From sequence record NZ_CP092562.1: a stretch of 24,653 nt of DNA. One strand, given 5' to 3'. Below, piece by piece: positions 1-24,653 of the stretch. The number at the start of each line of letters is the position of its first letter. Within the stretch, counting starts at the first letter, position 1. Made by a program: the position numbers and the translations under genes. The notes under the pieces are model-generated. The model made no database searches, was not told the DNA's origin, and saw only the letters and a program-made list of their open reading frames with translations. The stretch comes from a plasmid.

Positions 1-984
1 ATGCAAAATCAATATTTTACAGTGCAAGAAAATTACAAAGAAAGATTTTATCAAATCCCTAAAGTATTCTTTACCAGTGAAAATTATAAAAATCTAACTA
101 ATGATATGAAAATAGCCTATGCTATCTTACGTGATCGCTTAAATTTATCTATTAAAAATAGCTGGGTTGATGAAGATGGTAACATTTACTTTGTTTATTC
201 AAATGAAAAGCTAATGGAAATCTTAAATTGTAAAAAAGAAAAGTTAACAAAAATAAAAAAAGGGTTAGAAAACGATGGTCTACTCATTCAAAAACGACGT
301 GGTTTAAATAAACCAAATATTCTATATTTAATGAAACCTATTGTCACAGAACGTGATATTTACAAAATAGAAAAAGAAGAAAACGATGTTGAACCTTACG
401 GCGAGAAGGAAGTTCGAAAATCGAACGTCCAGAAGTTCGAAAATCGAACGTCCAGAAGTTCGAAAATCGAACGTCCAGAAGTTCGAAAATCGAACACTAA
501 TGATACTGACTTTAATGACATTGACTTTAATGATACTGAGAATAATGATATGAATGACTTGAATGATATAAAGTACAAAAATGAAATTAGTAATCATTCA
601 AATCATTCAAATCAATTTACACATAATTTTGATGATAAAGAAATGCTATTGCAAGAATTCCCAGAACAACTAACTAATTATTTATTAAAATATGATTATA
701 GAGATTTAGAAATCATAAAGGCTGTTATTCTTAAAGCAAAAAAATCATTTAATTCAAGGCATGAAGATATGCATTACATGTTAGAGGACATTGAGGATGA
801 AATATTAACTTCTTTAAAAAGACTTAAAAAAGCTATACATGATAGGGGAGTTAAAGGCCAAAAGGAAACAATCAAGTCAATGCAAGCTTATTTAATGCAA
901 ACAATTCTAACTGAACTTGAAGAAACACATGCCCTTTATATGCGCCGTAAAAACATGAAACAATATAATATCTTTAATCAATAA
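1..984 (+). CDS. rep: RepA_N-family plasmid replication initiator (theta replicon of the pSK1/pI258 type)
   Basis: 327-aa ORF. The N-terminus MQNQYFTVQENYKERFYQIPKVFF...YAILRDRLNLS matches my memory of staphylococcal RepA_N initiators. It has an Asp/Asn-rich linker and a conserved C-terminal domain. 23-bp tandem repeats lie inside the coding region, as in this family. Confidence 0.8.
   Translation: MQNQYFTVQENYKERFYQIPKVFFTSENYKNLTNDMKIAYAILRDRLNLSIKNSWVDEDGNIYFVYSNEKLMEILNCKKEKLTKIKKGLENDGLLIQKRRGLNKPNILYLMKPIVTERDIYKIEKEENDVEPYGEKEVRKSNVQKFENRTSRSSKIERPEVRKSNTNDTDFNDIDFNDTENNDMNDLNDIKYKNEISNHSNHSNQFTHNFDDKEMLLQEFPEQLTNYLLKYDYRDLEIIKAVILKAKKSFNSRHEDMHYMLEDIEDEILTSLKRLKKAIHDRGVKGQKETIKSMQAYLMQTILTELEETHALYMRRKNMKQYNIFNQ
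409..496. repeat. About 3.7 tandem copies of a 23-bp unit GAAGTTCGAAAATCGAACGTCCA inside rep (iteron-like, candidate internal origin)
   Basis: Read directly: copies start near 409, 432, 455 and 478 (partial). The period is not a multiple of 3, so the protein reads EVRKSNVQ/KFENRTSR/SSKIERP in the three frames. RepA_N plasmids carry their origin inside rep. Confidence 0.7.
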
Positions 985-1099
985 TTCAAATGATTTTATA
1001 ACACTCGAAGAGACATCAAAATATTCCGTTAAATCATCTGACTTTTTAACTGATGACGACGAAAAAAATCAAGAAATTGTAAGTGATTTAGAAAAAGGT

Positions 1100-1285
1100 T
1101 TGTATCGAAAACGTATGTTAAGTTATGGTGGATTGCTTAAACAAAAGCATAAAATTTTAAACTTAGACGATGCCGAAGATGGTAATTTGATTAATACAAG
1201 TGATGAAGATAAAACGACAGACGAAGAAAAAAAGCACATTCAATTACCGCAATTTGGAATTTCGAAAAGCAAAATTATTATTTAA
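1100..1285 (+). CDS. Hypothetical small acidic protein downstream of rep (TTG start in the ORF track; true start uncertain)
   Basis: The open frame extends upstream to about 1020 with no ATG. The product is D/E/K-rich. A rho-independent terminator follows it directly. Confidence 0.3.
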   Translation: MYRKRMLSYGGLLKQKHKILNLDDAEDGNLINTSDEDKTTDEEKKHIQLPQFGISKSKIII

Positions 1286-1316
1286 GACATTAGTGATAAC
1301 TGATGTCTTTTTTTAT
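1285..1316 (+). terminator. Rho-independent terminator (agacattagt-GATA-actgatgtct + T7)
   Basis: A 10-bp stem with one mismatch, a 4-nt loop, then TTTTTTTATT. Confidence 0.6.
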
Positions 1317-1336
1317 TGTTTTTCTGTAAAAAAGTG

Positions 1337-1395
1337 CTGTCTTATTTTTGTGACAAATGCTGTATGTAGTGTCACAAAAGTGTGACACTACAGCT
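1337..1395. promoter_or_regulatory. Cluster of TGTGACA / TGTCACA / GTGTGACAC dyads (candidate recombinase or regulator binding site)
   Basis: TGTGACA-N14-TGTCACA followed by the palindrome GTGTGACAC. The half-sites resemble serine-recombinase or operator sites. No coding potential. Confidence 0.3.
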
Positions 1396-1527
1396 TTGTA
1401 TGATATCACTTTAAAATAACTTAAAACCCTTGGAATGTCTGGCCTTGCCAGATCTATCATTTTTGAATGATAGCAAATTTCCCTTATGCTCTTACGGAGA
1501 TTTTAGAGTTAAATTAAAATTTCTAAG

Positions 1528-1790
1528 TTTTTGATAAGAAAAGCCCTGCAGGAATTTAGAAAAACATGGGGAAGTTTTAAAGTATTTTATGCTAATTTTT
1601 AAATTTGCATGTAAATGGGCAGTATCTAAAAAATTAGTCACTGATTTTTCTGAAATTTTTGTTTGTGAAATTAGCATATATTTATTTGGCTCATATTTGC
1701 GTTTTAAGAGACTGTATAGATTTTTAAGTACAAAACCTATATGATTTGCCTCTAAGTCTTCAAAATGCCTCTTAAAATCCAAAATAAAAG
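1528..1790. repeat. Repeat B copy A, about 260 bp, roughly 85% identical to 3274-3530
   Basis: Direct alignment by eye. The shared blocks are CCTGCAGGAATTTAGAAAAAC(A/G)TGGGGAAGTTTTAAAG, TTTGCATGTAAATGGGCAGT and GGCTCATATTTGCGTTTTAA. The copy starts at TTTTTGATAA, immediately 3' of a dso-nick-like junction. Confidence 0.6.
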
Positions 1791-1839
1791 TGTTTAATAT
1801 TGTAATAAGGATTGCTATTTTTATAAAAGGAGAGATATC

Positions 1840-1989
1840 ATGAAGATTAAAACTTTCGCTACTTTTACTCATCGTCAATTAGATAAACAAGTTAATAGGT
1901 TTTTAAAGAATGATATTCATGTATTAGAAATTCAAACACACAGTAATTGGTTATATATTTCAGCTATTGTTTTTTATGAGGATAAATAA
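1840..1989 (+). CDS. Small protein, Cse60-family-like (49 aa)
   Basis: ATG preceded by AAAGGAGAG. The pattern FATFTHRQLDKQVNRFLKNDIHVLEIQ...WLYISAIVFYE resembles the Cse60/YteV small-protein family. It is below the ORF-track length cutoff. Confidence 0.45.
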   Translation: MKIKTFATFTHRQLDKQVNRFLKNDIHVLEIQTHSNWLYISAIVFYEDK

Positions 1990-2000
1990 GGAACATCGTA

Positions 2001-2156
2001 TTTATGCCGAAAAAATTTATTGATGTTGAGAAGAACCCTTAACTAAACTTGCAGACGAATGTCGGCATAGCGTGAGCTATTAAGCCGACCATTCGACAAG
2101 TTTTGGGATTGTTAAGGGTTCCGAGGCTCAACGTCAATAAAACAATTGGAATAAAA
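2001..2156 (+). other. ssoA/palA-type single-strand origin-like structured element, copy A
   Basis: About 157 bp, about 97% identical to 4047-4203. It forms a long imperfect hairpin: GTTGAGAAGAACCCTTAAC pairs with GTTAAGGGTTCCGAGGCTCAAC, AAACTTG with CAAGTTT, CGAATGTCGGC with GCCGACCATTCG. The inner hairpin ATAGC-GUGA-GCUAU presents the CS-6 motif TAGCGT. The 5' part TTTATGCCGAAAAAATTTATTG resembles RSB. Confidence 0.55.
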
Positions 2157-2849
2157 TCAACCTACAGAGCATCCAGCTGCAAATGCAGTTCCGCAAACTG
2201 CTTCACATACACCGCCGGCTATTGGATTTACGATTGCCCATACTCCACAGTAGTGAGCACATGCATAAAGTCCAGCCATACTACAAGCGAATGCTTTGCC
2301 GTTCCATTTGAATCCTGCATATGTTACCGGTCTGTTTTTATCAACTTTTTCAGCCTTATATTCAACGTAATTTTTGTTAATAAGTATTTTTCCCTCTTTG
2401 TTTTCAGTCATACTTCTTTTTTCGGCAATGAATTTTGTGATTTTTTTGTTGTAGTTATCATATATTGTTTCAGAAACTACAATTTCTTTTGTTTTTTCAT
2501 TTTTATAAGCGTTATTAGCTATGTAGCCATATGCATTTTTATCATTTGCTTCTGTAGCTAGATATTTTAATTTAGAATTTTTGTCTTCTAGCTTTATTTT
2601 TTTAAATCCTTCTTTTTTCATTTGCTTTTCGAATTTTTGCATATCTTCATTTTTATTTTGCAATTGTTCTAGAAAACTTATTTCTTTCTTGGTCATTTGT
2701 GATACTTCGATGTTTTTGCTTTTCAATTTTTCTTTTTGATTTTCTAGTAAAGAACTTTTTTGTTCTTCATTTGCGTAAGCATTAGAAAAATTCGCGCTAA
2801 ATACCAGTAGGAACAAGGAAATTATTGAAAATAATTTTATAATTTTCAT
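2157..2849 (-). CDS. Secreted Lys/Glu-rich protein with a Cys/Gly/Ala-rich hydrophobic C-terminal domain (candidate toxin or bacteriocin-like protein)
   Basis: 230 aa. A Sec signal peptide ends at SNAYA/NE. A long K/E-rich, predicted coiled-coil region follows. The last roughly 55 aa, FKWNGKAFACSMAGLYACAHYCGVWAIVNPIAGGVCEAVCGTAFAAGCSVG, carry 7 Cys and small-residue spacing. A GGAGG RBS precedes the start. Confidence 0.6.
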   Translation of the reverse strand: MKIIKLFSIISLFLLVFSANFSNAYANEEQKSSLLENQKEKLKSKNIEVSQMTKKEISFLEQLQNKNEDMQKFEKQMKKEGFKKIKLEDKNSKLKYLATEANDKNAYGYIANNAYKNEKTKEIVVSETIYDNYNKKITKFIAEKRSMTENKEGKILINKNYVEYKAEKVDKNRPVTYAGFKWNGKAFACSMAGLYACAHYCGVWAIVNPIAGGVCEAVCGTAFAAGCSVG

Positions 2850-2958
2850 TTGATACCTCCAAGATAATAAGATATTTTAATTGTATAAGTAAGCGCTTTA
2901 TAAAATCAATATTTATTTTAATATATTTATAAACATATTTTTGAAAGGAGTCTATTTT

Positions 2959-3153
2959 ATGAATGAAAATTTAGAAAAATATATAAAAAGTTTGCCACTT
3001 TTAGGTTTGTTAATTAGTATTTTGTTAATTGTTTTATTCTTTTTTATTTTAGATGTTGATGAAGATTTATTCGTGGTTTTTTTATACTGTTTATTGCCTT
3101 TGATAGTTAATTTGTCTATTTATGGTTTTTATGTTTTTGTTAAAAGAAAGTAA
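2959..3153 (+). CDS. Small two-helix membrane protein (64 aa), divergent from the 230-aa gene; candidate immunity protein
   Basis: ATG at 2959 follows AAAGGAG. Two hydrophobic segments, LPLLGLLISILLIVLFFFIL and VVFLYCLLPLIVNLSIYGFYVF. Confidence 0.5.
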   Translation: MNENLEKYIKSLPLLGLLISILLIVLFFFILDVDEDLFVVFLYCLLPLIVNLSIYGFYVFVKRK

Positions 3154-3238
3154 GATTATGAATAATTTTGTTTTTAATTTGTATGCTTTGAGGGGGTTGG
3201 AAAACGGTAGGTGTATAGATTAGATTTCTTGTTTTTTT

Positions 3239-3273
3239 GAAACGAGTGTGAACGAGTTTCTTCTTGTCTTGAT
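3239..3273 (+). other. pC194-family dso nick-site-like motif, copy 1 (GAAACGAG[TGTGAACGAG]TTTCTTCTTGTCTTGAT)
   Basis: TTCTTCTTGTCTTGAT matches the pC194/pUB110 nick region TTCTTTCTTATCTTG^ATA. Homology with the copy at 5251-5275 stops right after CTTGAT, which is the predicted nick position. Confidence 0.45.
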
Positions 3274-3530
3274 TTTTGATAAAAACGCCCTACAGGAATT
3301 TAGAAAAACGTGGGGAAGTTTTAAAGAATTTTATGCTAATTTTTAATTTGCATGTAAATGGGCAGTGTCTAAAAATAGTTATTGTTTTTGCTCAAATTTT
3401 TGTTTTTGAAAATAGCATATATTTATTTGGCTCATATTTGCGTTTTAAAAGCATATATAAGTTTTAGATATAAAACTATATGAATCACCCCTAAATCTTT
3501 AAAATGCCCTCTTAAAATTCAAAATAAGGG
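3274..3530. repeat. Repeat B copy B (about 85% identical to 1528-1790)
   Basis: See copy A. It begins immediately 3' of the nick-like motif. Confidence 0.6.
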
Positions 3531-3540
3531 CATAAAAAAT

Positions 3541-3580
3541 AAAAGCTACCCCAGATAAAGTGAGGTAGCTTTTTCTTTCA
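3541..3580. terminator. Bidirectional rho-independent terminator (AGCTACC...GGTAGCT with T-runs on both sides)
   Basis: A 7-bp stem with a 14-nt loop, followed by TTTTTCTTT on the + strand and by a T-run on the - strand. Confidence 0.5.
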
Positions 3581-3918
3581 TACGGTCTATTTATTTTTCT
3601 TTCGACGCCGTATCGTCGATGTAATTCAAAAAAGTTATGGGCTATAAATCTACATCACTTTTTCAAGAATGTAGTAGCAATATTCAACGCAAATTAATTT
3701 TTATAACTGCTCGGAATATCTCAAGCCGTTTCTTTAATTTTGAAATAAAAAAATCGACGAAGGTCGATTACGTTTTTGCACATGTCGATTTATCCGACGT
3801 ATAAGTGCGCCCTTACGGGATTTAACTAGATTATAACGACGAATTTTAGACCTGTAAAGCAATAACAATTAGGTCTACCAGGTAGATAAAGTGTACAAAG
3901 TAGAACCGAAAAAGTTAT

Positions 3919-3996
3919 TTATTTTGAAGATTTTTCGTAGATATAATTTGCTAATAAACTTCCTAAAACTGAATAAAGAAAAATAGTTAAACTCAT
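3919..3996 (-). CDS. 25-aa hydrophobic peptide MSLTIFLYSVLGSLLANYIYEKSSK (candidate type I toxin-like or leader peptide)
   Basis: Minus-strand ATG 8 nt after GGAGTGA. A single TM-like segment with a charged tail. A palindrome GTGTCTCCATGTCTACGCATAGACAC lies just upstream (4019-4046). Confidence 0.35.
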   Translation of the reverse strand: MSLTIFLYSVLGSLLANYIYEKSSK

Positions 3997-4046
3997 GTAA
4001 TCACTCCATAATTCTGAAGTGTCTCCATGTCTACGCATAGACACGC

Positions 4047-4203
4047 ATTTATGCCGAAAAAATTTATTGATGTTGAGAAGAACCCTTAACTAAACTTGCA
4101 GACGAATGTCGGCATAGCGTGAGCTATTAAGCCGACCATTCGACAAGTTTTGGGATTGTTAAGGGTTCCGAGGCTCAACGTCAATAAAGCAATTGGAATA
4201 AAG
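4047..4203 (+). other. ssoA/palA-type single-strand origin-like structured element, copy B
   Basis: Near-identical to 2001-2156, differing at about 3 positions near the 3' end. It carries the same CS-6 TAGCGT loop and the same RSB-like 5' part. Confidence 0.55.
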
Positions 4204-4238
4204 CACCTATGATTATTTAAAAATATAAGTTATAATAC

Positions 4239-4258
4239 ATTCAAAAATATTTTTGAAT
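4239..4258. promoter_or_regulatory. cadDX operator: perfect 20-bp palindrome ATTCAAAAATATTTTTGAAT just downstream of a TATAAT -10
   Basis: The perfect dyad sits between the -10 hexamer (4231-4236) and the cadD RBS. ArsR/SmtB regulators such as CadC and CadX bind 12-2-12 dyads of this type. Confidence 0.65.
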
Positions 4259-4268
4259 GAGGTGTATT

Positions 4269-4886
4269 ATGATTCAAACGGTTGTTGCTGCTGCTGTTCT
4301 TTATATTGCTACAGCAGTTGATTTATTAGTAATTTTATTAATATTTTTTGCTAGAGCAAAGACTAGAAAAGAATATAGAGATATTTATGTTGGTCAATAT
4401 TTAGGGTCTATTATTTTAATATTAGTTAGTTTGTTTTTAGCTTTTGTATTAAATTATGTTCCAGAAAAGTGGATATTAGGTTTATTGGGTTTAATACCAA
4501 TTTATCTTGGAATTAAAGTGGCTATTTATGATGATTGTGAAGGAGAAAAGAGAGCTAAAAAAGAATTGAATGAAAAAGGATTGTCTAAATTAGTTGGTAC
4601 GGTTGCAATTGTTACGATAGCAAGTTGTGGCGCCGATAATATTGGTTTATTTGTTCCGTATTTTGTGACATTAAGTGTTACTAATTTATTACTTACTCTG
4701 TTTGTCTTTTTAATTTTAATTTTCTTCTTGGTGTTTACTGCACAAAAATTAGCTAATATTCCAGGAATTGGAGAAATTGTTGAGAAATTTAGTCGTTGGA
4801 TTATGGCTATTATTTATATAGCTTTAGGTTTATTTATTATTATTGAAAATGACACTATTCAAACAATTTTAGGATTTATATTTTAA
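4269..4886 (+). CDS. cadD: Cadmium resistance transporter CadD
   Basis: 205 aa, MIQTVVAAAVLYIATAVDLLVILLIFFARAKTRKEY..., recognised as CadD. GAGGTG RBS. The ORF-track start at 4257 is an upstream extension. Confidence 0.9.
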   Translation: MIQTVVAAAVLYIATAVDLLVILLIFFARAKTRKEYRDIYVGQYLGSIILILVSLFLAFVLNYVPEKWILGLLGLIPIYLGIKVAIYDDCEGEKRAKKELNEKGLSKLVGTVAIVTIASCGADNIGLFVPYFVTLSVTNLLLTLFVFLILIFFLVFTAQKLANIPGIGEIVEKFSRWIMAIIYIALGLFIIIENDTIQTILGFIF

Positions 4887-4904
4887 TTTAGGGTGTGATT
4901 TTAT

Positions 4905-5252
4905 ATGAGTTATGAAAATACTTGTGATGTGATCTGTGTACATGAGGATAAAGTTAACAATGCTTTAAGTTTTTTAGAAGATGATAAATCTAAGAAATTA
5001 CTTAACATTTTAGAAAAAATTTGTGATGAGAAGAAATTGAAAATCATATTATCTTTGATTAAAGAAGATGAGTTGTGTGTTTGTGATATTTCTTTGATAT
5101 TGAAAATGAGTGTTGCTTCAACTTCACATCATTTAAGGCTTTTATATAAAAATGAGGTACTTGATTTTTATAAAGATGGAAAGATGGCATATTATTTTAT
5201 TAAAGACGATGAAATAAGAGAGTTTTTCTCTAAAAATCATGAGGGTTTTTGA
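4905..5252 (+). CDS. cadX: ArsR/SmtB-family metalloregulator CadX
   Basis: 115 aa with the ELCVCDISLIL...SHHLRLL metal-binding HTH region. Directly downstream of cadD. Confidence 0.9.
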   Translation: MSYENTCDVICVHEDKVNNALSFLEDDKSKKLLNILEKICDEKKLKIILSLIKEDELCVCDISLILKMSVASTSHHLRLLYKNEVLDFYKDGKMAYYFIKDDEIREFFSKNHEGF

Positions 5253-5275
5253 AACGAGTTTCTTCTTGTCTTGAT
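5251..5275 (+). other. pC194-family dso nick-site-like motif, copy 2 (GAAACGAGTTTCTTCTTGTCTTGATAC)
   Basis: It overlaps the cadX stop codon. It contains CTTGATA, matching the pC194 and pUB110 nick sequence CTTG^ATA. Confidence 0.45.
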
Positions 5276-5408
5276 ACTATAAAAAACAAAGTTATATAAC
5301 ATAAGACGACTTATCGGAAGTAGATATGCTTGTATATTCACAGATGGTATAATAATAGAGTCGCCTATCTCTCAGGCGTCAATTGACGAAGAGAGGAGGT
5401 GCATTACT

Positions 5409-5501
5409 TTGCTAATCATTTTCGTTCACATCATAGCACCAGTCATCAGTGGCTGTGCTGTTGCGTATTATACTTATTGGCTTAGTAAACGCAACAAATA
5501 A
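5409..5501 (+). CDS. Type I toxin, SprA1/PepA1-like membrane peptide (30 aa, MLIIFVHIIAPVISGCAVAYYTYWLSKRNK)
   Basis: Near-identical to PepA1 (MLIFVHIIAPVISGCAIAFFSYWLSRRNTK) as I recall it. TTG start 9 nt after GGAGGTG. The 5' UTR can pair CTCTC with GAGAG to occlude the SD. Confidence 0.7.
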   Translation: MLIIFVHIIAPVISGCAVAYYTYWLSKRNK

Positions 5502-5530
5502 TTAATAGGCGACTTTATAAGCCAGCATCG

Positions 5531-5594
5531 AAAAAATCCCCACACTACTGCAATAGTGTGGGGATTGGTGCATTAATTGTTAATCATTTTCGTT
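5531..5594 (-). ncRNA. SprA1AS-like antisense RNA (about 64 nt), convergent with toxin 1
   Basis: Minus-strand promoter TTGCAT-18-TGTTATAAT (5601-5630). The predicted 5' end carries AACGAAAATGATTAAC, complementary to the toxin start region TTGCTAATCATTTTCGTT (5408-5426). It ends at the hairpin CCCCACACTA/TAGTGTGGGG followed by UUUUUU on the minus strand. Confidence 0.5.
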
Positions 5595-5672
5595 ATATAA
5601 ATTATAACACTGGTTAGTAGAGAAATGCAAAATGATTGAATTAATAGTAAATGTATTAATGAATACTCACAC

Positions 5673-6644
5673 TTATACTTTTAAAATAGTTCTTCCTAAA
5701 TGTTGTCCTTTTAAAAGCTGATCTATCGTTTTATAGAATTCTTCAAATCCAATTTCATTGTATAGAAGTGAATTTCCTATATTCCATTCATTTGCTAACT
5801 TACTCCATATATCTTCACGGATATTATGATCAACATATACAGAATCAATGCCAATTAATTTAATACCTCTAAGAATAAACGGTAATATATTAGCGTTAAG
5901 TGAATTTCCTGCTACATTTCCACATACAGTAGCAACACCTTGATAATTTAGACGTTTTAAACCGTATAATGTTACATTACTCCCCACTGTATCTAAGAAA
6001 TAATCAAAAATACCTTTTTTAAGCGGTTTATTATCATCTTCAATTATTATTACTTGTTTTGCACCTAATTTTTTTGCGATTTCTATTTGCTTTTCTTTTC
6101 TTACGATAGCAGTGATATTTTCATATCCAATTTTATGTAAAATTTGTATAGCAACACTGCCCACACCACCTGTAGCCCCAGACACTAAAATTTCAGGTTG
6201 TGATTTGATATTCATTCCATATTTTTCTAGTTCAAAAATTGATAATGCTGCCGTAAAACCGGCTGTGCCATATACCATAGACTCTTTAATAGACATTTCT
6301 TGGGGAATAGGAACAATCCACTCTCCAGGCACTTGTGCATATTCTGAAAATCCACCTGTATGTGTCACGCCAACATCATAACCAGTAACTAATACATTAT
6401 CGCCTTCTTTAAACTTATCATTCGAACTTGATTCAACAATACCTGCAAAATCTATACCAGGAATCATAGGATAATCTCTAATTACACCGCCTTTATATTG
6501 TAAAGCTAGCATATCCTTATAATTTATTGAAGAGTATACCACTTTTACTAATACATCACCCTTCGATAAATGAGATTCATCAACTTTTTCTACTTTATAA
6601 CTAACATTTGATGCACTTTTTCTCACTACTACCGCATTGAACAT
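5673..6644 (-). CDS. YhdH/YhfP-family NADPH:quinone oxidoreductase (MDR superfamily, acrylyl-CoA reductase-like)
   Basis: 323 aa with GATGGVG in the Rossmann motif and a GroES-like N-domain. Confidence 0.75.
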   Translation of the reverse strand: MFNAVVVRKSASNVSYKVEKVDESHLSKGDVLVKVVYSSINYKDMLALQYKGGVIRDYPMIPGIDFAGIVESSSNDKFKEGDNVLVTGYDVGVTHTGGFSEYAQVPGEWIVPIPQEMSIKESMVYGTAGFTAALSIFELEKYGMNIKSQPEILVSGATGGVGSVAIQILHKIGYENITAIVRKEKQIEIAKKLGAKQVIIIEDDNKPLKKGIFDYFLDTVGSNVTLYGLKRLNYQGVATVCGNVAGNSLNANILPFILRGIKLIGIDSVYVDHNIREDIWSKLANEWNIGNSLLYNEIGFEEFYKTIDQLLKGQHLGRTILKV

Positions 6645-6767
6645 TTATTAGCCTTCTTTCACAATTGTTTTGTAGAAGTATGTTTTTGTTGCAAAACTAT
6701 TTTCCTACAAAACTTATCATGATATGATAAGCGAGTCAATACTAATGATTTAAGAGAGGTTTTAGTT

Positions 6768-7187
6768 GTGGAATTAGATAATTGTATAAATTATTTGTTG
6801 AGTACTTCTCAGAATAGAGTTTTTAAACATTTTAAAAGTTTATTAAGTCCCTATAATATTACTCCAGCAGAATATGGTGTTTTGAATTGCTTGATTAATA
6901 GTAATTTGAATACACCTAAAGCGATTGGTAATACTTTAAATTTAGAACCTTCAACAATATCTGGAATATTAGATAAGATGTCCAAAAAGGATCTAATAAC
7001 ACGTCAAACTGATAATGAAAATAGAAGAACTGTGCTAATAAACAGTACAAATAAAGCAAAAGACTTATGGCCAACATTAGAAAAGAAAGCCTATCAACTT
7101 AATAATCATTACTTCGCTAATTTAACTAATGAAGAAACTGTAGTGTTTAAAAAGATATTACTAAAGATAAATAAAACTACGTTTTAA
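6768..7187 (+). CDS. MarR-family transcriptional regulator
   Basis: 139 aa with a winged-HTH pattern (LTPAEYGVLNCL...ISGILDKMSKKDLITRQTDNENRR). Divergent from the oxidoreductase gene. GTG start. Confidence 0.7.
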   Translation: MELDNCINYLLSTSQNRVFKHFKSLLSPYNITPAEYGVLNCLINSNLNTPKAIGNTLNLEPSTISGILDKMSKKDLITRQTDNENRRTVLINSTNKAKDLWPTLEKKAYQLNNHYFANLTNEETVVFKKILLKINKTTF

Positions 7188-7455
7188 TTTTTACGTTATA
7201 AAAAAGTTGAAGTGCGAATTATAATCGAGTAAATATAAATGATAGCTTAGCTTAATTATATATTAAAGCCAACTATACTTTTATTCCCGAAAAACCTACT
7301 ATCCAAATTTCTAAGATACTTTAGCCTCTATAATAAACATATTGTAATATAATTTATGTATTATTTAGGTTTACCCTAATCGAACAATAAAAAATACTTG
7401 TAAAATGCTATTGTCACTTTGCTTGATATATGAGAATTATTTAACCTTATAAATG

Positions 7456-7498
7456 AGAAAAAAGCAACGCACTTTAAATAAGATACGTTGCTTTTTCG
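7456..7498. terminator. Bidirectional terminator downstream of blaZ (AAGCAACG...CGTTGCTT flanked by A- and T-runs)
   Basis: An 8-bp stem. AAAAAA precedes it and TTTTT follows it on the + strand. Confidence 0.55.
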
Positions 7499-7712
7499 AT
7501 TGATGAACACCTATAATTAAACTATTCATCTATTATTTATGATTTTTTGTATATACAATATTTCTAGTTTGTTAAAGAGAATTAAGAAAATAAATCTCGA
7601 AAATAATAAAGGGAAAATCAGTTTTTGATATCAAAATTATACATGTCAACGATAATACAAAATATAATACAAACTATAAGATGTTATCAGTATTTATTAT
7701 GCATTTAGAATA

Positions 7713-8633
<921 letters not shown>

Positions 8634-8661
8634 TTATTATAAATATTTGAAAGAAGGTGTC

Positions 8662-10422
8662 AAAATGGCTAAATTACTAATAATGAGCGTAGTAAGCTTT
8701 TGTTTTATATTTCTATTGTTAGTATTTTTTAGGTACATATTAAAACGCTATTTTAATTATAGTTTAAATTATAAAGTTTGGTATCTAACTATGCTTGCTG
8801 GATTAATTCCTTTTATCCCAATTAAATTCTCTTTTATAAAATTTAATAATGTGAATAATCAAGCGCCCACAGTTGAAAGTAAGTCACACGATTTGAACCA
8901 TAACATAAATACCACCAAACCTATTCAAGAGTTCACAACAGATATCCATAAGTTTAATTGGGATTCAATTGATAATATCTGCACAGTTATTTGGATAGTT
9001 TTAGTTATTATTTTAAGTTTTAAATTTTTGAAAGCCTTATTATATCTTAAATATTTAAAGAAACAGTCACTTTATCTAAACGAAAATGAAAAAAATAAAA
9101 TAGATACGATACTTTTCAACCATCAATATAAAAAAAATATTGTGATTCGAAAAGCAGAGGCTATTCAATCTCCAATAACTTTTTGGTATGGGAAATATAT
9201 TATTTTGATTCCTAGTTCATATTTTAAAAGTGTAATTGATAAAAGACTAAAATATATAATACTGCATGAATATGCTCATGCTAAAAATAGAGATACTTTA
9301 CATTTAATTATCTTTAATATCTTCTCTATTATTATGAGTTACAATCCATTAGTACATATTGTAAAAAGAAAGATAATTCATGACAATGAAGTAGAAGCCG
9401 ATAGATTTGTCCTTAATAATATTAACAAAAATGAATTTAAAACTTATGCGGAATCTATTATGGACTCCGTATTAAAAACCCCATTTTCCAACAAAAATAT
9501 ATTAAGCCATTCATTTAATGGTAAAAAATCATTACTCAAAAGTAGATTAATTAATATAAAAGAAGCCGATCTGAAAAAGCAGTCAAAATTAATTCTAATT
9601 TTTATTTGTATTTTTACTTTTTTTATCATGATAATTCAAAGCCAGTTTTTAATGGGGCAATCCTTAACTGATTATAATTATAAAAAGCCCTTACAAAGCG
9701 ATTACCAAATTTTAGATGAAAGTAAAAATTTTGGTTCAAATAGTGGATCTTTCGTTATGTACAGCATGAAGAAAGACAAATACTATATTTATAATGAAAA
9801 AGAAAGTAGAAAAAGATATTCTCCTGATTCAACTTACAAAATTTATTTAGCACTGTTTGGACTTGACCGTCATATTATAAGTGATAAAAATTCACGTATG
9901 TCATGGAATCATAAACATTATCTTTTCGAGTCTTGGAATAAGGAACAAGATTTAAATACAGCAATGCAAAATTCAGTTAATTGGTACTTCGAACGTATTA
10001 GTAATCAAATACCAAAGAACTATACTGCGGCTCAACTCAAGCAATTAAATTATGGTAATGAAAATTTGGGAAGTTATAAAAGCTATTGGATGGAAGATAG
10101 TTTGAAAATATCTAATCTTGAACAAGTAATAGTTTTTAAAAATATGATGGAACAAAATAACCATTTTAGTAAAAAAGCAAAGAATCAATTATCTTCTTCA
10201 TTATTGATTAAGAAAAATGAAAAGTATGAACTGTATGGGAAAACAGGTACAGGTATAGTAAACGGGAAGTATAATAATGGGTGGTTTGTAGGTTACGTAA
10301 TTACAAATCATGATAAGTATTATTTTGCTACACATTTATCAGATGGAAACCCGTCTGGGAAAAATGCTGAATTAATAAGTGAAAAAATATTAAAAGGAAT
10401 GGGTGTTTTAAATGACCAATAA
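8662..10422 (+). CDS. blaR1: Beta-lactam sensor/signal transducer BlaR1
   Basis: Starts [14 protein letters not shown] after an AAGGTG RBS. It has the zinc metalloprotease motif [10 protein letters not shown] and a C-terminal penicillin-binding sensor domain with STYK and KTGTG motifs. Confidence 0.95.
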
Positions 10423-10792
10423 GCAAGTTGAAATATCTATGGCTGAATGGGATGTTATGAATATAATATGGGATAAAAAATCAGTATCAGCTAATGAAAT
10501 TGTAGTTGAAATTCAAAAATATAAAGAAGTTAGTGATAAAACGATTAGAACATTAATCACAAGACTATATAAAAAAGAGATTATAAAACGATACAAATCA
10601 GAAAATATTTATTTTTACTCATCAAATATTAAAGAAGACGATATTAAAATGAAAACTGCTAAAACCTTTCTTAATAAACTGTATGGAGGGGATATGAAAA
10701 GTTTAGTGCTGAATTTTGCGAAAAATGAAGAATTAAATAACAAAGAAATTGAAGAATTGCGAGACATTTTAAATGATATTAGTAAAAAGTAA
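10412..10792 (+). CDS. blaI: Penicillinase repressor BlaI
   Basis: 126 aa, [25 protein letters not shown].... It overlaps the blaR1 stop, as in Tn552. Confidence 0.95.
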
Positions 10793-10888
10793 TTAGAGGT
10801 ATGTTTCAAACATAATACATATGTAAACCATACTTGACTCTTATTAAATTAGTTTTGTTAATGACATTTAAAATATATTATTAAAGAT

Positions 10889-10931
10889 GAGAGTGTCCAG
10901 AAAATAACCATTTTCTGGACACTCTTCTTTT
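10889..10931 (+). terminator. Rho-independent terminator after blaI (GAGAGTGTCCAGAAAA...TTTTCTGGACACTCTT + T-run)
   Basis: A 16-bp perfect stem with a 6-nt loop, then CTTTTAT. Confidence 0.7.
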
Positions 10932-10934
10932 ATG

Positions 10935-11050
10935 TCTAAATAAGTAAGAATTACATAGGATTATGTGTTCAAAAACCCAACAAAAAATCTATGTTCATAA
11001 AAGGCCTTGTAATTAAGTTATGGTACACTGAAGATGTATATAGGAGGTTT
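10935..11050. promoter_or_regulatory. Putative res site / promoter region upstream of binL
   Basis: Position only. Tn552 resL lies immediately upstream of binL. I did not verify subsite structure. Confidence 0.25.
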
Positions 11051-11055
11051 GTATT

Positions 11056-11649
11056 TTGAAAATAGGTTATGCAAGAGTTTCAACTGGATTACAAAATTTA
11101 AATTTACAGGAGGATCGATTAAATACATATGGTTGTGAAAAGATATTTAATGACCATATGAGTGGTTCAAAAAGTAAAAGACCTGGTTTAGATAAAGCAA
11201 TTGAATTTGCGAGGTCAGGAGATACGATTGTTGTTTGGAGATTAGATAGATTGGGACGTAATATGGAGGATTTAATCACATTAGTTAATGAGCTTAACGA
11301 ACGAGGTGTAAGTTTCCATAGTTTAGAAGAAAATATAACAATGGATAAATCAAGTTCAACTGGACAATTATTATTTCATTTATTCGCAGCATTTGCAGAA
11401 TTTGAACGTAATTTAATTTTAGAGCGTTCTTCAGCTGGCCGAATTGCAGCACGTGCTAGAGGCCGATATGGAGGCAGACCAGAAAAATTAAATCAAAAAG
11501 ATTTAAACTTACTTAAGACACTTTATGATAATGGCACGCCAATTAAGACAATTGCAGAACAGTGGCATGTTTCACGTACAACAATTTATCGTTACCTCAA
11601 TAAATTGGAGGACAAGGAAGATGAAAAACAAGGAGAAGTATCTAACTAA
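11056..11649 (+). CDS. binL: Serine recombinase (resolvase/invertase) BinL of Tn552
   Basis: 197 aa. The N-terminus MKIGYARVSTGLQNL holds the catalytic Ser. A C-terminal HTH follows. Matches BinL as I recall it. Confidence 0.85.
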   Translation: MKIGYARVSTGLQNLNLQEDRLNTYGCEKIFNDHMSGSKSKRPGLDKAIEFARSGDTIVVWRLDRLGRNMEDLITLVNELNERGVSFHSLEENITMDKSSSTGQLLFHLFAAFAEFERNLILERSSAGRIAARARGRYGGRPEKLNQKDLNLLKTLYDNGTPIKTIAEQWHVSRTTIYRYLNKLEDKEDEKQGEVSN

Positions 11650-13063
11650 TTTTTCTGAAGCCAAACGTAAAAAAGCTACTCAAAAGTACAATATTATAAA
11701 ACCTTTTATCCTAGGCGAACAATCTTTATCAAGTATTTCTAAAAGTAAAGGGATTGCGTTAAGCACCCTTTATAGATGGAATAAGTCATATAAAGAACAA
11801 GGACTTAAAGGACTAATCTATGCGACAAAAGCTGATAAAGGAACACGTAAAATAGAACCAAAGATAATTGATGAAATTGAACGCCTTGCGCTTATGAATA
11901 AAAGAAATAGTATAGCCACAATTCATAGGAAAACCACTAATTACTGTAAAGAAAATAATTTTGATATACCAAGTTATAAACAAATTTATAGTGTTATTAA
12001 AGCGATGCCTAAGTCTGTTATTGATTTCTCTCATCAGGGTGAAAAATACTATCAAAATAAGTACGATTTAATACAAATTAGAGAATCCTCGAGACCCAAT
12101 GAAATATGGCAAGCAGACCATACTTTGCTAGATATCTTTATATTAGACCAAAAAGGTAATATCAATAGACCATGGCTAACTATTATTATGGATGACTATA
12201 GTCGTGCAATTGCAGGCTATTTCTTAAGTTTTGATGCCCCCAATGCTCAAAACACAGCATTAACACTACACCAAGCAATATGGAATAAAAATGATACCAA
12301 TTGGCCAGTGTGTGGTATACCCGAAAAATTCTACACAGATCATGGAAGTGACTTTACTTCACATCATATGGAACAAGTCGCTATTGATTTGAAAATTAAC
12401 TTGATGTTTTCGAAAGTTGGTGTTCCTCGTGGTCGTGGAAAAATAGAACGATTCTTTCAGACAGTTAATCAAACTTTCTTAGAACAACTGCCTGGATATA
12501 TAAACAATAATGATACTCCTAGTAATCTAATAAATTTTCACAATTTTGAAGAAAAATTACGTTACTTTTTAATTGAAGATTATAATCAAAAAGAACATAG
12601 TACTATTCATACCACGCCTATCAGTCGTTGGAATAGTAATCACTTTTTCCCTAATATGCCGAGTAGCTTAGAACAACTTGATTTATTATTGTTGGAAATA
12701 CCTAAATCTAGAAAAGTTCATTCAGATGGCATTCATTTTCAAGGTTTTCGATACAGTAATACTAATCTAGCAGCTTATGTAGGTGAATATGTACTGATTC
12801 GTTATAACCCAAATGATATGGCTGAAATACGTGTGTTTTATAGAGATGAATTTCTTTGTACTGCTATATGTCCAGAAATAGCTGATTACTCCATAGATAT
12901 AAAAGACATACAGCACGCTCGTAGTCAGAGAAGAAAACACTTAAAACAAAATATTGCTAGTCCAAGTACCACGGAATTAATTAAGGAAGAAAAAAATTGT
13001 GGTTATTCACCTCAAGAAACGACTAAAAACGTCAAAAAATTAAAGAGGTATCGTAATGACTAA
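11620..13063 (+). CDS. Tn552 transposase p480 (DDE, Mu/Tn7 TnsB-like)
   Basis: 480 aa from the ATG at 11620 after GGAGGA. The ORF-track start at 11525 is an in-frame upstream extension overlapping binL. Contains the DDE region ...WQADHT...DHGSDFTS.... Confidence 0.8.
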
Positions 13064-13814
13064 AAATCAAAATTTCATTGAAACGAAAGAGTATAAACGC
13101 TTTGCTGAATTTTGTGATGCTTGTATTAAATATCAGTATATTGGTATATGTTATGGTCAACCTGGTGTCGGAAAAACTTTATCGTCTAGGTATTACACAA
13201 ATTGGGATACTATTGAAAAACAAGTTAACCATAGAGGTTGGGAAGATTTAGCTAGTAAAACGACCGATGACATACTATCGGTGGATAAAATATTTTATAC
13301 TGCACCAGCAGAAAAACAATCAGGTAAATCTATAGAAAACAGACCTGTTTTTCAAGAAGTATTAAATTTTTTAAGAATGGGAGATCGTTTAATTGTTGAA
13401 TCTATTGATAGACTAGGAAGAAATTACGAGGAAATAATTCAAACAGTTAATTACTTAAAAGATAAAGAAGTTCAGCTCATGATAACGAGTTTACCTATGA
13501 TGAATGAAGTCATTGGAAATCCACTACTAGATAAATTTATGAAAGATTTAATTATTCAAATTTTAGCAATGATTTCAGAACAAGAAAGAAATGAAAGTAA
13601 ACGTCGACAAGCTCAAGGGATTCAAGTCGCCAAAGAAAAAGGTATATATAAAGGGAGACCTGTTCTGTATTCTCCCAATGCTAAAGACCCACAAAAGCGT
13701 TTAGTTTATTACCGAGTTGTTGAATTACTTGAACAGGGTAAATCTATAAGTACTATAGCTAAAGAAGTTGGTATTACACGTCAAACTATATATAGAATAA
13801 AAAATAGTAAATAA
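13056..13814 (+). pseudogene. Chimeric ORF: N-terminal roughly 75 aa of Tn552 p271 (TnsC/MuB-like ATPase, Walker A GQPGVGKT) fused in frame to the C-terminal roughly 175 aa of a Sin-like serine recombinase
   Basis: N-terminus [41 protein letters not shown] is p271. From about ...[26 protein letters not shown]...[31 protein letters not shown]...HTH, the sequence matches Sin resolvase of pI9789/pSK41 as I recall it. The catalytic-serine region of the recombinase is absent. Confidence 0.65.
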
Positions 13815-13874
13815 AGTAACATAGACAATAATCTATATAGATGTTAATCTATTTAATATCTAGGAGGTTTATTC

Positions 13875-15478
<1,604 letters not shown>

Positions 15479-15495
15479 GAAAAGGGGCTTTAATT

Positions 15496-15891
15496 ATGGA
15501 TAAGAAAACAATTTATTTTATATGTACAGGAAACTCTTGTCGTAGCCAAATGGCTGAAGGTTGGGGAAAGGAAATATTGGGTGAAGGTTGGAATGTCTAT
15601 TCTGCTGGTATTGAAACACATGGTGTTAATCCTAAAGCAATAGAAGCTATGAAAGAAGTAGATATTGATATATCAAACCATACGTCAGACTTGATTGATA
15701 ATGATATTTTAAAACAATCAGATTTGGTCGTAACGTTATGTAGTGATGCAGACAATAATTGTCCTATTTTACCACCAAACGTTAAAAAAGAGCATTGGGG
15801 TTTTGATGATCCAGCAGGTAAAGAATGGTCAGAATTCCAACGTGTTAGAGACGAGATTAAATTAGCTATAGAAAAGTTTAAATTGAGATAA
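15496..15891 (+). CDS. arsC: Arsenate reductase ArsC (thioredoxin-coupled, LMW-PTPase family)
   Basis: 131 aa, with the CTGNSCRS P-loop and the downstream Cys pair. Confidence 0.9.
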
Positions 15892-15896
15892 TCATA

Positions 15897-15930
15897 AACA
15901 CCTCTTATTTAGTTAATAAGAGGTGTTTTG
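15897..15930 (+). terminator. Rho-independent terminator after arsC (AAACACCTCTTAT...ATAAGAGGTGTTTT)
   Basis: A 13-bp stem ending in a T-run. Confidence 0.7.
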
Positions 15931-16270
15931 CCATTTAAAGAACAAAATTTGTGCCATATACAATATGCCCTCTCTTTTTCTCATTAACGAACGTTTATAA
16001 CGCAATCATGATGAGAGTATTAATACAGTTAATTATTTGAAATACTTTAGTTTACATAATGTTGAATTATAGGTAGTGAAATTGTATTTATTATACATTG
16101 TCATATCGTTGTTTAATGATAGTTAATTTAAGGATAATAGAATTAATATTATATATAGATGAACAAAACAAGCAACAGAGCAAAAAAACACTTTTAGATT
16201 ATTTTTACTCATTCTCTATTTTATTTATTTTTGCTATAATAAATAAAGAATATTAAATGGAGTTGTTTTT

Positions 16271-16564
16271 ATGAAAAAGAAATTTGTTTCTAGTTGTATT
16301 GCTAGTACAATCTTATTCGGCACTTTATTAGGTGTAACTTATAAAGCTGAAGCTGCAACAGTACATGTAGCTGGTGGTGTTTGGAGCCATGGTATTGGAA
16401 AACATTACGTATGGTCTTATTATAGTCACAATAAAAGAAATCATGGTTCAACAGCAGTAGAGAAATATTCATCTTTTAGTGGTGTTGCTCGACCTGGTGT
16501 TCAATCTAAGGCATCTGCTCCAAAGGCTTGGGGTGGAAACAAAACATTTTATAGTCTTCACTAA
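16271..16564 (+). CDS. Lactococcin 972-family bacteriocin precursor
   Basis: 97 aa. Signal peptide MKKKFVSSCIASTILFGTLLGVTYKAEA. The mature part, GVWSHGIGKHY...SHNKRNHGSTAV...KTFYSLH, parallels Lcn972 (GTWQHGYG...HHGSKTHSATV...ASFYYNFW). An extended -10 TGCTATAAT sits at 16232-16240. Confidence 0.7.
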   Translation: MKKKFVSSCIASTILFGTLLGVTYKAEAATVHVAGGVWSHGIGKHYVWSYYSHNKRNHGSTAVEKYSSFSGVARPGVQSKASAPKAWGGNKTFYSLH

Positions 16565-16582
16565 TTACATATATTAATTAAG

Positions 16583-16624
16583 GAGAATAGACAGAATTAA
16601 GTAAACTTAATTCTGTCTATTCTC
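16583..16624 (+). promoter_or_regulatory. 19-bp perfect hairpin between the bacteriocin gene and the downstream genes (attenuator or processing site)
   Basis: GAGAATAGACAGAATTAAG-TAAA-CTTAATTCTGTCTATTCTC with no U-run after it. This is typical of partial terminators that set the structural-gene to immunity-gene ratio. Confidence 0.55.
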
Positions 16625-16638
16625 TTGAAAGAGGCAAT

Positions 16639-18573
16639 ATGAAAAAATTCAAATTATTTTTAGATTTTAGTACTTTATTATTAATTTCAGGGCTATTATT
16701 TTTATTTTTCTTCAAAGAAAATGAAGAAATTATACCTGAAAGTTCCAATATTTTAACAATCTCTAATTGGGATAAATCTAACAGTAAATCAAAAGTGTTA
16801 GATGTCATTGAATCAGGCGCCAAAAATCAAAATATACAAATAATTAAATCCGTTAAAGATTTTGATAATAAAAAAGAATTTTTTGTTTTCAACTCAAAAC
16901 GAAATAATTCTGACTTTATACGTAATAAAACATCACTTTTAACTCCATCAGATTTATTAAACAGAGAGATAAAAGGAAAGTATTATATTATTGGTGAACA
17001 TTTCAATGTAGAAGAGCTTACGAGTGAATTAAAAAAAGCTGGTTTAACATCTGAAGTTGAATACATAAATAGAAACATATTATTTTTTGAATTAGTCATA
17101 GATAATGATTTATTAGTGCCTTTCATATTCTTAGGCGTATTATATCTTTTGTACTTCTTATATGACAGAGGATATAATTTGAAATTTTATGCTATTCAAA
17201 AGCTACATGGCTTTTCAACTACACGCATTATTTTTCATAATATTCATATAAAAATCATTTATTGGCTAGTACTTACCACTATTTTCTTTATTGCTAATAT
17301 ATTAATCATTCATATAGCCAATTTAGAATTGGATTTCTTAATGTTTATTCGTAGATTTATCGTGTTGCTTTTTGTTTTTGCTTGTATTACTACATTGTTG
17401 TGGCTGATTTCGTATAGTCTTCTTTTGAAGTTAAGTATTCCATTAACCTTAAAAGGGAAAAAAGGATATAAGTTTTCAATATTTATGGGTACCTTCACCA
17501 AATGTATCATGGTGCTAATACTATCTTTTTTACTGGCACAAAATTTAAATGCTTATACGAAGTTAAAGAATATATATGACTCTGAAAAAATCTGGCAAAA
17601 GTTAGATAATTACTATACATTAGAGATTTCTCCTAATATTAGAAATTCAGAAGAAAAACAAATTTTAGAAACTAATATATACAATTTAATTAAGAAAAGC
17701 GAACAACTTGGTGGATTGCTTTTAAAGAATAATAATATAGCCAATCCCGATAAAAACAATTACATTCCTGAAAATGGCAATGTCTTTTTTATCAATAACA
17801 ATTTTCTGAATTTCTATAAAAATATAAATCATGATTTTAAAATGATTGACAATCATTCGGATAAAATAAACGTGTTTATTCCTCCAAGGTTACAATATCA
17901 AAAATCTGAAATTCAAAAAAATCACCAAGGATGGATTGACTTTCAAAAGCAACAAAACAAAAAAGTAGATGTGCAAGTACTGTCAAAAAACGTATCTGTT
18001 TTTTCTTTTGATCGCACAACTAATTTGAAATTTGGATATCTAGATTCTCCAATAGTAATGTTGTTGACACCTGACGATTTAACAGGAGATTTTTATTTAG
18101 CTGCTGTTTCTCAAGGTGGATATCTATTTAAAGATTTAGATACACTTAAACAGTTGCTTAAAGATAATCACCTAGAAGAAGAAATTAGCGGTATAACTAA
18201 TTACAAGGATTCTGTGTTAAATGAATTAAATGAAACGAAAACAAAAATGATAATAACAATAGTTACTATTATTATTAACGTTTTCATTCTTTTGATAGCT
18301 ACTGTATTTGAAACAATTCAATATTTTAGCTGGAATAAAAAGCAACTATTATTAAGAAAAATTCATGGTTATTCATTATTCAGCAGTAATGTACGTTATT
18401 TAACAATTTCTATTTTACTTTCTATTATGTTAGCTTACACTACGCATATTTTATTTGGTTCAAAGATATTACTATTCATAATAATGTCTATTGCTATTAT
18501 TCAACATTTACTTCAAATTGCTTATATTAAATATCTTGAAAAATACTTTAAAGATTTAATGAGGGAGATTTAA
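16639..18573 (+). CDS. Bacteriocin-associated integral membrane protein (DUF1430 / FtsX-like permease partner of Lcn972-type loci)
   Basis: 644 aa. One N-terminal TM, a large extracytoplasmic region, a TM cluster, then further C-terminal TMs. Together with the downstream ABC ATPase this matches the Lcn972 locus architecture. Confidence 0.65.
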   Translation: MKKFKLFLDFSTLLLISGLLFLFFFKENEEIIPESSNILTISNWDKSNSKSKVLDVIESGAKNQNIQIIKSVKDFDNKKEFFVFNSKRNNSDFIRNKTSLLTPSDLLNREIKGKYYIIGEHFNVEELTSELKKAGLTSEVEYINRNILFFELVIDNDLLVPFIFLGVLYLLYFLYDRGYNLKFYAIQKLHGFSTTRIIFHNIHIKIIYWLVLTTIFFIANILIIHIANLELDFLMFIRRFIVLLFVFACITTLLWLISYSLLLKLSIPLTLKGKKGYKFSIFMGTFTKCIMVLILSFLLAQNLNAYTKLKNIYDSEKIWQKLDNYYTLEISPNIRNSEEKQILETNIYNLIKKSEQLGGLLLKNNNIANPDKNNYIPENGNVFFINNNFLNFYKNINHDFKMIDNHSDKINVFIPPRLQYQKSEIQKNHQGWIDFQKQQNKKVDVQVLSKNVSVFSFDRTTNLKFGYLDSPIVMLLTPDDLTGDFYLAAVSQGGYLFKDLDTLKQLLKDNHLEEEISGITNYKDSVLNELNETKTKMIITIVTIIINVFILLIATVFETIQYFSWNKKQLLLRKIHGYSLFSSNVRYLTISILLSIMLAYTTHILFGSKILLFIIMSIAIIQHLLQIAYIKYLEKYFKDLMREI

Positions 18574-18576
18574 ACA

Positions 18577-18888
18577 ATGAAAAGAACTTTAATTATTGTA
18601 ACAATTGTACTATTAATCATCATACTTAGTCTGTTATTGGTTAGAAATGAGCATTTAGATCGTTTTAACCCACTGTTAAAAGAAAAAGTATCTTATGCCA
18701 AAGTTCCAAAAGATACCCAGGACTATAGAAATATAACTGTATACTCTAAAAATGGAGAAAAAAAGAGTTATAAATTGGATTTTTTAGGTTATGATCCTAC
18801 AAAAGAATATGTGAAAGTAAATCATAAAGGGAAATATGTGCGTTCGATAGAATACATTACAAAAGATATTCCTAGCTTTTTAAAATGA
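18577..18888 (+). CDS. YxeA/DUF1093-like small exported protein
   Basis: 103 aa with an N-terminal TM or signal anchor. The pattern KVSYAKV...YRNITVYSKNGEKKSYKLDF...KYV resembles the YxeA family found in bacteriocin-transport clusters. Confidence 0.45.
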   Translation: MKRTLIIVTIVLLIIILSLLLVRNEHLDRFNPLLKEKVSYAKVPKDTQDYRNITVYSKNGEKKSYKLDFLGYDPTKEYVKVNHKGKYVRSIEYITKDIPSFLK

Positions 18889-18899
18889 GGTGACCGATA

Positions 18900-19526
18900 G
18901 TGATAAAACTTGAAAATGTTTTTGTAAAAAAAGGTAATAAAAACATTTTAGACGGATGTAACTTTAATTTTGAAAAAGGAAAATCATATGCTTTAGTTGG
19001 AGAAAGTGGCGCTGGAAAATCTACTTTACTTAACATAATCGCTGGGTTCGAAGATGTATCACAAGGAAGCATATATATTGAAGATAAGTTACTAAAAAAG
19101 AAAGTCGATTTTTATAGATATACGTTAGGGTATTTGTTTCAAAATTTTGCTTTACTTGAAAATCAAACAATCAGTCAAAATTTAGATTTAGCCCTAAAGT
19201 TCAAAAAGAATAAAAAAGATAATATGAACTTAAAGAAAGAAGTATTAAAAAAGGTCGGCCTAGATTTAGATATCAAGAGAATTGTTAGTTCTCTAAGCGG
19301 TGGTGAACAACAAAGAGTAGCATTGGCAAGATTAATATTAAAAGATCCGAAAATCATTTTAGCTGATGAACCTACTGGATCACTAGATACGAAAAATGGA
19401 AAAATAGTTATTGATTTATTATTGAAGCTACTTGATGAAAATAAAACTATGATTGTCGTAACGCATGATTTAGAGCTTGCGAAACGATTTGATGTCATAG
19501 TCAATATTTCTGAGCTTAGAAGTTAA
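18900..19526 (+). CDS. ABC transporter ATP-binding protein (bacteriocin export/immunity)
   Basis: GTG start after GAGGTG. Walker A GESGAGKST, signature LSGGEQQR, Walker B ILADEPT, H-loop. Confidence 0.85.
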   Translation: MIKLENVFVKKGNKNILDGCNFNFEKGKSYALVGESGAGKSTLLNIIAGFEDVSQGSIYIEDKLLKKKVDFYRYTLGYLFQNFALLENQTISQNLDLALKFKKNKKDNMNLKKEVLKKVGLDLDIKRIVSSLSGGEQQRVALARLILKDPKIILADEPTGSLDTKNGKIVIDLLLKLLDENKTMIVVTHDLELAKRFDVIVNISELRS

Positions 19527-19606
19527 GAAATATTGATAGGTATAGCCATACATAGAGAAAAAACAATATGAAATATGATTAGTCATTACTTTTGAGTTTT
19601 TTAATT

Positions 19607-19634
19607 TAAGGACTGGATTTTCCAGTCCTTTTTT
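19607..19634 (+). terminator. Rho-independent terminator (GGACTGG-ATTTT-CCAGTCC + T6)
   Basis: A 7-bp GC-rich stem followed by TTTTTT. Confidence 0.7.
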
Positions 19635-19763
19635 GTGATGACAAAAAACAAGCCTCGCAGAGCACACGTTTTTAATGACTTATTTGGTTTTTAATAAGTC
19701 TAGTATGTTAAAACTTTTCTGTGTTTAGGTGTTATAATCATATGCAGTGGAAGTTGATTTATT

Positions 19764-20974
19764 ATGTCTTATTCAATTATTCGAGTTGTTAAAGTGAAAT
19801 CAAAAACAAATACAAGAGGTATTCAAAGAGAAAATAAAAATTATGAAAATATAGATATTGATTTAAGTAAGTCATATTTAAACTATGATTTAGTCAATGA
19901 TACTAAGTTTGATTTTAATAAAAAAATTGATGAGAAAATCGAACAAAATTATAAAGGGAAACGCAAAATTAGAACAGATGCCATTAAACATATTGATGGA
20001 TTAATTACATCAGATAATGTGTTTTTAATCAATTATCTGAAGAAGAGACAAAATAGTTTTTTAAGCATGCTAAAGCGTTCTTGGAAGAAGAATACGGTAA
20101 AGAAAATCTTTTATATGCGACAGTACATATGGATGAGATAACACCACATATGCATTATGGCGTAATTCCTATTACTAAAGATGGACGTTTAAGTGCGAAA
20201 GAAGTTGTAGGTAATAAAAAAGCATTAACCGAATTCCAAGATAGATTCAATACGTATATTAATAAGCAAGGCTATGATTTAAAACGAGGAATTTCTAGAC
20301 AACTTACAAAAGAAAAACATGATCAAGTTAGCGGCTATAAACAAAAAACAGAATATCATAAACAAATGTATATGCGCGAGAAGCAAATAGAGGATCATTT
20401 AAAGTAAGAAAATGATAAATTGATACAAAACTACCAAAAATCATTAGATACGCTTAAAAAGCTTCTGAGTGTCATGTATGAAATTAAAACTAAAAATGTA
20501 GGTGGATGGTTTCATAAAGAGAAGCAAGAAACAGGCAATATTGTAATTACTAAAACTTATTTTGAAAAATACACTAAACAAATTAAAGCAGCACAGATGA
20601 TATTAGATGATTATGAATGGATTAAAAGTGGGAAGTCATTAAAAAAATCAGAGAAACAAAATGAAAGTTTAGTTAATGAATTGACTAGTGTCCATATGGA
20701 AAATGAAAAGCTGGTTGAAGAATTTAATGATTTAGCACAACGTTATAATTATTTGTTGTCAGAGAATGAAAAGAAAGATAAAGAACTAAATTATACGCTT
20801 AAGTTATTCAATCAAGTTTTTAAAATCATTAAAAGTATGATGAAAGAAGAGCGTTATCATACGCTAATAAATCATATTGATAATCATTTAGACAATTCTA
20901 AAATACGTGAAGTAATGACGATAGATAACAATGATGAACAGTTCTTTAAGAAGAAATATCAAGCACAAGAATGA
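19764..20974 (+). pseudogene. mob: Pre/Mob-family (Mob_Pre) relaxase gene, disrupted by a frameshift and an in-frame stop
   Basis: The N-terminus [13 protein letters not shown] and the motif [15 protein letters not shown] are Mob_Pre hallmarks. The reading frame shifts at the T6 run 20057-20062; restoring one T gives ...[34 protein letters not shown] at 20405-20407 interrupts the same frame, which then continues into a coiled-coil C-terminus ending at 20974. Confidence 0.75.
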
Positions 20975-21169
20975 GAAATCATTTTTAAAGAAGATAGAGA
21001 AGATGGTTATACATTATAAAAATAGATATTTAAATGCATTTGTTTGAGGTTAATTATTTTTTAGGATGAAAAATAGGTAGCCCCCCTCTAACTTTTTAAT
21101 ATATTTTTATAAATCTTTTTAAAAATCTTTTAGGGGCTTGTTCAGACCTAGAGCAACAAGGGATTTCAA

Positions 21170-21315
21170 TGCCTAAAGGAGTGTTTTTGCCACATAAAAG
21201 GGGTGTTTTAAAAAGTTGTACTCCTTTTATGGTTTGACATTGATAATAAAGTAGTTTATTGTGAATAAAAGTTTTCAAATGGGAGTGTATATTCAAACGA
21301 TACTCCTTTAGGTTC
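21170..21315. promoter_or_regulatory. Candidate origin/iteron region of the Rep_3 replicon
   Basis: Three direct copies, AAAGGAGTGTTTTT, AAAAGGGGTGTTTT and AATGGGAGTGTAT, and two inverted copies, GTACTCCTTTT and ATACTCCTTTA. They are flanked by the inverted G-rich pair AGCCCCCCTCT (21077) and AGGGGGGCT (21323). Confidence 0.4.
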
Positions 21316-21336
21316 GTAATAAAGGGGGGCTGTATC

Positions 21337-22197
21337 ATGACAGGAGAGACAGTTGTATATAAAAATGAAATGAATTTAGTTCCATTAAGGCGATTTACAG
21401 CTACTGAAATTAATTTATTTTTTGCGATGTGTAATAAATTAAAAGAGCAAGATACTAATACATTACGTTTGTCTTTTGATGAATTAAAAAAATTAAGTAA
21501 TTATAGTCCAGAAACACGTAATATTAATAGATTTGCTAATGATTTAGATAATGTGTATAAAAAGATGTTGAATTTAACCATTAGATATGAAGATGATGAT
21601 GTAATAGAAAGATTCGTTTTATTCAATCATTATAGAATCCATAAGCGAGAACAATATCTAGAAATATCAACTTCTTCAAATTTAAAACACATATTGAATT
21701 CAATTACTAATAATTTTACAAAATTTGAATTAAAAGAAATGACTAGGCTTAAATCTACATATTCTAAAAATATGTTTAGATTACTTAAACAATACAAACA
21801 TACAGGCTATTTAAAAATTCACATCGATGATTTTAAAAATCGTTTAGATATACCTAAATCTTATCGTATGACTGATATTAACAAAAATGTTTTTAAACCT
21901 ATTATTATTGAATTAGGTTCTATATTTAATAATCTTACTATCAATAAAATCAAAGCTAAAAAAGGGCGTAAAATTGAATGGATAGAGTTCACATTTGACG
22001 CTGAGAAACGCATTCATAACAAACGACAACCTCAAATGTCCAAGATAGATAAATCAAGACAATATGTGAGGCGTGAAAAGACGCCTAAATGGTTAGAAGA
22101 ACGGTCATATGAAAAGCAACCTCAAAAAGATTACGACCCACAATTAGAGAAAGAACGAGAGGATTTTTTAAAACAACTTGAACTGAATTGGGAATAA
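21337..22197 (+). CDS. Rep_3-family (RepB-like) theta replication initiator; this is a second replicon
   Basis: 286 aa. The N-terminal pattern ...YKNEMNLVPLRRFTATEINLFFAMCNKL...LSFDELKKL is typical of Rep_3 initiators of small staphylococcal plasmids. It has a basic C-terminus. Confidence 0.7.
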   Translation: MTGETVVYKNEMNLVPLRRFTATEINLFFAMCNKLKEQDTNTLRLSFDELKKLSNYSPETRNINRFANDLDNVYKKMLNLTIRYEDDDVIERFVLFNHYRIHKREQYLEISTSSNLKHILNSITNNFTKFELKEMTRLKSTYSKNMFRLLKQYKHTGYLKIHIDDFKNRLDIPKSYRMTDINKNVFKPIIIELGSIFNNLTINKIKAKKGRKIEWIEFTFDAEKRIHNKRQPQMSKIDKSRQYVRREKTPKWLEERSYEKQPQKDYDPQLEKEREDFLKQLELNWE

Positions 22198-22283
22198 CGC
22201 AACTTTTCGTTGCGAGTTGGTTAACTAAAAGTATCGTGACTTTTCAATTATTTTAATTATAGTTTGAGTTAAGGAGTGATTTT

Positions 22284-22625
22284 ATGAAATTAGCTGAAGC
22301 TATAAAAGAACAGAGAGAATTAAAAAGATGGTCTCAAGAGGAATTAGCCAATATATTAAAGGTTTCCAGACAAAGTGTTTCTAAATGGGAAAGTGCCAAA
22401 AACTATCCTTCCTTAGATATTTTGATTGCTATGAGCGATTTATTTGGAATCTCTTTAGAGCATTTAATTAAAGGAGATGCACGTTTTAAAAAAGTTATTT
22501 TAGAGGGAAATTATAGAGAGAGTAACAGGGCACCTTCCATAGTTGATTTTCTTTATGATTTTTGGTGGCTTTTCTTTCCTGTTGCCGGATTTTTAGTTTG
22601 GGCCATTCATTCGTTCATGGGTTGA
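22284..22625 (+). CDS. XRE-family HTH regulator with a C-terminal transmembrane helix
   Basis: HTH at QEELANILKVSRQSVSKWE. Hydrophobic C-terminus FWWLFFPVAGFLVWAI. Confidence 0.65.
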   Translation: MKLAEAIKEQRELKRWSQEELANILKVSRQSVSKWESAKNYPSLDILIAMSDLFGISLEHLIKGDARFKKVILEGNYRESNRAPSIVDFLYDFWWLFFPVAGFLVWAIHSFMG

Positions 22626-22751
22626 TTTTAAAATCAAAATTTAATGCACATCAGGCAATATGAAAAAGGAAAGTATTTTTACGACACCTTGAAATGTATT
22701 GATAAGAATAGAAGAGTTTACAAAAGGCAATATGAAATATATACTAAAAGT

Positions 22752-22815
22752 AACAAGAATTTCGTTTGTAAACGCACCAAACCCCGAACTATTCGCCGTA
22801 GTTCGGGGTTTTTTG
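22752..22815 (+). ncRNA. SprA1AS-like antisense RNA (about 64 nt) for toxin 2
   Basis: Promoter TTTACA-17-TATACT (22717-22745). The predicted 5' end, AACAAGAAUUUCGUUUGUAAACGCACC, is complementary (allowing G-U pairs) to the toxin-2 SD/start region (+ strand 22918-22948). It ends at the terminator CCCCGAACTA/TAGTTCGGGG followed by T6. Confidence 0.5.
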
Positions 22816-22839
22816 GTGAATTGGCTTTAATCGTCTATA

Positions 22840-22935
22840 TTATTTTTTATCACGTTTATGGAGCCAATAACCAAATAACGTAACGAGACAACCACTGATT
22901 GCCGTTGTCATGATGTGAACAAGAATTTCATTCAT
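22840..22935 (-). CDS. Type I toxin, SprA1/PepA1-like membrane peptide (31 aa, MNEILVHIMTTAISGCLVTLFGYWLHKRDKK)
   Basis: Paralogue of the 5409-5501 peptide. ATG 7 nt after GGAGGTG. The 5' UTR carries the same CTCTC...GAGAG SD-occluding arrangement (22950-22990). Confidence 0.65.
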   Translation of the reverse strand: MNEILVHIMTTAISGCLVTLFGYWLHKRDKK

Positions 22936-23084
22936 AAATCGCACCTCCTCTCTACGCCGAATTGACGTCTGAGAGATAGACGACCTTCACATTATAACAA
23001 ATCTCTTCTTCCATGAAATAACATGAATATTAATAAATGTTGTTATATATTAAAGATAAATAAATATAAGGGTGGGATTGATAA

Positions 23085-23269
23085 TGTTTGGCGATCAAAG
23101 ACAAGAAGCTACAAAATATGTCATTAAAGAAGGTTATCAAGATATTTATTTCCTCAACAAAAACGGGGAATGGTATTATTTCGAAGTAAGAAGTGCCTGG
23201 CGTGGCAAACATATTATTAGAGTTAAAGATGGTTTGTTAGGTTGGAGAAAAGAAATAGTAACTGAATAA
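23085..23269 (+). CDS. Hypothetical small protein (61 aa)
   Basis: ATG after GGGTGGG. No family recognised. A terminator follows it. Confidence 0.35.
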
Positions 23270-23353
23270 AGATACAAAATACTTGCCAATGCAAAAGAAT
23301 GAAAACGCGTCAAATCAACGATGTATAAAAGATGCATAAAAGATAATGAAAGT

Positions 23354-23399
23354 AAAAAACCATAAATGCCTATATGACGGCATTTATGGCTTTTTGTTT
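23354..23399. terminator. Bidirectional terminator (CCATAAATGCC...GGCATTTATGG flanked by A- and T-runs) between the small ORF and par
   Basis: An 11-bp stem. AAAAAA precedes it and CTTTTTGTTT follows it. Confidence 0.6.
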
Positions 23400-23484
23400 G
23401 GTTAACATAATCGATGATTACCAGAAGTTCTCACTATATAAAAGACACTAAAATTTTATAACTTTTAGTGCCTAATCAATTATT

Positions 23485-24228
23485 TTAGCTACCAAACAAA
23501 CGACTCCAAAACCCCTTTTTAGGTTCCGTTTCTTCACTCTTTTCTTCTATATCACTATCATTGTCATTTAGATTAGCTGGAACGTCTTCTTTTTTTGCTT
23601 CTTCACCTTGTGTACTTTCGTCGCTTTGACTTCCAGATATATCCTTATATTGAATCTCTGTTTCTTTAGTTTCTTCCTGATCTCTGTTAATATTTACAGG
23701 ATTAGTAGTATATGTTTTTTCTTGTGCATCAACGTTTTGTCTAGTGTTAGTAGATGTATCAAAGGGATAATTAAGGTGTTTTTCTTTTTCTAATTGATTT
23801 TCTAATTTTTGAATCTTTTTATTACTCTCTAATGCCAGAACTTGCTGATTTTCAAGCAATTTTGATCTTTCTTGCAACTCTTTTCTGTAAAATTCAATTG
23901 TTGTTTCATGACGACTTTCTTGTTTTTCAATTTGATTATTTAAAGTATCAATCTGATTTTTAAGGATTTCTACTATTTGAGCATCGCTTTTCGATTCAAA
24001 ATTAATATTATCCGACCCTTTTTTTTGTTTGTCTTCAGTAGTACTTTCAAAACCATATTTCTTTTTATTTTCATTTACTCTTTGAATGATTTTTTCTATA
24101 TCGGTATCTTCTTTAATAAACGAAGTGTTTTCCTGTTTTATTGTCTCTATATTCAATCGCTTAATATTATTAAAAATCGTTTGCTTACTAACCCCTAATT
24201 CTTCACTCAACTTTTTCACACTTTTCAT
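23485..24228 (-). CDS. par: pSK1-type plasmid partitioning/maintenance protein Par (N-terminal HTH, coiled-coil, acidic C-terminus)
   Basis: 247 aa. HTH at MKSVKKLSEELGVSKQTIFNNIKRL. A long coiled-coil region. It sits next to a palindrome-rich region and, if the plasmid is circular, diverges from the RepA_N rep. Confidence 0.6.
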   Translation of the reverse strand: MKSVKKLSEELGVSKQTIFNNIKRLNIETIKQENTSFIKEDTDIEKIIQRVNENKKKYGFESTTEDKQKKGSDNINFESKSDAQIVEILKNQIDTLNNQIEKQESRHETTIEFYRKELQERSKLLENQQVLALESNKKIQKLENQLEKEKHLNYPFDTSTNTRQNVDAQEKTYTTNPVNINRDQEETKETEIQYKDISGSQSDESTQGEEAKKEDVPANLNDNDSDIEEKSEETEPKKGFWSRLFGS

Positions 24229-24239
24229 ATCATCAACCC

Positions 24240-24400
24240 TTTATAAAATGTTTATAAACCCTTGATAAAATATTATAAGCTTATAATGCTTAATAATAAA
24301 GTGATTAATAAATAAAAATAAACATCCATCAACCTTTTTATCAAGGGTTTATGAAAGGTTTATGATATTTATCAAGGGTTTATAAACCCTTGATAAAGCT
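24240..24400. promoter_or_regulatory. par upstream region with repeated TTTATCAAGGGTTTATA / TATAAACCCTTGATAAA sites, including a 30-bp perfect palindrome (24369-24398)
   Basis: Read directly: TTTATCAAGGGTTTATAAACCCTTGATAAA is a perfect dyad. Further half-site copies lie at about 24257-24276 and 24338-24353. Confidence 0.55.
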
Positions 24401-24453
24401 ATATTTTCCCTTTTATAAGTTTATTTAAAGTGCTATAATAAACTTAATATAAC

Positions 24454-24490
24454 AAAAACCCCAACTACTGGTAATAGTCGGGGTTTGGTA
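24454..24490 (-). terminator. Hairpin CCCCAACTA/TAGTCGGGG with a U-run on the minus strand; same motif family as the TA-locus terminators
   Basis: Resembles the hairpins at 5538-5563 and 22782-22808 (CCCCnnACTA...TAGTnnGGGG-TTGGT). Confidence 0.35.
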
Positions 24491-24613
24491 ATAAAACGTT
24501 TAGAAACTGTTTATTTATATAATTTTCGATACTTGTATTATATAATGAATAATATCTTAGTGCAAGCACCTAAATCATTAAATAAATGTAAAGCTAAATA
24601 AAAACGTTTTATT

Positions 24614-24650
24614 ACCTCTTACCAAACTAAAATATGGAAAGAGGTTTTTT
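24614..24650 (+). terminator. Leader stem-loop ACCTCTT...AAGAGGT + T6 at the window end (possible rep leader attenuator or RBS-occluding structure)
   Basis: A 7-bp stem whose 3' arm contains AAGAGG, followed by TTTTTTGTC. If the molecule is circular, this lies 9 nt before the rep ATG at position 1. Confidence 0.3.
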
Positions 24651-24653
24651 GTC

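Follow-up and report, generated by a model that had tools for sequence, protein, structure and literature searches.

Single-strand origins of the ssoA type (palA), which are primed by host RNA polymerase, are widely carried by the rolling-circle plasmids of staphylococci (PMC5703833), and the roles of two of their motifs, RSB and CS-6, have been described (PMC8860593). In the mechanism put forward in the literature on this family, a + strand that has become single-stranded would fold its ~155-nt origin into a rod, host RNA polymerase would bind the base of the rod, formed by RSB and its partner arm, and make a short primer RNA that would end where the apical loop presents CS-6; this primer would then be extended into the complementary strand by DNA polymerases. 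Staphylococcal rolling-circle plasmids also contain mobile DSO-gene-SSO modules with this ssoA type, as for qacC and lnuA, and the pC194-type nick site has been described in the same work (Wassenaar et al. 2016, PMC5037232). The ssoA/palA origin is a textbook element, and rolling-circle fragments embedded in large staphylococcal plasmids are already documented.

The window analyzed here is a 24,653-nucleotide stretch of NZ_CP092562.1, a large Staphylococcus aureus resistance plasmid that belongs to a very common S. aureus plasmid family. It contains a direct repeat at 1997-2155 and 4044-4202 (spacing 2047 nt), the copies of which are identical at 157 of 159 positions, the sole internal mismatches being 1999 T/C and 2142 A/G. 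A first-pass annotation of this DNA had reported two near-identical direct copies at 2001-2156 and 4047-4203, coordinates that lie within 1-2 nt of the element proper (TTTATGCC to GGAATAAA; 2001-2155 and 4048-4202); the pair itself stands, while the identity of ~97% given then is corrected to ~99% by the repeat comparison. The element is 96-97.5% identical over the full 160 nt to pC194 2050-2210, a segment known as palA, in keeping with its being 94-96% identical to the sso annotated in pSELNU. It is also 98-99% identical to pUSA01 1928-2086 and 94-96% identical to pSELNU2 1845-2004; the sso is annotated in both pSELNU1 and pSELNU2, and the RSB (1850-1866) and CS-6 (1917-1922) marked in the pSELNU1 paper fall within the stretch matched by the element. 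The comparison with known palA/ssoA regions that had been proposed as a check was clearly positive for pC194, whereas in pT181 and pE194 the match to the element is confined to its RSB end and its 3' CAATAA..AATTGGAATAAA end, although their elements adopt the same rod fold. The element is present in 2199 plasmid records, nearly all of them staphylococcal and many of them rolling-circle plasmids of 2-4 kb. As in pC194, pUSA01 and pSELNU2, the nick motif CTTG/ATA and the RSB/CS-6 pair lie on one strand, here the + strand of the window, as expected of an ssoA, whose active strand is the displaced leading strand that receives the dso nick. Judged by sequence, both repeats are very probably pC194-type ssoA (palA) elements, that is, lagging-strand or single-strand origins, and would represent the ends of SSO-cargo-DSO modules from a plasmid of the pUSA01/pC194 family. 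The ssoA assignment made in the first-pass annotation is thus supported by homology to pC194, pUSA01 and pSELNU, by the rod and by covariation.

As single-stranded DNA, the + strand of the element (155 nt) folds into one long imperfect rod of -36.6 kcal/mol, compared with -14.0 +/- 2.8 for shuffled sequences (z = -8.1; 0/200 shuffles equally good), and the - strand is about as stable (z = -7.7), as that of any hairpin must be. The apex of the rod is a 5-bp stem, ATAGC/GCTAT, with a GTGA cap, and TAGCGT covers the final four bases of the stem and runs on into the loop for two bases, in agreement with the earlier description of a long imperfect hairpin with CS-6 in a GNRA-like apical loop. At the loop-distal base of the 5' stem lies TTATGCCGAAAAAATTT, which has 16 of its 17 positions in common with the published RSB (TTATGCCGAGAAAATTT) and bears out the resemblance to RSB that had been noted for this part. 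The stable hairpin on both strands, the location of copy 1 between convergent ORFs in the ORF listing, and an ATG-led 12-codon ORF (MPKKFIDVEKNP) in both copies could instead suggest that the element encodes a 12-residue peptide, terminates transcription or acts as a structured non-coding RNA, a reading that we find scarcely credible given that rolling-circle plasmids carry this very sequence as a defined DNA element. No Rfam 15 family matches either copy at the gathering score, and none does when E values up to 10 are allowed, which leaves the fallback of an undescribed structured RNA family unsupported. A search for intrinsic terminators (a short G+C-rich hairpin followed by a T run) found none at either copy, nothing terminator-like occurs at 2001-2155 or 4048-4202, and promoter-like matches are at chance level. 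The mini-ORF, which had been flagged as perhaps incidental, varies from 5 to >50 codons across the sampled family, has no Shine-Dalgarno sequence at a usable distance, and retains as its only constant part MPRK(F/L), which is RSB itself.

The rod extends well beyond the close relatives of pC194. A scan of a genome collection with the 17-nt RSB pattern returned at least 120 loci, mostly chance matches in unrelated phyla since the pattern is so short; keeping those that also had AATTGGAATAA 90-175 nt downstream left at least 29 elements from diverse Firmicutes, a sample and not a census. Nearly all of these 29 share both the rod and the invariant base on which it stands, and in most of them the central sequence is unrelated to the pC194 type. 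Covariation was scored over the basal 21 pairs, which are those in gap-free register, in 27 distinct members of the family: 92.4% of cells were paired, versus 77.5 +/- 1.1% after shuffling (0/500), and the covariation score was 0.383, versus 0.125 for shuffled sequences (0/500) and 0.04-0.13 for slid registers (0.132 or less). Both sides of the variable stem had changed in 10 of its 12 pairs. Across the 27 distinct members sampled, the family keeps the same rod with strong covariation.

The features surrounding the two origins are collected in Table 1. Each ssoA appears to form the SSO end of a module of the type SSO-cargo-DSO, descended from a rolling-circle plasmid of the pUSA01/pC194 family. 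Module A would comprise, in order, a rep stub, backbone, ssoA-1, a bacteriocin/immunity gene and a dso remnant, and module B would comprise backbone, ssoA-2, cadD-cadX and a second dso remnant. The two modules probably lie head to tail adjoining the theta repA, an arrangement that would explain why the ssoA copies are direct repeats 2 kb apart. The rep stub, the backbone homology and the two dso remnants vindicate the earlier suggestion of integrated segments of rolling-circle plasmids. In this very common S. aureus plasmid family, the borders of such cargo modules would be marked by the 155-nt hairpins, which carry no annotation.

Table 1 Features of the window, with the evidence for each (coordinates are those of the window).
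Feature	Position	Strand	Description and basis
Theta-type repA, 'replication initiator protein A'	1-984	+	23-bp iterons at 409-495 (repeat family D3); ORF and annotation
Rolling-circle rep 3' stub	986-1294	+	About the last 95 codons; frameshift near end; HUH motif region missing; 90% to pSELNU2 rep 794-1084; translation matches pUSA01 Rep C-terminus
Post-rep backbone, module A	1295-1832	+	Homologous to pUSA01 up to ~1570 (pUSA01 704-1570 vs window 1002-1832 at 87%); partly repeated at 3283-3465; repeat families D2, D4, D5
Probable ssoA/palA copy 1, pC194-type single-strand origin	2001-2155	+	RSB 2002-2018; CS-6 TAGCGT 2068-2073; 3' conserved arm CAATAAAACAATTGGAATAAA; repeat; ssDNA fold z = -8.1; 96.3% to pC194 2051-2210, 98.1% to pUSA01 1928-2086
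Module A cargo	2157-3232	-	Immunity/bacteriocin fusion gene (putative), 2157-2849 (-); also a small ORF on the + strand that a 100%-identical public record annotates (in the ORF listing, a start at an upstream TTG gives 2941-3153); product names from 100%-identical public records, ORFs by ORF listing
dso remnant 1	3233-3273	+	Two AACGAGT direct repeats; nick motif CTTG/AT, nick expected at 3271/3272; 100% to pUSA01 2927-2967; homology to intact plasmids ends two bases past the nick
Post-rep backbone, module B	3274-4043	+	No rep; 73% to pSELNU2 1181-1719, 87% to pUSA01 1256-1525
Rfam family RefA1 match in module B backbone	3569-3791	-	262 bits
Probable ssoA/palA copy 2	4048-4202	+	RSB 4049-4065; CS-6 4115-4120; repeat; 97.5% to pC194, 98.8% to pUSA01
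Module B cargo	4257-5252	+	cadD 4257-4886, cadX 4905-5252; ORF listing, annotation from identical records
dso remnant 2	5253-5281	+	One AACGAGT repeat; CTTG/ATACTATA, nick expected at 5273/5274; 100% to pUSA01 2945-2973 and to pSELNU2 2546-2575
pT181-like RSA-pre/mob remnant	19618-20547	+	pre split into two short ORFs ('plasmid recombination protein'); 74.5% to pT181 2376-3317

The theta repA is the replicon that maintains the plasmid, and the public annotation of an identical plasmid lists theta-type initiators and no others. Rolling-circle Rep is represented by the frameshifted stub of ~95 codons in module A and is missing from module B; therefore, unless Rep acts in trans from another source, the ssoA copies can have no part in copying this molecule by the rolling-circle route. 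The missing Rep bears on the context of the two elements, not on their sequence identity as ssoA. Because theta RepA drives replication and the rolling-circle rep has been cut short or lost, we infer that the ssoA copies are unneeded for vegetative replication and could fire only upon exposure of a single-stranded + strand. Such exposure might follow mobilisation by a relaxase acting in trans, or might arise if the Rep of a co-resident pUSA01-type plasmid nicked the dso remnants, and the polarity of the ssoA copies would fit either route. For mobilisation, polarity was assessed solely on the pT181-like RSA-pre remnant, whose polarity with respect to ssoA matches that in pT181.

These routes raise the prospect that the SSO-cargo-DSO modules are still mobile through a pUSA01-type Rep in trans, or that the ssoA copies are kept for priming complementary-strand synthesis after relaxase-in-trans mobilisation, either of which we consider decidedly improbable. 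The nick region of the pUSA01-type plasmid is 100% identical to both dso remnants, and a Rep that nicked at 3271/3272 and terminated at 5273/5274 would release a single-stranded circle of ~2.0 kb carrying ssoA-2 and cadD-cadX. If so, ssoA-2 would convert the circle to double-stranded DNA, and the cadmium-resistance cassette would shuttle between large and small plasmids. No small rolling-circle plasmid with these cargoes occurred in the sampled rows, where small plasmids matched solely the ~40-nt dso end.

The RSB of both copies differs from that of the rest of the family at one site. Both have A at RSB position 11 (GCCGAAAAAA), where G is found in 25 of the 25 other distinct members sampled. 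This A11 variant is present in 438 records, and the 60 rows sampled from them all belong to plasmids no smaller than 13 kb; in the rows sampled for the G form, which is otherwise identical, 19/60 were small plasmids, versus 0/60 for the A form (Fisher p = 7e-7). Either relaxed constraint, with function partly lost, or mere clonal ancestry could account for the variant. Such a size bias is what might be expected if the two copies were inert fossils, ssoA by descent, non-functional and carried along beside useful cargo, with the G-to-A change in RSB marking the onset of decay; the loss of the rolling-circle rep from a plasmid with its own theta replicon points the same way, and we regard this as a possibility to be taken seriously without favoring it. 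Free decay, however, would not predict copies that are 99% alike where the shared backbone adjoining them is 85-94% identical, nor stems that are all intact. The RSB substitution itself lies in an unpaired internal loop. The size bias, in turn, perhaps reflects one successful lineage (pUSA300HOUMR-like). Seen in the sample on large plasmids only, the A11 variant offers a cheap handle on whether embedded origins stay under selection.

The greater likeness of the copies than of their flanks is also compatible with gene conversion, and the two elements might serve mainly as recombination sites, at which RSB and 155 nt of near-identity provide crossover points that shuffle or delete cargo modules, instead of priming synthesis. 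RSB was originally defined as a site of co-integrate recombination (PMC5703833), related plasmids carry 1, 2, 3 or 4 copies of the element, and ssoA and dso form the exact boundaries of the cargo segments. We nevertheless think this unlikely to be their main role: recombination would be a by-product of the repeats and not a distinct function, and it leaves unexplained why the rod is conserved across unrelated central sequences. The sole apparent excision product in public data, moreover, looks like an assembly artefact. This rep-less minicircle, pS82_2 (1931 bp), corresponds to window 2142-4069, and its companion pS82_1 corresponds to window 1-2024 plus 4189-24653, so that the two together equal the window minus the shared hairpin interior of each copy (2025-2141 and 4070-4188), which we read as repeat collapse during assembly and not as excision. 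Near-identical ssoA repeats probably mislead assemblers; in one public strain this plasmid has apparently been broken up, at precisely the two copies, into "plasmids" of 22.5 kb and 1.9 kb.

Read as pC194-type single-strand origins, the two copies can be set against several described systems. The pC194 palA/ssoA (NC_002013.1, 2050-2210, complementary strand) shares with the window copies the rod, the 3' arm and the apical ATAGC-GTGA-GCTAT with CS-6, and likewise carries RSB and CS-6 on the strand nicked at the dso. It differs in having GTGCG just after RSB, where the window copies have GATG, which removes a bulge, and in having G instead of A at RSB position 11; the window plasmid, unlike pC194, is without a functional rolling-circle rep. 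The palA elements of pT181 and pE194 share the length class, the invariant base (TTTATGCCGAGAAAA ... AATTGGAATAAA) and the rod shape of the window element, but their central 100 nt cannot be aligned with it, and in pT181 the TAGCG motif is on a side hairpin and not at the apex.

The closest intact relative of the whole module is pUSA01 (NZ_CP014436.1), the 3.1-kb cryptic rolling-circle plasmid of USA300, in which the rep 3' end and backbone (87%), the ssoA (98-99%) and the dso nick region (100%) all have counterparts. Unlike the window, pUSA01 carries both rep and the dso in full, and its cargo ORF bears no relation to the bacteriocin/immunity gene (homology not significant). As in the DSO-gene-SSO modules of small staphylococcal plasmids, an ssoA-type SSO and a pC194-like DSO bracket the cargo, and those genes, too, are found on large plasmids (PMC5037232); here, however, the cargo is cadD-cadX or a bacteriocin/immunity gene, and the modules, whose dso copies are truncated, have become fixed within a theta plasmid. 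Integrated rolling-circle plasmids such as pUR2865-int (PMC8407400) similarly place a dso and an sso inside a larger theta plasmid, but those are complete plasmids, whereas the window holds rep-less fragments.

The comparisons support reading the two copies of the repeat, ssoA-1 and ssoA-2, as pC194-type ssoA (palA) single-strand origins, an element already known, found here in surroundings of a sort that has been documented before. In direct comparison the copies were 96.3–97.5% identical to pC194 2050–2210 across 160 nt, and identities were 94–96% to pSELNU2 1845–2004 and 98–99% to pUSA01 1928–2086. RSB (TTATGCCGAGAAAATTT; 1850–1866) and CS-6 (TAGCGT; 1917–1922) of the sso annotated in the pSELNU1 paper fall within the stretch matched by the window element, while pT181 and pE194 share with it only the common ends, RSB and the 3′ motif CAATAA..AATTGGAATAAA. 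The element was found in 2199 of 72,556 plasmid records, nearly all from Staphylococcus and many of them plasmids of 2–4 kb. When single-stranded, the ~160-nt ssoA adopts a large secondary structure that RNA polymerase recognises and primes, and RSB, a conserved part of this structure, is widespread in staphylococcal rolling-circle plasmids (plasmid replication review, PMC5703833); this loop-distal region is required for polymerase binding, and the loop motif CS-6 terminates primer synthesis (PMC8860593).

The first-pass annotation had described near-identical, directly oriented copies, which holds, but its identity of 97% was too low: compared with each other, the copies differ at only two positions (1999 T/C, 2142 A/G; ~99%), and homology is lost sharply at both edges. 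As single-stranded DNA, copy 1 folds on its + strand into a single imperfect rod of −36.6 kcal/mol versus −14.0 ± 2.8 kcal/mol for shuffled sequences (z = −8.1; 0 of 200 shuffles as good). The complementary strand folds nearly as stably (z = −7.7), as expected of any hairpin, so folding cannot tell which strand is active. The rod starts at its base with TTTATGCCGAAAAAATTTATTG and reads ATAGC-GTGA-GCTAT at its apex; the hairpin, apical TAGCGT, RSB-like 5′ part and mini-ORF named in that annotation were all found in the window. Its fallback, an undescribed structured ncRNA family, was rejected because an Rfam search of the element returned no family match, E values as high as 10 included; the element is a known ssoA. 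A terminator or promoter was likewise rejected, since scans gave no terminator-like site at either copy and promoter-like matches in the region only at chance level. The mini-ORF, already suspected of being incidental, was rejected as a coding gene because it ranges from 5 to >50 codons in different family members, the sole constant part is MPRK(F/L), encoded by RSB itself, and no ribosome-binding site is placed at a usable distance.

A scan for the RSB pattern in one genome per species returned mostly chance matches, and the 3′ motif was then also required. Among the matches listed, 29 genuine ssoA elements were kept, from Staphylococcus, Salinicoccus, Jeotgalicoccus, Macrococcoides, Streptococcus and uncultured Firmicutes. 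Members not of the pC194 type have central sequences unrelated to pC194 and largely unrelated among themselves; nearly all the listed elements fold into one common rod on a common base, comprising P1 (TTTAT/ATAAA), P2 (CCGA/TTGG), a 5-nt internal loop and a variable stem, P3. In a gap-free alignment of both arms (27 distinct sequences; basal 21 pairs, counted on the stated structure), 92.4% of cells were paired, versus 77.5 ± 1.1% in shuffles (0 of 500 reached the observed value) and 35–54% in slid registers. The covariation score was 0.383, versus 0.125 and 0.04–0.13, respectively, and 10 of the 12 pairs of the variable stem had double-sided changes. Although these controls are imperfect, the structure being taken from the same, mutually related sequences, the effect is large and confined to one register. 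Three staphylococcal-type ssoA loci (L012, L015, L040) came from short contigs assigned to Bacteroidales, Micromonospora and Rhizobium, where contamination of the assemblies by small plasmids is the probable explanation.

The window represents an entire circular plasmid, cut open at theta repA; a near-identical public record is continuous across the ends of the window. Iterons of 23 bp (GAAGTTCGAAAATCGAACGTCCA) lie within the repA coding sequence, and a 31-nt inverted repeat, also a direct repeat (TTTATAAACCCTTGATAAA motifs; 24239–24398), is located immediately upstream of repA, on the far side of the circular junction, adjoining a DUF536 gene.

Features of the ssoA-carrying modules and related segments in the window
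Feature	Coordinates	Strand	Description
Theta repA	1–984		23-bp iterons at 409–495
Rep stub, module A			last ~95 codons of rolling-circle rep, frameshifted; 90% identity to pSELNU2 rep
Module A backbone			homologous to pUSA01, 87% across 871 nt
Direct repeat	1997–2155 and 4044–4202		same orientation, spacing 2047 nt
RSB position 11, G-to-A	2011 and 4058		otherwise invariant (25 other members)
CS-6 (TAGCGT)	2068–2073 (copy 1), 4115–4120 (copy 2)	+	
Gene in module A cargo	2157–2849		putative immunity/bacteriocin fusion gene, − strand
dso remnant 1	3233–3273		100% identity to pUSA01 2927–2967
Module B backbone	3274–4043		without rep gene
cadD-cadX, module B cargo	4257–5252		
dso remnant 2	5253–5281		100% identity to pUSA01 2945–2973 and pSELNU2 2546–2575
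pT181-like RSA-pre/mob remnant	19618–20547	+	74.5% identity to pT181 2376–3317

Module A directly follows repA, in the order rep stub, backbone, ssoA-1, cargo and double-strand origin (dso) remnant, and the translated stub matches the C-terminus of pUSA01 Rep. Homology at dso remnant 1 ends 2 bases past the pC194-type nick CTTG/AT, a junction of the kind that would be expected of Rep-mediated termination or illegitimate recombination, and the sequence runs straight into a second post-rep backbone copy. This begins module B, which continues through ssoA-2 and cadD-cadX to dso remnant 2. Both remnants carry the nick motif CTTG/ATA in surroundings 100% identical to pUSA01. Two rep-less SSO-cargo-DSO modules head to tail thus account for the direct orientation and 2-kb spacing of the ssoA copies, and the rep stub, pUSA01 backbone homology and two dso remnants bear out the integrated rolling-circle segments proposed at first pass. 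The cargo identities are a mildly new point.

The repeat probably also caused an artefact in a public assembly, itself a mildly new point. Strain S82 was deposited as a 22,489-bp plasmid, equal to window 1–2024 plus 4189–24653, and a 1,931-bp 'plasmid', equal to window 2142–4069 (NZ_CP099509.1, NZ_CP099510.1). Together they make up the window minus the shared hairpin interiors (2025–2141 and 4070–4188), and the smaller record most likely reflects collapse of the repeat during assembly, not a genuine minicircle.

The window holds other elements as well. Between dso remnant 1 and ssoA-2, the − strand (3569–3791) gives a very strong full-length match to Rfam RefA1 ('Enterococcus sRNA A1'), at 262 bits against a gathering score of 94. 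As the surrounding backbone is 73% identical to pSELNU2 1181–1719, this 'Enterococcus' sRNA may belong to the backbone of small rolling-circle plasmids. An Fst-type toxin-antitoxin system (Rfam fstAT, 88.5 bits; 5452–5552, − strand) comes right after dso remnant 2, and a second Fst locus, 73% similar, lies near 22771–22984, where public annotation gives a second Fst toxin. The RSA-pre/mob remnant, its pre gene broken into two short ORFs, is a third trace of rolling-circle plasmid ancestry.

Both window copies read GCCGAAAAAA in RSB, whereas all 25 other distinct family members read GCCGAGAAAA; the changed base is in the unpaired internal loop of RSB, so the fold is unaffected. The A variant (as a 36-mer) occurred in 438 records, with none of 60 sampled rows, pUSA300HOUMR among them, under 8 kb and all at 13 kb or more; the otherwise identical G form occurred in 919, with 19 of 60 sampled rows under 8 kb, including pUSA01-type plasmids (Fisher p = 7e-7 for the sampled rows, which are not independent records). 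This confinement to large plasmids in the sample, a mildly new point, could reflect a relaxation of constraint once the origin is embedded and, equally well, the spread of one successful plasmid lineage, as the non-independence of the records would allow. Free decay is harder to reconcile with copies 99% alike when the adjoining shared backbone is 85–94% alike.

In the literature on this family, RNA polymerase primes at the rod base and the primer stops at CS-6; for this plasmid, our analysis established sequence identity, fold, family-wide structure, module context and polarity. The theta replicon would maintain the plasmid, which encodes no functional rolling-circle Rep, so the ssoA copies would be dispensable for vegetative replication and could act only once the + strand is single-stranded. 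A Rep supplied in trans might nick the dso remnants; the polarity is compatible, the nick region of pUSA01 is identical to theirs, and pUSA01 co-occurs with plasmids of this family in USA300 strains. Alternatively, the plasmid might be transferred as single-stranded DNA after mobilisation by a relaxase in trans, for which the polarity is also compatible. Relative to ssoA, the RSA-pre remnant is oriented as it is in pT181, a match that chance would give one time in two and that lends this second route weak support.

In both modules the dso nick and the RSB and CS-6 lie on the window + strand, and in pC194, pUSA01 and pSELNU2 they likewise share one strand. Integration of whole rolling-circle plasmids in large staphylococcal plasmids is documented (PMC8407400). 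The layout of the window modules is that of the qacC and lnuA modules of Wassenaar et al., which combine an ssoA-type SSO with a pC194-like DSO and whose genes are also present on large plasmids (PMC5037232).

Follow-up and report, generated by a model that had tools for sequence, protein, structure and literature searches.

The window analysed here, a 24,653-nucleotide stretch of plasmid DNA (sequence record NZ_CP092562.1), opens with the initiator gene of a theta-replicating plasmid. A region of small-plasmid accretion begins directly after this RepA_N gene (1..984). The part of the window that was searched (2900-5700) is 100% identical to 27-kb Staphylococcus aureus plasmids of the pUSA300HOUMR/pUSA04 type, and at least 80% of this 2.8-kb query is found in one place in 578 plasmid records. 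Up to position 5281, the region is readable as two units (Table 1), in which unit 1 has the order truncated rep, oriT, repeat A, ssoA, bacteriocin cargo, and double-strand origin (dso), and unit 2 has the order repeat B, sRNA, small peptide ORF, ssoA, cadD–cadX, and dso. A Rep_1 fragment like that at the left end of unit 1 is likewise called in another locus (L007), and ssoA copy B gives a z value of -7.4 for folding as single-stranded DNA. The interval between the two dso copies contains, as a preliminary description of this DNA had stated, repeat B, a terminator, the 25-aa minus-strand ORF, ssoA copy B, cadD, and cadX. It also lacks a rep gene as claimed, since Rep_1 similarity is absent within 3239-5277 and the only Rep_1 remnant of the window is that at 1001-1290.

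Table 1. Features of the accretion region and its borders (window coordinates)
Feature	Position	Strand	Basis or remark
RepA_N theta-replication initiator of host plasmid	1..984	+	Pfam RepA_N and Bac_RepA_C; annotated 'replication initiator protein A'
Rep_1 gene 3' remnant, left end of unit 1	1001..1290	+	tblastn: aa 235-331 of pKH18 Rep, 95% identity, one frameshift; Pfam Rep_1 fragment
pWBG749-family oriT core CCTTATGCTCTTACGG, unit 1	1482..1497	+	sequence match to core defined in PMC4652767
Repeat A, conserved post-rep/post-oriT region, unit 1	1531..1790	+	85-94% identical to 3275-3530
ssoA copy A	1997..2155	+	99% identical to 4044-4202
Unit 1 cargo in ssoA-to-dso slot	2157..3153		annotation; bacteriocin/immunity-like ORF and membrane ORF
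Bacteriocin/immunity-like ORF, 230 aa	2157-2849	-	annotation; Gpos_C8-like; no Pfam match
Membrane ORF, 70 aa (orf70)	2941-3153	+	annotation; no Pfam match
dso copy 1, left arm and nick core, rep-deletion junction	3234..3273	+	predicted nick 3271/3272; after CTTG^AT fused to repeat B
Repeat B, start of remaining unit 2	3274..3542	+	pKH18 ~1422-1697 counted from nick; blastn 88.6%
RefA1-family sRNA in unit 2	3569..3791	-	Rfam RF02842, 262 bits, full length
25-aa hydrophobic ORF (MSLTIFLYSVLGSLLANYIYEKSSK)	3919..3996	-	also in pKH18
ssoA copy B, left boundary of cadDX cargo slot, end ...CAATTGGAATAAA	4044..4202	+	99% identical to copy A; boundary from comparison with L016 and L003
cadD	4269-4886	+	Pfam Cad
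cadX	4905-5252	+	Pfam HTH_5
dso copy 2, right end of integrated pKH18-like unit	5246..5281	+	left arm, nick core (predicted nick 5273/5274), 8 nt of right arm ATACTATA
Host-plasmid backbone past junction	5282..5552		Fst toxin and fstAT
Fst toxin	5409-5501	+	annotation
fstAT antitoxin RNA	5452-5552	-	structured RNA annotation

The two motif copies given in the preliminary description are present, as GAAACGAGTGTGAACGAGTTTCTTCTTGTCTTGAT at 3239-3273 and GAAACGAGTTTCTTCTTGTCTTGAT at 5251-5275. The internal duplication of copy 1, described as 11 bp, adds 10 nt (35 vs 25 nt), and the sequence shared by the copies begins 5 nt further upstream (TTTTT) than had been given. A repeat search returned an exact 23-nt block, AACGAGTTTCTTCTTGTCTTGAT, at 3251-3273 and 5253-5275 (start-to-start distance, 2002 nt), and a second common block, TTTTTGAAACGAGT, at 3234-3247 and 5246-5259; beyond CTTGAT the copies differ (TTTTGATAAAAACG vs ACTATAAAAAACAA). 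Exact matches to CTTRTCTTGAT in the 24.6 kb are confined to these two sites, and six matches are obtained with one mismatch, as compared with 1.7 expected, a count reached in none of 100 shuffles. The motif thus stands above the AT-rich background.

Both copies carry CTTGTCTTGAT, corresponding to the nick core CTT(A/G)TCTTG^ATA on the rep-bearing strand, and after the core copy 2 reads ATA and copy 1 ATT. The proposed kinship with the pC194/pUB110 nick region was borne out by comparison with pC194 (ttctttCTTATCTTG^ATA) and pUB110 (ttctttCTTATCTTGATAcatatagaaataac), in which the equivalent core is CTTATCTTGATA and the nick position is as quoted in PMC5037232. The same motif lies ~160 bp upstream of the Rep_1 genes of the free 3.3-kb cadDX plasmids pKH18 and p2148.N, where it is sited between cargo and rep, and of dozens of other small plasmids. 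The right arm of pKH18 (ATACTATATAGAAATAAC) is close to that of pUB110 (ATACATATAGAAATAAC). Right arms co-vary with the type of Rep, with rep starting 160–209 bp downstream of the right arm, and no rep is found downstream of non-canonical right-hand contexts. A Rep_1 gene ~160–210 bp downstream on the same strand is present in pKH18, in L003, and at over 60 further loci, but follows neither copy in the window. Neither has a complete Rep-subfamily-specific right arm (ATACTATATAGAAATAAC... or ATAATAAGGGTAACTATT...): copy 1 retains 0 nt beyond AT, and copy 2 only the 8 nt ATACTATA. The window copies are therefore half-origins rather than working origins; judged from their sequences, both are probably dead for initiation and usable at most as termination sites.

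The free relatives pKH18 and p2148.N are arranged in the order dso, Rep_1, oriT, repeat, ssoA, cadD, and cadX, and the Rep of pKH18 (Pfam Rep_1, 309 bits) is 56% identical to RepU of pUB110. A further candidate for a small cadD plasmid, pRW001, was dropped because the literature gives its size as 37.5 kb. The window is collinear with pKH18 over 1.6 kb at 96.8% identity (3693-5281, the match ending at +8 of the nick) and over 0.28 kb at 88.6% (3267-3542, corresponding to pKH18 1417-1697, with the nick as zero point). Of Rep, unit 1 has retained no more than aa 235-331 (pKH18 numbering), and unit 2 is without rep. On this comparison, a pKH18-like cadDX plasmid has been integrated and copy 2 is its native origin, kept to 8 nt past the nick and followed by the backbone with its Fst locus. 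The homology break between the copies had been placed exactly at the nick, which holds for copy 1, diverging within G^AT of the predicted nick, but not for copy 2, which is native to +8 (ACTATA) before the backbone begins; therefore, the pairwise break at CTTGAT is due to copy 1 alone. In pMW2-like relatives, the break lies at ~+20. The dso–Fst junction also occurs, in identical form and with a different cargo, in L016, a locus that turned up in a search for the empty site, and a diverged form is found in other Staphylococcus species.

With a probability of about 0.78, we read window 1001-5281 as two small rolling-circle plasmid units (pUB110/pKH18-like, Rep_1) captured head-to-tail beside the RepA_N replicon of a pUSA300HOUMR-type plasmid, copy 1 being the origin of unit 1 joined at its nick to a point after rep, in a join presumably made by Rep. 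The collinearity, the positions of the junctions, and the loss of rep are directly observed parts of this reading. The motif copies are what is left of the dso nick sites of the two units, each consisting of left arm and nick core. Their repetition follows from the periodicity of the array, which also accounts for the duplication of ssoA and for repeats A/B.

At copy 1, the fusion falls within G^AT of the nick and leads into sequence 1,421 nt downstream in pKH18, beside a nick-like TTTCTCG^AT. In pKH18, repeat B is natively preceded by TTTCTCGAT. Of the 77 GAT sites in that plasmid, only this one and one other outside the origin end a 9-mer with at most two mismatches to the nick core; the pseudo-site reads AAATTTCTCGATTTTTG, and the copy 1 junction reads CTTGAT followed by TTTTGATAAAA. 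The left arm of copy 1 is 100% identical to that of the free plasmid p18808-P01. The fusion removed the Rep-specific right arm of the origin, rep, and the oriT of unit 2. It is likely, from the arrangement of these sites, that the fusion arose by a Rep-catalysed deletion or join, in which the Rep nickase would have cut at the nick and at the pseudo-nick through aberrant initiation or termination. Michel and Ehrlich reportedly described in 1986 experiments with pC194 on Rep-mediated illegitimate recombination and aberrant termination at nick sites. The deletion may then have been retained because an active rolling-circle origin would destabilise a theta plasmid. Either order of events is compatible with the array, namely deletion inside the cointegrate or integration of an already rep-less circle.

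Gene flow observed at this locus consists of ssoA crossover and of the exchange of cargos in the slot bounded by ssoA and the left arm of the dso, both being known mechanisms. It is reasonably probable that the functional mobile module is the ssoA–cargo–dso cassette, following the DSO-gene-SSO model proposed by Wassenaar and colleagues for qacC and lnuA (Wassenaar et al. 2016, PMC5037232), with the dso copies serving only as the conserved right-hand homology arm. As in that model, cadDX is located between ssoA and the dso left arm, and the boundaries are formed by the conserved dso and by the repeat AATAAAGCAATT at the end of ssoA (their DR3 in reverse complement). The slot of L016 holds a 193-aa ORF flanked by the identical ssoA end CAATTGGAATAAA, left arm, and dso–Fst junction; in L003/p18808-P01 and in unit 1, yet other cargos are found between this ssoA end and left arm. 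The cargo is also better conserved than the backbone: cadD–cadX (4269..5252) with its flanks is 99.1% identical to p2148.N, as compared with 83–89% for the rest (83.7–92% for the rest when the cassette as a whole is compared, on few comparators). A free plasmid with the bacteriocin cargo of unit 1 was not found among 60 evenly spaced of 2,051 records, in which small plasmids matched only the rep-downstream/ssoA part. In difference from the Wassenaar cassettes, the cargo here is cadD–cadX, is read on the nicked strand, and has a copy inside a theta plasmid. Although the cassette accounts for the spread of cadDX, it does not account for the fusion of copy 1 to repeat B at the nick, and it complements the reading as captured units rather than excluding it.

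It is rather unlikely, in our estimate, that no Rep took part at all, homologous recombination having built the tandem array and rep having been lost through replication slippage or a microhomology deletion that happened to use GAT. From the sequence alone, RecA-independent slippage on the TCT-GAT microhomology could equally have made the copy 1 join, its junction homology amounting to 3 nt exact and 7/9 nt imperfect. Homologous capture of this kind is seen in L003, where the complete 3,125-bp plasmid p18808-P01 has been integrated by ssoA crossover (99.9% over 3,292 nt), and cointegrates commonly go on to lose rolling-circle replication regions by deletion (PMC5703833). Against this, the endpoint is one of the two most nick-like sites of pKH18 and not any of the 77 GAT, and rep-less junctions across the family cluster at the nick. 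In a metagenome scan anchored on the left, in which breaks upstream of the nick could appear, ~20 of ~25 distinct rep-less junctions among the matches listed diverge at 0 to +3 of the nick, and only one among the matches listed diverges upstream of it, leaving almost none in the 9 nt before the nick. This clustering therefore argues against slippage, which predicts no such pattern. The pattern used for genome contigs required CTTGAT and is thus biased, being blind to breaks upstream of the nick. Loci L060 and L129 represent a second independent dso-to-post-rep fusion. The +2/+3 peak of the junctions partly reflects AT(A) common to nick-like partners and functional conservation of the nick core.

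The preliminary description had proposed that the 2,002-bp dso-to-dso segment is a rep-less unit that a trans-acting pC194-family Rep could mobilise; on this model, Rep would nick copy 1, replicate as far as copy 2, and set free a spreading cadDX circle. The scheme would be suited by the presence of two nick cores on one strand, 2,002 nt from each other and with ssoA inside. In engineered pC194 systems, a full origin and a 36-bp terminator release the intervening circle (PMC7072734), and in L003, where copy 2 has an intact dso and rep 3,317 nt upstream of it, release of a pKH18-like circle would be conceivable. However, ~55 bp of origin are needed for pC194 initiation (PMC7072734), whereas the upstream end of the unit has no initiation-competent origin, the whole right arm being absent from copy 1 and all but 8 nt from copy 2, in a family in which this arm co-varies with Rep type. 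Among 72,556 plasmid records of PLSDB, neither the circle or tandem junction cadX–dso–repeat B nor the empty site orf70–dso–Fst without the 2.0-kb unit was found at 80% coverage or more; within the scope of these plasmid records, no excised circle, empty site, or unit in new flanks is represented. Moreover, every occurrence of the copy 1 junction that was seen lies in S. aureus plasmids with orf70 upstream, and the free cadDX plasmids (3.3–3.5 kb) carry rep. The proposed unit would be analogous to IS91/Helitron-type rolling-circle elements; it contains neither an HUH transposase nor Rep_1 similarity, its ORFs being cadD, cadX, and small peptides. Mobilisation in trans as a route for cadDX spread is thus very unlikely. 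That the copies are chance likenesses in AT-rich DNA or the ends of a transposon or insertion sequence has nothing beyond the AT-richness in its favour and is hardly credible in view of the 23-nt exact repeat, the observed count reached by no shuffle, the position of the motif in over 60 small plasmids, where a Rep_1 gene follows it at ~160–200 bp, and the absence of an IS257 inverted repeat from the window and of a transposase nearby.

Several comparable systems have been described. According to PMC4652767, cadDX/oriT rolling-circle plasmids have entered pMW2, pUSA300HOUMR, and pIB485 by cointegration on repeated occasions. For a cointegrate, inactivation of the rolling-circle functions is stated to be obligatory (PMC10135026; PMC5703833), and PMC5703833 also describes aberrant replication events as well as cassettes with abrupt junctions. 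The cointegrates of O'Brien et al. 2015 (PMC4652767) and Al-Trad et al. 2023 (PMC10135026) resemble the present locus in that Rep_1 fragments lie beside RepA_N, oriT mimics follow rep, cadDX is linked, and capture has taken place repeatedly; an analysis of dso junctions was not found in the passages searched. Here, the junctions are mapped to the nucleotide, with one at the nick. Unlike in the classical route, IS257 is not involved: no IS257 inverted repeat within two mismatches was detected anywhere in the window, on which ground IS257-mediated cointegration was rejected. Rep-mediated illegitimate recombination and aberrant termination at nick sites (Ballester 1989; Gruss and Ehrlich 1989, as cited in PMC5703833) likewise have one endpoint at the nick and the other at a nick-like site, with loss of the intervening DNA in the direction of replication. 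Those were laboratory constructs, whereas the present junction is a natural one, fixed in a widespread clinical plasmid and would be ascribed to Rep from its position. In pWBG762, a relaxase starts at one of two same-strand oriT copies, terminates at the second, and deletes the DNA between them (PMC4652767). Enzyme and site differ here: the expected end of the 16-nt oriT core is 34 nt away from the copy 1 junction, on its 5' side, on which ground a relaxase/oriT-mediated origin of this junction was rejected.

Nearly all of the general framework is already established, including the plasmid itself, the fact that large staphylococcal plasmids capture cadDX rolling-circle plasmids, and Rep-mediated nick-site deletions, and our findings do not reveal a new route of cadmium-resistance spread. 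What is added is, first, a nucleotide-level map of one of the commonest S. aureus resistance plasmids, in which the deletion of rep extends from precisely the nick to a site resembling it, and, second, a survey suggesting that nick-proximal joining recurs across the plasmid family. For annotators, such regions become readable as tandem rolling-circle units with dead half-origins and without IS257. More speculatively, and with little confidence on our part, the half-origins (left arm and nick core, no right arm) that are scattered over staphylococcal plasmids and chromosomes might, instead of being inert scars, be termination- or strand-transfer-competent sites usable by any co-resident Rep_1 plasmid. 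If this were true, cutting and pasting of modules at nicks and pseudo-nicks would be a routine activity of Rep nickases, extending to the release or rescue of rep-less cadDX circles, and the ~20/25 junctions at 0 to +3 (among the matches listed) would be the footprint of that pathway. The copy 1 junction provides a concrete, testable natural substrate for Rep-mediated recombination.

The two direct copies of the nick motif in the window are best read as half-origins that mark where two captured rolling-circle units end, copy 1 being a rep-deleting fusion at the nick (probability, about 0.9). The window opens with a RepA_N theta-replication gene containing four tandem repeats, presumably the theta origin iterons, and the region 1001-5281 consists of two rolling-circle units in tandem. 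Unit 1 comprises, in order, a rep remnant, an oriT core, repeat A, ssoA (single-strand origin) copy A, a bacteriocin-like ORF with orf70, and copy 1 of the double-strand origin (dso); unit 2 comprises repeat B, RefA1 sRNA, a 25-aa ORF, ssoA copy B, cadD-cadX, and dso copy 2. The periodicity of the array accounts for the direct repetition of the dso, of ssoA, and of repeats A and B. The oriT core of unit 2 has been lost along with its rep, with no second core found within 1001-5281. The RefA1 match lies within the cadDX rolling-circle unit, with a terminator on one side and on the other the 25-aa ORF, which may encode a type I toxin-like peptide. Over the 2.8-kb part searched (2900-5700), the window shows 100% identity to many USA300 plasmids of S. 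aureus (27 kb; pUSA04/pUSA300HOUMR type), and 578 plasmid records have at least 80% of this query covered in one place.

Features of the window, in order of position
Feature	Position	Strand	Remarks
Four tandem 23-bp repeats GAAGTTCGAAAATCGAACGTCCA	409-495		Inside RepA_N gene
Rep_1 remnant	1001-1290		Directly after RepA_N gene; aa 235-331 of pKH18 Rep, 95% identity
pWBG749-family oriT core CCTTATGCTCTTACGG	1482-1497		Downstream of Rep_1 remnant; no other exact match to the 11-nt core CTTATGCTCTT anywhere in the window
Copy 1 motif	3239-3273		GAAACGAGTGTGAACGAGTTTCTTCTTGTCTTGAT
RefA1 sRNA (Rfam RF02842, 'Enterococcus sRNA A1')	3569-3791	minus	Full length; 262 bits vs gathering score 94
25-aa hydrophobic ORF MSLTIFLYSVLGSLLANYIYEKSSK	3919-3996	minus	Also in free plasmid pKH18
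Copy 2 motif	5251-5275		GAAACGAGTTTCTTCTTGTCTTGAT

Both motif copies were read in the sequence where the preliminary description had placed them, 2002 nt apart from start to start in a repeat search, and have in common a 23-nt exact block and a 14-nt block beginning 5 nt further upstream; the extra stretch of copy 1, described there as 11 bp, is actually 10 nt. CTTRTCTTGAT has only these two exact matches in the window, and six with at most one mismatch (1.7 expected; 0 of 100 shuffles reach six). The same cadD-cadX occurs in the free plasmids pKH18 and p2148.N (3.3-3.5 kb), in which ...TTTTTGAAACGAGTGAAACGAGTTTCTTCTTGTCTTGATACTATATAGAAATAAC... lies directly 3' of cadX and a Rep_1 gene (331 aa) begins 161 bp past the nick. 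The pKH18-type Rep shares 56% identity with pUB110 RepU and 36% with pC194 RepA. The motif lies before Rep_1 in free cadDX plasmids and resembles the nick regions of pUB110 (ttctttCTTATCTTGATAcatatagaaataac) and pC194 (ttctttCTTATCTTGATAataagggtaac; nick at CTTG^ATA, as quoted in PMC5037232), which identifies it, at the sequence level, as part of a dso of the pUB110/pC194 family, namely the left arm with the nick core, in agreement with the earlier proposal of a pC194-type nick motif.

The generality of the motif was surveyed in two scans, one of a single genome per species (120 loci) and the other of metagenomes with a left-anchored pattern (119 loci among the matches listed). In both scans (the metagenome part among the matches listed), the right arm, i.e., the origin part past the nick, tracks the type of the downstream rep: after ATACTATATAGAAATAAC comes a rep of the pKH18/pUB110 kind, at about +160, and after ATAATAAGGGTAACTATT and ATACTATAGGTAACTATT one resembling that of pC194, at about +192 to +209. 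This co-variation suggests that Rep specificity is probably carried by the right arm. A second exact nick-core 9-mer, TGTCTTGAT, is present in pKH18 (L012, about 290-300), just past a terminator and 1,742 nt beyond the real nick, where it might serve for secondary termination. Upstream of ssoA, the left arm also occurs in a cut-off form, TTTTGAAACGAGTTTCTTCTTGT joined to TTTCACACTG, that stops 6 nt short of the nick, in the database loci L003 (3996-4018), L006, L010, and L011 and at 1794 in the free plasmid p18808-P01; this piece is native to p18808-P01-type plasmids. The one-genome-per-species scan further gave staphylococcal-type rolling-circle origins, several with a rep gene, on short contigs in Streptomyces, Actinoplanes, Micromonospora, Prevotella, Acinetobacter, and other assemblies (L018, L024, L033-L035, L041, L046, L072, L075, L093, and others), which looks like contamination or index bleed.

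With pKH18 coordinates counted from its nick, window 3693-5281 matches pKH18 1750-3340 at 96.8%, ending at +8 (ATACTATA), beyond which the window reads AAAAACAAAG... into an Fst toxin-antitoxin locus. Copy 2 is, by this alignment, the native origin of an integrated cadDX plasmid; its truncation point is not the nick itself but 8 nt further on. The equivalent break lies at about +20 in pMW2-like plasmids (L004 and L011). The dso-Fst junction is found with different cargo in L016 and, as a diverged dso(+8)-Fst sequence (window 5282-5330), in several other Staphylococcus species (L022, L026, L032, L058, L074, and L089), and L187 has another junction (+3) to the same Fst region. The dso-Fst association is old and possibly recurrent.

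Past CTTG^AT, copy 1 reads TTTTGATAAAAACGCCCTACAGG, the beginning of repeat B. The pKH18 counterpart of this sequence is found 1,421 nt past the nick, beyond rep and the oriT core CCTTATGCTCTTACGG, and has AAATTTCTCGAT as its native upstream neighbor. Running from the nick into post-rep, post-oriT sequence, copy 1 has the structure of a deletion or fusion junction, from which the right arm, rep, and an oriT are gone. The crossover is limited to G^AT, bounded by a T/C difference at -2 and an A/T difference at +3. The homology break exactly at the nick, previously ascribed to both copies, therefore applies to copy 1 (within G^AT) and not to copy 2 (native to +8), and the pairwise break is due to copy 1 only.

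Of the 77 GAT sites in pKH18, only two outside the origin complete a 9-mer differing from the nick core at no more than two positions, and the fusion partner TTTCTCGAT is one of them. In the metagenome scan, the pattern of which stops 9 nt before the nick and is blind to sequence beyond, canonical right arms follow 87 of the 128 occurrences among the matches listed, and the remainder gave 32 computed contexts. After nick-core point variants were set aside by hand and contexts collapsed by eye, about 25 distinct rep-less contexts were obtained among the matches listed, breaking at -3 (one), 0 to +1 (two to three), +2 (about 11), +3 (about six), and +4 to +8 (about five). L060 and L129 contain a second, independent nick-to-post-rep-repeat fusion, CTTGAT joined to ATTTGCGTTTTAAG. 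Such clustering would be expected if Rep cut at nick-like G^AT(A) sites and would be hard to obtain by random deletion, with the common AT(A) in part due to nick-core conservation. Production of the copy 1 fusion by Rep is our preferred mechanism, with somewhat better than even odds; the main rival, microhomology slippage at the same G^AT, appears rather unlikely. One metagenome contig (L172) passes at about 2291 from the dso directly into the Nextera adapter CTGTCTCTTATACACATCT, an assembly artefact.

The preliminary description had also suggested that the segment between the copies looks like a rep-less, dso-to-dso cadDX unit that might be mobilized in trans by a pC194-family Rep. In engineered pC194 systems, an origin segment of about 55 bp is required for initiation, and one of 36 bp brings about termination (PMC7072734). 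No right arm remains in copy 1 and 8 nt in copy 2; therefore, initiation at either is unlikely. No record among 72,556 plasmids covered at least 80% of the sequence predicted for the junction of a circle or tandem (cadX-dso-repeat B), or of that predicted for the empty site (orf70-dso-Fst), and the free cadDX plasmids in the collection (3.3-3.5 kb) carry rep, so that such a unit is very improbable. In L003-type plasmids, where an intact dso with rep precedes copy 2 by 3,317 nt, ordinary termination might in principle set free a circle resembling pKH18; this is how two origins in tandem are known to behave, and not the behavior of a rep-less unit. A classical IS257 cointegrate is ruled out, because no IS257 inverted repeat occurs anywhere in the window.

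L003 is a window-type plasmid, including the copy 1 junction, that also contains the complete 3,125-bp p18808-P01 (NC_018960). Its region 1008-4298 (GCA_903802035.1) matches p18808-P01 at 99.9% over 3,292 nt, i.e., the whole plasmid together with 167 nt of duplicated ssoA, which indicates entry by a crossover in ssoA. In L016, the ssoA end (CAATTGGAATAAA), dso left arm, and dso-Fst junction are as in the window, with a 193-aa ORF replacing cadDX. Identity to p2148.N is 99.1% for cadDX with its flanks and 83-92% for the rest of the units. These observations agree with the ssoA-cargo-dso cassette model that has been published for qacC and lnuA (PMC5037232), and with the published view that rolling-circle plasmids of the cadDX/oriT type have been cointegrated repeatedly into pMW2, pUSA300HOUMR, and pIB485 (PMC4652767, PMC10135026, and PMC5703833). 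Already known are the plasmid and its history of cointegration, as well as the cassette model and illegitimate recombination at nick sites; the additions made here are a breakpoint survey of rep-less junctions and a natural rep deletion, running precisely from nick to pseudo-nick, in a clinical plasmid that is very common.

Follow-up and report, generated by a model that had tools for sequence, protein, structure and literature searches.

A predicted lactococcin 972-family bacteriocin and immunity operon on a Staphylococcus aureus resistance plasmid

The window analysed here (the whole stretch of 24,653 nucleotides of the plasmid record NZ_CP092562.1) carries an intact gene cluster of the lactococcin 972 (Lcn972) family, whose functions, as predicted from sequence, are production of a bacteriocin and immunity to it. 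We consider it likely that this four-gene operon encodes an Lcn972-family bacteriocin, by its predicted features an unmodified peptide of class IId, together with a dedicated self-protection system. The locus is already known and is ordinary, since hundreds of sequenced plasmids bear this annotation and published papers mention it. Its features are:

15957..16231, plus strand: conserved upstream region, about 310 bp before the ATG, which travels with the locus
16232..16240, plus strand: putative extended -10 box, TGcTATAAT (direct sequence reading)
16271..16564, plus strand: pre-bacteriocin of the lactococcin 972 family, 97 aa (TIGR01653, PF09683)
16581..16626, plus strand: intercistronic stem-loop, 19 perfect pairs plus 2, loop UAAA
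16639..18573, plus strand: bacteriocin-associated integral membrane protein, 644 aa (TIGR01654, DUF1430)
18577..18888, plus strand: YxeA-family protein, 103 aa (TIGR01655, 4.8e-17)
18900..19526, plus strand: ABC ATP-binding protein of the Lcn972-locus type, 208 aa, GTG start (TIGR03608)
19608..19636, plus strand: intrinsic operon terminator, 10-bp stem with 5 G-C pairs, then TTTTTTGTG (terminator scan and sequence)

Results

All four open reading frames lie on the plus strand at the positions given in the initial annotation, and every one of their products (4/4) passes the cut-offs of curated HMMs. ORF, folding and terminator analyses confirmed the proposed gene positions, the perfect 19-bp hairpin and the operon end, and the assignment to the Lcn972 family was upheld by HMM searches, in which the 97-aa ORF matched TIGR01653 over the full length of the model (9.7e-31, 105.9 bits, cut-off 32.1) and PF09683 (4.9e-13), and the 644-aa ORF matched TIGR01654 (2.2e-70, 238 bits, cut-off 189) as well as DUF1430. 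Likewise, the 103-aa product described as YxeA-like does match TIGR01655, and the ATPase (TIGR03608, 3.7e-79, 265 bits, cut-off 254.85; 50% identity to Orf3 of the lactococcal plasmid pBL1) has all of the motifs said to be intact, namely Walker A GESGAGKS (34), Q81, LSGGE (132), Walker B IILADEP (152) and the H-loop TH (188).

The upstream region is near-identical between the window copy, which is flanked by arsC, and a pMW2-like copy flanked by a sin recombinase gene, with similarity starting at about 15957, and is presumed to be a regulatory, promoter-bearing leader. A promoter consensus scan of the sequence did not call the extended -10 box, because the -35 element is poor (ttctct at 16212-16217). 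The box is bracketed by an AT-rich inverted repeat (16220-16229 and 16238-16247), and transcription would probably start just 3' of it. The locus had been delimited to 16225-19634; the first of these positions falls just 5' of the -10 box, and the second agrees with the canonical terminator found by the terminator scan (stem 19608-19630 plus T-run).

The bacteriocin precursor has a predicted Sec signal peptide (residues 1-28, ending between …YKAEA and ATVH) and a predicted mature peptide of 69 aa (7490 Da, pI 10.1, no Cys). It aligns with Lcn972 at 28% identity with coinciding cleavage sites, and in the PDB it matches only 2LGN, the structure of Lcn972 (E = 0.009). Three sequence blocks had been claimed as shared with Lcn972, of which the G-W-HG-G block and the C-terminal FY are indeed common to both, whereas the middle block, HG-S-T-AV, is only loosely so (NHGSTAV versus THSATVV). 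Neither a double-glycine leader in the precursor nor an exporter with a peptidase domain (C39) at the locus was found by sequence inspection and HMM search, and the AXA site implies Sec export.

Between the bacteriocin and permease genes, the arms 16583-16601 and 16606-16624 form 19 perfect Watson-Crick pairs, and two more pairs extend the stem to 16581-16626. It folds with an energy of -30.9 kcal/mol (z = -8.4), a stability that none of 200 dinucleotide shuffles reached. The initial annotation saw no U-run here, which is literally right because only 'UU' follows the stem before the permease ribosome-binding site GAAAGAGG (16627-16634; ATG at 16639), but the 3' arm is rich in U over its distal 9 nt (UAUUCUCUU). 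The stem is not followed by a canonical U-run, the terminator scan did not call the hairpin as a terminator, and an Rfam search found no matching family for it. A stem-loop directly 3' of the bacteriocin gene is nevertheless a family-wide feature: such structures, unrelated in sequence, occur in 8 of 9 diverse loci from six genera, and several of the 8 have clear terminator-type U-tracts. Of 345 plasmids, 329 carry the hairpin of the window with at least 99% identity, and comparison with the S. hyicus hairpin shows one compensatory change, U-A to C-G. The hairpin is missing from this junction in the chromosomal paralogue of S. aureus, and one pMW2 plasmid copy from a turkey isolate lacks the entire 5' arm while both flanking genes are annotated. 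Another plasmid has a split permease gene next to an intact bacteriocin gene. These two plasmids would mean either that hairpin and permease are not indispensable or that they contain sequencing errors.

A structural model of the permease, of moderate confidence, contains two membrane bundles and two extracytoplasmic alpha/beta domains, and its best matches are type VII ABC permeases (YbbP, HrtB, BceB, FtsX). With moderate confidence, we thus assign the 644-aa protein to the permeases of type VII (MacB/FtsX/BceB-like) ABC transporters. The 103-aa protein begins with a membrane anchor or signal (residues 4-22) followed by an extracytoplasmic domain of about 75 aa, matches the DUF1093 family protein 3NPP in the PDB (E = 0.008), and is probably an accessory transporter subunit. 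Among the loci compared, its gene was found only in Staphylococcaceae and was absent from pBL1 and from the other loci, of Bacillus, Streptococcus, Enterococcus and Streptomyces, all of which nevertheless have the order bacteriocin, permease, ATPase on one strand. The claim that the genes are arranged exactly as in the lcn972 cluster thus stands for their order, but not for their number, as the pBL1 cluster consists of three genes, none of them for YxeA.

The host plasmid is a mobilisable S. aureus penicillinase, cadmium and arsenic resistance plasmid with, as had been noted, bla, ars and cad determinants, namely blaZ-blaR1-blaI on Tn552, arsRBC, and cadD with cadX, and it also encodes two Fst-type toxins for stabilisation. 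The same 3.6 kb is present in 364 staphylococcal plasmids, with coverage of at least 80% in 325 and identity of at least 99% in 283, and the bacteriocin protein is at least 95% identical in about 340. Such conservation is consistent with selective maintenance, although clonal plasmid spread prevents it from being proof. Among the matching plasmid records listed, the annotation already names all four products. The locus was listed as a feature of pMW2-like plasmids by Shearer et al. 2011 (PMC3276174), and there the operon was regarded, as in a 2019 paper that termed it 'yet uncharacterized' (PMC6491766), as a putative, uncharacterised bacteriocin with immunity. The remark that staphylococcal homologues are uncharacterised agrees with this 2019 paper as well as with later ones (PMC10941976, 2024; PMC12455999, 2025).

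Discussion

In our model, the precursor would be cleaved after AEA28, releasing a strongly cationic, Cys-free peptide of 69 aa and 7.5 kDa, which by homology to Lcn972 should bind lipid II and so stop sensitive Gram-positive neighbours from building the septal cell wall; at only 28% identity to Lcn972, this target is an extrapolation. The 644-aa permease would pair with the 208-aa ATPase in a type VII (MacB/FtsX/BceAB-like) ABC machine, to which the membrane-anchored YxeA-family protein would be an accessory; through ATP-driven motion of its extracytoplasmic domains, this machine would prevent the bacteriocin from occupying the lipid II of the producer cell. Taken together, the predicted type VII fold and the Sec signal peptide of the bacteriocin point to a role of the transporter in immunity rather than export. 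In line with this, YxeA-family proteins are encoded with the BceAB-like transporters YxdLM-YxeA and YsaDCB, which detoxify antimicrobial peptides, and YsaDCB confers Lcn972 resistance (PMC7438565); some S. hyicus strains have at the same chromosomal site an immunity-only version (permease, YxeA, ATPase) without the bacteriocin gene, and scbBC occurs alone in 27.5% of pneumococci (PMC11796350). According to the latter study, experiments have yet to verify what permease and ATPase genes do in any Lcn972 locus.

For the hairpin, we favour a role in leaky termination or in processing of the transcript, be it as leaky terminator, 3'-end stabiliser or RNase III site; in each case, bacteriocin mRNA would exceed the read-through transcript with the three downstream genes. 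The earlier interpretation as an attenuator is a reasonable one, which gains support from the conserved position of the hairpin across loci.

Plasmid-free segregants and competitors would be without immunity, so the locus should aid competition and the maintenance of the bla/cad/ars plasmid. In L. lactis, plasmids gain stability from the Lcn972 cluster, and post-segregational killing is the explanation favoured by the authors (PMC4055356). The pre-existing Fst-type stabilisation genes, on the other hand, count against our model.

Our model also draws on relatives: Streptococcin B, a member of the same family, is an active bacteriocin (PMC11796350), and S. equorum KS1039, which has such a cluster, inhibits S. 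aureus RN4220 (PMC5810056). Yet S. aureus strains with Lcn972-like genes, whose plasmid or chromosomal location was unspecified, gave no inhibition (PMC12455999), and the pMW2/pN315-type locus is without published activity (PMC6491766, PMC10941976). In a rival reading, S. aureus expresses the bacteriocin gene poorly or not at all, or the gene is inactive there, and the selected function is protection, by the ABC transporter and YxeA protein, against Lcn972-type or other cell-wall-active peptides of competitors such as coagulase-negative staphylococci. Staphylococcal producers active against S. aureus do exist (PMC5810056), the transporter model has the fold of BceAB-type resistance modules (PMC7438565), immunity-only loci are frequent among relatives (S. 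hyicus; PMC11796350), and the S. aureus chromosomal paralogue combines an apparently frameshifted bacteriocin gene with intact downstream genes. We nonetheless regard a mere resistance cassette as unlikely, as the plasmid-borne ORF is full length, matches TIGR01653 from end to end and still has a signal peptide, a ribosome-binding site and a good -10 box, its product is conserved in hundreds of plasmids (in part explicable by clonal spread), and a hairpin favouring the bacteriocin over the immunity transcript makes little sense if the gene is dead.

It seems rather improbable that permease and ATPase export the bacteriocin and that immunity stems from another component such as YxeA, even though TIGR03608 is named 'putative bacteriocin export ABC transporter'. 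In favour of export, transporters of the MacB type are able to expel peptides from the periplasm (MacB, enterotoxin STII). Several genome-mining papers also depict the cluster in this way (PMC11161930, PMC4289311). The precursor, however, has a typical Sec signal peptide, its AXA site aligned with the known cleavage site of Lcn972, and no double-glycine leader, and the HMM search found no C39 peptidase domain. Type VII ABC permeases (MacB, FtsX, BceAB), moreover, are not known to possess a transmembrane substrate channel, which also counts against export. The transporter genes persist without the bacteriocin gene in S. hyicus and pneumococci (PMC11796350), and pBL1 confers immunity though it has no YxeA (PMC4055356). 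We are equally doubtful that the 19-bp palindrome plays no part in expression and instead arose by chance, is selfish, or serves as a recombination site or protein-bound DNA operator: the missing U-run, the negative terminator scan, the turkey-isolate plasmid and the hairpin-free chromosomal paralogue would fit this, but unrelated stem-loops at exactly the same junction, several with U-tracts, the z score, the near-invariance among plasmids and the compensatory change argue against it.

Comparison with known systems

BceAB-type modules (B. subtilis YxdJK/YxdLM-YxeA; L. lactis YsaDCB/TCS-G) also comprise a tandem FtsX-like permease in one polypeptide, a separate ATPase and a small secreted or anchored TIGR01655 protein in one operon, and BceB is among the best structural matches of our permease model. 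They protect against peptides that bind cell-wall precursors, YsaDCB against Lcn972 itself (PMC7438565). The staphylococcal locus differs in that no two-component system lies beside it or elsewhere on the plasmid, its permease belongs to TIGR01654/DUF1430 instead of the BceB family, with about 7-8 predicted helices versus 10, and its transporter is linked to a producer gene. The scbABC locus of Streptococcus pneumoniae (Streptococcin B) likewise encodes an Lcn972-like bacteriocin, with B and C genes following it, is experimentally active in intraspecies competition and has natural BC-only variants without the bacteriocin (PMC11796350). In contrast to the staphylococcal plasmid locus, which has no evident regulator, it is chromosomal, regulated by ComE and ComR, and made up of three genes.

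The pBL1 cluster of Lactococcus lactis (lcn972-orf2-orf3), which provides immunity and plasmid stabilisation (PMC4055356), is also plasmid-borne and shares order and strand, a Sec-dependent pre-bacteriocin, a hairpin adjoining the ribosome-binding site, a permease of about 645 aa (TIGR01654/DUF1430) and an ATPase of about 207 aa; the mature peptides (66 aa in Lcn972, 69 aa here) are both cationic and free of Cys. The three-gene pBL1 cluster differs in its low identities (bacteriocin 28%, permease 22%, ATPase 50%), the clearer U-tract at the end of its hairpin, its host and probably its target spectrum.

In the Staphylococcaceae loci compared, the same four genes recur in the same order, YxeA being placed between permease and ATPase; these loci are located on the S. 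aureus chromosome near comK (SAS028/SAS029 in N315), at the rplI-dnaB locus of S. hyicus, and on the Macrococcus plasmid pMP21332_2; a complete lactococcin 972 operon was also reported from S. equorum KS1039 (PMC5810056). The S. aureus chromosomal paralogue, with its seemingly frameshifted bacteriocin gene and no hairpin, reaches only 34-53% identity, whereas the S. hyicus locus is the closest, with 70%, 55%, 56% and 67% identity for the four proteins and a homologous hairpin. Unlike these other loci, the window copy resides on a mobilisable resistance plasmid.

Architecture of the locus

The Lcn972-type (lactococcin 972) locus comprises four consecutive genes on the + strand, as the initial annotation had proposed, all four of which are present in the ORF listing and are followed by a terminator recognized both by the terminator scan and in the sequence. 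The -10 box and the intercistronic hairpin were read directly from the sequence.

16232-16240, + strand: putative extended -10 box, TGcTATAAT
16271-16564, + strand: pre-bacteriocin ORF, 97 aa
16583-16601 and 16606-16624, + strand: arms of a hairpin with 19 perfect pairs and the loop UAAA; two further pairs extend it to 16581-16626
16639-18573, + strand: permease ORF, 644 aa
18577-18888, + strand: YxeA-family ORF, 103 aa
18900-19526, + strand: ABC ATPase ORF, 208 aa, GTG start
19608-19630, + strand: canonical terminator, then a T-run

The left end previously assigned to the locus, 16225, is accounted for by the extended -10 box, and the right end, 19634, by the terminator with its T-run. An AT-rich inverted repeat, TTTATTTATT / AATAAATAAA (16220-16247), brackets the -10 box and could represent either an operator or a chance occurrence in AT-rich DNA. 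Upstream, a conserved module (15957-16270) starts about 310 bp before the bacteriocin ATG and is nearly identical in arsC-flanked and sin-flanked plasmid contexts.

The four genes had been described as arranged exactly as in the lcn972 cluster. The bacteriocin gene is indeed followed by same-strand genes for a TIGR01654 permease and a TIGR03608 ATPase, in the order known from the lactococcal plasmid pBL1 (NC_004955; lcn972, orf2, orf3), but the gene number differs, as pBL1 has three genes and no YxeA gene, whereas in the window a YxeA gene is inserted between those for the permease and the ATPase. Altogether, the original observation is confirmed and its interpretation supported, with the number of genes corrected and the readings of the hairpin and the transporter refined.

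The locus is already known (Shearer et al.; Bukowski et al.), and its genes are correctly named in public annotation. The 3.6-kb segment occurs in 364 plasmid records, all from Staphylococcus (325 at at least 80% coverage and 283 at at least 99% identity), and nearly all listed records already carry the four product names "lactococcin 972 family bacteriocin", "bacteriocin-associated integral membrane family protein", "YxeA family protein" and "ABC transporter ATP-binding protein". As a genome-scan finding the locus thus adds little; our additions are the YxeA-containing form, limited to Staphylococcaceae as sampled, the family-wide intercistronic hairpin, and the tentative assignment of the permease to the type VII ABC fold.

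The bacteriocin

Profile HMM searches placed the 97-aa protein in the Lcn972 family by both available models, TIGR01653 (9.7e-31, 105.9 bits against a cut-off of 32.1, residues 1-96 of 97) and Pfam Lactococcin_972 (PF09683; 4.9e-13, 49.9 bits against a cut-off of 22). Its sole match among solved structures, at sequence level, was Lcn972 itself (PDB 2LGN, E = 0.009, residues 36-94). The N-terminus, with MKKK, a hydrophobic core and AEA|A, is of the Sec type and not a double-glycine leader. This cleavage site, predicted from the sequence by eye, aligns with AQA|E of Lcn972, and would release a mature peptide of 69 aa (7,490 Da, pI 10.1) free of cysteine, compared with 66 aa and pI 9.7 for mature Lcn972. 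By extrapolation from Lcn972, the peptide would bind lipid II and inhibit septum formation.

Active members of the family are known elsewhere, namely Lcn972 and streptococcin B (PMC11796350), and the cluster of S. equorum KS1039 probably encodes another (PMC5810056). For the S. aureus locus no activity has been reported (PMC6491766, PMC12455999): S. aureus strains in which a 2025 study found genes of this kind gave no inhibition under standard assay conditions (PMC12455999), and a 2024 review describes the evidence as bioinformatic only (PMC10941976). A literature search for proteomic evidence of peptide secretion returned nothing relevant. It is therefore fair to call the staphylococcal homologues uncharacterised, as had been stated (PMC6491766, PMC10941976, PMC12455999).

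A family-wide intercistronic hairpin

The arms at 16583-16601 and 16606-16624 pair perfectly over 19 bp, as first noted, and the purine-rich 5' arm is matched by a distal 3' arm reading UAUUCUCUU. The hairpin folds at -30.9 kcal/mol, compared with -9.2 ± 2.6 for dinucleotide shuffles (z = -8.4), and none of 200 shuffles was as stable. The absence of a U-run also held, since only UU follows the full stem and the terminator scan made no call here. In contrast to an intrinsic terminator, with its G+C-rich stem and immediate U-run, the stem is A+U-rich.

To place this element within the family, nine bacteriocin-permease spacers from six genera, drawn from tblastn matches to plasmids of the collection and from individual contigs, were each folded against shuffles. 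A strong stem-loop lies a few bases past the bacteriocin stop codon in eight of the nine loci, the sole exception being the S. aureus chromosomal paralogue, whose spacer contains no such hairpin. In both pBL1 and the window the hairpin adjoins the permease ribosome-binding site.

Folding of bacteriocin-permease spacers (z relative to shuffles)
Window: -7.5
B. toyonensis: -7.5
S. hyicus: -5.2
E. casseliflavus: -5.0
Macrococcus: -4.6
Streptomyces: -3.3
pBL1: -2.9
S. salivarius: -0.8 over the whole 186 nt; holds an 11-bp stem then UUUUUGUUU

As the hairpin sequences are unrelated between loci, it is the structure and its position that are conserved. Only the S. hyicus hairpin is homologous to that of the window; the two differ by a single compensatory exchange, from U-A to C-G, along with a mismatch at one pair. 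Among S. aureus plasmids the region is almost invariant (329 of 345 at at least 99% identity), too little variation for a covariance model. A search of 15800-19900 against Rfam gave no family match.

Martínez et al. are said to have described, in 1999, a short abundant lcn972 transcript ending between the genes, which we do not use as evidence. The hairpins of Macrococcus, S. salivarius, E. casseliflavus and pBL1 have a U-tract on the 3' side, often paired to an upstream A-tract, and judged from their sequences they look like intrinsic terminators. For the window we infer a leaky terminator, a 3'-end stabiliser or an RNase III processing element, any of which would enrich bacteriocin mRNA over immunity mRNA.

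Furthermore, the pMW2 copy of turkey strain tu2 (NZ_MH785247.1, extract L015) is missing 23 nt relative to 16579-16601, which removes the entire 5' arm, with both flanking genes annotated; either the hairpin is naturally absent from this copy, or the palindrome was wrongly assembled.

Distribution and variants

Plasmids from Bacillus toyonensis, Streptococcus salivarius, Enterococcus casseliflavus and Streptomyces share the three-gene form with pBL1. Four-gene loci, in which YxeA lies between permease and ATPase, were encountered in the window, on the S. aureus chromosome next to comK, on the S. hyicus chromosome and on a Macrococcus plasmid, and relatives of this YxeA subgroup in the plasmid collection come from Staphylococcus, Macrococcus and Macrococcoides only. 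As far as sampled, the YxeA-containing form thus appears confined to Staphylococcaceae. Word-indexed protein searches returned only close staphylococcal relatives (permease, 8 matches; bacteriocin, 16), and a profile search of genome contigs recovered one locus, a copy with 100% identity on a contig that bears the label Nonomuraea.

That contig (NZ_JBFAIA010000209.1, Nonomuraea sp. NPDC050691; extract L003, 1-8710 of 13.7 kb) encodes a permease 100% identical to that of the window within a run of ORFs of 295 (the size of blaZ), 97, 644, 103, 208 and 286 aa (the size of rep). Most likely, it is S. aureus plasmid DNA contaminating an actinomycete assembly.

At the rplI-dnaB site of S. hyicus, some strains possess the full four-gene locus together with an upstream IS200-type (Y1_Tnp) gene (extract L012, 4001-7256), whereas others have the permease, YxeA and ATPase genes only (extracts L010 and L014, 3001-5893). 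This split resembles the situation in pneumococci, 27.5% of which have scbBC of the streptococcin B locus but no scbA (PMC11796350), and a polymorphism of producers and immune-only strains is the pattern expected of a bacteriocin-immunity system.

The S. aureus chromosomal paralogue (CP051994.1; extract L004, 5001-8242) is also four-gene, adjoins comK and a lipoate-protein ligase gene, and encodes proteins 34-53% identical to those of the plasmid locus; its record, a 683-kb "plasmid", looks like a chromosome. Its bacteriocin gene appears to carry a frameshift after the start of the signal peptide and before the mature domain. The paralogue corresponds to SAS028/SAS029 of N315, whose transcript was recovered with RNase III together with an antisense RNA (PMC3386247).

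Missing annotations had raised the prospect of widespread permease pseudogenisation, which was discarded: one case proved to be a gene spanning the record origin and one is truly split. The latter, in strain GP11 (NZ_CP139867.1; extract L020, 3760-5695), consists of ORFs of 834 and 1065 bp beside an intact bacteriocin gene; if real, this producer tolerates loss of the permease.

The transporter and the YxeA-family protein

Family assignments of the remaining genes agreed with those initially made. The 644-aa protein matched TIGR01654 (2.2e-70, 238 bits, cut-off 189.35) as well as DUF1430. The ATPase, described as having all its motifs intact, possesses Walker A, Q-loop, LSGGE, Walker B and H-loop and scores best on TIGR03608, the subfamily of Lcn972-locus ABC ATPases (265 bits, cut-off 254.85). 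The 103-aa protein, described as YxeA-like, passed the TIGR01655 cut-off (4.8e-17, 62.6 bits, cut-off 29.65) and gave no match to the Pfam DUF1093 model; its best solved-structure match was the DUF1093 structure 3NPP (E = 0.008), and a hydrophobic segment at residues 4-22 provides an N-terminal signal or anchor.

Hydropathy predicts that the permease begins with a single helix and a soluble domain. Some four helices would then form a first bundle (147-303), separated by another large soluble domain (~304-537) from the bundle at the C-terminus, which constitutes the DUF1430 region. Neither a sequence-level PDB search, which returned nothing meaningful, nor the FtsX Pfam model, which does not match the window permease and hits its relatives weakly (E = 0.005-0.011, under the cut-off), placed the protein. 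Its structural model, of moderate confidence, scored highest against E. coli YbbP (12.1, with 368 residues aligned), followed by HrtB (9.6), BceB (8.4), FtsX (8.2) and MacB (7.3), and suggests a type VII ABC fold. An internal duplication was set aside, as hhalign gave only a weak 19-column match at 28% probability.

The name of TIGR03608 implies an exporter. Type VII permeases work by mechanotransmission, and this, together with the Sec signal peptide of the bacteriocin, would argue against the label. We favour a role of the ABC machine in immunity, by analogy with the target protection proposed for BceAB (Kobras et al. 2020, as cited in PMC7438565). The YxeA-family protein would fit this immunity reading, as TIGR01655 proteins are co-encoded with BceAB-like modules such as YxdLM-YxeA of B. 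subtilis and YsaDCB of L. lactis, of which YsaDCB confers Lcn972 resistance and YsaD modulates the activity of the module (PMC7438565). The function of the immunity genes has been tested experimentally in no Lcn972 locus (PMC11796350).

Plasmid context and proposed role

Carriage beside bla, ars and cad determinants proved correct: the surrounding plasmid bears cadD, cadX, blaZ-blaR1-blaI with Tn552 genes, and arsRBC. The bacteriocin module occurs in at least two plasmid contexts, arsC-flanked as in the window and sin-flanked as in pMW2-like plasmids. NC_007931.1, LC784002.1 and other S. aureus plasmids match the window near-perfectly up to about 15994 and then diverge, which identifies the window as a mosaic of a bla/cad/ars backbone and a pMW2-like bacteriocin-pre-rep segment, joined just past the arsC terminator (15896-15928).

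Directly downstream of the locus, the pre/mob gene for a MOBV "plasmid recombination protein" (19764-20974, + strand) is broken into three ORFs, described as overlapping (19764-20141, 20081-20407 and 20420-20974), so the relaxase is probably a pseudogene on this plasmid (see also Shearer et al.). Furthermore, annotation of near-identical plasmids reveals two Fst-family type I toxin ORFs (5409-5501, + strand; 22840-22944, - strand); thus, in addition to the bacteriocin locus, the plasmid already has modules of the classical type for post-segregational killing.

Taken jointly, these data allow a tentative and, in our estimate, rather unlikely reading in which the four-gene form of Staphylococcaceae is functionally distinct. 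The membrane-anchored YxeA protein would serve a type VII ABC "target-protection" machine as its adaptor specific to the bacteriocin, and the hairpin would set the toxin:immunity ratio. The cassette as a whole would chiefly be an addiction module with a secreted toxin, through which S. aureus populations retain bla/cad/ars plasmids of the pMW2/pN315 type even when neither antibiotics nor metals select for them.

Should the peptide prove active, the penicillinase/heavy-metal plasmids of S. aureus, a very common family, would bear their own weapon for competition and retention. This could help account for plasmid persistence without drug selection, and the peptide would also be a lipid II-directed agent naturally at work among staphylococci.

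From the BceAB-like modules YxdLM-YxeA and YsaDCB the locus differs by the missing BceRS-like two-component system, as neither the locus nor the annotation of near-identical plasmids (~83% of the window) includes a histidine kinase or response regulator gene. It offers a compact system for understanding how type VII ABC transporters and recurrent YxeA-family accessories guard against cell-wall-precursor-binding peptides. To the pBL1 proteins, its bacteriocin, permease and ATPase are 28%, 22% and 50% identical, respectively. The Lcn972 cluster gives stability to plasmids that L. lactis would otherwise lose, an effect put down by the authors to the killing of plasmid-free segregants (PMC4055356). 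A comparable maintenance role by post-segregational killing, demonstrated for the lactococcal cluster only, is suggested here by plasmid carriage, and by this analogy the staphylococcal locus, on a plasmid that also has the two Fst-type loci, may plausibly combine competition with plasmid retention.
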